Of a DNA stretch of 64,000 nucleotides, positions 1-64,000 are shown one piece after another. Where the stretch lies: NCBI GenBank assembly GCA_963813745.1, contig CAWEZW010000006.1, positions 39,707 to 103,706 on the forward strand, in the 5' to 3' direction. Source of the DNA: an uncultured Solirubrobacterales bacterium. GTDB taxonomy: Bacteria > Actinomycetota > Thermoleophilia > Solirubrobacterales > Solirubrobacteraceae. The translations under genes were made by a program, and so were the position numbers. Numbering within the stretch: the stretch's first letter is position 1; the number at the start of each line of letters is the position of its first letter. The notes beneath the pieces were generated by a model. It saw nothing but the letters and a program-made list of their open reading frames with translations. It ran no database searches and was not told where the DNA came from.

Positions 1-277
1 CCGTCGGTTCCTCGTCCACCGCCATCTTCAGCGTGAGCACGAGCTCGGGCACACGCTGGAGCTCGTCGATGAACGCCCGTTCGCCGAGCGCCGCCGTAAA
101 GCCCTGCGGATCGTCGATCGCGCCGCGGCGAGTGTTCGCGTCGTCGAGCGTCACGATCCGCATGCCCCGCTCGGAGGCGAGCTTCGTACAGAGCGTCGAC
201 TTGCCCGCCTGCCGTGGACCTTCGACAGCCACGATGCGCGTGTCCGCGAGCGCCTCGATCGACGCGTGCTGCGGCAT
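1..277 (-). CDS. AAA+ ATPase (AAA_14/DUF4143-type), N-terminal part, runs off the window edge
   Basis: Manual minus-strand translation: IEALADTRIVAVEGPRQAGKSTL (Walker A)...AFIDELQRVPEL (Walker B). Start uncertain. Confidence 0.8.
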   Translation of the reverse strand, partial: MPQHASIEALADTRIVAVEGPRQAGKSTLCTKLASERGMRIVTLDDANTRRGAIDDPQGFTAALGERAFIDELQRVPELVLTLKMAVDEEPT

Positions 278-295
278 GCCGGGGGATCTCCTGCG

Positions 296-380
296 CGGAC
301 AAAGTACGACTATCGTAGCGGACAATCCGGAATACGACTACGGACAATCCGGAATACTATTGGGGGAGGTCCGGAACTAT
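296..380. repeat. Imperfect ~22-bp-period tandem repeats upstream of the AAA ATPase
   Basis: CGGACAATCCGGAATAC exact at 319-335 and 341-357; partial copies at 296-312 and 370-380. Confidence 0.75.
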
Positions 381-440
381 CCCCTGGTGAAGGCTCAATA
401 GCAGCGCAGTCGCAAAAGCATCGGCGTCGAGATGCGCGGT

Positions 441-1015
441 GCTGAACTGGGCAGGCTCTGCGGACACTCAGAACGAATCTAGCGACGACTCCGGCGGGTC
501 ATATTTCGAGCCCCAGCGGATTGCCTAACGATGTCCGTCACCGGCGCGGGACTGGCCGGGTTGCGCAGGGTGCTTCGGGGTGCGATTATGTATGTTGGTG
601 CGGGTGACTGACCGAGCGAAGCGCAGGCGTCAGGGGCTTGTGGCCTGCCGCGCGGCTTTGCCCTTCGAGGGCCTTTGAGATGCGCGCCCCAGTGTCGCGC
701 CCGCACCTCTACTCTTTCCCTTCACCTGGCACGGGAGCGGTCGCTATCTGGCGGCGGTGAGCTCCGGCTCGGCCGCGACGATCTCCGGAGGCTGTGCCAG
801 CTGATCGTAGGCCGCCCGCAGCACGGACGTGATCGCGTCGGCGCTCTCCTGACTCAACGCCTCGTCCGCGCGCAGGAAGCTTCGGATCGACTCGAGCGTC
901 TGTGAGCGACTGTCGGGCCCCACGACCTCCCCACGCGCGTAGGTCTCAAGCGGCACCCCAAGCCACCCCGACAGCGACAGCAGCGAGGTGCGCGACGACG
1001 CTGAACTGGGCAGGC
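441..1015. repeat. 16-bp direct repeat GCTGAACTGGGCAGGC at 441-456 and 1000-1015
   Basis: Exact match; both copies are also preceded by GAG(A/G)TGCGCG. Confidence 0.75.
744..985 (-). pseudogene. C-terminal fragment of an XRE-type HTH regulator
   Basis: SLLSLSGWLGVPLETY...TLESIRSFLRADEALSQESADAITSVLRAAYDQL resembles the last HTH helix plus C-terminal domain of actinobacterial XRE proteins; no N-terminal half before the repeat at 1000. Confidence 0.45.
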
Positions 1016-1027
1016 GCTCGTCCTCTG

Positions 1028-1816
1028 TCAACCCCTCGGCGCCGCGGCGATCCGATCGAGCAGTTCCGCAAGCGGGCCCGGCAGAGAGAACATCGCCCAA
1101 TGCCCGGTCGGCAGCTCGTGGAGCTCCCACGAGGGATCGGCGAAGGCGTCGGCACGCGGGTCGTGCTGCGCGATCAGCTCGCGCAGGAGCGCAAGGCTCA
1201 TCCCACCCTCGGCGCAGAAGATCGCTGCCCGCCGCAGCCCCGCGGGCGCTGCGCCCGACAGGCGCAGCGGCGTTGTGAAGGTCGCGTATGGCTGTGGCGT
1301 CGCCCGCGCGGCGATCAGCTCGAAGTCAGCGGGCTCCAGGCCGCTCGCACTTCCGTAGGCCCCAGAGACGAGGATGTCGCGGTCTGGGACGGGCCACAGC
1401 CAGCCATCGCCCTCCTGGTCGGTCTCCCGACGCTGGCGCTCGCGCTGCTCGGTGCTCTGCACGTCGACGATCGCCATCCCGTCGGGCAGCGGTCCGGTGT
1501 CGAGGTAGACAACGGCTTGCAGTCGCTCGGACCGCCGGTCGGCGACAGCAGTGACGACGACCCCCGCATAGCTGTGGCCGACGAGGATCGCGTCGCTGAG
1601 ATCCTCGTAGTCGAGCAGGTTGACGACATCGGCGATGTGCGTCTCCAAATCGACATCCCTGCTTGCGAGGTGCACGCGCTCACCGAGGCCGGTGAGCGTG
1701 ACCGGGTAGACCTCGTGCCCGAGTGTGCGGAGGCTGGCGGCTACCTCCCGCCACGCCCAGCCACCGAGGCAGGCGCCGGGGACGAGGACGATCGGGCTCC
1801 GTGGTTCGTGCTCCAT
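1028..1816 (-). CDS. Alpha/beta hydrolase (methylesterase-like)
   Basis: VLVPGACLGGWAW, GHSYAG nucleophile motif, TGHWAM catalytic His; ATG at 1816 overlaps the upstream TGA. Confidence 0.9.
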   Translation of the reverse strand: MEHEPRSPIVLVPGACLGGWAWREVAASLRTLGHEVYPVTLTGLGERVHLASRDVDLETHIADVVNLLDYEDLSDAILVGHSYAGVVVTAVADRRSERLQAVVYLDTGPLPDGMAIVDVQSTEQRERQRRETDQEGDGWLWPVPDRDILVSGAYGSASGLEPADFELIAARATPQPYATFTTPLRLSGAAPAGLRRAAIFCAEGGMSLALLRELIAQHDPRADAFADPSWELHELPTGHWAMFSLPGPLAELLDRIAAAPRG

Positions 1817-2186
1817 CAGGCGCCCTGCCCACACTCATCGTCGTGCTCTGTCTGCTCACCCGCCGCGAGCCAGCGCAGCACCGCCGCACGCGCAAACCTC
1901 CACTCTTGGCCTACCTGTCGCCCGGGCAGATCACCCGCTCGCGCGAGGACTCCACGGCCTTCACCGGGAGACGCAACAGCTGCGCCACCTCCTCGAGCGT
2001 GAGCACCTCTTCTGTGAAGGCGCCGGGATTCTCCTCGAGGTTGATCCGCCCGACCTCGAGTCGATCCGCGATCAGCTCGCTGACGAGATGCTGCTTGTGC
2101 TGGCCCGTCGTGTCAGCCAACCGATCGAGCGCGGCGGCCTGACTGCGCGGAAGCCTGACAAACAGCGGAACACGATCCTGCATCAT
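1816..2186 (-). CDS. DNA-binding protein, RHH-like N-terminus plus excisionase-type HTH_17 (one frameshift near 1950)
   Basis: PLFVRLPRSQAAALDRLA...KQHLVSELI, then EVLTLEEVAQLLRL, continuing in another frame as GDLPGRQVGQEWRFARAAVLRWL to TGA at 1816-1818. Confidence 0.75.
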
Positions 2187-2194
2187 GGACCAAT

Positions 2195-2222
2195 GATAGC
2201 AAATGCTATCCCGAGATATCTC
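2195..2222. promoter_or_regulatory. Two palindromic operators upstream of the RHH-HTH gene
   Basis: GATAGC-AAAT-GCTATC (2195-2210) and perfect palindrome GAGATATCTC (2213-2222). Confidence 0.6.
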
Positions 2223-2277
2223 TTATGAAAGTGTCGTGATCTGTCAGCGACCGGCCGCCGGCACTCTCATTGGCCCA

Positions 2278-3303
2278 TCAGCCCGCGACCGGCGCTCCCG
2301 CCCGCCGCGCCAGAATCTCCGCCAGACGCGCGCGATGGCGCCCCGCGCCACCGAGCAGCACTGCGTCGATCTGCGCGCGCTTGAACAGCCAGTGCACGTC
2401 CGCCTCCCACGTGAAGCCGATGCCACCGTGCGCCTGGATCGCGCTCGCGGTCACTTCGCGTCCGGCATCCGACGCGGCCGCCTTGGCTATCGCCGCCGCC
2501 TCCGCCAGACCGTCGGGATCGGCGTCGGCGCTCCACGCGGCGAACGCCGTCGTCGAGCGCGCCTTCTCGGTGTCGAGCAGCATCTGCGCGCAGCGGTGCG
2601 AGACCGCCTGGTAGGCGCCGACGGGCACTCCGAACTGCTTGCGCTCCTTGACGTACGCCAGCGTCATCTCCAGCGCTCGCTCCGATACGCCCACGAGCTC
2701 CGAGCTGACCGCCACGAGCGCGTGGCCCAGGCCTGGGCAGCCGCCCTCGAGCGCATCGCCGGCACCCTCGTCGGCGCTCACGCGCGCCGCCGAGCGCGTC
2801 GGGTCGATCGCAGCGATCTGGCTCACCTCGGCATCCTCCGGCGTCAGCAGCCGACCGCTGCCGTCGTCTTCGACCAGCACGATCACATCCGCCTCAGCGC
2901 CGCCCACAACCAGCTCTGCGATCCCGTCGACCGCGCCCGCCAGCGCGCCGATCGCCTCGCCTGAGGCGAGGCCTCCCAGCCAGCGTTCGCGCTGCTCGGG
3001 CGAGCCTGCCTGCTCGATCACGCACGCCGCCATCGCGCTTGGAAGAAACGGCACCGGCGCGAGAACGCGCCCCAGCTCCTCGCACAGGATCGACAGCTCG
3101 ATCGTGCCGAGCCCTTGACCACCGTTCTCCTCGGAGATCGCGATCCCCGGCCAGCCGAGCTCGCACAGCTCTTTCCAAAGAGCCTTATCTGTAGTGCCCG
3201 CCTCCGCGTGCTCGCGCACCCGCTCCGGCTTCGCGCGCTCGCCCAGCATCTCGCGCGCCGTGCGCTGAATCTCGCGCTGGTCGTCCGTCAGTCCGAAGTC
3301 CAT
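2278..3303 (-). CDS. Acyl-CoA dehydrogenase (shorter partner of a tandem pair)
   Basis: MDFGLTDDQREI start, ERKQFGVPVGAYQAV, QAHGGIGFTWE. Confidence 0.92.
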   Translation of the reverse strand: MDFGLTDDQREIQRTAREMLGERAKPERVREHAEAGTTDKALWKELCELGWPGIAISEENGGQGLGTIELSILCEELGRVLAPVPFLPSAMAACVIEQAGSPEQRERWLGGLASGEAIGALAGAVDGIAELVVGGAEADVIVLVEDDGSGRLLTPEDAEVSQIAAIDPTRSAARVSADEGAGDALEGGCPGLGHALVAVSSELVGVSERALEMTLAYVKERKQFGVPVGAYQAVSHRCAQMLLDTEKARSTTAFAAWSADADPDGLAEAAAIAKAAASDAGREVTASAIQAHGGIGFTWEADVHWLFKRAQIDAVLLGGAGRHRARLAEILARRAGAPVAG

Positions 3304-4457
3304 CTACGCGGCCACCTTCAGGCGCGGCAGCCCGAGCACGCGCTCGGCGACGATGTTCTTCAGCACCTCGGTGGTGCCTCCCTCGATCGTGTTGCCACGC
3401 GCGCGCAAAAGCTCGTAGCTCCAGCTCGTGCCGGTGATCAGCGCCTCTGGGCCGATCACGTCGACCGCCAGCTGCGTCACACGCTGGTTGGTGTCCGACC
3501 ACAGCCACTTCACCAGTGAGCCCTCAGGGCCAGGCTGGCCGTAGCGCTCGGCGTCTGTCAGGCCCTTCCACGCGAGTAGCCGGATCGACTCGCAGCGCAC
3601 GTGCAGCTCAGCGATCGTGTCCGCGTACAGAGGATTCTCGAGCAGACCCTTCTCGGCGGCCGCCGCGATGATGTCGTCGAGCAGCTGGCGCAGGCGGATC
3701 TGCAGCGCGAAGCCCAGGCCCGCACGCTCATTCATCAGCGTCGTCAGCGCGACCTTCCAGCCGTTGCCAACGCCGCCCACGATGTTCGAGTCCGGGATCC
3801 GCGCCTCCTGAATGAACAGCTCGTTGAACTCCGCCTCACCCGTGATCTGGCGCAGCGGGCGAATCTGCACGGCATCCTGCTCCATATCCATCAGGAAGTA
3901 CGTAAGGCCCTTGTGCTTGGCCACCTCGCTGTCGGTGCGCGCCACGAGCATGCACCACTTCGAGTACTGCGCACCGCTCGTCCACACCTTCTGACCGGTC
4001 ACGACCCATTCGTCGCCGTCCTTCACCGCTCTCGTTTTCAGCGCCGCGAGGTCCGAGCCCGCGTCCGGCTCGGAGAAGCCCTGGCACCAGATCTCCTCCG
4101 CCGAGAGGATCGGCGGCAGGTGGCGCTCCTTCTGCTCCGGCGTGCCCCATACCATCAGCGTCGGACCACCCAGCAACAGCCCGAGCGTGTTGGCCGCGAA
4201 CGGCACGCGCGCACGACCGAGCTCTTCGAAGTAGATCGCCGACTCACTCTGCGACGCGCCGCGCCCGCCGTACTCCGTCGGCCACGCCGGCGCCGCCCAG
4301 CCCGCGTCATACAGACGCCGCTGCCAGTCGCGCCGGTAGGCGAACTGCGCGTCATCGCCCGCGTCCGCCGCGGGCTTGGCCCCGGGCTGGTTCTCCGCCA
4401 GCCAGCCGCGCAGCTCGTCGCGGAAGGCGGTCTCCTCTCGCTGAACGTCAGGTCCAC
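3304..4457 (-). CDS. Acyl-CoA dehydrogenase (frameshift near 4435)
   Basis: WCQGFSEPDAGSDLA, GQKVWTS, TIEGGTTEV; GTG start VDLTFS at 4457 with GGAGG RBS. Confidence 0.9.
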
Positions 4458-4554
4458 CGGGCTCCTCCCCACTTCGGGTGATACCAGGACGATAGCTCCT
4501 ACTCGGCGATGCGCTCGCAAAGCGTCAGCTCGCGCCGTAGGGCATGATGGATGA

Positions 4555-5196
4555 ATGCCGACTCCCCCCTCCGTGCGCAGCGTCAAAATCGGTGCTGACG
4601 AGCGCGGCGGGTGGACCACCGAACGTCCACGCCGTGAGGGCGACGGGCCGCCGCGGCCGGTCGATGTCTCGGCGCGCTGTCGCGTACTCACTCCGTCGGA
4701 CCGTATGCGCTACTCGCCGGGCAGCCTTTTGTTGATTGTCTCCCCCAACGTTGCCGAGTCAGAGCGCTTTGCCGAGCGAGTCGTGGAGGAGCGTGGCGCC
4801 GTGCTTTCGCTTGCGAAGGTGCGAACCTTGTTGGCGGGACGAGTCGCTGGGGATGAGATCGAGGTGCGGGCGCGTGAGCTGCTCGACGCCGCTGTCGTCA
4901 AGCGCCTCAGTGACCGGCAGACGGTCATCCTCACGCTCGAGGGCCTAGACGCTGAGGAGCGCGAGCGCTACGTGCGGCTCGCCCACGGGCTCAAACGCCC
5001 GCGACACCTGATTCTGCTCGAGGTCCCGCGCGAGCAGGTGCCCGACGATGAGCGCACCACGCTCAACGAGCTGCGCCGGGCACTCGACTCCGGTGAGGTC
5101 GGGCAAGAGGGTTTCCAGACCGCGCTGCGTCTCGGCGGCGGCGCGACGGCCGAGCTGAAGCGCATCGTCTTCCAGCCGCCGCCGCGCGAAGACTGA
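4555..5196 (+). CDS. Hypothetical protein with degenerate P-loop kinase (AAA_33-like) fold
   Basis: 213-aa ORF with typical codon usage; SLLLIVSPNVAESERFA aligns to a P-loop strand but lacks GKS/T. Confidence 0.6.
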   Translation: MPTPPSVRSVKIGADERGGWTTERPRREGDGPPRPVDVSARCRVLTPSDRMRYSPGSLLLIVSPNVAESERFAERVVEERGAVLSLAKVRTLLAGRVAGDEIEVRARELLDAAVVKRLSDRQTVILTLEGLDAEERERYVRLAHGLKRPRHLILLEVPREQVPDDERTTLNELRRALDSGEVGQEGFQTALRLGGGATAELKRIVFQPPPRED

Positions 5197-5247
5197 CGCC
5201 GCCGCACAACGCTCCATCGGCCGCGTTGCGGGGAGTAGGCTGTCTTT

Positions 5248-6354
5248 TCAGCGGGTAGCCGTGGACAGCGAGCGCCCTGCGAATGTGAGCATGCTCGCCA
5301 GATGCGCTTCGATCGTTTCGAGATTGTGTTCGCCAGGGTAGACGGCGCTCCTGGCGTCCGCGCCGGCGACCCGCAGCGCCGCCGCGAACGGCGCGTCCTC
5401 ATCGGGGTTTGCGATGTGATCCTCTTCGCCGCCGTAGATGAAGGCGTGCAGGCCGAGCCTTGTCAAGATCGGCCGGTCGGCGCGCAGATCGCCTTCGAGC
5501 CCGTTGAAGAAGCTCAGCCAGCTCTCCACCACCCCGAAGCGGTATGGGTTGGCGAGCTCGACGTTCATCGCGCCGTAGCCGCCCATCGAGTCGCCCACGA
5601 TCGCACGAGCGTTGCGAACGGACAAGGTCGGCAGCGTCCGGTCGACAAGCTGCTGAACTTCGAGAATGTAGCTTTCGTAACGTGCGGCCCCCTGGTTGCG
5701 CCAGTTGTTCGATCCGGGGCCACCCTGGATCATCACGGCGATCATGGGTGGAATCACGTGGTGTGAGATCAGCTGATCGAGCTGGCTCTGCAGGCCGATC
5801 TGCAGGAACGCCGTGTTCGACTGATCGTTGCCGGTCAGCAGATACAGCACGGGGTAGTGGCTGGTGGTGGTGGCGTAGCCGGGCGGCAGGTAGGTCAGGA
5901 ACGACCCTTCTTCGCCGTGCAATGCCACCGAGGGATAGCTCGCCGCCTCAATCGAGCTGCCAGCGGCGTCTTTGCTCACTCCTCTGAGCGCGAGCAGGGG
6001 TTGTGTTGGCGTACTCGAACCGATGGTCGTCGCCTGGAGTGCGGTCGATCCTGCCGTACGAACCCCGATCAGATGCTTCACGGTCAGCTGCCCGTTCAGA
6101 GCCAGCGCGGTGCAGACCGCCGCGATCGCGCAAAGCAGCGCGCCCGTGATCAGCCTCTGCGCCCGCGCGCGTCCGGGGTGGCGCACGCCCGGCATCGCCG
6201 GGCCGGCGGTCGCTGCTTCCAGGCGTGGTGGAAACGTCGGCACCCAGGCCGGAGGCAGCGCTTCCACGGCTTCCGCGCGCATGCCCGGCCAGCTCCACTC
6301 GCCGAGGCTCTCCAGCCATAGGTGTGCTCGCGACGTGCTCATTCCCGCAGACAT
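5248..6354 (-). CDS. Membrane-anchored alpha/beta hydrolase (putative esterase, Fes/antigen 85-like)
   Basis: TM segment, YLPPGY...YPVLYLL, GDSMGG, PGEH. Confidence 0.85.
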   Translation of the reverse strand: MSAGMSTSRAHLWLESLGEWSWPGMRAEAVEALPPAWVPTFPPRLEAATAGPAMPGVRHPGRARAQRLITGALLCAIAAVCTALALNGQLTVKHLIGVRTAGSTALQATTIGSSTPTQPLLALRGVSKDAAGSSIEAASYPSVALHGEEGSFLTYLPPGYATTTSHYPVLYLLTGNDQSNTAFLQIGLQSQLDQLISHHVIPPMIAVMIQGGPGSNNWRNQGAARYESYILEVQQLVDRTLPTLSVRNARAIVGDSMGGYGAMNVELANPYRFGVVESWLSFFNGLEGDLRADRPILTRLGLHAFIYGGEEDHIANPDEDAPFAAALRVAGADARSAVYPGEHNLETIEAHLASMLTFAGRSLSTATR

Positions 6355-6522
6355 TCGGCAGATTCAAGGCGCCGCGACAGCGAAAGCCAACCCCTGCATG
6401 AACGATCCCATGCAATTCGCACGGCGTAGCACCGGCGCGCGGCCCTGTCGGCGGCCATTAAGACCTTCCGGACAGCGGCGTCCCGATCGGCGCCGCCGCC
6501 CTTTCAAGCCGGGAGCCCTCGA

Positions 6523-7218
6523 TCAGCGCGTGCTCCACACCTCACCCACGCCGCCGAACCCGAGCGCCTGCTTGGTCGCTTCGGTCAGATCGAATTCGCG
6601 CCCAGCGACGTACGGCCCGCGGTCGATCACCGCGACGTGTACCGAGCGCCCGTCGTAGCGCAGCGTCACCTCGGTGCCACAAGGCAGCGTCTTGTTGGCC
6701 ACGCCCATCGTCGCGCTGGTCAGCTCGCCGCCGCAAGCCAGCTCGCCGCCGCCGCCATACCACGAGGCCTCAGCCAGGCGATAGACATTCAGGCGACCCA
6801 GCCGCCGGTGTGCGCTGAGGTCTTCGGCGTCGCCCGCGAACCGCAGCCGCACCTGCTCGCTCGTGGTCTGGAGCGGCACGTAGCGCAGTCGAAAGCGCCC
6901 TCTTGCGCCAGTGCGCGTGTGGGCCAGGGTCCTCCAGCCGTGGCTCGAGAGCGCCTGCAGCAACACCTCTCGCCCAGGCAGTCCCGCCGCGTGCAGAGCG
7001 GCCGATTGGGCGGCGGAGGCAATCGGGACACCGCCGCCGGAAGCGACGGTCAGCTTGCCGGTGACGCTCGTCGTGTGGCCCTCGAGCACATTCAACGCGG
7101 TGCGGGTCACGCTCAGCGATGTATGCGCCGGTACCTGGAGCGGTGGTGTTGTGCTCGCCGATATCTCGATCGGAGCAAGGGCGCCGGCAGGCTGCGCGAG
7201 AGTCGCGGGGACGTACAT
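6523..7218 (-). CDS. RlpA-like double-psi beta-barrel (lytic transglycosylase-type) protein
   Basis: ASWYG...ACG...VANKTLPCGT...VIDRGPYVAGREFDLT; AAGGAGG RBS before ATG 7218. Confidence 0.85.
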   Translation of the reverse strand: MYVPATLAQPAGALAPIEISASTTPPLQVPAHTSLSVTRTALNVLEGHTTSVTGKLTVASGGGVPIASAAQSAALHAAGLPGREVLLQALSSHGWRTLAHTRTGARGRFRLRYVPLQTTSEQVRLRFAGDAEDLSAHRRLGRLNVYRLAEASWYGGGGELACGGELTSATMGVANKTLPCGTEVTLRYDGRSVHVAVIDRGPYVAGREFDLTEATKQALGFGGVGEVWSTR

Positions 7219-7241
7219 TGTGTTGGGAACCTCCTTGTTTC

Positions 7242-7414
7242 CGCCTACGGGGTTAGCTGTCGGGCTCACGCGCGGCCGGAGCACACGAACCAAACGCGCG
7301 CCAACCGGGCGTTACGGCCGTAGCAACGGCCGATTCGCCCCATCCGGGTCGCCTAATGCGACGACCTGGCAGTGGGTCCCCCGTTCGCCTCCATCCACGG
7401 AGACGACTCGGCAG
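7242..7414 (-). promoter_or_regulatory. c-di-AMP riboswitch (ydaO/yuaA)
   Basis: Minus strand reads GCCGAGTC...GAACGGGGGACCCA...TGGGGCGAATC...GAGCCCGACAGCTAACCCCGTAGGC, matching ydaO consensus blocks; upstream of a cell-wall enzyme as usual in Actinobacteria. Confidence 0.92.
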
Positions 7415-7416
7415 GG

Positions 7417-7432
7417 TCGAACAATTGTTCGT
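7417..7432. promoter_or_regulatory. LexA/SOS box
   Basis: TCGAAC-AATT-GTTCGT versus actinobacterial TCGAAC-N4-GTTCGA; adjacent to the minus-strand -10 TAAGCT (7438-7433). Confidence 0.65.
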
Positions 7433-7460
7433 AGCTTAAGGGCTCTTTGCAGGGGTTATC

Positions 7461-7476
7461 TGTGACGACCATCACA
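7461..7476. promoter_or_regulatory. CRP/GlxR box
   Basis: Perfect TGTGA-CGACCA-TCACA. Confidence 0.75.
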
Positions 7477-7551
7477 CTTGCGCTCGCCCGGCAACGAGCC
7501 AAACCCTCCCGACGTTGACGTGCGGCACCTGAGCCGCGACAATCAAACCGA

Positions 7552-9077
7552 ATGGCCAACCCCGACCGCCTGACCGCGCTGGACTCGACGTTCCTGCATC
7601 TCGAGGACCACTCGACCGCGCACATGCACGTTGCGTCGGTGATGGTCTTCAAGGGCGAGGCGCCCACGCCGCAGGAGCTGGTCGATCACGTGCTCAGCCG
7701 CCTGCACCTGGTGCCGCGCTACCGCCAGCGGCTGGCCTACGTGCCACTCGGCCAGGGCCGGCCGGTGTGGACCGACGACCCCCACTTCAACCCGCGCTAC
7801 CACATCCGTCACACGGCGCTGCCGCGACCGGCCGACGACGCCGCGCTGAAGCAGCTCGCCGGGCGCCTCTTCTCCCAGCGCCTGGACCGCTCCAAGCCGC
7901 TGTGGGAGATCTGGCTGGTGCAGCGCATGGCGGCGGGCGCTTCGCGCTGATCGCGAAGACCCACCATGCGCTGGTCGACGGGATCTCCGGCGTGGACATC
8001 ACGACCGTTCTGTTCGACACCGCTCCGGAGCCGGTCCCGACGTCGCGTCCCCGGTGCCCTGGACCGCTAAGCCGCTGCCGGGATCGGCGAAGCTGCTCGG
8101 CGAGGCGCTGCTCGAGCGCACGACGGTGCCCGCCGAGATGACCCGCGGCGCCCGTGCGCTGCTGCGCGCTCCGCGGCAGGGCGGTGTCACAGGTCAAGGA
8201 TGGCCTCGCGAGCATCGGCGCCACGACCCTCGCCGGCATCAACGCTCCCGCGCCGCCGAGCCCGTTCAACGTCGACATCGGCCCGCACCGGCGCTACACC
8301 TTCCTCGACGCCGATCTCGCCCAGTTCAAGGCGATCAAGGACGCGCTCGGTGGCACGCTCAACGATGTCGTGCTCGCCTCGGTCAGCCTCGCCCTCGGCC
8401 GCTACCTGCGGGCCAGGGCCACGACACCGAGGGCCTCGTGCTGAAGGCGATGGTGCCCGTCTCGGTGCGCACCGACTCTCAGCGCGGAGCGCTCGGCAAC
8501 CAGGTCGCCGCGATGTGGGCGCCGCTGCCGGTCGGCGTCGAGAATCCGGCGGACTGCCTGCGGCAGATCAGCGGCGCGATGGAGGACCTGAAGGAGTCCG
8601 GTCAGGCCGTGGGCGCGCAGGTGCTGACCAACCTCGCCGGGTTCGCGCCGCCCACGATCCTCAGCCAGGCGGCGCGCCTGCAGGCACGCCAGCGCTTCTT
8701 CAACCTCGTCGTCACGAACGTCCCCGGCCCGCAGTTCCCGCTCTACGTGCTCGGGCGGCGCCTGGGGGTCCTCTACCCGGTCGTGCCGCTCGCCCAGCGC
8801 CAGGCGCTCGGGATCGCCGTCATGAGCTACGACGGCCATCTCGGCTTCGGGCTGCTCGCCGACTACGACGCCCTGCCGGAGCTGGAGGCGATCGCGCGCG
8901 ATCTGAAGCTGGGCGATCGCCTCGCTGGCCCGCGCCGCCGGCGAGTGTCCGCGCGCAAGCCGCTCGAAAGCGCGCAAGCGCGAGCCACACCGTCGACGGC
9001 TCCCGCGCCAACGGCGCAAAACCGCCCCGCAAGGCCGGCTGGCAACGGCGCGCTCGACGCTCACCAAGTCACGCTAG
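7552..9077 (+). CDS. Wax ester synthase/diacylglycerol acyltransferase (several frameshifts; 3' end approximate)
   Basis: RLTALDSTFLHLE, HMHV, LDRSKPLWE, KTHHALVDG (HHxxxDG), FNLVVTNVPGP; promoter TTGACG-N17-GACAAT before a leaderless ATG. Confidence 0.9.
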
Positions 9078-9513
9078 GTCTTCCCCTTTGCCGTCATTCT
9101 CGCGCTCACGCGCTGCGAACTGCTCGTGCACATGCCAGTGCCAGCTGTTCGCGAAGCGTCGAGAACCTTGGATGGCTCTTCCTGGTCGCCATCGCCGATG
9201 ACACGGATCACAGCGGCGAACAGAGCCTCGACAACGATGCTCTTGGATGTTTGCCTGACTGCGACAGGTTGATCAGCGCGTATAGATCTCCAGGTTCTCT
9301 GAGCCCATCGAGCTTCTCCAGACCAACCTGGCCGGGCGATCCAAAACCTGGAGGACGGCCCGCCTCCGGCGTTACCTCGCTGGCCTCCGCGAGGGCGAGG
9401 ATCGCATCGCGGTCTCGCCGGCGGGACGTGCGTCGATCGCGGCGTCGCGCTCCTCCTCCGAGACGCGAAGCGAAGTCGCGCAGGAACTCCACCAGCCAGT
9501 CCTCTGCGGCCAT
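9074..9513 (-). CDS. Hypothetical protein (possibly frameshifted; stop at 9208 or 9074)
   Basis: ATG with GGGGAGG RBS, MAAEDWLVEFLRDF...; fills the gap between DGAT and nadE; no recognisable domain. Confidence 0.35.
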
Positions 9514-9550
9514 CAGGCACCACCTCCCTCGAGCTACATACGATCCTGCC

Positions 9551-11411
9551 ATGGCAGTCCCGCACCATACCGCGACCACTTCCCGGCCTCAACGAGACCA
9601 CATCTTCACCGGGGGGCTTGAAAGTTCCCGCAAAAGAGACATCGTGAGCCTGGCTCTCTGCCAGATGAACGCCACGGTGGGCGACATCGCCGGCAACGCC
9701 GAGCGCATCCGCGACGGGCATGCAGCGCGCGCCCGCGAGGCCGGGGCGGATCTCGTGCTGTTCCCCGAGCTCGCGCTCACCGGCTATCCCCCCGAGGATC
9801 TGCTGCTGCGCGAGCACTTCCTCGCGGACGCGCGCGCCGCGCTTGCACGAGCTGGCCGCCGAGACGCACGGCGTGGTCGCGGTCGTCGGCTTCCCCGAGC
9901 GCGCCGAGGACGTCTACAACGCCGCCGCCGTGCTCGCCGACGGGGCGGTCCACGCGATCTACCGCAAGGTCCATCTGCCCAACTACGGCGTGTTCGACGA
10001 GCAGCGCTACTTCCAGGCCGGGCCCGGCGGGAGCGGTGATCGACCTCGGCGGGCAGCCGCATCGGGCTGACGGTCTGCGAGGACATCTGGGAGCCCGGGC
10101 CGCCGGCCACCGAGGAGGCGCTCGCCGGCGCGACGCTGATCGTCAACATCTCCGCCTCCCCCTACCACGCCGGCAAGGGCGCCGAGCGCGAGCGGATGTT
10201 CGCCGCAGCGTGCCCGCGACAACCTCGCGTGCGTCGCCTTCTGCGGGCTCGTCGGCGGCCAGGACGAGCTCGTGTTCGACGGCCACTCCTTCGTCGTCGA
10301 CCACACCGGCGAGACGATCGCGCGCGCCGCGCAGTTCCAGCGAGGAGCTGCTGCGTGTGCGACGTCGACCTGGACGGCCGCCGCGGCCGCGCGGCTGCAC
10401 GACGCCGGCCATCGCCCCGGCCGCGCGGCGCTCGCCGCGCCGGGTCGAGCTGCTGCCCGCGCTCCCCGGCCCCACGAGCGCCGAGCGCCCGTCGCCCTCC
10501 GACCGCCGCTGACCGAGCCGCTCGCGCCGGTCGAGGCCGAGGTGTATGCGGCGCTCGACGCTCGGCCTGCGCGACTACGTCGAGAAGAACGGCTTCGACG
10601 CACGTCGTGCTCGGCCTCTCCGGTGGGATCGACTCCGCGCTCGTCGCCTGCCTGGCCGTCGACGCGCTCGGCGCCGAGCGCGTGAGCGTCGCGATCATGC
10701 CCTCCCCGCTACTCCTCCTCCGCCACCCAGGACGACGCCCGCGCGCTGGCCGCCGCGCTCGGCGTGCGCACGCACGAGCTGCCGATCGAGCCGGTGATGG
10801 ACGCCTACGCCGAGACGCTCGCGCGCCGAGTTCGCCGGCACGCGCGAGCCCGATCTGACCGAGGAGAACCTCCAGGCGCGCATCCGCGGCAACCTGCTGA
10901 TGGCGCTCTCCAACAAGTTCGGCTGGCTCGTGCTGACGACCGGCAACAAGTCGGAGATGTCGGTCGGCTACACCACGCTCTACGGCGACCTCGCCGGCGG
11001 CTTCGCGGTCATCAAGGACGTGCCCAAGACGCTCGTCTACCGCCTGTGCGAGTGGCGCAACTCCCCCGCCGGCGCGATCCGGCGGTCGGCGCCAGGCCGC
11101 GCAGGCCCCGATCCCCGCCGTCGATCATCGAGCGCGCGCCCTCGGCCGAGCTGCGCCACGACCAGCGCGACGAGGACTCGCTGCCGCCCTACGAGCTGCT
11201 CGACCGCATCCTGCAGGGCTACATCGAGCTCGACCAGGGCCGCGAGCAGCTGATCGCCGAGGGACTGCCGGCGCACGAGGTCGACCGCACGATCCGGCTC
11301 GTCGACCTCGCCGAGTACAAGCGCCGCCAGGCGCCGCCCGGTATCAAGGTCACCACGCGCGCCTTCGGCCGCGACCGGCGCATGCCGATCACCAACCGCT
11401 ACCGAGGCTGA
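9551..11411 (+). CDS. nadE: Glutamine-dependent NAD+ synthetase (multiple frameshifts)
   Basis: Nitrilase domain ([27 protein letters not shown]) and synthetase motifs ([40 protein letters not shown]). Confidence 0.93.
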
Positions 11412-11413
11412 GC

Positions 11414-12008
11414 GTGCCGGCGCGTCGCGTCTCGCCTGCGCGGCTCCCACGCGCTGCTCGCGCTCGGCGCTCTGCGCGCTCGCGCTCGGCGCCTGCGGCG
11501 ACACGCTCCAGGATCAGCCGATCCCGCACAACATCCTCGAGAGCCTGCTCGTGGCTCCCTATCCCGTCTACTGGCTGGGCGGCTCCTTCCAGGGCATGGC
11601 GATCACCGAAGCCTCGCACGATCCCGAGCGGCGCGTTCAGCGTCCAGTACGGCGACTGCGTCGAGGGTGGCCAGGGCACCTGCGTCCCGCCGCTGCGGGT
11701 GGTGACCTCCCCCGACAACAGCTTCCTCCCGGGCGGCTCCACGCCCAGCCGCGGCGATCGCATCCGCGGCGTCGCGGCCGTGGTCGCCCAGGCGGGCGAG
11801 ACGATCGAGATTCCCACCGGCGGGGTGGTGGTCGGCATCTACGCCAACGAGTCCCCGCCTGGCGCGCGCCGCCGCCGCAGACGATCGTGCCGATCAACGA
11901 CATCGGCGCACCCCGGCGCGCCGCTGCCGCGCGCCGCTGCCCGACACGGGCTTTGCCGAGAGCCCCTGCCCGGCCAGATGCCAACTCCCGCTGCACGCCC
12001 TGCGCTGA
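11414..12008 (+). CDS. Putative lipoprotein (frameshifted)
   Basis: Lipobox LALGA-C-GD, then PYPVYWLG, VQYGDC...TCVPPLRV across frames. Confidence 0.6.
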
Positions 12009-12077
12009 CGATCGTCTCGACGCGGCTATGCGCACTTGCCGGCGGGCCCGGAAGGCCCGACGGCGGCGTAGCTCGCC

Positions 12078-12495
12078 TCAGGCCGCCGGCGCGGGGCGCA
12101 CGGCGATCGTCATCCGCGTCACCGCGCACAGTGCTGCCGGCGTCGTCGCTGAAGCGCACGTCCCACACCCACGTGGTGCGGCCGCGATGCAAGCGCGTCG
12201 CGTGCGCATGCACGGCGCCCTCGGTGACCGGGCGCAGGAAGCTCGTGCTGTTCGACAGGCCCATCGCCGCCTCGCCCTGCTCGAGCACCCCCAGCGCCGT
12301 GGCGAGCGAGGCCATCGACTCGGCGATCGAGGCGTAGACGCCTCCGTGGAGCAGGCCCATCGGCTGCTTGAGCTCCTCGCGCAACTGCACACGGGCGCGG
12401 ACCTCGCCGTCGGAGATGTCCACCAGCTCCAAGCCATACAGGCGGTCGAACCCGACCCTGAACTCGTTGAGCTGCTCGGCGGTCGGCGTGACCAT
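12078..12495 (-). CDS. PaaI-family thioesterase (frameshift near 12135)
   Basis: QPMGLLHGGVYASIAES, TSFLRP, HRGRTTWVWDV. Confidence 0.9.
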
Positions 12496-12529
12496 CCCGG
12501 CGCCACGATAGCCTACGAACCCTCTCCAC

Positions 12530-13297
12530 ATGAGCCGACTAGACGACCTCCCCCCCGATCAGCGCGCGGTACTGCTGCTGCTGGTCCGCCAGGGCAAGAG
12601 CCACGCCGAGATCGCGGACATGCTCGGCATTCCCCAGAGCGCAGTTCGCAACCGCGCTCGCGCGGCGCTCGACGCCCTCGCCGAGGAGCCGAGCGAGATC
12701 CACGACGCAGTCCGTGAGCCGGCGCGGGACGCCAACTTCTCCGGTTCGCTGCCCAGCTCCAGACGCGGCGGCGCGCTGCTGCTCGCGGCGATCGTCGTGA
12801 TCGTCGTGGTCGCCGTGATCCTGATCACAAGTGGCGGCAGCTCCCACAAAGCATCGAGCACCAAAACCGAATCCACCGCCGGCACCACGACCAGTACCCC
12901 GAACACCACGGCGACCTCGAGCACCTCCACGCAGGCCGGCAAGCCGACCGTCGACAAGCAGATCGCCCTCACCTCGCCCGAACCCAACAGCAAGACGGTC
13001 GGCCTGGTCGAGGTCCTATCCGAAGGCTCCAAGCGCGCCTTCTACATCGCAGCCGAACACCTGCCGCCGTCGACCGGCTTCTTCTACGCCGTGTGGCTCT
13101 ACAACTCCCCGACGAGCTCCGCACCACTGGGCAGGATCCCCCCTGTCAGCTCCAAGGGCCAGGCGCAGGGCGGCGCGCTGCTACCGGCCAACGCCGGTGA
13201 CTACCGCGAGATCCTGCTGACACGCGAGACCAACAGCAAAGCGACTCAGCCAGGGCAGGTGGTACTCAGCGGCGCTTTCAGCCTCGGCGGCCACTGA
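12530..13297 (+). CDS. Sigma-70 region 4 HTH + TM helix + RskA-like extracytoplasmic domain
   Basis: LDDLPPDQRAVL...SHAEIADMLGIPQSAVRNR; TM LLLAAIVVIVVVAVILI; C-terminal LPP...YAVWL...LLTRE...PGQVVLSG. Confidence 0.75.
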   Translation: MSRLDDLPPDQRAVLLLLVRQGKSHAEIADMLGIPQSAVRNRARAALDALAEEPSEIHDAVREPARDANFSGSLPSSRRGGALLLAAIVVIVVVAVILITSGGSSHKASSTKTESTAGTTTSTPNTTATSSTSTQAGKPTVDKQIALTSPEPNSKTVGLVEVLSEGSKRAFYIAAEHLPPSTGFFYAVWLYNSPTSSAPLGRIPPVSSKGQAQGGALLPANAGDYREILLTRETNSKATQPGQVVLSGAFSLGGH

Positions 13298-13326
13298 GCC
13301 GGACAGGCGGACACGGCCTCGCGCCG

Positions 13327-13752
13327 TCAGACCTCCAGATACCGCAGTATGACCCGCCCGAGCACCAATACGTCGCCATCCTTCAGATCCGCCTGCGTGA
13401 CGCGGTGACCGTTGACGAACGTGCCGTTGGAGCTGCGGTCGTCGAGTATGCGGGAGCCCGAGCTGCGATATACGAGGATCGCGTGGCTCCTGGAGACGGA
13501 GTCCTCATCCAAGCGCAGGTCGGCGGCTAGGCCCCGACCGATGTGTGTTACGCCACGCCCCAGTCCTATCAGCAGCCGCTGGTCAGGCCCCGGGACCTCG
13601 ATGTAACGGCCCGCCTCGGTGGGGCGTGCGGGCATCTCCCAGGGGGCCGGCATCGCATGGCGGCGCACGCGCTCGTCGAGGCATGCGATCCCATCGAAGA
13701 ACTCGGTCATGCCCTCCGCGGCGGCGGGACGGGTGAGGGTTCCAGTAGCCAT
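13327..13752 (-). CDS. FHA domain protein
   Basis: IGRG...VSRSHA...SSNGTFVNG...LKDGD. Confidence 0.9.
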   Translation of the reverse strand: MATGTLTRPAAAEGMTEFFDGIACLDERVRRHAMPAPWEMPARPTEAGRYIEVPGPDQRLLIGLGRGVTHIGRGLAADLRLDEDSVSRSHAILVYRSSGSRILDDRSSNGTFVNGHRVTQADLKDGDVLVLGRVILRYLEV

Positions 13753-13879
13753 ACCTGTAGCTAATCCCAGGGTACTCAGGCGAACCTCAACAGAGGTGAA
13801 GAAATCTCGAAGCTTTAGCGGCCCGGCGCACTCTCCTCGACCCCCGACCGATCACGCATGAGATCGCTACTCTGAAGGC

Positions 13880-14164
13880 ATGTGCGCAGGTTGTGCAATG
13901 GCAGCGGCGTCGTGCGCGACGGGCTTCAGGTCGTGGCTGCAGGCCCACAACGTCGACTGGCTGACCCCGCGCCGGCTACACGGCCTGACGGTCGGCGCGA
14001 TGTGCGCCGCGGGGCTCGTCTCGACGATCGGCGTCAGCGGCTCGACACCGGCGCCGACGCCGGGTCAGCCACCGGCAACCGCGGGCAGGATCGCTAGCTC
14101 GGCGCCGTCCGGCACAGGCGTGGCAAGCCCATCCAGGAAACGGATGTCCTCGCCCGCCAGGTAG
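13880..14164 (+). CDS. Small hypothetical membrane protein with N-terminal CxxC (3' end uncertain, overlaps the MoaD-like gene)
   Basis: TACTCT -10 six nt before the ATG; MCAGCAMAAASCATG...WLTPRRL plus a hydrophobic segment. Confidence 0.5.
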   Translation: MCAGCAMAAASCATGFRSWLQAHNVDWLTPRRLHGLTVGAMCAAGLVSTIGVSGSTPAPTPGQPPATAGRIASSAPSGTGVASPSRKRMSSPAR

Positions 14165-14340
14165 ACGTTCACGAAGCGCCGCAGTGAGCCATCCTCGTTA
14201 CAGATGCGCTCGCGCAGCTCGCCATAACGCTCATACAGGCCGTTCAAAGCCTCGGCCACAGTCTCACCCGAGACCTCGGTCTCGGCGGTGCCCTCGGCGG
14301 CGGCGCGTAGCTGCGTCGGGATCTTGACGAGCACCGCCAT
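14065..14340 (-). CDS. MoaD/ThiS/CysO-family sulfur carrier protein
   Basis: 91 aa, RRFVNVY, C-terminal PAVAGG; ATG overlaps the stop of the thrC-like gene. Confidence 0.92.
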   Translation of the reverse strand: MAVLVKIPTQLRAAAEGTAETEVSGETVAEALNGLYERYGELRERICNEDGSLRRFVNVYLAGEDIRFLDGLATPVPDGAELAILPAVAGG

Positions 14341-15612
14341 CAGACCGTCACAGTCTCGGGCACGGTGCTCTCGAACGCCTCGACGCTGGGGTCGATCTTG
14401 TAGGTCTCGAACGTGTCACGCACGGCATCGAGCGTCTTCAGGCCATCACCCGTGATCACCAGTACGACGCGCTCGTCGGGATCGATGTCGCCGCGGGCGG
14501 CGAGCTTGCAGAGCACGGCCGTCGTGACGCCCCCGGCCGTCTCGGTGAAGACGCCGGTCGTTTCGGCCAGCAGTTTGATGCCCGCTCGAATCTCCTCGTC
14601 GCTGACCGCATCGACCGAACCGCCCGTGCGGCGCGCCAGATCCAGTGCGTAGGGACCGTCGGCGGGGTTGCCGATCGCCAGCGACTTGGCGATCGTGCTC
14701 GGCTTCACCGGGCGGCAGACATCGTGGCCGGCAGCGTATGCGCTGGCCACGGGCGAGCAGCCCTCGGCCTGGGCGCCGTTCATGCGCGGCAACGGGCGGG
14801 CGGGGCTCTCGCATTAACCCGAGCTCTGTCCACTCCTGAAAGCCTCTGGCGATCTTCGTGAACAGCGACCCCGAGGCGACCGGAACCACGCAGCGGTCGG
14901 GCAGCTCCCAGCCGAGCTGCTCGGCGATCTCAAATGCCAGCGTCTTTGAGCCCTCGGCGTAGTAGGGGCGCAGGTTGATGTTCACGAACGCCCAGTCCCG
15001 CTCGGCGCACAGCTCCGTGCACAGGCGGTTGACGTCGTCGTAACTACCGTTCACGCCGACGAGCTTGGTCCCATAGATGCCCGTGGCGAGGATCTTCTGC
15101 TCCTCGAGATCCGCGGGGATGAAGACATATGACTCCATTCCCAGCGCCGCCCCGTGGGCGGCCACCGAGTTGGCGAGGTTGCCGGTCGAGGCGCATGCGA
15201 TCGTCTCGAAGCCGAGCTCGCGAGCACGTGTTACGGCGACTGACACCACCCGGTCCTTGAACGAGTGGGTCGGGTTGGCGGCGTCGTTCTTGACCCACAC
15301 CTCGCGCAGGCCCAGCCGCTCGGCGAGCCTGTCGGCGCGAATCAGCGGTGTGCACCCCGCCGGCAGCCCCACGCGCGAGGCCAGCCGGCCGGATGGCCCC
15401 GGGGGGCCGCCGGCGAGAGGCAGAAAGTCGGCGTAGCGCCAGATGTTCTGCGGACCGCCCTGGATGCGGCGGCGCAGCTCACCGACATCGAGGCTCGAGC
15501 CGCTGTGGTCATAGGCAACCTCCAGCGGCCCAAAGCACTGCTCGCAGACATACAGCGCCTCCAGCGGATACTGGGTCTTGCACTCCTTGCACTGCAGATG
15601 ACTGACAGCCAT
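14340..15612 (-). CDS. Threonine synthase-like PLP enzyme (frameshift near 14800)
   Basis: CxxC...CxxC N-terminus, NPTHSFKDR (PLP Lys), ASTGNLA, EGSKT, TGDGLK. Confidence 0.9.
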
Positions 15613-15672
15613 TGGGGCTCCTTCGCTCTAGTCTTCGCCGTGTCACGTGTGGCAAAGAGCGCGAAGCCCGCC

Positions 15673-15766
15673 ACACATCGCCTGGAATTGGCACCTTCCC
15701 GCCTGTGACTTTGACGGTGGTTGCCGGGGTTTCGTAGGGCCAGGCCCTCCACCCCTCTGGATGTGT
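15673..15766 (-). promoter_or_regulatory. SAM-I (S-box) riboswitch lacking P4
   Basis: ACACATCCAGAGGGGTGGAGGGCCTGGCCCTACGAAACCCCGGCAACC...AAGGTGCCAATTCCAGGCGATGTGT; P1 ACACAUC/GAUGUGU; promoter TTGCAT-N18-TATACT just upstream. Confidence 0.92.
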
Positions 15767-15858
15767 CCAGCAGAAGTATAGCGCGGGTAGACGGACAAAT
15801 GCAAGACGAGCACGGAAGCGTTGGTAACGCTCCCGGCGGCGTGGTGTAGGGCCTTGCG

Positions 15859-16848
15859 ATGAGCTCACCAGTGCACGAGGACGAGCGACAGGCCGCGCCG
15901 CGGGACTTCAAGCCGCTGCAGGCGGCGCGCAAGCGGCGCATGCTGATCATCGTCAACCCCTATGCCACGACGGTCTCTGACCGTCTGCGCCATCTCGTCG
16001 TTTACGCGCTGCAGGGTCGTTTCGAGGTCGATGCCGTGGACACCGAGGCCCAGGGTCATGCCACAGAGCTGTGCCGCGAGGCCGCGCACGAGGGCTATGA
16101 CGTGGTCGTCGCCTTCGGCGGCGACGGGACCGTGAACGAGGCCGCCAACGGACTACTCGGATCCTCTACCCCGCTCACCTGTCTGCCCGGCGGCTCGGCA
16201 AACGTGTTCGGCAAGATGCTCGGCATCCCCGGCGAGCTCGTCGACGCCACCGAGCACCTGCTCGCGATGGCCGATGACTGGCAAACGCGGAAAGTCGACT
16301 TGGGCGTCGTGAACGGTCGCTGCTTCACATTCGCCTCGGGGCTCGGCGTCGATGCGAGTGTCGTCGAGCGAGTGGACTCCAACCCGCGCCTGAAGGCGCG
16401 CCTGGGCGCCTACTACTTCACGTGGGCAGCGCTCACCACGTTCGCCCGTCGCTACCTCGTGCACCCGCCGCGGATGGTCGCGCACGCCGACGGGAAGACG
16501 CTCGAGGGCGTCACCACGATCGTGCAGAACGGCTCGCCCTTCACCTACTTCCAGAACCGCCCGATCGAGGTCGCCGAGGGCGCGGCGCTGGACTCGGGTG
16601 CGCTCGCGGGGTGCGTCCTGCACCGCGCGAGGCTTTTCGACATGCCCTCGATCGCCTGGCGCGCCTTCTCGCGCCACGCACGGATCGCGCGCCATAGACA
16701 CGTCTCGAGCTTCCCCGCGCTGACGGAGCTGACGGTCCAGAGCGCCGATGGGCGTCCGCTGCCGCTGCAAGTCGACGGCGACTACATCGGCGAGGTCGCC
16801 GAGGCGCGTTACTCGATCCTCCCGCGCGCACTGCACGTTGTCAGCTGA
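15859..16848 (+). CDS. Diacylglycerol kinase family lipid kinase
   Basis: IVNP, GGDGTVNEA, LPGGSANVF, QVDGD. Confidence 0.92.
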   Translation: MSSPVHEDERQAAPRDFKPLQAARKRRMLIIVNPYATTVSDRLRHLVVYALQGRFEVDAVDTEAQGHATELCREAAHEGYDVVVAFGGDGTVNEAANGLLGSSTPLTCLPGGSANVFGKMLGIPGELVDATEHLLAMADDWQTRKVDLGVVNGRCFTFASGLGVDASVVERVDSNPRLKARLGAYYFTWAALTTFARRYLVHPPRMVAHADGKTLEGVTTIVQNGSPFTYFQNRPIEVAEGAALDSGALAGCVLHRARLFDMPSIAWRAFSRHARIARHRHVSSFPALTELTVQSADGRPLPLQVDGDYIGEVAEARYSILPRALHVVS

Positions 16849-16875
16849 ATAGACCCGAGAGCCCAACGCCGGGAG

Positions 16876-19299
16876 CTACCCCACGCCGGGCGTCACTCTG
16901 TAGGCGTCGAAGACCGACTCGATGTTGCGCAGGCGCGTGACCGCACCCTTCAAAGTGTGCGTGTCGGCGACCTCGACGACGAAGCGGTTCTTGACCATCG
17001 GCGGCGTGGACAGGCAACGCGCTTCGAGAATGTTCGCGCCGGACTCGGAGAACACGCGCGAGAGATCCTCGAGCAGGCGGTGGCGATCCCACGCGTCAAT
17101 CTGGATTTCGACGACGAAGGCGGTGCTCTGGTCGCCCTCCCAGGAGACGCTCGTGAAGCGCTCGGGGTCCTTGCGCAGGACCACCGAGTTGGGGCAGTCC
17201 TCGCGATGGATCGTGATGCCGCGGCCGAGCGAGATGTAGCCGACGATCTCATCGCCCGGCACCGGCCGGCAGCACTTGGCTAGGCGCAGCATCACGTCCT
17301 CGACGCCGTCCACCCGGATTCCGTACTGGCCGGAGGACTTCGTCGGGCGCCGCCGCGCGCGCCCCACCCTCAACAGGTCGGCCGAGCTCGCCTCGCCGTC
17401 GGCGGCCTCCCCCTGCTTCAACCGCTGCATCACCTTGTTCACGACGATCTTCGGCGAGACCTTGGCGGCTCCCAAGGCGATGTAGAAATCGTCGGCCTTG
17501 CGGTAACCCATCTCTCTGATCACGTCCGCTAAAAGCGCCGAGCCGGTGATCTTCTGCGCCGGCAAGCCCTGCTTGCGCAGGTGCTCCTGCAAGAGGTCAC
17601 GCCCTGTGTGCTCGGTGTCCTGGCGGGACTCGGCCTTGAACCAGGCCTTGATCTTGTTGCGCGCACGCGTGGTCTTGACCGTCGCCAGCCAGTCGCGCGA
17701 GGGGCCGCGCTCGCGCTTGGCGGTGAGGATCTCGACGATGTCCCCGGAGTGCAACTCGCAATGCAGCGGTACGATCTTCCCGTTGATCCGCGCGCCCACG
17801 CAGCGGTGGCCGATCTCGGTGTGCACCTCGTAGGCGAAGTCCAACGGCGTGGCGCCGGCCGCGAGCGACTTGACCTCGCCCTTGGGCGTGAACACGTAGA
17901 CCTCGTCCTCGAACAGGTCGGTGCGCAGCGTCTCCATGAACTCCTGCGGGTCGAGCAGGTCCTTCTGCCAGTCGAGCATCGAGCGCAGCCACTGCAGCTT
18001 TGCGTCCTCGCCTGTGTTGATCGGAACCCCGCCGGCCCCGCTGCCGCGTTCGCCCGAGCCGCCCGGGGCCCCCGGGGCGCTCTGGCCGGGGCTCGTCTTG
18101 TACATCCAGTGCGCGGCCACGCCGAACTCGGCCATTTCGTGCATCTCCTGGGTGCGCAGCTGGATCTCCAGGGGCCGGCCCTCGGGCCCGATGATCGTCG
18201 TGTGCAGTGACTGGTACATGTTGAACTTGGGCATCGCGATGAAATCCTTGAAGCGGCCGGGCAGCGGCTTCCACAGCGAGTGGATCACGCCGACGGTCCC
18301 GTAGCAGTCCTTCACCGAGTCGACGATCACGCGCATCGCGGTCAGGTCGTAGATCTCGTTGAACTCGCGGCCCTTCTTGGTCATCTTCGAGTAGATCGAG
18401 TAGAAGTGCTTGGCGCGGCCCGCGATCCGCGCCTCGATCCCCAACTCCGCCAGCTCGCGCGCCAGGTACTCGCCGGCCTCTGCGACGTAGCGCTCGCGCT
18501 CGTCGCGTTGCTGGGCGACGAGGCCCTTGATCTCTTGGTACTTGCGGGGATGCAGGGTCGCGAAGGCGAGGTCCTCGAGCTCCCACTTGATCGCGTGAAT
18601 CCCCAGCCGGTGGGCCAGCGGCGCGTAGATGTCGAGCGTCTCGCGCGCCTTCTCGATCTGCTTCTGCTTGGGCATCGCGTCGATCGTGCGCATGTTGTGC
18701 AAGCGGTCGGCGAGCTTGATCAGGATCACCCGCACGTCAGTGGCCATCGCGACCATCATCTTGCGGTAGTTCTCCGCCTGCGCCTCATCACGCGACTGGA
18801 AGACGATCCCGGTCAGCTTCGTCACGCCGTCGACGATCTGTGCGATCTCATCGCCGAAGCGCTCGCGCACCTCCTCAATCGAGGCCGAGGTGTCCTCCAC
18901 CGTGTCGTGCAGGAGCGCCGCGCACAGCGTCTCGGTGTCCAGGCGCATGCCCGCGCAGATGCGCGCCACGCCGACGGGGTGCACGATGAAGTCCTCGCCG
19001 GACTTGCGCCGCTGATCCGCGTGGTGCTCGCAGGCGAACACGAACGCGTCGCGCACGCGATCGCGGTCGATTTCAACCGCCGAGTCCTCGGCATGCTCGG
19101 AGACGATCGCGAACAGATCGCCGAGCAGCCGCCGCTCGAGCTCGTTCAGATCCAGACGCTCGTCGGCGCCAGGGACCGCGGCGGCCTCGGGCGGGCCGAG
19201 GCGCTTTGGCGCTCCTGTGACAACCACGCCCTCAGGCGACACGGGAAGCTCGTCCAGCTCAGCGACAGGCAGGCTCTTGGAATCCTTTGCGATCGCCAT
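16876..19299 (-). CDS. rel: Bifunctional (p)ppGpp synthetase/hydrolase Rel
   Basis: HD hydrolase (LLHDTVED, KLADRLHN), synthetase (RFKD, YQSLHT, EIQLRT), TGS, ZFD and ACT domains. Confidence 0.97.
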   Translation of the reverse strand: MAIAKDSKSLPVAELDELPVSPEGVVVTGAPKRLGPPEAAAVPGADERLDLNELERRLLGDLFAIVSEHAEDSAVEIDRDRVRDAFVFACEHHADQRRKSGEDFIVHPVGVARICAGMRLDTETLCAALLHDTVEDTSASIEEVRERFGDEIAQIVDGVTKLTGIVFQSRDEAQAENYRKMMVAMATDVRVILIKLADRLHNMRTIDAMPKQKQIEKARETLDIYAPLAHRLGIHAIKWELEDLAFATLHPRKYQEIKGLVAQQRDERERYVAEAGEYLARELAELGIEARIAGRAKHFYSIYSKMTKKGREFNEIYDLTAMRVIVDSVKDCYGTVGVIHSLWKPLPGRFKDFIAMPKFNMYQSLHTTIIGPEGRPLEIQLRTQEMHEMAEFGVAAHWMYKTSPGQSAPGAPGGSGERGSGAGGVPINTGEDAKLQWLRSMLDWQKDLLDPQEFMETLRTDLFEDEVYVFTPKGEVKSLAAGATPLDFAYEVHTEIGHRCVGARINGKIVPLHCELHSGDIVEILTAKRERGPSRDWLATVKTTRARNKIKAWFKAESRQDTEHTGRDLLQEHLRKQGLPAQKITGSALLADVIREMGYRKADDFYIALGAAKVSPKIVVNKVMQRLKQGEAADGEASSADLLRVGRARRRPTKSSGQYGIRVDGVEDVMLRLAKCCRPVPGDEIVGYISLGRGITIHREDCPNSVVLRKDPERFTSVSWEGDQSTAFVVEIQIDAWDRHRLLEDLSRVFSESGANILEARCLSTPPMVKNRFVVEVADTHTLKGAVTRLRNIESVFDAYRVTPGVG

Positions 19300-19381
19300 C
19301 TTCTAAGGGTAGGGGACGGACACCCTGAATTGAAGCGGTGCAGGCACCGCCGACGGATCCCACGGCGCAGGAGCGCGGCAC

Positions 19382-21241
19382 TCAGGAGACGGCAAAGAGC
19401 GTGAGCTCCTCCCGCGGGTGCTCCTGTGCCTGCGAAACGGGCGTCTTGGCGGGACGCAGATCCCGCACCGCCAGCGGCTCGATCGCCCGCTCCTGAGCCT
19501 CGGCCCCCTGCCCGGCGGCCCGCACCTGGCGCAGCACCAGCCGCGGCTCGGTGACGCCGTTCCACTCGTTGATCTCCAGCGTGAAGGTCGCTTCGGCCGG
19601 CTCACCCGCCGCGACCGGCAGGCGCCCGCCGCTGCCGAAGGCGACGCCACGCGCGCGCGCTCCGGTATCCCCGGACTCGACGGTGAAGCGAACGTGCTTG
19701 CCCTCTCCCATCGGGCGCAGGTCTCCGAACACAGCGTCGGCGACGAGCAGCGACACGCCCGGGTTGCCGCGCCCGAACGGCCCCAGCGAGCGCAGCTCCT
19801 CCGCAAGCTCCATGTCCAGCTCCCCGCAGTCGACGACGGCGTCGACCCGCTCCAGGGGGGCCGTGTCCGTGAGCAAGAGCACCTCCTCGGTGTGCGCGCA
19901 GAACGCCTCGGCGAACTGCTCGACGCGCTCACGCTCGATCTCCAGGCCCGCCGCGGCGCGGTGGCCGCCGAAGCGGCGCAGGTGCCCACCACAGGCAGTG
20001 AGACCCGCGAGCAGGTCGAACGCGTCGATGCCCCCACGCCCCGAGCCCTTGCCGACGTCCCCGCTCAGCGCGATCAGTACGACCGGGCGCCGGTGGCGCT
20101 CGGCCAGACGCGAGGCGACGATCCCGATCACGCCGGCGTGCCAGTCCTCGCCCGCGAGCACGTAGGCCGACCGCTCGCCAAGCGCGGCGATCTGGGCTTC
20201 GGCTTCGTAGCGGATGCGTGACTCCACCTGCCGGCGCTCGTGGTTGGCGCGGCCCAGCTCCTCGGCGACCTGCGCCGCGCGCAGATCCTCCTCGGTCAGG
20301 ATCAGCTCCAGAGGAGCGTCGGCCCGGTAGAGCCGCCCGGCGGCGTTCAGGCGGGGCGCCAGCGCGAAGGCGACCGAGCGCTCGTCAAGCTTTGCTGGAT
20401 CGACCCGGGCGACCGCCATCAAGGCGCGTAACCCGGGCTTGGCGGTGCCCGCGAGCGCGCGCAGCCCGCGCCGCACGAGCGTGCGGTTCTCACCCGTCAG
20501 CGACACCACATCGGCGATCGTCGCCAGCGCCACCAGGTCGAGGTCCTCCGCCAGGGCGCGCGCGCCCGGCCGGGCAGGATCGACCACGTCCCCACGCGCA
20601 AGATCCTCCGACGCGGCCGCCTGCTCGAGTGCCTGGGCCAGCTTGTGGGCGACGGCCGTGGCGCAGAGATCTGGGCACGGATAGCCACAGACCACCGGAT
20701 GGACGATCGGGGCGTCGGGCAGCACCCCGTCGGCGCGAGGAGAGTGGTGGTCGGTGACCACCACCTCCATTGCGAGCGCCTTTGCCTGCTCGACCTCCGT
20801 GACGGCGGTGATCGCGCAGTCGACTGTAATCAGCAGGCGCGTGCCCTGCTGGGCGAGCCGCCGCACCGTGGCCAGGTTCAGCCCGTAGCCGTCGCTCGCC
20901 CGGTCGGGTAGGTACCAGTCGACGTTCGCCCCGAGGCGGCGCAGCGAGCGCACCAGCACGGCCGTGGAGCAGATCCCATCGACGTCGTAGTCGCCGTGGA
21001 TCGTGATCCGCTCGCCGGCGGCGACGTGCCGCAGGATCGGCTCGATCGCAAGCTCGATCCCCGCAAACTCGGTGGGCGAATGTTCCTCCTCAGCCGCTAG
21101 AAACGCGCGTGCGAGCACCGGCTCGGCCAGCCCGCGCCGCACCAGGATCTGCGCTAGCGGCCCGCTAACCCGAAGCTCTCGCTCCAGCAGCTCGGCATCG
21201 CCCGGCGGGCAATCGGGAATCTCAAAGCGGGGCCTCTCCAT
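19382..21241 (-). CDS. recJ: ssDNA-specific exonuclease RecJ
   Basis: GDYDVDG, TVDC, TDHH, PRLNAAGR, GGHRAAAG, PFGRGNP. Confidence 0.96.
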   Translation of the reverse strand: MERPRFEIPDCPPGDAELLERELRVSGPLAQILVRRGLAEPVLARAFLAAEEEHSPTEFAGIELAIEPILRHVAAGERITIHGDYDVDGICSTAVLVRSLRRLGANVDWYLPDRASDGYGLNLATVRRLAQQGTRLLITVDCAITAVTEVEQAKALAMEVVVTDHHSPRADGVLPDAPIVHPVVCGYPCPDLCATAVAHKLAQALEQAAASEDLARGDVVDPARPGARALAEDLDLVALATIADVVSLTGENRTLVRRGLRALAGTAKPGLRALMAVARVDPAKLDERSVAFALAPRLNAAGRLYRADAPLELILTEEDLRAAQVAEELGRANHERRQVESRIRYEAEAQIAALGERSAYVLAGEDWHAGVIGIVASRLAERHRRPVVLIALSGDVGKGSGRGGIDAFDLLAGLTACGGHLRRFGGHRAAAGLEIERERVEQFAEAFCAHTEEVLLLTDTAPLERVDAVVDCGELDMELAEELRSLGPFGRGNPGVSLLVADAVFGDLRPMGEGKHVRFTVESGDTGARARGVAFGSGGRLPVAAGEPAEATFTLEINEWNGVTEPRLVLRQVRAAGQGAEAQERAIEPLAVRDLRPAKTPVSQAQEHPREELTLFAVS

Positions 21242-21247
21242 CCAGCC

Positions 21248-21269
21248 AGGTTACGGCGAGCGCGGGACG
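21248..21269 (-). promoter_or_regulatory. CGTCCC-N10-TAACCT promoter before leaderless recJ
   Basis: Same geometry as the motifs before ruvA, xseA and the SNF2 gene; -10 ends 6 nt before the ATG. Confidence 0.6.
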
Positions 21270-21297
21270 GAACTCTGTCCCGCGCTCGCTCTTCGTC

Positions 21298-21576
21298 TCA
21301 GCCGCTCCGTTCGCGGCGGATGCCCTCGAGGTACACGAGCGCGATGCCGATCAGGGCGCCCGGGACCGCGTACAGCACGACCTTGATGTCCGTCGCCTTC
21401 TGGCCGGGGATCTCCAGGGCCGACACTTTCACGCCGTAGATCAGCAGGCCGATCGCGACCGCGCCGACGAGCGAACCGACGAACGCGCCCACGATGCCGC
21501 CCCAGAAACGGTCGGGCAGGAAGATCGTGAAGTGCCAGATCGCGAGGCCCATCATCACCCAGCCGAGCATCCCCAT
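21298..21576 (-). CDS. Small integral membrane protein (about 3 TM)
   Basis: 92-aa hydrophobic ORF whose ATG overlaps the secDF stop. Confidence 0.75.
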   Translation of the reverse strand: MGMLGWVMMGLAIWHFTIFLPDRFWGGIVGAFVGSLVGAVAIGLLIYGVKVSALEIPGQKATDIKVVLYAVPGALIGIALVYLEGIRRERSG

Positions 21577-24500
21577 CAGCGCGACCTCCCGTGCCGTTTG
21601 TTGCGCGGTCGTTTGGTGCGCTCGCGCCGCTTCGGCGCTTCCTTCAGCACCAGATCCTCGGGCGTGAGGTCGGCCGCCGGGTCGCGTGTCTCCGCGGGGG
21701 CGGCCGGCTGCTCGGGCTGCTCCTGCACCGCGGGGCGCTGCGCGACCGCGGCGCGACCCCGCTGCTTCTGCTTCTGCGGCTCGGCGTCGACGTCCAGGTC
21801 CTGCACCAGTTCCTGGAACTCGTCGCGGGAGATCTGCTCGCCGGGCTCCTCGGGGGCGGTGATGCGCCCGCGCCGCGTCCGTTTGCGCTCCTGCGTGGGC
21901 TCCACGTCGACGGGCTCGCCCCCCAGCGCCGTCGCGTACGCCGGCACGGCGCCGAGTTCGCGCACGATCCGCGCGCGGCGAGAGCGGTAGGAGCCCTCGC
22001 GTTCCTTCCAGTGGGTCAGCACCGGCGAGGCGATGAAGATCGAGGAGTAAGCACCCGAGGCGATCCCGATCATCAGCGCGAACGCGAAGTCCTTCAGCGT
22101 TTCCCCGCCAAACAAGAGCAGCGCGATCACCGGCAAGAGTGTGCAGAAGCTCGTCGCCAGCGATCTTGTCAGCACCTCTGACATCGATCTGTTAACGATC
22201 TGCGAGAATGCGGCCCTGGGCATTCGCGGGACGTTCTCGCGCACACGATCGAACACGATAATCGTGTCGTACAGCGAATACCCGAGGATCGTCAGCAGCG
22301 CCGCGACCGTCGCCGTCGTCACTTCGCGGCCGGTCAGCGAATAGACGCCCGCCGTGATCAGCAGGTCGTGCATCAACGCGATCAACACGGGAATCGCGTA
22401 CTTCCACTCGAATCTGAGCGCGATGTACGCGGAGATCACGAGCAGCGAGGCGATGATCGCGATCACCGCGCTGTTGGCGACCGTTTTGCCGAAGGTCGGG
22501 CCGATCGAGGTCGAGGACCAGTGGGGCGTACCGGATTCGCTGGAGCCGTTGCCGAACTTCGCGTCGAAGGCTGCCCTGATCTTCGCGACCTTTTCCGGCT
22601 GTAGCGTCTCGGTCGAGATCTGAAAGCCCGTGCCGGCGACACTCTTGCTCTTGAACTGTTGGACCTCTGCGTTGCCGTAGCCGGCGGCCGTCATCACGGC
22701 GGCCACCTGCTTCTCGCTGACGGGCTTGACGAACGCTGTCTGGATCCGCGTACCGGACTTGAAGTCGATCCCGAAGTTGATCCCCTTCCCGCCGATCGCC
22801 AGCGCCCCGATCAAGAGGATCGTGCCCGACAGCGAGAAGAACCACTTCGAGGCGCCCATGAAGTCGAACGTCCAGCCTTTCCCGCGCCGCGCCGCGCCGA
22901 GCGCGGCCGGGTGGGAGACCAGCGGCGAGCGGCTCATCGCGCCGAGCGCCGCCTGCGTGGCGAGCACCGCGGTGAACAGCGTCAACAGCGTGCCGATGCC
23001 GAGCGTGAACGCGAACCCCTTGACTTCGGCGGTCGCGAGCGCGAACAGGATGAACGCGGTCATGAACGTAACCACGTTCGCGTCGACGATCGCCGCGAAC
23101 CCGCGCCGGTAGCCCGTGGCGATGCCGGAGACGATCGATCTGCCGCCGCGGATCTCCTCCTTGACGCGCTCGAAGATCACGATGTTCGCGTCGGCGGCGA
23201 TCCCGATCGTGAGGATCAGCCCGGCGATCCCGGGCAGGGTCAGCGTGATCGGGATCAGCTTGATCAGCGCGAAGTAGTAGATCCCGTAGATCACGAGCCC
23301 GCCGATCGCGATCGCGCCGAGCACGCGGTAGAAGGTCAGCAGGAACAGACACACGACGGCGAGGCCGAGGAGGCCCGCCAACAGGCCCTGGCTGAGCGCC
23401 TGTTTGCCGAGCGTCGCCGACACCTGTGACTGGGAGATCAGGTTCAGCTTGATCGGCAGCGCCCCGGACTGCAGCTCGTCCGCGAGGTTTTCCGCGGAGG
23501 TCAACGTGAAGCCGCCGGAGATCTCAGAGCCCTGCGAGCTGTCGATCCCTTCGGGGTACTTCGTGTAGTCGATCGACGGCGCCGTGATCACCTGGCCGTC
23601 GAGCACGATCGCGAAGTGCTGCTGCGCCGCTTCCTTGCTCACGCCCGGCAGCTGCGCTTCCTGACCGCGCTCGGCGATTTCCTTGGTGACCTGCTGAAAC
23701 ACGCTCTTCCCATGTGAGGTGAAGCCGAAGTTCACGTCCGGCTGGCCCGATTCGCTTTCCGAGCTCTCCTGCGGGTTGGTGATGTCCTTGCCTTCCAGCA
23801 CCGGGTCGTCGTTGAGCACGTACCAGCTGTTCGGCGAGGCCTGCGTGACCTTCCCGGCGGCGCTTTCCACCGGGCGCGCCTGCACGAGCACGGTGCCGGG
23901 ATTGACGCGCACCGCCTTCGTCTCTGCGCCCGCCGGCGCCTTGAAACCTTCGGAGTAGAGGTTCGCTTTGGTTTCCTCGGGCCCGCGCAGGATCTTTTCG
24001 TGCTTGGTGTCGAGCAGGTACCAGGTCCCGTAGATGCAGCCTTCCTTCTGTTCCGGCGTGCAGCCCGGGCTCAGCGTCGTGTCGCTCTTGCGGATGATCG
24101 CCGGGCGTTTGGCCGCGCGCAGCACGGCCTGGTACTCGAGCAGCCCCGCCGCCGAGGAGGCCGCCTGCTCCCCGCCGGTGACGGTGGATTCGCTCGGCGC
24201 CGGCTTGCCGTCGGGGCCGATCACATTCGGCTCCCAGTCGTAGAAGTACAGCAGCGCGGTCTTGCCCACCTGCGCTTCCGCGCGCCCCGAGTCGCTCACG
24301 TTCGGCAGCGCCACGACGATTTCGTCCTTGCCCGAGATCTGGATTTCCGGCTCGGAGACGCCCAGCACATCGACACGCTTGCGCATGATGTCGATCGCGC
24401 GGTTCAGCGATTCGGAGTCGACCTTCGACTGCGCGGTCGGACGAGCCTGATAGGTGAGCTCGACGCCGCCCTTCAGGTCCAGGCCGAGACGCGTTTTCTT

Positions 24501-24602
24501 CGCCTTCACGACGCCGGGGATGCCAACGATCACGAGCAGCGACAGGATCACCAGCCCGGCGACGATCAGCAGTACGAAGGTGTTGCGGCGGCGGTCGGTC
24601 AT
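21576..24602 (-). CDS. secDF: Fused protein translocase subunit SecDF
   Basis: LGLDLKGG, GVSEP, DANIVIFERVKEE, GIDFKSG, GYSLYDTIIVFDRVRE. Confidence 0.96.
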   Translation of the reverse strand: MTDRRRNTFVLLIVAGLVILSLLVIVGIPGVVKAKKTRLGLDLKGGVELTYQARPTAQSKVDSESLNRAIDIMRKRVDVLGVSEPEIQISGKDEIVVALPNVSDSGRAEAQVGKTALLYFYDWEPNVIGPDGKPAPSESTVTGGEQAASSAAGLLEYQAVLRAAKRPAIIRKSDTTLSPGCTPEQKEGCIYGTWYLLDTKHEKILRGPEETKANLYSEGFKAPAGAETKAVRVNPGTVLVQARPVESAAGKVTQASPNSWYVLNDDPVLEGKDITNPQESSESESGQPDVNFGFTSHGKSVFQQVTKEIAERGQEAQLPGVSKEAAQQHFAIVLDGQVITAPSIDYTKYPEGIDSSQGSEISGGFTLTSAENLADELQSGALPIKLNLISQSQVSATLGKQALSQGLLAGLLGLAVVCLFLLTFYRVLGAIAIGGLVIYGIYYFALIKLIPITLTLPGIAGLILTIGIAADANIVIFERVKEEIRGGRSIVSGIATGYRRGFAAIVDANVVTFMTAFILFALATAEVKGFAFTLGIGTLLTLFTAVLATQAALGAMSRSPLVSHPAALGAARRGKGWTFDFMGASKWFFSLSGTILLIGALAIGGKGINFGIDFKSGTRIQTAFVKPVSEKQVAAVMTAAGYGNAEVQQFKSKSVAGTGFQISTETLQPEKVAKIRAAFDAKFGNGSSESGTPHWSSTSIGPTFGKTVANSAVIAIIASLLVISAYIALRFEWKYAIPVLIALMHDLLITAGVYSLTGREVTTATVAALLTILGYSLYDTIIVFDRVRENVPRMPRAAFSQIVNRSMSEVLTRSLATSFCTLLPVIALLLFGGETLKDFAFALMIGIASGAYSSIFIASPVLTHWKEREGSYRSRRARIVRELGAVPAYATALGGEPVDVEPTQERKRTRRGRITAPEEPGEQISRDEFQELVQDLDVDAEPQKQKQRGRAAVAQRPAVQEQPEQPAAPAETRDPAADLTPEDLVLKEAPKRRERTKRPRNKRHGRSR

Positions 24603-24616
24603 GACTCAAGCTCAGC

Positions 24617-25066
24617 CTACTTGTCGGGCGTCAGCACTAGCAACAGCCCGCCGTCGTCGTCATAGGCCGGAAACATGTCCGCCCTCGCGCTCGCCGCCAC
24701 GTCACGTTCGCCCGCAACCTCGACCGGCACCTCCAGCGCTCTTACGCCCCACTCCAGGACGGTCGCGACCGGATCGTCGCCGTTTTGAAAGCTCAGCCCG
24801 AGCACCTGCTCCACCCGCTGGCCGATCACCTCCTCCTCCTCCAGGCCCGTGAAGGCGAACGAGTTCTTGCCGCAGCCGATCACCCGGCCCTGGCCGTCGC
24901 AGACGAAGAACGCCGCGTCCGGCGCCGGGTAGTAGTCGTCGAGCAGTTCGAACAGGAACGCGAACCCGCACTTCGTGCAGCCCTTGCGCTGGCGCGTGAA
25001 GCCGAGGTTGCGGTCGAGCTCTGAGGTGCGGTGCCCGCAGTTTGGGCAGATGAACGGGTGGGCCAT
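24617..25066 (-). CDS. Zinc-ribbon + PAS-like domain protein
   Basis: CPNC...CTKC, then AFFVCDGQGRVIG...FTGLEEEEVIGQ (PAS signature). Confidence 0.75.
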   Translation of the reverse strand: MAHPFICPNCGHRTSELDRNLGFTRQRKGCTKCGFAFLFELLDDYYPAPDAAFFVCDGQGRVIGCGKNSFAFTGLEEEEVIGQRVEQVLGLSFQNGDDPVATVLEWGVRALEVPVEVAGERDVAASARADMFPAYDDDGGLLLVLTPDK

Positions 25067-25092
25067 TGACCGACAGAGTAGGGGAGCCGACG

Positions 25093-26121
25093 CTAGAACA
25101 GCGCCGGGTCGACCGCGGCGGCCGGTGAGTTGAGGCCTAAATGAAGGAAGGCCGCCGGCGTCGCCGCGCGGCCTCGCGGGGTGCGCTTGATCAGGCCCTG
25201 CATCAGCAGGTACGGCTCGTAGACGTCCTCGATCGTGTCCTGCTCCTCCCCCACGGCCACTGCCAGCGTCGAGAGCCCCACCGGGCCGCCATCGAACTTC
25301 ACGCAGATCGCTCTGAGTATCTCCCGGTCCAGCCGGTCTAGCCCACGCTCGTCGACCTCCAGCAGCTCCAGCGCCGCCTCCGCGGCAGCGGCTGTAACGA
25401 CCCCCTCCATCCTGACCTCCGCGAAGTCGCGCACGCGCTTCAGCAGCCGGTTCGCCACGCGCGGCGTGCCGCGGCTGCGCGCCGCGATCGCGATCGCACC
25501 GTCGTCCTCCAGGCCGATCTCGAGGATCCCCGCCGAGCGTGAGACGATGCTCGCCAGCTCCGCCACCGCATAGGGCTCCAACCGCGCCTGGATGCCGAAA
25601 CGGTCGCGCAACGGCGTCGTCAAGAGGCCCGTGCGCGTGGTGGCGCCAACGAGTGTGAACGGCGGCAGCTCCAGCGTCACCACGCGCGCGCCCGCGCCCT
25701 GCCCGACAGTGATCGGCAGCCTGTGATCCTCCATCGCCGGGTAAAACGTCTCCTCCAGCGTGCGTGACAGGCGGTGAATCTCATCCACAAAGAACACGCT
25801 CCGCGGCTCCAGGGCAGTCAGGAACGCCGCGATGTCGCCCTTACGCTCGAGCGCCGGGCCGGCAGTCTGCACGAACGGCACTTCCAGCTCCGCCGCGACG
25901 ATCTGCGCAAGCGAGGTCTTGCCGAGGCCCGGTGGCCCCGCCAGCAGCAGGTGGTCGAGCGCCTCCCCGCGCGCGCTCGCCGCCTCGATCGCAACGCCGA
26001 GCTGCTCCAGCAGCGTTTTTTGCCCGACGAAGTCCTGCAGGCGTCGCGGGCGCAGCGAACGGTCGAGCTCGTCCTCCTCGACCAGGTAAGGCGTTTGGAT
26101 GCGGGCGGTCTCGGCGGTCAT
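25093..26121 (-). CDS. ruvB: Holliday junction branch migration ATPase RuvB
   Basis: [28 protein letters not shown]. Confidence 0.97.
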
Positions 26122-26699
26122 TGTGCGCGCGCCGTCCTCAGCGCTTGCGCCAGCAGTTCCTCGGCGCTGTCTCCCTCCGCATTCCGCAACAGCTCCTCCG
26201 CCTCGCCGGGTGCGTACCCCAACTCGATCAGCCCGTCGCGGGCCAACGCCATTGGACCATTGCCCCGGCGCGCCACGATCGGACCGTTCGGAGCGGCGTC
26301 GCCGACCTTCTCGCGGAGCTCGACGATGATCCGCTCCGCCGTGCGCTTGCCGATCCCCTGCACCGCCTGAAAGCGGGCCGCGTCCTGCCCCGCGATCGCC
26401 GCCTGTAGCTCGCGCGGCGTCCCGCCGGAGAGCACGGCCAGCGCCACCTTCGGACCGACCGCCTGCACCGATAGCAGCATCAGGAACAGATCGCGCTCCT
26501 CCTCGGAGTGAAAGCCGTACAACGACAGGGCGTCGTCACGCACGATCAGGTGGGCGTGCAGGGTCGTCTCCTCGCCCGCCGCGGGGACGTGCCGCAGCGT
26601 CTCCGCCGAGACCGCGGCGCGGTAGCCGACGCCGGCGCAGAGGATCACGACGTGATCGGTGCGGCGGACCGCCACCTCGCCCTTCAGCATCCCAATCAT
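26118..26699 (-). CDS. ruvA: Holliday junction binding protein RuvA
   Basis: [35 protein letters not shown]. Confidence 0.96.
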
Positions 26700-26778
26700 C
26701 TGTTGGCACCCGCGATCATCTTGGTTGTGATTCTGCGCATGGGGTCGGACGCCTGCCTTCCGCCGCTGGACCGGACAA

Positions 26779-27300
26779 TCAAAGTGACGTAGGCCGGGAC
26801 CGATGGTCCAGGACAAGCTGCCTTGCCTGCTCGACGTCCAGCTCTTCGATCTGCTTCGCGGTCATGTGCAGTTCGCCCACGAGCACCGCGAGGACCCACG
26901 CCTCGTGCTCGACCGGTTGCTCTGTGTCCATGGGCGCGGACTGAGCAACGGGCTCACCGGAGGTGAGCGCCTCCCGAAAAGGGGTCGGGTAAATCTTGGC
27001 ACCGATCAGCAAGGCGCGTCGATCGGCCTCAGGCGTGAGGATCAACCGCAACAGCCACGGCATCTGCTCGGCACGATCGGTCTGCGCATAGAAGTGCAAA
27101 CGCTCGAAGTACCGCTCGGCGTAGGCGAGGACCAACTCCTCGAGCTCCAAAGCGGCATGCTCGAACGTCTCGCCACCGGCAACCAGGTTCAGCTCGGACT
27201 GGCGCAGTACGAACTCCCCGTCGGACACGCTCGAGAGTGTGTGGAAGTCGAAGTGATCCAGAATCCGCGGTTGAGTCAGTGCCACGGGTGCGCCATGCAT
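26779..27300 (-). CDS. Hypothetical protein with antitoxin-like (HicB/PHD-like) segment, inserted between ruvC and ruvA
   Basis: ELNLVAGGETFEHAALELEELVLAYAERYF pattern; atypical codon usage; start uncertain. Confidence 0.5.
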   Translation of the reverse strand: MHGAPVALTQPRILDHFDFHTLSSVSDGEFVLRQSELNLVAGGETFEHAALELEELVLAYAERYFERLHFYAQTDRAEQMPWLLRLILTPEADRRALLIGAKIYPTPFREALTSGEPVAQSAPMDTEQPVEHEAWVLAVLVGELHMTAKQIEELDVEQARQLVLDHRSRPTSL

Positions 27301-27307
27301 GTCGAGG

Positions 27308-27808
27308 TCACACCGTGACACCCGCGAGCGCGGCCGACAGCGGCGCGCGGTTGGCGTGGCACATCGCGACCGCCAGCGCGTCGGATGCGTGGTCCGGGGC
27401 GGGCGCCTGGGGCAGCGCCAGCAGCGTCTGCACCATCCGCGCGACCTGCTCCTTGTCCGCGCGACCATTGCCGCAGACGGCGGCCTTGACCTGCTGGGGC
27501 GTGTAGCTCGTGCACTCGATCCCACGCTGTCCCGCGGCGAGCATCGCCGCGCCACGGCCATGACCGACCGCGAACGCCGTTTTCACGTTCTGGCCGAAGT
27601 ACAGCTCCTCCAGCGCCATCGCATCGGGCTCGTGCTCGGCCAGCAGCGCGTCCACCGCCGCATGGATGTCGGCCAGCCGCAGCTCCTGCGGGGACCCGGC
27701 TCGCGTCTCGATCACGCCGCCATCGAGCGCCACGAGCCGCCCGGCGGTGCTCTGCACCACGCCATAGCCCGTATTTGCCAGGCCGGGGTCGATTCCGAGA
27801 ACGATCAC
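27308..27808 (-). CDS. ruvC: Crossover junction endodeoxyribonuclease RuvC
   Basis: LGIDPG, ALEELYF, YTPQQVK, DHASDALAVA. Confidence 0.97.
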   Translation of the reverse strand: MIVLGIDPGLANTGYGVVQSTAGRLVALDGGVIETRAGSPQELRLADIHAAVDALLAEHEPDAMALEELYFGQNVKTAFAVGHGRGAAMLAAGQRGIECTSYTPQQVKAAVCGNGRADKEQVARMVQTLLALPQAPAPDHASDALAVAMCHANRAPLSAALAGVTV

Positions 27809-27867
27809 GGTCAGTGATTCTGCGCCCGCGCCTCGGACGCCTGCCTTCGGCTGACCTGCTACGCTGC

Positions 27868-28994
27868 ATCCTCACCACCGCCGAAGGCCAGATCGACTTC
27901 GTCGCCGAGGGCCTGCTCGATGGCCTGCAGGGCGAGCAGCGCGCCGAGCGGAGGCGCTGCTTCGGTACCTCGCCACCGACGGAGTACCCTCAGCGATCTG
28001 CAGCGCACCACGAGTTCCGGCACACTGATGTTCCTGCCCGCCGAGCGCGTGATCGGCGGGCGCGCCCGCTATACGGCGCGCGAGATCGCGAGCAGCGCGG
28101 GACGGAGCTCGACTTCCTGATCGCCGTCCGCCGCGCGATGGGCCTGCCGATCCCCGAGCCGGACGAGCCCGTCTACACCGAGGGCGACCTCGAGTCGGTG
28201 CGCATGACCCAGGTCGTTCGCGCGGCCGGATCTCCGACGAGGAGATCCTCGATCTGCTGCGCACGCTTGGGCGCGGCCTCTCCCAGACCGCGGAGACGAT
28301 GCGGCGCTGACATGCGACTCGTGCTCGAGCCCGGCGTGAGCGAGCACGAACTCGCCCAGCGCTACGCCTACGCGGCCTCGCAGCTCTCGCCCATGCTGGG
28401 GCCACTGGTCACAACCTGTTGACGCTGCACCTGCGCGAGATGGCCCAGAGCGAGGCGATCAGCGCCGCCGAGCGCAGCGGTGGACAGCTCGCCGGCTCGC
28501 GCGAGATCGCCGTCTGCTTCGCCGACCTCGTCGGCTTCACCCGCCTCGGCGAGGACGTCCCGCCCGATGAGCTCGCCCGCAAGGCGGTCCGTCTGGAGGC
28601 GCTCACGACCGAAGTGATCGATGCGCCCGTCCGCCTGATCAAGACGATCGGCGACGCCGCGATGCTCACCTCCTTGGAGCCCGAGCCGCTGCTCGACGCC
28701 GCGCTCACGCTGCTCGACGCCACCGAGGCCGAGTGCGAGGACTTCCCCCAACTGCGCGCCGGCATCGCAATCGGCCCGGCCCTCTCACGCGCCGGAGACT
28801 GGTTCGGTCGCCCCGTCAATCTGGCCAGCCGTATCACTCAGGTCGCCCGCCCCGGCAGCCTCTTGGCCGAGCGCGAGGTGCGCGAGTCCGCGCGCGAGGC
28901 CTACCGCTGGTCCTACGCGGGCGAACGGCGCCTGCGCGGCATCCGCGAGCCCGTGCCCCTGTTCCGCGCGCGGCGACTCGCGGAGCCTAAATGA
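27868..28994 (+). CDS. Class III adenylate cyclase with Rv1264-like regulatory N-terminus (several frameshifts; start uncertain)
   Basis: GLLDGLQGEQRAER N-terminus; FADLVGFT, IKTIGDA, GDWFGRPVNLASR. Confidence 0.88.
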
Positions 28995-29369
28995 TCTCCA
29001 GCGGTAGATCAGGGTCAAGTCGGCGCAGATCCTCCGGATCGCTCGTCACTGCCGGCTGTCGATACCTGCGCGCACAGATGACCACGCTCGCGTCGACCAC
29101 GTCGCTGACCCCACGCGCCCCAAGCAGGATGCCGACCACACGGGCGAGCACATGGTCCAGCGCCACGACGCTCGTTCGGTGATCCTTCGAGCAATCGGGT
29201 AAGCGAGACCTGACGAGGACCCGTCTCGAAACGCCTGCGCCAACACCCCGGCGGGGATATTGAGGGTCGCACCGGGAGTCGTCAATGCTCGGTCCAGCAT
29301 CGCGATGACCCGTTCTTCCCCGCGCTCCAGCGCGATCAACGCGCCTGTATCAAGCGTGAACCCTCTCAA
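28987..29369 (-). CDS. vapC: VapC-like PIN toxin (frameshifted)
   Basis: LDTGALIALER...PAGVLAQ...SDVVDASVV...TSDPEDL. Confidence 0.85.
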
Positions 29370-29624
29370 TCGGGCTCCGACATCGCCATCACCCTATCCG
29401 CCCAGGCGTAGGCCTCAGCGCTGGGCTGACCGTGCTCGGCGATCAGATCCGCAACAAGATCGGCGAGGGCGTCCTCCTCGGCGACCGGCCCGGGAGTTAC
29501 CGCGGCGAGCGCCGCGGAGATGTACCCCGACACGCTCGCTGCCTCTCCCCTCTCGACAGCCTCCCGCGCTTGCTCGACCTGCTCCTGAGGGTAACGGAAT
29601 CGTGATCTTCGCCACCTTGGTCAT
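29366..29624 (-). CDS. RHH-type antitoxin (frameshifted)
   Basis: MTKVAKITI.LP.EQVEQAREAV...ASVSGYISAAL; stop overlaps the toxin start; GGTATGA direct repeat over the start (29621-29638). Confidence 0.75.
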
Positions 29625-29762
29625 ACCAGAATCATACCGCGTCTCTGAGTCGGTGGAACTTCCGTTGATTAGAGCCATACCTCTCTATCCGACGCCACCC
29701 ACCAAACGGGACAGCTGACCTGAGGAGCAAGGCGGGGACCGTGTTGCCGGCCGACGGGAAAG

Positions 29763-30490
29763 CTATCCCCACAATCGCCAGGGCGCCTGCCCCGACGCCC
29801 ACAGGTCGTTCAGAGCGACCGCGTCCTTGTAGGTGTCCATGCACTCCCAAAAACCCTTGTGACGATAAGCGCGCAACTCGCCCTCCTGGGCCAGCCGCTC
29901 GAGCGGCGCGCGCTCCAGCACGCTGTCTGACTCCGAGGTAGTTAGAGCGCGCCCGTTGCATGCAGAAGAAGCCGCCGTTGATCCAGTGCTCCGAGCGCGG
30001 CTTCTCGCGGAAACCGGTGACGCGGCCGTCTGCGCCGTCGAGCTCCGTAACACCGAATTGCAGCTCTGGGCGCACCACGGTCATGCTCGCCAGCGCGCCG
30101 TGTCGTGAGTGAAACTGCAGTAGCGCGTCCAGGTCGATGTCGGCCACGCCGTCGGCGTAGGTCGTGCAGAAGCGCTCCTCCCCTCGAGAGTCGCTCCTCG
30201 AGCAGCTTGATCCTGCCCCCCGTCGGGGTTTCCAAACCTGTGTCCTCGCACTCGACGGTCGACTCCATCCGGCCATTCCACTCGGCGACAAACTGCTCGA
30301 TCAGCTCGCCCTTGTAGCCGGTGGCGAGAATGAACGGCGGAAGCCCTGGACGGCGTACAGCTGGAGCACGTGCCACACGATCGGCTTGCCGCCGATCTCC
30401 ACCAGCGGCTTGGGGATCGCCGCGGTGTGCTCCTGCAGGCGCGTGCCGCGCCCGCCGCAGAGGATCACGATAGCCGGGAGGCTGCGTCAC
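29763..30490 (-). CDS. Glucose-1-phosphate cytidylyltransferase-like nucleotidyltransferase (frameshifted)
   Basis: [43 protein letters not shown]. Confidence 0.85.
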
Positions 30491-30502
30491 GTCTGACGGC
30501 CC

Positions 30503-31251
30503 TCAGCCGGCGACGCGCTCGAGCACGTCGGCGGGCACATCGAAGTTTGCGTGAACATCGTCGACGTCGTCGAGCTCTTCGAGCGCGTCGGTGAGTCCCA
30601 TCAGTTGCGCACCTGGTTCTCGTCGATCGGCACGAGGCTCGTCGGGCGGAAGGACATCTCGGCGCTCTCGGTCTCCACGCCCGCCGCTTCCAGCGCGCCG
30701 ATCACCTTCGAGAAGTTGGCAGGCTCGGCCAGCACCTCGAAGGAGCCCTCGTCGGTCAGAACGTCATCCGCACCGGCCTCAACGGCGACCATCAGATCGT
30801 CTTCGGAGTAACGGGCGGAGTCGATCACGATCGTGCCCTTCTTCTCGAACAGGTAGGCGACCGAGCCTGGCTCGCCGAGGTTGCCACCATGCTTGGAGAA
30901 CGCATGGCGGACGTCGGCCCCGGTGCGGTTGCGGTTCTCGGTCATCGCCTCGACGAGTACGGCGACGCCGCCGGGGCCATAGCCCTCGTACAGAACGGCT
31001 TCGATCGCCTCGGCCTCACCTCCCTCGCCCGTGCCCTTCGCGATCGCGCGCTCGATGTTCTCCTTGGGCATGCTCGCTTCCTTGGCCTTGCGGATCGCCA
31101 GTTCCAGCGCCGGGTTGCCGACCGGATCGCCGCCGCCGTCGCGCGCCGCGACCGTGACCGAGCGCGCCAGCTTCGTGAACTGCGCGCCCCTGCGCGAGTC
31201 GACGATCGCCTTCTTGTGCTTGATGCTCGCCCACTTGGAATGACCTGACAT
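30503..31251 (-). CDS. yebC: YebC/PmpR family protein (frameshift near 30600)
   Basis: [28 protein letters not shown]. Confidence 0.95.
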
Positions 31252-31361
31252 GTAAGCCAGTCTACGAATCCTCACGTCTCATATGCGCGCGCGTGGTGGA
31301 AACCGGGTCTCGGGGGAACCTCCGATCGGGCCCCCGCAAGCAACCCGTAGGATTGCGCGGA

Positions 31362-32748
31362 ATGACCTCTGCACCCACACCCGACATCTTCAAGGCCTAC
31401 GACATCCGCGGCCTCTACGGCGAGCAGATCGACGGCCCGATCGCCGAGCAGATCGGCCGTGCCTTCGCGCACGTGCTCTCGGATCTCTCAGGCAAGCCCG
31501 TCTCCGAGCTGCGCGTCGGCCTCGGGCGCGACATGCGCCTGACCGCCCCCGAGCTCTCCGAGCGATACCGCGCCGGCCTGCTGGCCGAGGGCGCGAACGT
31601 GCTCGATGCAGGCCAGGTTGGCACCGAGATGCTGTACTACCTGGTCGGCTCGCGGGCGTTGGACGGCGGCCTGATGTGCACGGCCTCGCACAATCCGAAG
31701 GCCTACACCGGCGCAAAGCTCGTGCGCGAGGGCGCGATCGCGCTGTCCGGCGACAGCGGCATCCAGGACATCCGCCGCATGATCGAGAGCCGGTCTGCCC
31801 GAATCCTTCAGCGAAGGCTCGATCGAGCAGGTCGACCTCTACGCGGAGTTCCACGAGGCGATGCTCGAGTTCATCGACCCGTCGGTGATCAAGCCCCTGA
31901 AGGTCGTTGTCGACGGTGGCAACGGAATGGCCGGCCCCGTCGCCGGGCCGCTGTTGGAGGGGTTTGGGCTCGATCTGATCGAGACCTGCTGGACGCCGGA
32001 TGGAAACTTCCCCGAGCACGAGCCCAACCCGCTGCTCCCGGAGAACCGCCAGTTCATCATCGATCGAGTGCTCGCCGCCGGCGCCGACCTGGGAATCGCC
32101 TGGGACGGCGATGCCGACCGCTGTTTCTTCATCGACGAGACCGGCCAGTTCGTCGATGGCGACTTCCTCACGGCGCTGCTGGCCGAGTCGCTGCTCGCGA
32201 AGCGGGTGGGTGGGGACCCCAAACAAACGATCCTCTACGACGTGCGCGCCTCCCGCGCGGTACCCGACACCGTCACGCGCGCGGGCGGCACCCCCCACAT
32301 CAACCGAGTCGGGCACGCCTTCTTCAAGACGCGCATGCGCAAGGAGGGCTCGCTGTTCGGGGGCGAGGTCTCCGGGCACTACTACTTCCGCGACTTCTAC
32401 TGTGCGGACTCCGGCACGATCCCGGCGCTGCTCGTGCTCGAGCTGCTATCGCGCACCGGCCAGTCGATGTCCGAGCTGCTCGCGCCCTACCGCTCGCGCT
32501 ACTTCATCTCCGGCGAGATCAACTCGGAGGTCTCCGACCCCACCGCCAAGATGCAGGAGCTCGCCGCGCGCTTTCCCGATGCCGAGCAGAAACAGCTCGA
32601 CGGGATCTCGATCGACTACCCCGACTGGCACTTCAACGTGCGCCCCTCGAACACCGAGCCGCTGCTACGCCTCTGTCTGGAGTCGCTTGTCTCCCCGGAG
32701 GACATGGAACGCCGCCGCGACGAAGTCCTGGATCTGATTCGGTCGTGA
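31362..32748 (+). CDS. Phosphomannomutase/phosphoglucomutase (frameshift near 31795)
   Basis: FKAYDIRG, TASHNP, DGDADR, GEVSGH, RPSNTEP. Confidence 0.93.
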
Positions 32749-33788
32749 AGGAGACTGGCGAGTCCTCATCGGAGGAGGAGCCCGGCGAGCAAGAGTTATT
32801 GGAGCGCGCCGCCCAGGAGGGGATCCACCGCCTGGCGATCCCCACGCCGTTCATGGTCGGGCGCGTCAACGCCTACCTGATCGAGGATTCCCCCCTCACC
32901 CTGATCGACTCGGGTCCCAACTCCGGCAAGGCGCTGGACGAGCTCGAGCAGGCGCTCCAGGCGCACGGGCACGCGATCGAGGACATCGAGCTGCTCGTCG
33001 TCAGCCACCAGCACATGGATCACTTCGGCCTGGCCTCGATCCTCGCAAGACGCTCAGGAGCCGAGGTCGCGGCGCTCGACAAACTGGCTCCGTTCCTGGC
33101 CGCCTACGGCCACGAGACCGACCTGGAAGACCGCTTTGCCGAGCAGCTGATGCTGCGCCATGGCATACCCCAAGAGGTCGTCACCGCGCTGCGCGCGGTC
33201 TCCGCGGGCTTCCGCGCCTGGGGCGCGTCGGTGGAGGTCACCCGCCCGCTGCAGGACGGGGGCGAGCTGCAGCTGCGCGACCGCACGCTGAGGGTGTTCC
33301 ACCGGCCCGGCCACAGCCCCTCGGACACCGTGTTCCTGGACGAGGATCGCTCGATCCTGCTGGCCGCCGATCACCTGATCAAGCACATCTCCTCCAACCC
33401 GCTACTCGCCCGGCCGCTCGGCGTGAGCGGCGACTACGACGGCCCGCGCCCGCAGGCACTGATCACCTACATGGACTCGCTGGAACAGACGCGAGCGATG
33501 GACCTCGCGCTGGTGCTGCCGGGGCACGGCCAGCCCATCACCGATCACATCCCTCTGATCGACAAACGTTTCCGCATGCACGACCGCCGCGCCGAGAAGA
33601 TCCACGGCCTGATCGCCACCGAGCCCCGCACCGCGCACGAGATCGCGGTCGAGCTGTGGGGCAACATCGCCGTCACCCAGGCCTACCTGACGCTGTCGGA
33701 GGTGCTCGGACACGTCGACCTGCTGCTTGCTGATCACCTCGTCATCGAACAGGAATCCGACGGCGTGGTTCGCTTTCACGCCGCCTGA
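32745..33788 (+). CDS. MBL-fold metallo-hydrolase
   Basis: SHQHMDHFG (HxHxDH), PGHS, PGHG; GTG overlaps the PMM stop. Confidence 0.9.
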   Translation: MKETGESSSEEEPGEQELLERAAQEGIHRLAIPTPFMVGRVNAYLIEDSPLTLIDSGPNSGKALDELEQALQAHGHAIEDIELLVVSHQHMDHFGLASILARRSGAEVAALDKLAPFLAAYGHETDLEDRFAEQLMLRHGIPQEVVTALRAVSAGFRAWGASVEVTRPLQDGGELQLRDRTLRVFHRPGHSPSDTVFLDEDRSILLAADHLIKHISSNPLLARPLGVSGDYDGPRPQALITYMDSLEQTRAMDLALVLPGHGQPITDHIPLIDKRFRMHDRRAEKIHGLIATEPRTAHEIAVELWGNIAVTQAYLTLSEVLGHVDLLLADHLVIEQESDGVVRFHAA

Positions 33789-34333
33789 GCGACGTTGCTC
33801 AGAAACAACCGGTGAACCCGATCGTCCTCGCCGAGCTCGGTGTGAAAGGCAACCGCCAGCCTCTTCCCCTGCCGCGCGGCCACGGGATGACCGTCCACCT
33901 CCGCGAGGATCTCCACGCCGGGGCCGTGCTCTGCGATCCAGGGCGCACGAATGAACACCGCCCGCAGCGGGCCACCATCAATGCCGCGCAGCTCGACGTC
34001 CGCCTCGAAGCTCCTTAGCTGGCGCCCGAACGCGTTGCGCTGAGCGCGCATGTCCATCAGCCCGAGATGCTCGCGGTCGAGCATGATCAGCCCCGCGCAC
34101 GAGCCAAGGACCGGAACGCCCTTCTTTACGAGCTCCCGCAGCGGCTCCGCCAACCCCTCGCGCTCGATCCCCAAGGTCATCGTGGTCGACTCTCCCCCGG
34201 GAATCACGAGCCCTTCGAGGCCATCCAGGTCCCCCGGCACCCGCACCTCGCGCAGATCAGCGCCCAAACCCCGCAACATCCGCCCATGCGCCTCGAAGTC
34301 ACCCTGCAGCGCCAGCACCCCGATCAACGGCAC
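33776..34333 (-). CDS. pdxT: PLP synthase glutaminase subunit
   Basis: GVLALQG, PGGEST, CAG, FIRAP, FHTEL. Confidence 0.96.
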   Translation of the reverse strand: MPLIGVLALQGDFEAHGRMLRGLGADLREVRVPGDLDGLEGLVIPGGESTTMTLGIEREGLAEPLRELVKKGVPVLGSCAGLIMLDREHLGLMDMRAQRNAFGRQLRSFEADVELRGIDGGPLRAVFIRAPWIAEHGPGVEILAEVDGHPVAARQGKRLAVAFHTELGEDDRVHRLFLSNVAQAA

Positions 34334-34336
34334 GCC

Positions 34337-35221
34337 CTACCAGCCGCGTTGCGCTAAGAGCTGCTCGCCCTCGAGCTTCGAGCTCTCCAGGCTGACCATC
34401 GCCGGACCGAGCCCACGCGAGGCCGCCGCCACGCGCTCGGGGTCCTGCCAGTGCGTCGTTGCCTCGACGATCGCGCTCGCGCGGGCGGGCGGGTCATCGG
34501 ACTTGAAGATGCCAGAGCCGACGAACACGCCCTCGGCGCCGAGCGCCATCATCAGCGCCGCGTCGGCAGGGGTGGCGATCCCCCCGGCGCAGAACAGCAC
34601 GACCGGCAGGTGCCCGTCGCGGGCGATCGCGCGGACCAGATCCAGGGGCGCGGCCAGCTCCTTGGCGGCGGTCGCGACCTCGGCGTCGTCGAGCGTTCCC
34701 AGGCGGCGGATCGCGCCGTTGATGTTGCGCATGTGCCTGACCGCCTCGACGATGTCGCCCGTGCCTGCCTCACCCTTGGAGCGGATCATCGCCGCGCCCT
34801 CGCCGATCCGCCGCAGCGCCTCGCCCAGGTTGGTCGCTCCGCACACGAACGGGACCTTGAACGCCCACTTGTCGATGTGGTTTGACTCGTCCGCGGGCGT
34901 CAGCACCTCCGACTCATCGACGTAGTCGACCTCCAGCGCCTGCAAGACCTGGGCCTCGAGAAAGTGCCCGATCCGCGCCTTAGCCATCACCGGGATCGAG
35001 ACGGCCTCCTGAATTCCCGCGATCATCTCCGGATCGGACATGCGCGCGACGCCGCCGTCACGACGGATGTCTGCGGGCACGCGCTCGAGCGCCATCACCG
35101 CCACTGCCCCCGCATCCTCGGCGACCTTCGCCTGCTCAGGCGTGACGACGTCCATGATCACCCCACCCTTGAGCATCTCCGCCAGCCCGGTCTTCACCCG
35201 AAATGTCGCCTCGTCACGCAT
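34337..35221 (-). CDS. pdxS: PLP synthase lyase subunit
   Basis: [37 protein letters not shown]. Confidence 0.97.
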
Positions 35222-35251
35222 GCGAGGAAGTCTAGCCTGCGACGCGTCGCG

Positions 35252-36160
35252 CTACTTGAGGCGAAAAGCCTTGATGCGGTCGTCGTACTGTGCTGAGTCC
35301 TGCGCGTAGACGCCGTAGGCCAGCGCCTGGATCAGGCTCAACAGCGCCGTGTGCGAGCGCACGTAGGCGGGTGAGTTCGACGAGTAGTAGAGCTTGATCT
35401 GTGCGAGCTTGGCGACCTCGGACAGGGTCGCGTCGGTGATCGCGGCGGTGCGCGCCTTGCGGTGTCGCGCGAGCTTCATCGCGCGCACGACCAGTGGATG
35501 CGGGCGCCCGGCGGAGAGGCCGATCACGAGCGTGCCCTGATCGATCCGGCCGAGGCGACTGAGCGCCTCCTGGGAAGGGCTCGCGACGACATCCACACGT
35601 AGGTCCAGCAGCATCAAGAGGTGGCGCAGATAGCTGGCGAAGAACGCCATCTGGTCGGTGCCCGCGACGAGCACCTTCTCCGCTGAGACGATCGCCTCGA
35701 TCAGCGCCTCCACCGAGCTGCGCGAGACCTTGCGGGCGGTCTCCTCGACGTTCAGGTGGTCGGCGGTGAGAGCGGTCTCGAACTCGTTCTGATCGAGCGA
35801 GAACAGCGGCGTGGAAGCGCCTGCTGCCGCTGCGCCGGCACCGTTCTTTGCCGGCTCGGTCTTCGTGTGCACGCGGCGGTATTCCTCGCGCGCGGCGGCC
35901 TGCAGCTCGGGAAAGCCCTCGAACCCGAGCGCCTGGGAGAAGCGGACCACCGTCGAGCTGGAGGTGTTCGCGCGGCGCGCCAGCTCCTCGGCGGTCTGGA
36001 AGGCGGCCTCGTCGAGGTGGTCGACGATGTACTGGGCGACGTCCTTCTGCGAGCGTGAGCACTCGTCAAAGCGCGCCTGGATGTACTTGGAAAGGCTCTG
36101 GTGATCGCTCGTGCCGTTGGCCGGCGGGCGATCCTGAGTCGGTGTGCCAACACGCTTCAT
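35252..36160 (-). CDS. MurR/RpiR family transcriptional regulator
   Basis: HTH_6 (ELARRANTSSSTVVRFSQALGFEGFPEL) plus SIS domain; start approximate. Confidence 0.9.
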   Translation of the reverse strand: MKRVGTPTQDRPPANGTSDHQSLSKYIQARFDECSRSQKDVAQYIVDHLDEAAFQTAEELARRANTSSSTVVRFSQALGFEGFPELQAAAREEYRRVHTKTEPAKNGAGAAAAGASTPLFSLDQNEFETALTADHLNVEETARKVSRSSVEALIEAIVSAEKVLVAGTDQMAFFASYLRHLLMLLDLRVDVVASPSQEALSRLGRIDQGTLVIGLSAGRPHPLVVRAMKLARHRKARTAAITDATLSEVAKLAQIKLYYSSNSPAYVRSHTALLSLIQALAYGVYAQDSAQYDDRIKAFRLK

Positions 36161-36295
36161 CGGCGCTCTTGTTCGACGCCGGAGCCCCGCACTCCTTCCC
36201 GACCGATGATCCATTGCCCCGATTCCGAGCGAAGATAGGCACACAATGCGAGAGATGCATGCCAACCGCGCCGTGCGGGCCGACGGAGTCCCGCT

Positions 36296-37609
36296 ATGAG
36301 GATCGCGATCGTGGGTGCCGGCGTCTCCGGACTCCTCGCGGCCCACCTGCTGGCGCGCGAGCACGAGGTCGTCGTCTACGAGGCCGGCTCCTACGCCGGT
36401 GGGCACACGAACACGATCCGCGTCGACACCGCCCACGACTCCTACCATGTGGATACTGGTTTCATTGTGATGAATGACCGCAACTACCCAAACTTCACGC
36501 GGCTGCTCTCCCAGCTCGGGGTCGAAACCCAGGCGACGAACATGAGCTTCTCCGTGAAGGGCGAGGATGAGGACTTCGAATACGCCGGTACGCCGCGCGG
36601 GCTCTTCTGCCAGCCTCGCAACCTTCTCAGCCCACATTTCCAGCGGATGATCGCCGACCTCTTGCGCTTCAACCGCGAGCTGCGCCGGCTGCTCGCGCGC
36701 GATCAGGCGGGTGGGTCGGCCCCGGACCGGTCATTGCGGGACGAGGCGTCGCGGGACTTCTCGCCACAGGGCGAGTCGCTGCGGGACTTCCTCGTGCGGC
36801 GGCGCTTCTCCGAGGTCTTCATCCGGCGGCTGATCGTCCCCCAGGTCTCCGCCGTGTGGTCGGCCGACCCGCGGCAGATCTCCTCGCTCCCGGTCCGCTT
36901 CCTCGCCGAGTTCTTCTCAAACCACGGGATGCTCGGCTTCCGCGACCGCCCGCGCTGGGCGACCGTCGCGGGGGGCTCGGCACGCTACGTGGAGGCGCTC
37001 ACGCGGCCGCTTGACGAGCGCATCTGGCTCGACTCGCCGGTGCAGTCGATTACCCGGACCGAGAACCACGTCGAGATCGCCGCCGCCGGCCCGGGTGGCC
37101 ATGAGACCGAACATTTCGATCAGGTCGTGATCGCCACCCACTCCGACCAGGCGCTCGCGCTGCTGAGCGACCCCTCCGCGCGCGAGCGCGAGGTGCTCGG
37201 CGCGATCCCTTATCAGCCCAACGAGGCGGTGCTCCACACCGACAGCACCCTGCTCCCCCGTCGCCGTGGCGCGCGCGCCGCATGGAACTTTCATCTGCTG
37301 CGCGAGCCGAAGCCGCTGAGCACCGTCACCTACTACATGAACCACCTGCAGCGGCTGCACGCCGACCGCGACTTCTGCGTCACCCTGAACCGCACCGAGG
37401 CAATCGACCCAGCGAAGATCATCCGCAAGATCTCCTACTCCCACCCCGTCTTCACCCCCGCCGGCGTCGCCGCGCAGTCCGAGCACCCGAGCATCAGCGG
37501 CATGGCCAATCGCACCCATTACTGTGGTGCTTACTGGGGCTGGGGCTTTCACGAGGACGGCGTGCTCAGCGCCTTGCGAGCCTGCGAGCCGTTCGGGGTG
37601 AAGTTGTGA
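36296..37609 (+). CDS. FAD-dependent oxidoreductase (Rv0449c/COG2907 type)
   Basis: IAIVGAGVSG, GGHTNT, VDTGFIV, YCGAYWGWGFHEDG. Confidence 0.92.
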   Translation: MRIAIVGAGVSGLLAAHLLAREHEVVVYEAGSYAGGHTNTIRVDTAHDSYHVDTGFIVMNDRNYPNFTRLLSQLGVETQATNMSFSVKGEDEDFEYAGTPRGLFCQPRNLLSPHFQRMIADLLRFNRELRRLLARDQAGGSAPDRSLRDEASRDFSPQGESLRDFLVRRRFSEVFIRRLIVPQVSAVWSADPRQISSLPVRFLAEFFSNHGMLGFRDRPRWATVAGGSARYVEALTRPLDERIWLDSPVQSITRTENHVEIAAAGPGGHETEHFDQVVIATHSDQALALLSDPSAREREVLGAIPYQPNEAVLHTDSTLLPRRRGARAAWNFHLLREPKPLSTVTYYMNHLQRLHADRDFCVTLNRTEAIDPAKIIRKISYSHPVFTPAGVAAQSEHPSISGMANRTHYCGAYWGWGFHEDGVLSALRACEPFGVKL

Positions 37610-38397
37610 ATAGCTGCCTGTACGAGGGGTCCGTCCGTCACCGGCGGATGGGTGAGGTGGAGAATCAGTTTCGCTACCCGCTGTTCATGGTCTACCTCGA
37701 TCTTTGCGAGCTGCCGGCGTGTCTCGACGGGACCTGGTTCTGGTCTGCCCGCCGACCGGCTCTGGCGTGGTGGCGTCGCTCCGATTATCTCGGCGACCCT
37801 GACGTTCCCCTGGATCAGGCCGTACGTGAGCTGGTGCGGGAGCGAACCGGGATCAAGGTGTATGGGCCGATTCGGCTGTTGACGCACCTGCGCTATTTCG
37901 GCAAGTCCTTCAACCCGGTCAGCTTCTATTACTGCTTCTCCGCTGAGGGTAAGGGTAAGGGTGAGGGTGAGCATCTGGTCGCGGTCGTGGCCGATGTGAC
38001 GAACACACCCTGGGGCGAGCGTCATTCCTATGTGATGAGGGTCGATCATGCGACTGATCACGGAACCGTCAGCCTGATGCGGGCAAGGTTGCACAAGCAG
38101 CTGCATGTCTCGCCTTTGATGGGGATGAATCACACCTATGACTGGCGCTTGACCGAGCCTTCCGAGCAGTTGCTCGTGCACATCGATTCGAGCGGTGCGG
38201 ACGGGAAGAGCATGTTTGACGCGACCCTGTCGTTGCACCGCCGGGAGCTGACCCCGAGTGCTCTGCGTGGAGCGCTCCTGCGCTACCCGTTCCTGACCGT
38301 GCGGATCCTCGTGCGGATCTATACCCACGCTTTGCGGTTGAAGTTGCGTGGAGCGAAGTACTTCCCCCACCCGGGTAAGGCAGGTGTACAGACATGA
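37606..38397 (+). CDS. DUF1365 family protein
   Basis: LYEGSVRHRR, FNPVSFYYC, VTNTPWGERHSY, LHVSP. Confidence 0.92.
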   Translation: MNSCLYEGSVRHRRMGEVENQFRYPLFMVYLDLCELPACLDGTWFWSARRPALAWWRRSDYLGDPDVPLDQAVRELVRERTGIKVYGPIRLLTHLRYFGKSFNPVSFYYCFSAEGKGKGEGEHLVAVVADVTNTPWGERHSYVMRVDHATDHGTVSLMRARLHKQLHVSPLMGMNHTYDWRLTEPSEQLLVHIDSSGADGKSMFDATLSLHRRELTPSALRGALLRYPFLTVRILVRIYTHALRLKLRGAKYFPHPGKAGVQT

Positions 38398-39617
38398 ACC
38401 GCATCGCCCGCCGGCTCGTGCTGCACCTACTGGGTCGCATTCACGACGGTGAGCTGACGATCGTCGAGAGCGACGAGCGCTTCACCTTCGGGGACACGCC
38501 CGCCCTGCACCCACTGCGGGTCACGTTGGAGGTTCGCTCGCCCCGCTTCTACCGGGCGCTCTTGCGCGGCAGCGTCGGGCTGTGCGAGTCCTACATGGAC
38601 GGTCTCTGGGAGTGCTCGGACCTCGTCGCGCTGACCCGCCTCGCCGCGCTGAACGTCCGCTCGCTCGACAATTTGCGCCGTGTGCTCGCGCCCGTGTTGA
38701 TCCCGGTACAGCGCTGGATGCGCTGGCTGCGCAGCAACACAATCGGACGCTCGCGCAAGCAGATCGCCGCCCACTACGACCTCGGCAACGAGCTGTTCGG
38801 GTGCTTCCTCGATCCCACGATGATGTACTCCTGCGCGATCTTCGACTCGCCGCGAGCCAGCTTGGAAGAGGCCTCGCTGACGAAGCTCGAGCGGGTCTGC
38901 GCGAAGCTCAGCCTTTCTCCCGCCGACCACGTGCTCGAGATCGGGACCGGCTGGGGCGCCTTCGCCATCTATGCGGCCGAGCACTACGGCTGCCACGTGA
39001 CGACCACGACGATCTCGCGCGAGCAGCACGCCTACGCGACTGAGCGTGTGCGCGCCGCGGGGCTCCAGGAGCGGGTGACGGTCCTGCTCGAGGACTACCG
39101 TGACCTGCGGGGCTCCTACGACAAGCTCGTGTCGATCGAGATGATCGAGGCCGTCGGCTGGCAGAACTTCCCGACCTACTTCCGCCGCTGCTCGGAGCTG
39201 CTCGCCGATGATGGCGCGATGCTCTTGCAGGCGATCGTGATCGACGACCGCGCCTACCAGGTCGAGAAGGCTTCGAAGAGCTTCATCAACACCTACATCT
39301 TCCCGGGCGGGTGCCTGCCCTCGCTGGAGCTGATCTCGCGCCAGCTGCCGCGCGTCACCGACCTGCGTCAGGTGCACCTGGAGGACATCACGGCTCACTA
39401 CGCGACGACGCTTCAGCTGTGGCGCGAGCGTTTCCTGGACGCGTCGGAGCGCCTCGCGGACCTCGGCTACGACGAGCGTTTTCGCCGGCTGTGGGAGCTG
39501 TATCTATCCTATTGCGAGGGCGGTTTTCGCGAGCGGCGGATTCAGGACGTGCAACTACTGCTCGCCAAGCCGGGCTATCGCGGGGAGTCGACGCCGGTAG
39601 TGTCTCTCGCTGCATGA
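38394..39617 (+). CDS. Cyclopropane-fatty-acyl-phospholipid synthase family methyltransferase
   Basis: HYDLGN, YSCA, LEIGTGWG, SIEMIEAVG, YIFPGG. Confidence 0.93.
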   Translation: MNRIARRLVLHLLGRIHDGELTIVESDERFTFGDTPALHPLRVTLEVRSPRFYRALLRGSVGLCESYMDGLWECSDLVALTRLAALNVRSLDNLRRVLAPVLIPVQRWMRWLRSNTIGRSRKQIAAHYDLGNELFGCFLDPTMMYSCAIFDSPRASLEEASLTKLERVCAKLSLSPADHVLEIGTGWGAFAIYAAEHYGCHVTTTTISREQHAYATERVRAAGLQERVTVLLEDYRDLRGSYDKLVSIEMIEAVGWQNFPTYFRRCSELLADDGAMLLQAIVIDDRAYQVEKASKSFINTYIFPGGCLPSLELISRQLPRVTDLRQVHLEDITAHYATTLQLWRERFLDASERLADLGYDERFRRLWELYLSYCEGGFRERRIQDVQLLLAKPGYRGESTPVVSLAA

Positions 39618-40771
39618 GACGCACTCTCTACGAAGACGTCCACGAAGATTTCCGCGCGAGCTTTCGCACGTTCTTGGAGCGAGAGGTGCTCGGCGACGAA
39701 GGCCGCTACGGCGAGTGGGAGCGCGACGGGATCGTGCCGCGCGAGGTGTTCGCGCTCGCGGGCCGAGGCGGCTTTCTCGGTATGGCGGTCCCTGAGCGCT
39801 ACGGTGGCGCGGGGGCCGAGGACTTCCGCTTGAACCTCGTGATCGGTGAGGAGACCCAGCGCGCGGGCGTCGGCGGCTTCGGGCTGGGGATCACGCTGCA
39901 CAACGATATCTGCCTGCCGTACTTCCTGACGTACTGCAACGAGGAGCAACGCGAACGCTGGCTTCCAGGGATCGCCTCCGGCGAGTTGATCACCGCGCTG
40001 GCGATGACCGAGCCCGGGATCGGCTCCGATCTGGCGAACATGTCCACGCGCGCCCCGCGGGAGGGCGAGAACTACGTCGTCGACGGGACGAAGACGTTCA
40101 TCACGAACGGGATCAACGCCGATCTCGTGATCGTCGCGGTCAAGACCGATCCGTCCGAGCGCCACCGCGGCATCAGCCTGCTTGTCGTGGAGCGCGGGAT
40201 GGAGGGCTTCGAGCGCGGGCGCAACCTCGAGAAGATCGGCCAGCACTCCCAGGACACCGCCGAGCTGTCCTTCACCGACCTGCATGTCCCGGTCGAGAAT
40301 CTGCTGGGGCAGAAGGGCGAGGGCTTTCGCTACCTCGTCTCCAACCTCCCCCAGGAGCGGCTTTCGATCGCGGCCTCGGCCGTGGCCGCCGCCGAGGCGG
40401 CACTGGGCTGGACGCTCGACTACGTGCGCGAGCGTAAGGCCTTCGGCCAGCCGATCGGCTCGTTTCAGAATTCCCGCTTCGTGCTTGCCGAGGTTCGCAC
40501 CGAAACGGAGATCGCTCGTACCTACGTCGACCGCTGCACGGAAGCTTTGAACGAGGGTGACCTGACGCCGGAGGATGCGGCGATCGCGAAGTGGTGGTGT
40601 ACCGATCTGCAGGGCCGTGTCGTCGATCGCTGCCTGCAGCTGCACGGCGGGTACGGCTACATGACCGAGTACCCGATCGCGCGCGCCTACGCGGACGCGC
40701 GTGTGACGCGCATATACGGAGGCACGAACGAGATCATGAAGGAGATCGTCGGTAGATCTATGGGGCTGTGA
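39614..40771 (+). CDS. Long-chain acyl-CoA dehydrogenase
   Basis: AMTEPGIGSDL, KTFITNG, QLHGGYGY, IYGGTNEIMK. Confidence 0.93.
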   Translation: MRRTLYEDVHEDFRASFRTFLEREVLGDEGRYGEWERDGIVPREVFALAGRGGFLGMAVPERYGGAGAEDFRLNLVIGEETQRAGVGGFGLGITLHNDICLPYFLTYCNEEQRERWLPGIASGELITALAMTEPGIGSDLANMSTRAPREGENYVVDGTKTFITNGINADLVIVAVKTDPSERHRGISLLVVERGMEGFERGRNLEKIGQHSQDTAELSFTDLHVPVENLLGQKGEGFRYLVSNLPQERLSIAASAVAAAEAALGWTLDYVRERKAFGQPIGSFQNSRFVLAEVRTETEIARTYVDRCTEALNEGDLTPEDAAIAKWWCTDLQGRVVDRCLQLHGGYGYMTEYPIARAYADARVTRIYGGTNEIMKEIVGRSMGL

Positions 40772-42857
40772 ATCTGTCGGCGAGTGAAACGAAGTAGTCG
40801 AGCGAGCGGGGGTTGGCCAGGGAATCGACGCTCGCGGCCCGCTCGGGGGGAGCGCCCATCAGGATCTTCTTGACCGGGACCTCCAAGACCTTGCCCGAGA
40901 GCGTGCGCGGCACCTCCTCGATCGCGAGGATCTCGTTCGGCACGTGGCGCGGCGAGCAGTCCTCGCGGATCCGCCGCTTGATCGTCTTCGCCAGGTCCTC
41001 ATCCAGTGCGGCTCCCTCGCGCAGCACCACGAACAGCCCCATCCATAATTCCTTCCCGCCCGCGGCGTCCTCCCCACCCTTGGGAACGTCGACGACGAGC
41101 GCGTCGAGCACCTCCGGCACGGTCGCAACGGCGCGATAGATCTCGCTCGTGCCCATGCGCACGCCCTGGCGGTTGATCGTCGAGTCTGAGCGGCCGTAGA
41201 TCACGGCGCCGCCACGGGGCGTGATGCGGATCCAGTCGCCGTGACGCCAGACGCCCGGGTACATCGCGAAGTAGCTCTCCCTAAGTCGCTCACCGTCGGG
41301 GTCTCCCCAGAAGAACAAGGGCATCGACGGCATCGACTCCGTGATCACCAGCTCGCCGACCTCGTCGGTGAGGCTGTGACCCTGCTCGTCCCAGGCCTCC
41401 ACCGCGCAGCCGAGCGCCCGGCATTGCAGTTCGCCTTCGTAGACCGGCAGCAAAGGACAGCCCGCGACGAATGCCGTGCAGACATCGGTGCCGCCGCTCG
41501 TGGAGAACAGCCAGACGTCGGGCTTGACGTGCTCATAGACCCATTTGAAGCTCTCCGGGGCCAGCGGCGAACCGGTCGAGCCGATCGCGCGCAGCGCGCT
41601 GAGGTCGTGGTCGCGCCCCGGCTCGATCCCCGCCTTCTCAGAGCTCGCGAGCAGGCCCGCGCTGAGACCCATGCAGGTCATCCCGGTGCGCTCGGCTAGC
41701 TCCCACAGCATTCCCAGGTCAGGGTGGCCGGGGCTGCCGTCATAGAGCACGATCGCGGCGTCGGAGAGCAGGCAGCCGACGAGGAAGTTCCACATCATCC
41801 AGCCGGTCGTCGTGAACCAGAACATGCGATCCCCGCGCCGTAGGTTCAGGTGCAGGCTCTTCTTCAGCTGCTCCACGAGGATCCCGCCGTGCCCGTGCAC
41901 GATCGCCTTCGGCAGGCCGGTCGTGCCGGAGGAGTAGAGCACCCACAGGGGATGGTCGAAGGGGACCTGCTCGAACGTCAGCTCGGTTTGGGATTCCCCC
42001 TCCAACAACTGCGCCCAAGTGAGGCCCGCGGGACGTTCGCCGGCGTGGGCGTCCAGATCAATTCGGGTGCCGGCATTGTCCGAGGTGTTCGCGTCGACTC
42101 GTGCCTTCTCACCCCAGCGTGCGTCCGCATCGAGGTAGGGCAGCAGCACGACGTTCTCGACGGTGGGCAGCTCGGCAAGGATCTTCTCGAGGACGCCCAT
42201 CCGGTCGAAGTCCTTGCCTCCGTGCCGGTAGCCGTCAACCGCAAGCAACACCTTCGGCTCGATCTGGGCGAAGCGGTCGATCACGCTGCGCGCCCCGAAC
42301 TCGGGCGCGGCGCTGGACCAGATCGCGCCGATGCTCGCAGTCGCGAGGAACGCGATCAATGTCTCGGGGATGTTCGACATGTAGGCCACCACGCGATCAC
42401 CGCGACCCACGCCGAGCGCACGTAGCCCCGCTGCGGCACGGGCGACCTGAGCGGTGAGCTCGCCCCTGGTCAGCTGTTCCAGCTCGCGTAGCTCTGAGCA
42501 GTGCAGGACCGCGGGCTCGTTTGGATCGCGCACCGCGCCCGATCGCGGGGTGGGTGGGCCCAATAAAAGGTTCTCCGCGTAGTTCAGCTCAGCCCCCTCG
42601 AACCAGCGCGTGCCCGGCATCTCGCGTGACTTGAGCACGCGCTCGTAGGGCTTTGACGCGCGCACCCCGCAGAACTCCCAGATGCACGCCCAGAACTCCT
42701 CCAGCTCCGCCACCGACCAGCGCCACAGCTCGTCGTAGTCGGCGAACGGCTCGCCTCGGCGCTCGCCCGCGAAGTGCATGAAGCGCGTCATCTCGGCGCG
42801 CTCGCGATCCTGCGCCGTCGGTTCCCATAGGGGTATCTGCCGATCGGCGCTGGACAT
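40758..42857 (-). CDS. Acetoacetate-CoA ligase
   Basis: YSSGTTGLPK, FTTTGWMMWN, SGGTD, WRHGDW, GRSDSTINR. Confidence 0.93.
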   Translation of the reverse strand: MSSADRQIPLWEPTAQDRERAEMTRFMHFAGERRGEPFADYDELWRWSVAELEEFWACIWEFCGVRASKPYERVLKSREMPGTRWFEGAELNYAENLLLGPPTPRSGAVRDPNEPAVLHCSELRELEQLTRGELTAQVARAAAGLRALGVGRGDRVVAYMSNIPETLIAFLATASIGAIWSSAAPEFGARSVIDRFAQIEPKVLLAVDGYRHGGKDFDRMGVLEKILAELPTVENVVLLPYLDADARWGEKARVDANTSDNAGTRIDLDAHAGERPAGLTWAQLLEGESQTELTFEQVPFDHPLWVLYSSGTTGLPKAIVHGHGGILVEQLKKSLHLNLRRGDRMFWFTTTGWMMWNFLVGCLLSDAAIVLYDGSPGHPDLGMLWELAERTGMTCMGLSAGLLASSEKAGIEPGRDHDLSALRAIGSTGSPLAPESFKWVYEHVKPDVWLFSTSGGTDVCTAFVAGCPLLPVYEGELQCRALGCAVEAWDEQGHSLTDEVGELVITESMPSMPLFFWGDPDGERLRESYFAMYPGVWRHGDWIRITPRGGAVIYGRSDSTINRQGVRMGTSEIYRAVATVPEVLDALVVDVPKGGEDAAGGKELWMGLFVVLREGAALDEDLAKTIKRRIREDCSPRHVPNEILAIEEVPRTLSGKVLEVPVKKILMGAPPERAASVDSLANPRSLDYFVSLADRFTAP

Positions 42858-42876
42858 GCGGGTATTCTCGCGGTTT

Positions 42877-43957
42877 GTGGATCTCACCGGGTTACGTGCC
42901 GAGTTTCCCGTCCTCGAGCGGTTGGCGTACCTGAACGCCGGCACCGACGGACCGCTGCCCGCGCGCGCCGTGCAGGCAGCCACGCGCGAGCTCGAGCGCG
43001 AGCTGAGCGAGGGACGCGCGACGGCGCACTTCGAACGCCGCTCCGAGCTGAACGCCGAGCTGCGCGCCGCCTACGCCATCGCGCTCGGCGCCAACGCAGC
43101 CGACGTCGCGCTCACCACCTGCACCAGCGAGGGCATGGCCCAGGTGATCGGTGGCCTGCAGCTGAACCGCGGCGATGAGATCCTCACCAGCGACGAGGAG
43201 CACCCGGGCCTGCTGGGCGCGCTCTCGGCCGCGCGCGAGCTGCACGGCGTGGATGTCCGCGAAGCGCCGTTTGCAGAGCTCGCCGAAGCAGTCGGCACGA
43301 GCACGCGGCTCGTCGCCTGCTCGCACGTCGGCTGGGTCAGCGGCTCGCTCGCGCCACCCGAGCTCGGCCGGCTCGACATCCCTGTGCTGCTCGACGGCGC
43401 CCAGGGCGTCGGCGCCGTCCCGGTCGATGTGCACGCGCTCGGCTGCGATGCTTACGCCGGCGCCGGGCAAAAGTGGCTGTGCGGCCCCGACGGCACCGGC
43501 ATGCTGTGGGTCAGCCCCGCGCTGCGCGAGCGCCTGAGCGTCTCCAGGCGCGGCTACGCGAACCTCGCCGACCCCAACGACGGACTCGATGCACATTCTG
43601 CATGGGGACGCGCGGCGCTTCGACACGATGTCGCAAAACGCCGCGACCGTCGCCTGCGCGCTCGCCGCGATCCGCCTGCTCGAGTCCGCCGGCTGGGCCA
43701 CCGTGCACGAGCGCGCGCGGACGCTCGCCGCGAGCCTGGTCGAGCTGCTGGCCGAAGCCGGGCGCGAGCCCGCGCCACGCGGGCCCACCACCCTGGTCTC
43801 CTTCCCGAGCCCAGACCCGCCCACCGAGCGCGAGCTCTTGGCCGAGCACGGCGTGATCGTGCGCAACATCCCCGACCGGCCCTGGCTACGCGCCTCTGTC
43901 GGCGCCTGGAACGACGAGCGCGACTTGGAGCGGCTGATCGGGATGCTCTCCCCGTGA
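42877..43957 (+). CDS. Aminotransferase class V (cysteine desulfurase/lyase-like; frameshift near 43595)
   Basis: YLNAG, EEHP, LDGAQ, GQKWLCGP, RASVG. Confidence 0.9.
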
Positions 43958-43976
43958 TTGTCGGCATCACTCCCCG

Positions 43977-46130
43977 ATGAGCAGCGCCTCTCCCCCGGCC
44001 ACCGCGCCGGGATTCGCCGATCTCGAGCGCGAGCCGCTGGAGCGAGAACGGGGACGAGCACGGCTCGCGCCGGCGCACGTGGCGCTCGCGGGAGTGCTCG
44101 CGCTGTCCGCCGTGCTGAACGTGAACAAGCTGTCCCAGAACGGCTACGCCAACATCTTCTACTCGGCCGGCGTGAAGTCGATGCTGCGCTCGTGGCACAA
44201 CTTCCTGTTCGTGTCGTTCGACCCCGGCGGTCTGGTCACGGTGGACAAGCCACCGCTGGCGTTGTGGGTACAGGCGCTCAGCGCGAAGATCTTCGGCTTC
44301 TCACCGCTCAGCCTGCTGCTGGGAGAGGCGATCATCGGCGTACTCGCCGTCGCGGCGCTGTATTGGGTGATGGCGCCCCGCTTCGGCGCCTGGGCGGCGG
44401 TCGCGGGCGCGCTGACGCTGGCGGTGTTCCCGTCGTTCGTGGCGGTCTCGCGCGAGAACGGCGTCGACCCGCTGTTGATTCTGCTGCTGATCCTCGCCTG
44501 CGGGGCGGGGCTGCGCGCGTGCGAAACCGGGCGCTGGCGCACGCTGGTGTGGTGCGGCGTGCTGATCGGGCTCGCCTTCAACACGAAGACACTGGCCGCC
44601 TACCTGGTCGTGCCGCCGATCGCGCTCGCCTACCTGGTGTGCGCACCGGGTCGGGTCCCGCGCCGCATCTCACAGCTCGCGGTCGCCGCCGTGGCGATGC
44701 TAGTCGTGTCGTTCGCGTGGATCGCCTTCGTCGAACTCACGCCCGCCTCCCAGCGCCCCTATGTGGGCAGCTCGACGAACAACACCGAGCTCGGCCTGAC
44801 GTTCGAATACAACGGCTTCGGGCGCGTGGAAGGCCAGGCCGGCGGCCCGAACAGCGTGGTCGTGCGCCCCGGCGCATATGTGCCCGCCGCGCGCGAACGG
44901 GCGGTCGCCGCAGAAGCGGCCCACGCCAAGCGCATCCCGCCCGCGTCGAGCAGCGCCCACGAGCCCACGCCCACGCTCAAACCGATTGTGAGCAAAGGTC
45001 GCGAAAAGGATCCGATCCCGTTCGGTGGCCCCCCCGGCCCGATGCGGCTGTTCCACCTGGGTCTCGGCGACCAGGCCGGCTGGATGCTTCCGTTCGCGCT
45101 TTTCGGCTTGCTCGGCTTGGCGCTGCTGATCCTCTGCAACCGCCGACGGAAGATGCCGCGTGAGCGGCCTGCTATCGAGGAAGAGCCTGATGCTGACGGG
45201 GAGCCCACCGCGCCCGTCCCGCCACCTGGACGTCGCTGGCCGATCTCCGATCGGTCGCGGCTGGCGGCCGTGCTCGTGCTGGGAGGATGGTTCCTGGTGG
45301 AGGCCGTCGTGCTGAGCCTGTCCAAGGGCATCGTCCACCCCTACTACGTCTCGGCGCTGGGACCGGGCACGGGAGCGATGGCGGGAGCGGGCGCGGTCGC
45401 CTTCGCCGAGCTCGCGCGCGGTCGCGATCCGCGCCGGATCGCAGGCCTCGCGCTGACGGCGTGTGCGGTCCTGGCAACCGTCGCGGTGCAGGTCGTGCTG
45501 CTGCACCGCGAGCACTACATGGAGTGGTTCGTCCCCGTGCTCCTGGTGGGAGCCACCGTGGGTCTGTGCGCACTGCTGGCCCTGCGCCGCCTGGCGGCGC
45601 CGGCGGTCGCGTTCACGTTCCTGCTGCTGCTCGTCGCGCCGACCGCCTACTCGGCCACCACTTGGCTCGCGCCGGCCGAGGGCACCTTCCCGGCGGCAGG
45701 ACCCGGGCACGACCCCGGCCCCGGCGCCTATGGCGTCAACGCCCGTGACGAGGGCATCGACCGCGCACTGGCCGACTACGTGAGCACGCACGATCCCGGC
45801 ACGCGCTGGGCGCTCTTGACCGTCGCCTCCGACACGGCGTCTCCGATGATGCTGTTCGGCCTGGACGCGGGCGCGCTGGGCGGCTACAGCGGCACCGACC
45901 CCGCCGTCGACGGCCCCCAGCTCGCGCGTTTGGTGGCAAACCGCGAAGCTCGCTATGTGCTGCTCGGCGGCGAGTACTCGCTACGCGGCGGCAACCTCGC
46001 CACGCGCGCGGTCCTGCGGGCGTGCGAAGAGCTGGCGCCATCGGTCTGGCACAGCCCGGTCCCCTACCCATATGGCCTCGCGCTGTTCGACTGCGCCGGC
46101 CACGAACGCGCGTTGACAGCCGCAGGCTGA
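43977..46130 (+). CDS. GT39/ArnT-like membrane glycosyltransferase
   Basis: YSAGVKS, TVDKPP, LAFNTK, RPYVGSS, YNGFGR; multiple TM helices. Confidence 0.88.
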   Translation: MSSASPPATAPGFADLEREPLERERGRARLAPAHVALAGVLALSAVLNVNKLSQNGYANIFYSAGVKSMLRSWHNFLFVSFDPGGLVTVDKPPLALWVQALSAKIFGFSPLSLLLGEAIIGVLAVAALYWVMAPRFGAWAAVAGALTLAVFPSFVAVSRENGVDPLLILLLILACGAGLRACETGRWRTLVWCGVLIGLAFNTKTLAAYLVVPPIALAYLVCAPGRVPRRISQLAVAAVAMLVVSFAWIAFVELTPASQRPYVGSSTNNTELGLTFEYNGFGRVEGQAGGPNSVVVRPGAYVPAARERAVAAEAAHAKRIPPASSSAHEPTPTLKPIVSKGREKDPIPFGGPPGPMRLFHLGLGDQAGWMLPFALFGLLGLALLILCNRRRKMPRERPAIEEEPDADGEPTAPVPPPGRRWPISDRSRLAAVLVLGGWFLVEAVVLSLSKGIVHPYYVSALGPGTGAMAGAGAVAFAELARGRDPRRIAGLALTACAVLATVAVQVVLLHREHYMEWFVPVLLVGATVGLCALLALRRLAAPAVAFTFLLLLVAPTAYSATTWLAPAEGTFPAAGPGHDPGPGAYGVNARDEGIDRALADYVSTHDPGTRWALLTVASDTASPMMLFGLDAGALGGYSGTDPAVDGPQLARLVANREARYVLLGGEYSLRGGNLATRAVLRACEELAPSVWHSPVPYPYGLALFDCAGHERALTAAG

Positions 46131-46134
46131 GTCC

Positions 46135-47676
46135 TCAGGCTGCCACGGAGAGGTCGTGGTGGAAAGCCCGCGCGAACAGCTCGGTCTCGCGGCTCGCCGC
46201 CCAGCGGGGCACCGCCGCCTCGCCGTCGGCGATCACGCGCAGCTCGACCTTCTCCTCCCCGGCGGGGGCTCCGTTGAGCAGCGCGAGGTCGACGCCGCGC
46301 ACGAGCTGGTCGCGTGAGCGCTCGAGGTCCTCGGCCAGGCGCAGCAGCACGGCGCAGCGGTTCAGGCGCTCTGTGTCCCCGGGCGCGAACAGGGCCGTAA
46401 GCGGTCCCGGATCCGGCATCCCCTTGCGGTGATAGCGGGCGGCCTGGGCGATGATCGCGACCTCGATCGGCGAGAAGCCCGGCAGACCGCCGTTGAGGAT
46501 CAGGTAGCGCGAGTGCTTGTGGTGGTCGTCGTAGTCGACGGACATGCCGATGTCGTGCAGCATGCATGCCGCCCACAGCAGCTCGCGCTCGTTCCCGTCG
46601 CCGGGGTTCAGCCCGAGCCGGGCGAGCTCGTCGAACATGCCGAGCGCCAGTGCGGCGACGTGGCTGGTGTGTGCGGCGTCAACGTTGTAGCGGGCCGCCA
46701 GGTTCATCACGCTGGTGCGCCGCAGATCCTCGAACAGCGGCTCCTCGTGCGCTGCGAGCAGGCGCTCGAAGAAGACACCCTCACGCAGCCCCGCCTCGGT
46801 CGTCTCCAAGCCGTCGAAGCCACCGGCCTGCAGCACCCCCTGCACGACGATCGCCCCGGCGAGGATCAGATCCGCGCGGGCCGGCTTGACTCCGGGGATC
46901 GTGCTGCGCTCGGCGGCTCCCAGCGCCGCGAGTCGCTCCACCAGCTCGTCGAGCGCCGCACGCTCGATCACCATCCCCTGCACGCCGTTGGAAGGCAGCC
47001 CCGCCGCGCGCTGGGCGGCGGTGGCAAGGCTGCGCACGGTCCCCCCGAGGCCGACCAGGCGCCGGCCGGTCTGCGCCAACCAGGAGGCCTGCTCGAGCTC
47101 GCGGGCCACGTGCTCACGCAGCTCCTCCATCTGCTTGCGCTTGGCCGGTCCGTTCGGTGGCAGGAAGCGCTCGCTCATCCGCACCGTGCCCAGACGCCAC
47201 GAGCCCGACTCCCGCGCGAGCCGGTCGGCGACACCCACCAGCTGCAGCGATCCGCCACCCAGATCGAGCACGCATCCTGTCGTCAGGGTCGTGGAGTTGA
47301 CCGCCGCGAGATATCCGTAGCGCGCCTCCTCCTCGCGGCTGAGCACCCGGATCGGCAGCTCGGTCAGCTCGCGCGCCTTGGCCAGGAACTCCGCGGCGTT
47401 CTCGGCGTCGCGGATCGCGCTCGTCGCGACCGCGTCGACGGAGCCGTTCTCCAGACCAGCGGCCCGGCAGAAGTGGGAGAACACGTCGAGCGTCGCCAGC
47501 GCTCGCTCGATCGGCTTCTCCCCCAGCCTGCCGCTCGCCGCCAGGCCCTCGCCGATCCGCACGGGCTCGTAGATCTCATCGGTGCGCTTCCACCAGCCCT
47601 CGCCCGCCATGAAGACGACGAGCCGGAACGAGTTCGAGCCGAGGTCGATCACGGCGAGGCGCTCCTCAGGCTGCAT
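46135..47676 (-). CDS. ppx: Ppx/GppA exopolyphosphatase with C-terminal HD domain
   Basis: IDLGSNS, ATSAIR, DLGGGS, GLREG, LHDIG. Confidence 0.93.
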   Translation of the reverse strand: MQPEERLAVIDLGSNSFRLVVFMAGEGWWKRTDEIYEPVRIGEGLAASGRLGEKPIERALATLDVFSHFCRAAGLENGSVDAVATSAIRDAENAAEFLAKARELTELPIRVLSREEEARYGYLAAVNSTTLTTGCVLDLGGGSLQLVGVADRLARESGSWRLGTVRMSERFLPPNGPAKRKQMEELREHVARELEQASWLAQTGRRLVGLGGTVRSLATAAQRAAGLPSNGVQGMVIERAALDELVERLAALGAAERSTIPGVKPARADLILAGAIVVQGVLQAGGFDGLETTEAGLREGVFFERLLAAHEEPLFEDLRRTSVMNLAARYNVDAAHTSHVAALALGMFDELARLGLNPGDGNERELLWAACMLHDIGMSVDYDDHHKHSRYLILNGGLPGFSPIEVAIIAQAARYHRKGMPDPGPLTALFAPGDTERLNRCAVLLRLAEDLERSRDQLVRGVDLALLNGAPAGEEKVELRVIADGEAAVPRWAASRETELFARAFHHDLSVAA

Positions 47677-47760
47677 ACCTTGAGCGTATTGGCCAGATCG
47701 GCGGGCTTTGGAGGGAGGCTCCTTCTCAAGCGCATGGCTCGCCCCGCCGACATTCCTCGC

Positions 47761-49296
47761 ATGGAGCATGACGATGCTCGAGCGGACCCACCGACTGATG
47801 TACCGGGTGTCCAGGAGGCTTTTGATCTCGCGCCGGGCCGCGCTCCTTGGTGGGCCGATAGCCGCCTGAGGCTTGGCTTGCTGCTCGCCGGCCTGGCACT
47901 CGCGGTGCTGGCTCTGCTCTCGGTTAAGACCGAACTCTTCAACCGCGGGAGTGGCTCAGCGCAAGCAAGCGGGACAGCGTTCGCTCCTGGATGTCCCGGC
48001 CGGGGCGCGCCGGAAGTTAAGAGCATCCCTGCACAGAACCTCGCTGCGCTGCGCAATGCGGTCTCGCGGATCATGCCGCCGCGGGTCGGACGCGTCTATG
48101 AAACGGGAACGATCACGACGAGCAACCTATGGACGGATGACTCCCCGCAACAGTTATCCTCATCGGGCTCGCCGGCGGGCCCCGTGCCCGCGGGCTACGA
48201 GGTGCGCTGGTGGGCGCTCGATCGCCAGGGAAACGAAGACGACGTCGTGGCCGATGTGCTCGAATTCGCCTCAGAAAGACAGGCCGAGGATGCCTTCGCA
48301 CGGGCCGCAAGCCCTCGCTGCCGCAGCGATGGCGCGGCGCATGCGGCGCACTTTCCGTCAGGCGCCGGCAACCTCTACTGGGTCAATCCCGACAACGCCC
48401 AGCAATGGGATGTGCTCTTCGTACGAGGTCGCCGCCTCTACCGTGTCGAGACGTTCCGCCAGGCTATCCCCCTGCAACGGGACCGGCCCAGCGCACGCTC
48501 GAGCAGCATCGCGCTAACAGCACCGTGGAAGTGCTGGCCTGCGCCTTGCCAGGGGCTGGCTGCCAGACGCCTGACCTCTCCGTTTCCGCCACCAACTTGG
48601 GGACCCTGTCGGCTGGCTCGTCGGTTCAGCCCAGCACCAGTCGCTCAATTACCCGGGCGCAAGCAAGAACCTACGCCCACGCCGTGAACCTGCGCGGCTA
48701 CGACGTGCCCGGGATGACACAGGTGGCACCGGAAGGTCCGACCGAGGACGGTGGCGACTGGGAAACATTCGCCCGGTGTAATGGAGAACTGCGCTCTGTG
48801 CACACCGTCGTGACCATCCACTCCCCCACCTTCAGATACCGCGATCGACTCGAAGATCCAGTCGGTGTACTCCACCGTCGCGGTATTGCCAAGCGAACGG
48901 GCCGCCGACCGGTACCTCGCCGTACTCACGAGCGCGCGCGGGCGCACCTGCATCACGTACAGCTACAGCCGATGGCGGCTCCGTCGCACCGCCAAGCGAA
49001 ACTCACTCAGTCTCGGTCAGGTCACGGCCACGCCACTCCCGGCCCCAGCGCCCACCAGCTATCGGGGTCTCGGCTCGTACCGCGCAACCGCGCTGCGACT
49101 GAAGATACAGACCAGCTATACCACCCGCCGGGGCAGGCGCGTCCAGTCGCCCCTCTACTTCGAATACTTCGCATTTGCCTACGGACGCGCTGTGATCGCC
49201 TTGACGGCCGAAAGCATCTTTCGCCCCTTCCCACAAGCCAACGAGCAGTACCTGATGAAGATGCTCGTAGGGCGAGCAGAGGCGAACGAAGCTTGA
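47761..49296 (+). CDS. Membrane-anchored extracytoplasmic hypothetical protein (frameshifts near 48450 and 48855)
   Basis: N-terminal TM LGLLLAGLALAVLALL; two related segments (LEFASERQAEDAF / AVLPSERAADRYL), each followed by a Cys. Confidence 0.6.
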
Positions 49297-49347
49297 CCTC
49301 GGCCACTCTTGGCTGGCCAGTATGTACGTTTGTACTGTGTTCGTTCT

Positions 49348-50855
49348 ATGATCACTCCGACCGGCGCGGGTGACCTGGGAAGACGGACGCCCCAGGCCCC
49401 CGACCGCCGCCGCTATCTGATCCTCGCGATCTGCTGCATGAGCCTGTTCATCGTCGGGCTCGACAACACGATCGTGAACGTCGCGCTGCCCTCGATCCGG
49501 CGTGAACTGCACGCCTCGGTGCCGCAGCTGCAATGGACGGTCGACTCCTACACGCTCGTGCTCGCCAGCCTGCTGATGCTGTCGGGCTCGATGGCGGACC
49601 GTTTCGGTCGCGCGCGCGTCTTCAAGCTCGGGCTGGTGCTGTTCACGCTCGGCTCGCTGCTGTGCAGTCTCGCCCCGACCGTGCAGCTGTTGATCGTCTT
49701 CCGCATGGTGCAGGCCGTCGGCGGCTCGATGCTCAACCCGGTGGCGATGTCGATCATCCGCAACACCTTCACCGACGCGCGCGAGCGCGCCCAGGCGATC
49801 GGCATCTGGGCAGGGGTGATCGGCGTCAGTATGGCGATGGGCCCGGTGCTCGGCGGCGCGCTCGTCGACGCGGGCAGCTGGCGCTCGGTCTTCTGGGTGA
49901 ACGTGCCGATCGGGCTGATCGCGGCCGCGCTCACGTGGCGCTTCGTCCCGGAGTCAAAGGCGCCGCGCGCGCGGCGGATCGACCCCGTCGGGCAGCTGCT
50001 GGTGATCGTGCTGCTCGCCGGCACCGTCTACGCGATCATCGAGGGGCCCTCCCACGGCTGGCTCTCGGGCGAGATCCTCGGCCTGTTCGCGCTCGCGGCA
50101 CTCGCGGTCGGCGCGCTGATCCGCTATGAGCGCCGGCGCGTCGATCCACTGATCGACGTGCGCTTCTTCGCGAGCGTGCCGTTCTCGGGCGCAACCGTGA
50201 TCGCGATCGCCGCCTTCGTCGCGCTCGGCGGCTTTCTCTTCCTGAACACGATCTATCTGCAGAACGGGCGCGGCCTCTCCCCCTTCCACGCCGGCCTGTA
50301 CACGCTGCCGATGGCCGCGATGACGCTCGTCGTCGGGCCACTGACCGGGCGCTTGGTCGGCGCCCGCGGCGCGCGGCCGTCGCTGGTGATCGGGGGCGTC
50401 GCGATCCTGATCAGCGGCTTGATGCTCACGAGCCTGACCACGACCACCTCGCCGACCTGGTTGATCGTCAGCTATATCGTCTTCGGGATCGGCTTCGGCT
50501 CGGTCAACCCACCGATCACGAACACCGCCGTCTCGGGATGCCGCCGGCGCAAGCCGGCGTGGCCTCGGCGGTCGCCTCCACCAGTCGCCAGGTCGGTCAA
50601 TCGCTGGGGGTCGCGATCGTCGGTGCGATCGCCGTCGTTGCAACGACCGACCCGGCTCTGCTGGCGACCGGGACCCATCCGGGCTGGTGGCTCGTCGCCG
50701 GGTGCGGCCTCTTGATCGTGGCGCTTGGCCTGGTCACGACGACCCATTGGGCGCTCGATACGGCGACCGCCACCGCCGCGCGGCTATGCGAGGAGGAGCC
50801 GCTGACGGGGCAGATCGACGCCGAGCAACCGCTCGCGGCTCCGGTCGGCGTGTGA
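49348..50855 (+). CDS. DHA2-family MFS efflux transporter (frameshift near 50540)
   Basis: LDNTIVNVALP, ADRFGR, WRSVFWVNVP. Confidence 0.92.
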
Positions 50856-50952
50856 GCGCAGGCTCGCAGCGCTCCCGCGCATCTGGAGATCACGTTGGAT
50901 AGAGAAGTTCAACTACGAAAGGGGTAGCGACAAGCCCACCACGTGGCGTGCG

Positions 50953-52125
50953 TCAACTGTTCTCCACGCCGCTGAAGACGGCGCCGTTGAGTTCGAGCAT
51001 CGTCTGCACGATGCGGGCGTCGAAGAACGGCAGTACCTGGGTGAAGATTGCGGCGCTGACACCGGTTCCGCGGTCGATCCAGTAGTAGCAATTGAACAGA
51101 CCCGCCCACGAGCCGGTGCCGGCGCGGCGCATACCCGGTATGTCCTGCAGCAGGAGGTTGAGTCCCAGACCCCACCCCTGGGGTACAGGCAGCGCGGGCA
51201 CGTCGTTGGTCAGCTCCGGGAGCGCCGAGCGCATGATCTCGGGCAGCGGTGCGCCATTGAGATGGTCGCTGAACATCAGCTCAGTCGTCTCCGGCGCGAG
51301 GATCCGCTCGCCGTCGAGCTCGCCGCCACACAGTAATGCGCGCAGGAAGCGCAGATAGTCGCCGGCGGTCGAGTAGGCCCCTGCGCCGCCGGAGAAGAAC
51401 CCGGGGTCGATCGAGAGCTCCAGCGGCGATAGGGCGAGCCCTCCATCGGGCCCTCGAGCATGAAGGGCCATCATGCGGGCGCTCTGCTGCTCGCTGGGGG
51501 TGAAGGTTGAGTCGGTCATCCCCAGGGGGGTGAAGATGTGCTGCTCGCAGTAGGCGGCGAGATCCTGTCCGCTGAGCGCCTGGACTACATGGCCGAGCCA
51601 GTCGGTGCTCGTCCCGTATTCCCAGCGGGTGCCCGGGTCGGCGACGAGTGGTACACCGTCGAGCATCGCGTGCCCGAGGCTGAACGGGTCGATGCCACGA
51701 AACTTGTAATAGCGCAGCAGATCGGCGTTGCCGAACGCGTAGCCGAGCCCCGAGGTGTGGGTCAGCAACTGACGGATGCTCGCCTGGCGAGCCGCGGGGC
51801 GCAGCCTGGGCGCATCTCCGTCAAAGCCATCCAGCACCTGCAGATCCCCGAAAGCCGGCAACACGCTCGAGACCGGCGCCTCGAGCTCCACCAGACCGCG
51901 CTCGATCAGCTGCAGCGCGGCGACGCTCGTGATCGCCTTGGTCATCGACGCGATCGCGAGCATCGTGTCCGTCCGTGCGGGCTCCTCGCCGTCGACGCTC
52001 AGCCGTCCGAACGCACCCTCAAACAGCGTTCCGTCGCGGTCGCCGGCAACCGCGACAACGCCCGGGAGCGCCCCGCCAGACACCGCGTTCTCGAGTAGCT
52101 GATTGATTGCGTTGCCGTCGATCAT
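50953..52125 (-). CDS. Serine hydrolase, beta-lactamase family
   Basis: SMTK (SxxK), LLTHTSG, WEYG, WAGLFN. Confidence 0.92.
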   Translation of the reverse strand: MIDGNAINQLLENAVSGGALPGVVAVAGDRDGTLFEGAFGRLSVDGEEPARTDTMLAIASMTKAITSVAALQLIERGLVELEAPVSSVLPAFGDLQVLDGFDGDAPRLRPAARQASIRQLLTHTSGLGYAFGNADLLRYYKFRGIDPFSLGHAMLDGVPLVADPGTRWEYGTSTDWLGHVVQALSGQDLAAYCEQHIFTPLGMTDSTFTPSEQQSARMMALHARGPDGGLALSPLELSIDPGFFSGGAGAYSTAGDYLRFLRALLCGGELDGERILAPETTELMFSDHLNGAPLPEIMRSALPELTNDVPALPVPQGWGLGLNLLLQDIPGMRRAGTGSWAGLFNCYYWIDRGTGVSAAIFTQVLPFFDARIVQTMLELNGAVFSGVENS

Positions 52126-52159
52126 CTGTCTCCTCGTTTTAGATGCCCCGCAGCTGGGC

Positions 52160-53980
52160 TCAGATATAAAGCGCGTCGATCTCGGCAGCGTACTTCTCGG
52201 CAATCGGCTTGCGCTTGAGCTTCATCGTCGGCGTCAGCTCATCGCCCCCTGCAAGCCAGTCGCAGGGGAGGATCGCAAAGCGCTTGATCTGCTCCACCCG
52301 ACTGAGATGGCTGTTGGCCTCCTCCACGCCGCGTGCGACCTCCGCCTTGACACCCGGCTCTTGGCAAAGCGCTGCGGGCGAGACGTCCGCGAGTCCGTGC
52401 TCTGCGGCCCACACGCTCCCGCCGTCGGGGTCGAGCACAATCAATGCGACGTTATAGGGGCGCCGATCGCCGATCGCGATCGCCTGTCCAATCAAGGCAC
52501 TCGAGCTCTTGATCTGGGCCTCGATGTTCGCCGGCGACATGTTCTTGCCGGCGGCGTTGATGATCAGCTCCTTCTTGCGATCGACGATCTTCACGTAGCC
52601 CTCGGAGTCGATCTCGGCGATATCGCCCGTGTGCAGCCATCCGCCGGCGTCGATCGCCTCGGCGGTCTGGATGGGGTCGGCACGGTAGCCGCGCATCACC
52701 ATCTCGCCTCTGCAGAGCAGCTCGCCATCCTCGGCGATCTTCACCTCGATGCCTGGCAGTGGTGGGCCCACCGTGCCGAGCTTGGGACGCTCGCGCGGAT
52801 TGCAGGTGCCTACGCAGGTCAGCTCTGACATGCCCCACAGCTCGCAGATGGGCAGGCCGATCGCGTGGAAGAACTCCAGCACCTCGACTGGCGTGGGCGC
52901 CGCGCCCGCATAGAGCATCTTCGTCTGGTCGAGTCCCAGGCGCTCACGCAGTCTTTTGAGTACTAGCTCATCGGCCTTGGCATATTCGGCCAGCAGCTCC
53001 TCTGAGACCGTTTCGCCAGCCTGCTCGGCGCGCACGCACTGCAGGCCCACGCCGATCGCCCACTCCACCGCCTGTTTGCGAGCGACGTCCTCGTCGGCCG
53101 CGATCGCGGCCTCCAGACCAGCCTTCATCTTCTCCCAGACTCTGGGGACCGAGCCAAAGCTCGTGGGATGGACCTCCGCGATCGCCGCAGTTATCTGGGT
53201 CACGTCTGAGATCACGGTGACCTCGGTGCCGTAGAGCAACTGGACGTAGTGCGTCGAGTAGCGGTCTGCCATGTGGGCATTGGGCAGATAGGAGATGATG
53301 CGGCCTTCGGGATCGTGCTCGATCACGGCCGCGGCGGCGTGGCACTCGGCCAGCACGTTGGCGTGGGTGAGCTCCACGCCCTTAGGTGGGCCAGTGGTCC
53401 CGGACGTGTAACAGATGGTGATCAGGTCCTCGCCGCTGACTGCTCGCCAACTCGCTTCGAAGTCGAAGTCGGGGACATCGAAGGCTTCGAGTTGCTCTAG
53501 CCCTATCGTTCCCTCAGGCGCGCCGTCGACGCAGATGACGTGCTCGAGCGAGTCCATCCCTGCAGCCCAGATCTTTTCCAAGAACTGCAGTTCGGTGATC
53601 AGAATCTTGTTCTTGGCGTTGCTGAACAGGTAGGCGATCTGCTCAGGCGAGCAGGTGCTGTAGATCGAGAAGGGCGTTGCGCCCAGATGCATGGCCGCGC
53701 AATCGCAGATGTTGAACTCAGGCCTGTTGAGGAGCATCAGCCCCACCGTGTCGCCCATGCCTACGCCCAGTGAATGTAGGCCAGCGGCAATCGCCCGCAC
53801 GCGGCTCTGCATCTCTTTGAAGGTGAGCGTCAGCTCGCCGCCCAGGGTACGCAGCGCGACGCGGTCAGGATTCTGAGCGGCCGTGCGCTGAAACGCCTCG
53901 CATACCGTCAGAGCGTCGAGCGTCGATGCATCGCGCTCGATGACCAGCACCTCGTTCAGCTCCCCCTCAACCGGCGTCAC
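52160..53980 (-). CDS. Long-chain fatty acid-CoA ligase (FadD11-like)
   Basis: YTSGTTGPPKG, WGMSE, LHTGDI, DRKKELI, ELTPTMKLKR. Confidence 0.93.
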   Translation of the reverse strand: MTPVEGELNEVLVIERDASTLDALTVCEAFQRTAAQNPDRVALRTLGGELTLTFKEMQSRVRAIAAGLHSLGVGMGDTVGLMLLNRPEFNICDCAAMHLGATPFSIYSTCSPEQIAYLFSNAKNKILITELQFLEKIWAAGMDSLEHVICVDGAPEGTIGLEQLEAFDVPDFDFEASWRAVSGEDLITICYTSGTTGPPKGVELTHANVLAECHAAAAVIEHDPEGRIISYLPNAHMADRYSTHYVQLLYGTEVTVISDVTQITAAIAEVHPTSFGSVPRVWEKMKAGLEAAIAADEDVARKQAVEWAIGVGLQCVRAEQAGETVSEELLAEYAKADELVLKRLRERLGLDQTKMLYAGAAPTPVEVLEFFHAIGLPICELWGMSELTCVGTCNPRERPKLGTVGPPLPGIEVKIAEDGELLCRGEMVMRGYRADPIQTAEAIDAGGWLHTGDIAEIDSEGYVKIVDRKKELIINAAGKNMSPANIEAQIKSSSALIGQAIAIGDRRPYNVALIVLDPDGGSVWAAEHGLADVSPAALCQEPGVKAEVARGVEEANSHLSRVEQIKRFAILPCDWLAGGDELTPTMKLKRKPIAEKYAAEIDALYI

Positions 53981-54121
53981 CCCGATACACCTCCCTAAAC
54001 CGCAGGCGAACTACGACCGAGACATGAGGTTACATCTCGGCGCCCTCGACGGCTTTCCTCTCCCGTTCTTCAGCCTTCTTGAGAAACCCTTTCGAAAGAT
54101 GCGCTTACCTGGGTGCCGCAG

Positions 54122-55593
54122 ATGGCCAGAGTCAACCCAACCCTGACCCGCAGGCAGCTGCTCCGCTCAGCCGGTATGGGGGCGGCCGGGCTCGCGGTCG
54201 CCGGCACCCTGGGCGAGATCGCCACCGGCGCCTTTGCGTCATCGGGCCCCAAGCCACCCAGACCACCGAAATGGCACACCCGGCCGGATCTGCGGATTCC
54301 CTCACTGACGGTCACCCACCGCGAGCAGGGGGTTTCCACCGACCCGATCTTCATCGCGCCGTACAACGCCCCCGTCGGCCAGGTCGGCGCGGTGATCGTC
54401 GACAACGAAGGTCAGCCGATCTGGGAGAACCCGCTCGCGGGCAAGGTGACGACCAACTTCCAGGTGCAGAGCTATCGCGGCAGCCCGGTGCTCACGTGGT
54501 GGGAGGGACTGATCGAATACGGCCACGGCGTCGGCGAATACGTGATCGCGGACGCCAGCTACCGCACGGTTCGTCGCGTGCAGGCGGCGGCGCGGACTGC
54601 GCGGCGATCTGCACGAGTTCGTGATCACCCCGCGCGACACCGCCCTGCTCACGAGCTACGTGATCAGGAAAGCCGACCTCTCGCGCCGTCGGCGGCCCGC
54701 GCGACGGCACGATCCAAGACGCGATCTTCCAGGAGATCGATCTCGCCAGCGGCAGGCTGCTGCTGGAGTGGCATAGCCTCGATCACGTTCCGCTGACAGA
54801 GTCCTACGCGCCGGTGGAAGCGAACTGGGACTTCTTTCATATCAACTCGGTCGACCTCGACGACGACGGCAACCTGCTGATCTCCTCGCGCAGCATGCAG
54901 ACCGTCTACAAGCTCGACCACAGCGGCAAGATCCTGTGGCGTCTGGGCGGGAAGAGCAATGACTTCGACATCGGCCCCGGCGCTCACTTCGCCTGGCAGC
55001 ACGACGCCCGCCGCCAGCCCGACGGAACGTTCACGATCTTCGACAACGGAGCGACCCCGGCGGTGGAGAAGCTCTCGCGCGGCCTGATCCTCGAGCTCGA
55101 CGAGCAGGCGATGTCCGCGACCTTGGTGCGTCAGTACACCCACCCGAAGATCCTCTCCGGCAGCCAGGGCAGCATGCAACTGCTGGGAAATGGGAACGTG
55201 TTCGTCGGCTGGGGAGAAGCGCCCCACGTGTCCGAGTTCGATTACTCAGGTCGGATGCTGTTCGACGCGGTGCTCGGCGCGAAGTACCAGTCCTACAGAG
55301 CCTTCCGCCTGCCGTGGACGGGCCTTCCCGCGGAGGCTCCGGCGATCGCCGCGACCCGTGCCGGCCGGGAGACGACCGTGTATGCGAGCTGGAACGGAGC
55401 GACCGAGGTAAGAACGTGGCAACTGCTGGCAGGCAGCCCTACCAGCGGTCTCACACCCGTGGCGAGTGCGCGATCGCTCGGGTTCGAGAGCGCTCTGCGC
55501 ACCGCCTCGACCGGTCCCCTGCTCGCCGTGCAGGCGCTCGACGGCAACGGCACGCCGCTCGGGCGCTCGGACCCGGTGACGGTCGCTGCCTGA
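54122..55593 (+). CDS. Tat-exported arylsulfotransferase (ASST)-family protein (frameshifts near 54590 and 54690)
   Basis: TRRQLL Tat motif; DLHEF, FHINS, WQHDAR, FDNG, SQGS, SWNGAT. Confidence 0.88.
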
Positions 55594-55727
55594 CCCGCGA
55601 CGAGTACGCGCCGGAGGATGACGCGGATAGACCGGCGGGCGCCTTGTCGAGAAGGCCAGGAAGAGCCATACTTCACCGTCACACGATCAAGGTGGCCACT
55701 GCGGGCTGCGGGAAGAGGCGACTGCGT

Positions 55728-56909
55728 ATGCGAGCAGGATGGATAGACCAGGATGGGCGGGCTTTGGCTCGGCGGACGCCGACCGGGCGAGGCGTCTCAT
55801 TGGCGGCTTTGGCCGGCGTGGCGGCAATGCTCCTCGCGCTGAGCGCGATTCCCTCGTCCGCCCAGGCGGAAGCCACCTCCTTCGGCGGCAACCCGGAACA
55901 GGCAATCACCCCTGGGCTCTCCTGTGAGAGCTACATTGCGCCGTTCGAAGGCCGCGAAACGTGCCTGTGGAACTGGAGCGGTGCGACCGCCGGCGACGGC
56001 GTCCCCTTCCCCGAAACGACCGGGGGGAGCGGCACCGTGACGAGCGTCACCCTGCCGGCGATGCCCGACCCCGGGCCGATGGAGGCCGTGGTGATCACCG
56101 GCACCCTGACCGGCTCCTCGACCCCCTGCAAGCCCAACTACGATTGCTGCCAGATCACGGAGATAAGCCCGGAATTCACCGTCCCCGCCAACCAGGTGAC
56201 GACGGTCCCCCTCGATCTCGCCGTCTCCAGCCAGGCCACGCCGAACTTCGCCGAGCCGGGGGCAAGCGCCTCCTACGACGGCCTCGGCATCTCGGTCCTC
56301 AGCCCGACCGCCTCGCTTCCGCTCCTCTACACCGGCAACGAAGCCGATCGGGAGCGGGCCGCCGGACAAAGCCTACGGTCCGGCCCCGACGGCGCCAAAC
56401 GGTGAGTACGTGGACCCGGCCGACCCTGCCGGCTACGAACTCATGGCGAAGTTCACCCTTGGAAGCCGGCGTTGCACCCCCGCCCCCCCCCGATGCCGGC
56501 CCCCGCGCCGGCGCCGGCCCCACCCGGCTCACCACCCGACGGGGGCCTGAAACTCGGCGGCGGGGCGCTGACAGCCGCGAACCTCGCGGGACCGCTGACG
56601 ATCGGTCAGGCCCAGAACCCGCCGACGGCGGCCACGACGCAGACGCTCACCGTGCCCGGGGCGGCCGCAGCGATCGCCTCGCGCAAGAAGTCGAAATCCA
56701 AGCCGAAGCCGATCGTGATCGGCAAGGGCGCGACGACCGTACCGGCAGGTCAGACCGTCGCGCTCAAGCTCACCCTGACGAGCGCCGGGCGCAAGCTCTT
56801 GGGCAAGAAGCACTCGCTGAAGGTGACCGAGACGATCGTTGCCAAGAACTCCGCCGGGCAGACGCAGACGACGACGCGCACGGTGACGATCCGGCTCAAG
56901 CGCAAGTAG
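55728..56909 (+). CDS. Secreted hypothetical protein with Pro-rich linker and basic C-terminal beta domain (frameshifted)
   Basis: Signal peptide ...SSAQA; Cys pairs; poly-Pro linker; C-terminal VPAGQTVALKLTLTSAGRKLL...TRTVTIRLKRK. Confidence 0.65.
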
Positions 56910-56928
56910 GCGGGCCGCACCGGCGACG

Positions 56929-58581
56929 ATGAGCACCCCTGGCGATCAGGACGCCGTCGCGTCACCGGTCCTGAGCGCCTCCGAGCTCGCGGAAGTCGCC
57001 GAGTTCGGCGTTGAGCAGCCGGTGGTGGACGGACAGCTGCTGTTCGAGGCCGGAGAGGCCTCCTACGACCTGTTCGTCGTGCTCGAGGGCGAGGTCGAGA
57101 TCGTGCGGGCCGACGGCGAAGGCATCGATAACGAGCCGATCTTTGTATTTGGGCCGGGCAACTTCGTCGGCGAGCTGAACCTCCTGACCGGCCAGCGCCG
57201 CTTCCTGACCGCTCGTGTCAGCAGGGCGGGTCGGATGCTGATGATTCCACAGCCCGAGTTCCGACGGCTGATGAGCCTGCGCCCGGCGCTCGCCGGGATC
57301 ATCTTCAGTGCCCTACTCGCGCGCCGTGAGCTGCTACGCACCGGCGAGGGCGCCCAGGCGATCCGGATCATCGGCTCACGGTACTCGCCCGAAGCGATGA
57401 GCCTGCGCGCGTTCGCGGAACACTCGCGCCTCCCCCACACCTGGATCGATGTCGAGGACGCCGAGGACATCGACGCCCTGCTGAGCACGATGGACCTGCG
57501 CCCGCAGGACACGCCTGTGGTGATCACCCCCACCGAGATTCTGCGCCGCGCGACGCCGGCTGTCTTCGCCGAGCACCTCGGCCTGACATTCCAGCCGATA
57601 CCGGGCTACATCTTCGATCTCGTCGTCGTCGGCAGCGGTCCCGCCGGCCTGGCAGCGTCGGTGTACGGAGCGTCGGAGGGCCTACACACGGTCTCACTGG
57701 ACGCAATGGCGATCGGCGGGCAGGCCGGTTCCAGCTCGCGCATCGAGAACTACACCGGCTTCCCCAACGGCATCTCCGGCGGAGACCTAACCGCCCGATC
57801 TGCCGTGCAGGCGATGCGACTCGGGGCGCGGCTGAACGCCCCCTGCGAGGTCGTGGGCCTGCGGGTCGAGGCGGGATTCCACGTGGTCATCCTCAAGGAT
57901 GGAAGCGAGATTCCGACCCGAGCGGTGATCGTCGCCTCCGGAGCCAGCTACCGACGGTTGGACGTACAGGACCTCGACCGCTTCGAGGGTGCCGGCGTCT
58001 ACTACGCGGCAACCGACCTCGAGGCGAGGGTCTGTGACGGCAGGCCGGTGCTCGTCGTCGGAGGCGGCAACTCGGCGGGACAGGCCGCGATCCATCTGGG
58101 TGAACACAACTGCAGCGTCACGATCGCGATCCGCCGCGACGACCTCACCCACAGCATGTCCCAGTACCTGATCGAGCGAATCGAGTCCGACCCGAAGATC
58201 CAGCTGCTCACCGACGTCGAAGTCCAGACACTCGCGGGTGATGGTCATCTGGACGAGGTAACGCTGCGGCGCATCGCGACCGGCCAGCAGCAGACGATTC
58301 CCTGTTCGGGGCTGTTCTGCTTCATCGGCGCGCAGCCCGCGACGGGCTGGCTGTGTGACGGCGTGCTGCTCGACCAGGACGGGTTCGTGCTCACCGATCG
58401 TCATCTGTCGGGGCCGATCGTCGCGGGAACATCGAGCCCGCTGCCGTTTGAGACCTCCGTGCCCGGAGTGTTCGCCGCCGGCGACGTCCGCAACGGCTCG
58501 ATGAAGCGGGTCGCCGCCGCGGTGGGCGAGGGCTCGAGCGCCGTGCGCTCGGTGCACGAGCGCCTCGCCACCCAGACTTGA
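56929..58581 (+). CDS. cNMP-binding domain + thioredoxin reductase-like FAD oxidoreductase
   Basis: cNMP domain (LFEAGE, FVGELN), GSGPAG, IENYTGF, GGGNSAG, FAAGDVR, AVGEG. Confidence 0.92.
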   Translation: MSTPGDQDAVASPVLSASELAEVAEFGVEQPVVDGQLLFEAGEASYDLFVVLEGEVEIVRADGEGIDNEPIFVFGPGNFVGELNLLTGQRRFLTARVSRAGRMLMIPQPEFRRLMSLRPALAGIIFSALLARRELLRTGEGAQAIRIIGSRYSPEAMSLRAFAEHSRLPHTWIDVEDAEDIDALLSTMDLRPQDTPVVITPTEILRRATPAVFAEHLGLTFQPIPGYIFDLVVVGSGPAGLAASVYGASEGLHTVSLDAMAIGGQAGSSSRIENYTGFPNGISGGDLTARSAVQAMRLGARLNAPCEVVGLRVEAGFHVVILKDGSEIPTRAVIVASGASYRRLDVQDLDRFEGAGVYYAATDLEARVCDGRPVLVVGGGNSAGQAAIHLGEHNCSVTIAIRRDDLTHSMSQYLIERIESDPKIQLLTDVEVQTLAGDGHLDEVTLRRIATGQQQTIPCSGLFCFIGAQPATGWLCDGVLLDQDGFVLTDRHLSGPIVAGTSSPLPFETSVPGVFAAGDVRNGSMKRVAAAVGEGSSAVRSVHERLATQT

Positions 58582-58689
58582 AGCCCAGCCCCAGTCGGGG
58601 AGGACGACATCCCGTGCCGGCTTCCGATATCTGCTGGAGCGCCCAATGAGCTGACAACCGAATCATAGTTCCAGGCGCGGCGGCGGCAA

Positions 58690-58711
58690 CGTCCGGCGGG
58701 GGGCGTACCTT
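58690..58711 (+). promoter_or_regulatory. CGTCCG-N10-TACCTT promoter before xseA
   Basis: Same geometry as the recJ, ruvA and SNF2 motifs; GTG start 8 nt downstream. Confidence 0.6.
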
Positions 58712-58719
58712 AGACCGCC

Positions 58720-60318
58720 GTGACGACAATGAGCAACATCTCTGCCTCGCAAACCGCACCCTCGGTCACACGGGTCGCTCACCTGATCAACGGAGCGCTG
58801 CGAGACCTGGGCGATGGATGGATGGAGGGCGAGATTCGCTCCATCACGCTGCATAGCTCAGGCCACGTCTACCTGACTCTGGCGGACGAGAGCTCCAACC
58901 TCGACGCCTGCATCTGGAAGGGCCGCGTCGGTGGGTGTAAGCCACTCCCCGAGCGAGGTGACCTCGTTCAGGCGCACTACGAGCGAATCGACTTCTACGC
59001 GCCTCGTGGAAGCACGAAGCTCATTATCGACAAGATCAAGCACACCGGCGAGGGAGAGTTGCTACGTCGGCGTGCTGAGACGTTGGCTCGGCTTCAGGCT
59101 GACGGGCTCTGTGACCTCGACAGGCGCAAGCCGTTGAGAGCATTCCCACGTCGTGTCGGAGTTGCAGCCGCGCAAGGTTCCGATGCCATGGTGGATGTCC
59201 TCCGACGTCTACGCGAACGCTTTCCGGCCCAGGACATTGTGATCTGCCCTGTCTTGGTGCAAGGGGTGGAAGCGGTGGGCTCAGTAATCGATGGGCTTGC
59301 TCGCCTGCAGGCTATGCGCGATGTCGACGTCATCATCCTTGCGCGCGGCGGCGGGTCGGTGGCTGACCTCATCGCCTTCGACGACGAGCGCCTGTGCCGC
59401 GCGGTCTTCGCGTGTGAGGTCCCCGTGATAACGAGCATCGGACACACAAAGGACCGTCCCAACTGCGACCACGTCGCGGCCGCCTGCGCGTCCGTGCCGG
59501 CAATGGCCGCCGAGCGGGCTATCCGCCATTCAGCCGACGAGTTGCTCGGCGAGCTCGCCCGCCACTCCGACGCTCTCGCGTCTGTTCGCGTCAGCATGCG
59601 ACGCCGCAGAGACCGGGTCGAGGAGCTGTGGCAGCAGGCACGCCCCAACCAGCGCATCGTCGAGCTCGCGACCGCGATAGGCCGGACCGGCGAGCTACTG
59701 GCCTCACGCACCGAGAGTGCATTCCGCAAGCTCGAGAGGTCGTTTTCAGATGCCTCGCATGTTCTGGGCAATATCGCGCTGAGATTCCCACGCCCCGACT
59801 CCCTCGACAAGCCGCGTGGAGCGCTGCACCAGGCGGCCGTCGCCTTCGTTGCCGGTCACCGCGAAGCAATCGACGCCTCTGAGAACTCCCTCAATGCCGC
59901 CACACGGCGCATCCCGCGACCGGTTGCACTCGATGCCTTTGCCGCCCACGTCCACAACACAGGCACGCGCATCCGCGAGAAGCGTCGTGACTATGGCCGC
60001 GCGCTTCAGCGACTTTCCACAGACGCCAATTACGATCTCACCCGGCGTCTTGCCGCCGAGTGCGGGGTCATCAGCTCCGAGGCCGGCCATCTGCGCCCAG
60101 CCGCCGACCGCGTGCTCGCGCGAGCACATGAGCGAGTCTCGAACCTCGGAGCGCTCGCCGACGCGAAGGACTTCCGACGCCGCGGCTGGGTGCTCGCTTC
60201 AGAGCAGGGCCGAGCAATTCAGACGGCCACCGATCTACGAGTCGGAACCACCCTTGAATTACGGTTTGCGGATGGAGAGGCTGCCGCAACCATAGATGAG
60301 ATCAAGCCTCGAGAGTAA
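58720..60318 (+). CDS. xseA: Exodeoxyribonuclease VII large subunit (long, divergent)
   Basis: OB fold (WMEGEI...SGHVYLTL), ARGGGS, IGHTKD, C-terminal RRGW...LRFADG. Confidence 0.92.
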   Translation: MTTMSNISASQTAPSVTRVAHLINGALRDLGDGWMEGEIRSITLHSSGHVYLTLADESSNLDACIWKGRVGGCKPLPERGDLVQAHYERIDFYAPRGSTKLIIDKIKHTGEGELLRRRAETLARLQADGLCDLDRRKPLRAFPRRVGVAAAQGSDAMVDVLRRLRERFPAQDIVICPVLVQGVEAVGSVIDGLARLQAMRDVDVIILARGGGSVADLIAFDDERLCRAVFACEVPVITSIGHTKDRPNCDHVAAACASVPAMAAERAIRHSADELLGELARHSDALASVRVSMRRRRDRVEELWQQARPNQRIVELATAIGRTGELLASRTESAFRKLERSFSDASHVLGNIALRFPRPDSLDKPRGALHQAAVAFVAGHREAIDASENSLNAATRRIPRPVALDAFAAHVHNTGTRIREKRRDYGRALQRLSTDANYDLTRRLAAECGVISSEAGHLRPAADRVLARAHERVSNLGALADAKDFRRRGWVLASEQGRAIQTATDLRVGTTLELRFADGEAAATIDEIKPRE

Positions 60319-60328
60319 GGGGAGACAA

Positions 60329-60695
60329 ATGGCCGAGAGCAGCACCACCGAGCACGAGAACATCACCTTCGAGACCGGCTACGACGAGCTGAAGGACATC
60401 GTGGCCCGCCTGAGCGCCGAGGATGTCTCCGTACACGAGATGTTCGAGGGCTTCCGTCGTGGCAAGGGACTGGAGAAGGCTCTTCGAAAGCTACCTCACC
60501 GACCGCGAGGGAGAGCTCGCCGAGATCGAGCAGGGCAAGAACCTGCCCGAGTTCGAGATCGTCGCGTCCCCCGCGGACATCCAGAGCACAACCGAGCGCG
60601 ACGCGGTTCCCCTCGATGAGACGAATTTAGACTTCAAGCCCGCTCCGGCAACGCCGACCCGTGCCAGCTCGGGAGACGACGACATACCGTTCTAG
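60329..60695 (+). CDS. xseB: Exodeoxyribonuclease VII small subunit with SSB-like C-terminal tail (one extra base near 60488)
   Basis: AAGGGGAG RBS; TFETGYDELKDIVARL...FRRGKGL, continuing as SYLTDREGELAEIE...SSGDDDIPF*. Confidence 0.85.
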
Positions 60696-60754
60696 CCAGA
60701 GGGATCGGGCACCCACGCCCGTGGCACCCGCTGATGCGTTACTCACTGACATTG

Positions 60755-60776
60755 GGTCCGGCGCGATAGCTATCTT
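60755..60776 (+). promoter_or_regulatory. GGTCCG-N10-TATCTT promoter before the SWIM-SNF2 gene
   Basis: Same geometry as the other repair-gene promoters; GTG 6 nt downstream. Confidence 0.55.
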
Positions 60777-60782
60777 GCGTTC

Positions 60783-63700
60783 GTGCCGATTGCAGTCGAG
60801 CGAGCTGAGCGATGTCGAGCTGTCCGAGGTTGAGGCGGCCGTCGGAACCCGGACGTTTCAGCGGGGGCGCGGCTACGCGCGCGGCAACCGGGTGCTCGCG
60901 ATCGAGTGGGACCCGGATACCGAGACGTTGACCGGCGCGGTCGTCGGCCAGGGGGCGGTCTACGCACGGCCGCGTTCTTCGCCGCCGATGGTGACGGCGC
61001 GCTGGGGTTCGACGATGGCGAGTGCACCTGCCCGGTCGGGTACAACTGCAAGCACGTCGCGGCGATCGTGATCGCCGCGAGCCGATGGACGTGGCGCGAT
61101 CGCTGCGAGGCGGGCGGCGCCCGCCTCGCGTTGCGACGGCGGCGAAGCCACGGACGTCCGCCGTCGCGACGGCGGCGGCAGCCGCGGTCGTGGGAGGAGC
61201 CGCTGCGCGCGCTGATCGACGCGCCGGCGGCGCACGTGCCACGGGCAACCCGCTGGCGATCGAGCTGGCGCTGCACGCGAGCGGCCTCGCGGGCGGAGGC
61301 CCGCTGCGGCTGATGGCGCGGTTGATGCGAGCCGGGCGCGCGCGGCGGCTGGGTCAACGGCTCCCTTGCGTGGAGCGGGCTGGAGCTCGTGGCACGTCAA
61401 GGAGCGGCGAGTACCGCCCCGATCACCTGGCGCTGGCCCGCGAGCTGTACGCCGTGCACCGCGCGCGCGAAGGACGGGCGGCCTACTACTACGGCTACGG
61501 CGCCGACAAGACGCTCGATCTCAGCGACTGCGACAGCGCGCAGCTGTGGTCGCTGTTGGACGAGGCGGCCCGCCTCGGAGTCGAAGCTCGTCCACGCGCT
61601 TCCCGGACTCGGCGAGGTGCGCGCGCCATCAGCGGGGCGAGCTGCTGATCGACGTCACGCGACAGGGCGATCAGGGGTCGCTCGTGCGCGCGGTCCTCCA
61701 GGTCGACGGCGAGGACAGCGAGACGGCCTGGAGCCGCTGCTGTTCCTCGGTTCCAGCGGACACGGCGTCGTGTGCGCCGAGCGCGGCGACGACGGCTCCA
61801 GCCACGAACCCGAGAGCCGGCGGCTGCGGCTCGTGCGCCTCGTCAGGCCGGCGCCGGCGCCGCTGCAGCGGATGGTGCTCGACGGCGAGCGGCTGAGGAT
61901 CCCGGCGGGCGAGCTCGAGCGCTTCGCCGAGGAGCTCTGCCCCGCGCTGCGCAACGTCGCCACGGTGGTCTCGTCGGACGGCTCCTTCACGCCGCCGGAG
62001 ATCTCGGCGCCGACGCTCGTGCTGCGCGCAAGCTACGGCGCCGACCATGCCGTCGACGTCGGATGGGAGTGGGCCTACCAGGTCGGCGCCGCCACGCGGC
62101 ACGCAGCGCTCGCCAGCAACGGGGCCGGCCCCGGGTTCCGCGACCTCGAGGCCGAGCGCGCGATCCTCGCGGCCGCCGATGCTCACCGGGACGGACCTCG
62201 AGCGCCTCGGCCTGCTCGACGGCGCCGGGCGGCCCGCCGATGGGCACGCGGTGTCGCTGACGGGCATCGACAGCATGCGCCTCACGACGGAGGTGCTGCC
62301 GCGGCTGGCGGAGCGGTCAGACGTGGCCGTGGAGGTCGTCGGAGAGCCCGCGGACTACCGCGACGTCGGCGACTCGCTCGACGATCGGCGTCTCCACCGC
62401 CGAGATCGCGGGAGAGCGCGACTGGTTCGACCTGGGCGTGACGATCAGCGTCGATGGCCGCGAGCTGCCGTTCGCCGAGGTGTTCGTCGGCGCTCGCGAG
62501 CGGCGAGTCGCACATGCTGCTCGACGACGGCGCTCACTTCTCGCTGCTGGAGTCCGGCCTGCAGTCGCTGCGGCGGCTGATCGAGGAGGCCAGGGCGCTG
62601 TCGGACTCGCCGTCGGCGCCGCTGCGGATCAGCCGCTACCAGGCCGGGCTCTGGGCCGAGCTCGCCGCGCTCGGCGTCGTAACCGAGCAGGCGCAGGCGT
62701 GGCAGCGCCAGGTCGGCGCGCTGCTCGAGCTCGACGCGATCGCCGAGCACGATCCGCCGGCAGCGCTGGCTGGCGCGGCTGCGCCCCTACCAGCGCGATG
62801 GGTTCGGCTGGCTGGCGTCGCTGTGGGAGCTCGAGCTCGGCGGGATCCTCGCCGACGACATGGGGCTCGGCAAGACGCTGCAGGCGCTCGCGCTGATCTG
62901 CCACGCCCGCGAGCGCGACCCGGGCGTCGGCCCGTTCCTGGTGGTCGCTCCGACGAGCGTCGTGTCCAACTGGGTCGGAGAGGCGGCGCGCTTCGCGCCC
63001 GGGCTCAGGGTCGACGCGGTCACCGACACGCTGGCGCGGTCCGGACGCACGATCGAGGAGGTCGCCGCCGCCGACGTCGTGGTCACGACGTACACGCTGT
63101 TCCGGCTCGACGCCGACGCCTACCGCACGGTGGCCTGGGCGGGGCTGATCCTCGACGAGGCGCAGTACGTCAAGAACCACCAGGCGAAGACCTACCGCTG
63201 CGTCCGCGAGCTGGCCGCGCCGTTCAAGCTGGCGATCACCGGCACGCCGATGGAGAACAACCTGATGGAGCTGTGGTCGCTGCTGTCGATCACCGCGCCC
63301 GGGCTGTTCCCCGACCCGAAGCGGTTCGCCGAGCAGTACGCGCGACCGATCGAGCGCGAGCGGCGATGCCGAGCAGCTCGCGCGCCTGCGGCGCCGGATC
63401 AAGCCGCTGCGTCAAGCGCCGCACGAAGGAGCTGGTGGCCGCGGATCTCCCCGCAAAGCAGGAGCAGACCCTCGAGGTCGACCTGCATCCGCGCCACCGC
63501 AAGCTCTACGACACGCATCTGCAGCGCGAGCGTCAGAAGGTCCTCGGGCTGATCGACGACTTCGACCGCAACCGCTTCACGATCCTGCGCTCGATCACGC
63601 TGCTGCGCCAGCTCAGCCTGCATCCGGGCCTCGTCGACGACGACCACGACACCGTGCCGTGCGCCAAGCTCGGCGCGCTCGTCGAGCAGCTGGGCGACGT

Positions 63701-64000
63701 CGTCGGCGGCGGCCACCGGGCGCTCGTCTTCAGCCAGTTCACGGGATTCCTGGCCAAGGTCCGCGAGCGCCTCGACAGCGAGGGCATCGGCTACTGCTAC
63801 CTCGACGGCCGCACGCGCCGGCGCGATCGCGTGCTCGAGCGCTTCAAGGACGGCGCGGACCCGGTGTTCCTGATCAGCCTCAAGGCGGGCGGGTTCGGCC
63901 TGAACCTCACCGAGGCCGACTACTGCTTCCTGCTCGACCCGTGGTGGAACCCCGCCACCGAGGCCCAGGCGATCGACCGCACCCACCGCATCGGCCAGAC
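60783..64000 (+). CDS. SWIM zinc finger + SNF2-family helicase (many frameshifts; runs off the window)
   Basis: CTCPVGYNCKH (SWIM), DDMGLGKT, DEAQ, TGTPMEN, FSQF, SLKAGGFGLNL, DPWWNP...DRTHRIGQ. Confidence 0.93.

Follow-up and report, generated by a model that had tools for sequence, protein, structure and literature searches.

The closest described relative of the locus reported here, which comes from a soil bacterium, is exonuclease VII (ExoVII) of Escherichia coli, an XseA4-XseB24 complex (8TXR; PMC10835039, PMC3439923) for which PMC10835039 reports six XseB per XseA and an XseA arm whose length changes in XseB-sized steps. Four XseA residues (D155, R205, H238 and D241) are described as essential in the E. 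coli enzyme, and mutating D250 or T255 lowers activity merely to 60-80% (PMC3439923). In Bacillus subtilis, SSB and XseA co-purify, and XseA forms foci at replication forks only when the SSB tail is present (PMC3000357), which argues that fork targeting matters for ExoVII. The tip of the E. coli SSB tail, which ends in MDFDDDIPF, is reported to draw in 17 or more partners and to be able to stimulate RecQ, RadD and RecO (PMC10018359); the SSB tip is regarded as a hub organising bacterial genome maintenance, and as a drug target. SSB-type tips are also described on phage and prophage proteins, namely DUF669 proteins (PMC13687109) and Bas52_0087, the trigger of DRT10 (10.64898/2026.04.29.721553). 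Such tips on phage OB-fold proteins are already in print, and what is new here is an SSB-type tip on XseB, the small subunit of ExoVII: as the first-pass annotation of this DNA had supposed, we found no description of a tailed XseB in the literature searched, a search that left most subscription journals, and the PMC10835039 supplement surveying ~340 XseA, outside its scope. Our data show the tailed XseB to be real, conserved and recurrent.

The window, by which we mean the whole stretch of 64,000 nucleotides that was analysed, carries adjacent xseA and xseB genes with the following features:

58720..60318, + strand: xseA, ExoVII large subunit, 532 aa from GTG (TIGR00237, PF02601, PF13742, 8TXR alignment, Foldseek)
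60317..60324, + strand: putative purine-rich ribosome-binding site, read from the sequence and overlapping the xseA stop codon
60329-60695, + strand: xseB, ATG at 60329, 10 bases after xseA; the product read through the frame break is 121 aa
60329..60530, + strand: helical hairpin core of XseB, PF02609 match, with predicted helices at residues 14-28 and 35-67 (AlphaFold2 of the relative P0002)
60487..60489, + strand: run of three A, one of them surplus; the surplus base is absent from 4/4 contig sets and from L181-L185
60540..60566, + strand: residues 71-79, which follow helix 2 and are conserved in tailed and tail-less members alike (alignment A1)
60567..60674, + strand: Ala/Pro/Ser-rich linker of variable length, predicted disordered (pLDDT 48-59)
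60600-60635, + strand: degenerate copy of the host-SSB linker motif, with a two-residue insertion
60675..60695, + strand: SSB-type acidic tip DDDIPF and stop codon, the same as the host SSB end and the E. coli tip (PMC10018359)

The XseA of the window scores 295.9 bits against TIGR00237 (cut-off 180), matches both PF02601 and PF13742, and has 8TXR as its top Foldseek matches (E 2.7e-31); an alternative ATG start at 58729 is equally likely as the GTG. Its parts are those of the E. coli enzyme in the same order (OB fold, catalytic domain, long helical arm and C-terminal beta domain), and its D159, R209, H242 and D245 align with E. coli D155, R205, H238 and D241 in the 8TXR alignment, so that a cognate large subunit with all four essential residues stands beside the tailed XseB. 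The equivalents of E. coli D250 and T255, on the other hand, are A and V in the window, the XseA arm is ~80 residues longer, and the window's clade is patchy and partly mobile. XseB scores 32 bits on Exonuc_VII_S (PF02609, cut-off 24); against TIGR01280 (cut-off 35) the intact P0002, 95% identical, reaches 35.7 and the window copy, with an X at the break, 34.9. The AlphaFold2 model of P0002 shows the two-helix hairpin familiar from E. coli XseB (pLDDT above 85), followed by a tail of pLDDT 48-59 without secondary structure, values that suggest disorder and are no proof of it. The product is 121 aa long with its linker and tip, whereas E. coli XseB has 80 aa. Residues 71-79 possibly form a strand docking against the catalytic domain of XseA, by analogy with residues 56-65 of E. 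coli XseB (PMC10835039). PF02609 was the sole match of the window XseB, with no PF00436 OB fold; the tailed product is a member of the ExoVII family and no SSB.

Compared with the tail of a bacterial SSB (PMC10018359), the window protein likewise ends in a free C-terminal DDDIPF behind a flexible linker, and many of its relatives also carry the upstream linker motif of the host SSB; the tip, however, sits on a helical nuclease subunit and not on an OB-fold SSB. With the DUF669 proteins and Bas52_0087, as described in the two reports cited above, it has in common the DDDIPF tip and the proposed plugging of a protein other than the host SSB into host DNA metabolism, yet those are OB-fold, SSB-like phage proteins while the carrier here is a cellular nuclease subunit lacking an OB fold. 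As in B. subtilis, ExoVII would be linked to the SSB hub at forks, but there it is a client of the SSB tail (PMC3000357), whereas the ExoVII of the window carries the tail itself.

The xseB gene is broken by a single base. Frame 60329 encodes the first XseB helix, and frame 60330 the second helix, the linker and the DDDIPF end with its stop codon, so that, as had been pointed out before, the tail shares its frame with helix 2, and removal of one A yields the ~121 aa originally proposed. One base at 60487 of the window is missing from the Logan contigs of 4/4 runs, a comparison that speaks to the earlier call for a check of 60480-60495 and that uses assembled contigs of near-identical strains (two of them differ by 11 letters in ~795) instead of raw reads of the source sample. 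The extra A is also lacking in three independent assemblies of 98% protein identity (L181-L183), which encode an intact 121-aa protein ending in DDDIPF. A second surplus base, at 60798, is likewise absent from the Logan contigs of the same 4 runs, and priA and the second xseAB of the same genome are split across frames by further single-base breaks. Since near-identical strains and L181-L183 lack the base, and the assembly has other breaks of this kind, the extra A at 60487-60489 is very likely an assembly error. A programmed frameshift or a pseudogene is unlikely, given those near-identical strains without the extra base, and a separate ORF for the tail (from an ATG at 60423) can be dismissed because the intact relatives have one ORF.

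The end of the window XseB, acidic residues followed by a hydrophobic residue, P and F at the free C terminus, is identical to that of the host SSB (G000:C2:182912-183367), in agreement with the initial description of the tip as SSB-type. Among 22,231 ORFs that reach 60 aa and close with a stop codon, only 2 end in [DE][DE][ILV]PF, where 0.016 are expected, and these two, the SSB and the window XseB, are the only such ends in the source genome (2.29 Mb, 68% complete). The match of the XseB tip to the SSB tip is not chance. The D-D-[IVL]-P-F ends sought among homologues are common: of the 120 best-ranked among 365 homologues, 75 have an xxIPF terminus and 53 a DDIPF one, and 53 of 150 representatives at 50% identity among the matches listed have an acidic-x-PF end, counts that are no measure of prevalence as both lists were ranked with a tailed query and favour tailed proteins. 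Across 105 tails the terminal acidic-x-P-F is kept behind disordered A/P/S/G-rich linkers of 15-104 aa (median 36), and it persists on partners of XseA proteins only 36-65% identical while linker sequence and length change. In 29 distinct 21-nt gene ends, chosen for ending in PF, proline uses all 4 and phenylalanine both synonymous codons and all three stops are present, and this free codon use implies conservation at the protein level. Drifted tips are common (EIPF, DLPF, DFPF, DVPF), whereas the host SSB itself stays at or close to DDIPF, and strict co-evolution of the XseB tip with the host SSB is not seen. A few XseB with long tails have acidic LF-type ends instead of PF and possibly carry other docking tags (P0249, P0254, P0266, P0178, P0189), and in P0133, a 464-aa protein that is either a fusion or a miscalled gene, the last 114 residues are a tailed XseB.

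The likeness to SSB was at first noted for the tip, which holds, but it is broader than that, as the tail often copies ~27 residues of the SSB end. SSBs of Solirubrobacterales (29 examined, all ending in IPF) share, ~15 residues upstream of the tip, another motif in the linker, D-[VIL]-P-x-D-x-x-D-F (23 distinct sequences; source loci G000:C2:182912-183367, L077-L105 and L162-L178). Scored with a profile of this motif against 1,000 shuffles each, 32 of the 105 XseB linkers reach p<0.01 and 41 reach p<0.05, and 56 contain DF, where shuffled sets average 10 and never exceed 19, figures that overstate the case to the extent that related sequences are not independent. The degenerate copy in the window gives p=0.28 in the ungapped test, and the relatives P0006 and P0007 give p=0.001; in a gapped alignment the window tail and the host SSB end are identical in 16 of 29 columns. 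The likeness to the ssb 3' end is visible at both the protein and the DNA level, and the XseB tail is likely to have originated as a captured 3' end of ssb, whose tip would then have been held by selection as its linker drifted. The source genome (a 2.3-Mb partial genome) holds six SSB-family genes, of which one ends in DDDIPF. It is flanked by ORFs that we take, by eye, to resemble rpsF, rplI and dnaB, and because of these neighbours it is likely the housekeeping copy. None of the other five (G000:C5:7283, C6:269860, C8:45671, C9:204772 and C9:219249) has a DDIPF end; three end in AAAEG and one in an acidic LIF.

The phylogenetic distribution of the tail points to repeated gain and loss, a recurrence that had been overlooked when a single tailed XseB, itself real, was described. 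The homologues are named as Solirubrobacterales or Solirubrobacteraceae. The window's ExoVII clade is patchy: 11 genomes among 201 of the order have it, spread over four families; outside the order, one genome among the others searched in the class holds a clade II member, which is tail-less (L234). A quick XseA tree (72 rows, with fragments and duplicates dropped, the tail-less 427-aa group thinned from ~45 to 14, and midpoint rooting) has two deep clades, with the window in clade II. Within clade II tails are found on nearly all branches and are absent from the 427-aa group and L114, and with the midpoint root the tail looks ancestral there and lost twice. Clade I is largely tail-less (27 of 32 loci read); the five tailed loci, all of genus g34 and ending in DVPF or EVPF, form a five-genome group nested within it. 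The tree requires 4 changes of tail state, at least 3 of them on starred branches, with branch support taken from this quick tree and the placement of the long branches L108 and L112 unsure. In addition, canonical-type XseB named Sutterellaceae have DDDIPF or DVPF ends. SSB-type XseB tips likely have at least three origins. The g34 loci (L132, L133, L137, L140, L152), an apparent independent gain, have an XseA ~25 residues longer than most tail-less clade I members. On deep clade II branches (L110, L111, L113-L116) XseA has a shifted catalytic motif, GHT[DE]N...CN, and uncertain activity, and it is the only xseA found in those of these that were checked.

The window gene, real as first annotated, turns out to belong to a second, patchily distributed xseAB of its genome, which had been missed; the source genome also holds a clade I pair. 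A genus tally found an xseA match in 118 of 121 genomes, with two matches in 6 (the unpublished G240 included), and the clade II xseA is the only one found in 8 of 10 clade II genomes checked, the other two also holding a clade I pair. Clade II neighbours vary (imuB-dnaE2, DUF488-DuOB/dprA-comM, addBA, integrase/relaxase elements, SIR2-HerA), and a stable chromosomal block near imuB-dnaE2 contains tailed as well as tail-less pairs, including 11 tailed copies. The likeness of L184 and L185 to the window extends from 50 bases before xseA to the xseB stop. We infer that the xseAB of the window's clade is a two-gene cassette which moves and often replaces the resident enzyme.

The first description was confined to the tail and overlooked a second motif, frequent on the tail-less relatives. 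Tail-less clade II XseB usually have an N-terminal extension with QAIMF or QATMF (L022-L076; for example L046 upstream of 10001). This segment fits the clamp-motif consensus Q-[LIVA]-x-[LM]-[FL] quoted in 10.1101/2025.08.20.671105 and is a candidate beta-clamp-binding motif; the same source reports that a similar peptide, QALRF, did not bind the clamp by NMR. The pattern, mostly as QAIMF, occurs in 35 of 49 tail-less genome loci versus 0 of 26 tailed ones, in 15/45 versus 0/75 proteins and in 18/27 versus 0/18 metagenome loci, sets that overlap and represent essentially one lineage and no statistical series. These counts show the SSB tip and the putative clamp-type motif to alternate near-exclusively in clade II. 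We found no such motif in the XseA or XseB of the window, none inside 127 tails by the pattern used, and none conserved across the XseA sequences compared (73 of clade II, 31 of clade I), where single matches are scattered. Since 14 of the 49 tail-less genome loci have no strict clamp-type motif (9 of them not even a loose one), neither tag is essential. The tail and the candidate clamp motif in close relatives amount to a natural swap.

The number of tails per complex may be estimated from the XseA arm. The distance from the catalytic GH to the arm end falls into length classes of 136, 155-159, 199, 221 and 241-244 residues, with steps near 21-22, and is 243 in the window XseA compared with 164 in E. 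coli (counted on the 8TXR alignment). As the shorter E. coli arm carries six XseB, the arm of the window would fit ~10, which predicts ~10 tails per XseA and ~20 per XseA2 half-complex, where SSB has 4 per tetramer; the original proposal that each ExoVII displays many SSB tips is likely on this estimate. In a first sample all 17 tailed pairs had an XseA of at least 463 aa and all 43 tail-less ones an XseA of at most 437 aa. A tie between tail and XseA length was nevertheless set aside, as it shrinks to 3 independent pairs (p=0.25) and tailed XseA of 450-452 aa are exceptions.

From these sequence comparisons we give an even chance to the reading that the XseB tail is a multivalent docking tag for the pockets of SSB partners. 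XseB would coat the XseA arm as in E. coli and display its tails outward, the tips would occupy the pockets with which RecJ, RecO, PriA and similar replication and repair proteins receive the SSB tip, and nuclease and partners would thereby meet at forks and at sites of DNA damage. The avidity of many tails could offset weak single contacts, and the bound partner may also be stimulated, in the way that RecO and RadD respond to free SSB-tip peptide. In the source genome recJ and recO pass cut-offs and priA is present in pieces. The clamp-motif alternative likewise points to fork targeting as its use for ExoVII. Against the docking reading, most ExoVII of the order are tail-less and the swap to the clamp-type motif is a matter of one lineage; many tips have drifted, and the match to the host is no strict co-evolution. 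SSB is also abundant in the cell and would compete for the same pockets.

A broader reading, which we put forward tentatively and consider on balance unlikely, is that the XseB-coated arm is a scaffold for replisome address tags, be it the SSB tip or the clamp motif swapped for it, and forms a second, nuclease-bearing hub on which SSB partners would gather, with ~20-40 tips per complex. If so, the long XseA arm, for which the structure paper (PMC10835039) settles on no purpose, would gain a function. A cellular nuclease with many SSB tips, gained repeatedly and independently, would amount to another hub, one that either rivals SSB for its partners' pockets or feeds them. The work bears on two ExoVII questions: what directs the enzyme to forks and to topoisomerase-DNA adducts, and why a long arm coated with XseB is required.

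Alternatively, the tail might be a built-in ligand of ExoVII itself, bound to an SSB-tip site or to the OB-fold DNA face of XseA, and so turn the enzyme on without SSB or damp it until ssDNA displaces the tail, a reading which we regard as unlikely. Precedents exist for such contacts, in that where B. subtilis XseA localises is governed by the SSB tail, and SSB co-purifies with it (PMC3000357, where this is co-purification and not direct binding), the SSB tip is reported to bind OB folds in competition with ssDNA (10.1101/797431), and ExoVII is described as autoinhibited with an occluded OB face (PMC10835039). A ligand acting in cis need not match the tip or linker of the host SSB, however, and many tails do; moreover the tail-less relatives keep a nearly unchanged XseA head and have gained the clamp-type motif instead. 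When the tail (residues 88-121) was modelled in complex with the head and the C-terminal domain of XseA, the prediction scored 0.00, which counts neither for nor against such a contact.

It is less probable still that the tail binds SSB itself, tip to free OB fold and linker to linker, and in this way pulls ExoVII into assemblies or condensates of SSB or assists in displacing SSB from ssDNA. The copied linker motif would suit such an SSB-SSB contact, but the window's own copy is degenerate; and the GFP-SSB tip fusion reported to enrich in SSB droplets under PEG crowding partitioned only with PEG, with nothing added by the linker (10.1101/797431).

A role in defence, in which the tail would lure or sense SSB-tip-binding proteins of phages or plasmids, is improbable for the window. 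Phage proteins do carry SSB-type tips (PMC13687109, 10.64898/2026.04.29.721553), tailed copies adjoin integrases, relaxases and an MmeI-type restriction gene, and four lie directly behind SIR2 and HerA, with Q replacing the essential D241 in their XseA. This SIR2-HerA linkage, however, is confined to one subclade to which the window does not belong, no defence gene stands beside the window pair, neither subunit matches PADLOC models, and clade II neighbours vary instead of forming a fixed defence linkage. A phage origin of the tailed XseB was likewise rejected, as no relative was found in the viral contigs of IMG/VR (96 pattern matches, 0 confirmed). Together with these results, the 8 of 10 genomes in which the pair is the sole xseA found and the 11 tailed copies in the stable block leave little support for the earlier idea that the tail catches phage proteins. 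Least probable of all is a harmless relic of fusion with the ssb 3' end, for while the likeness to ssb is clear and the tail was lost at least twice and is absent from most ExoVII, the tip is kept as the linker varies across XseA proteins 36-65% identical, and similar tips occur in unrelated XseB lineages whose linkers lack such an SSB motif by eye.

Several neighbourhoods deserve mention. The run of SIR2, HerA, xseA and tailed xseB (L032:4899-10318, L043:4882-10306, L044:4906-10309 and L209:432-5826; L043 and L207 are the same region) mostly adjoins integrase, recombinase or IS genes, and may represent a variant of SIR2-HerA defence in which ExoVII is altered. At L009, L010, L013, L015 and L074, DUF488 and dual-OB genes lie upstream of tailed xseAB, with dprA downstream in 4/5 and comM where the locus reaches, and at L110:1360-9629 a tailed xseAB lies directly downstream of addB-addA on the same strand. 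In the window itself, xseA is preceded by a gene for a thioredoxin-reductase-like protein with an N-terminal cyclic-nucleotide-binding domain (56929-58581), and xseB is followed by a SWIM zinc finger and SNF2 helicase gene (60735-64000) that lies in several frames, likely through assembly errors.
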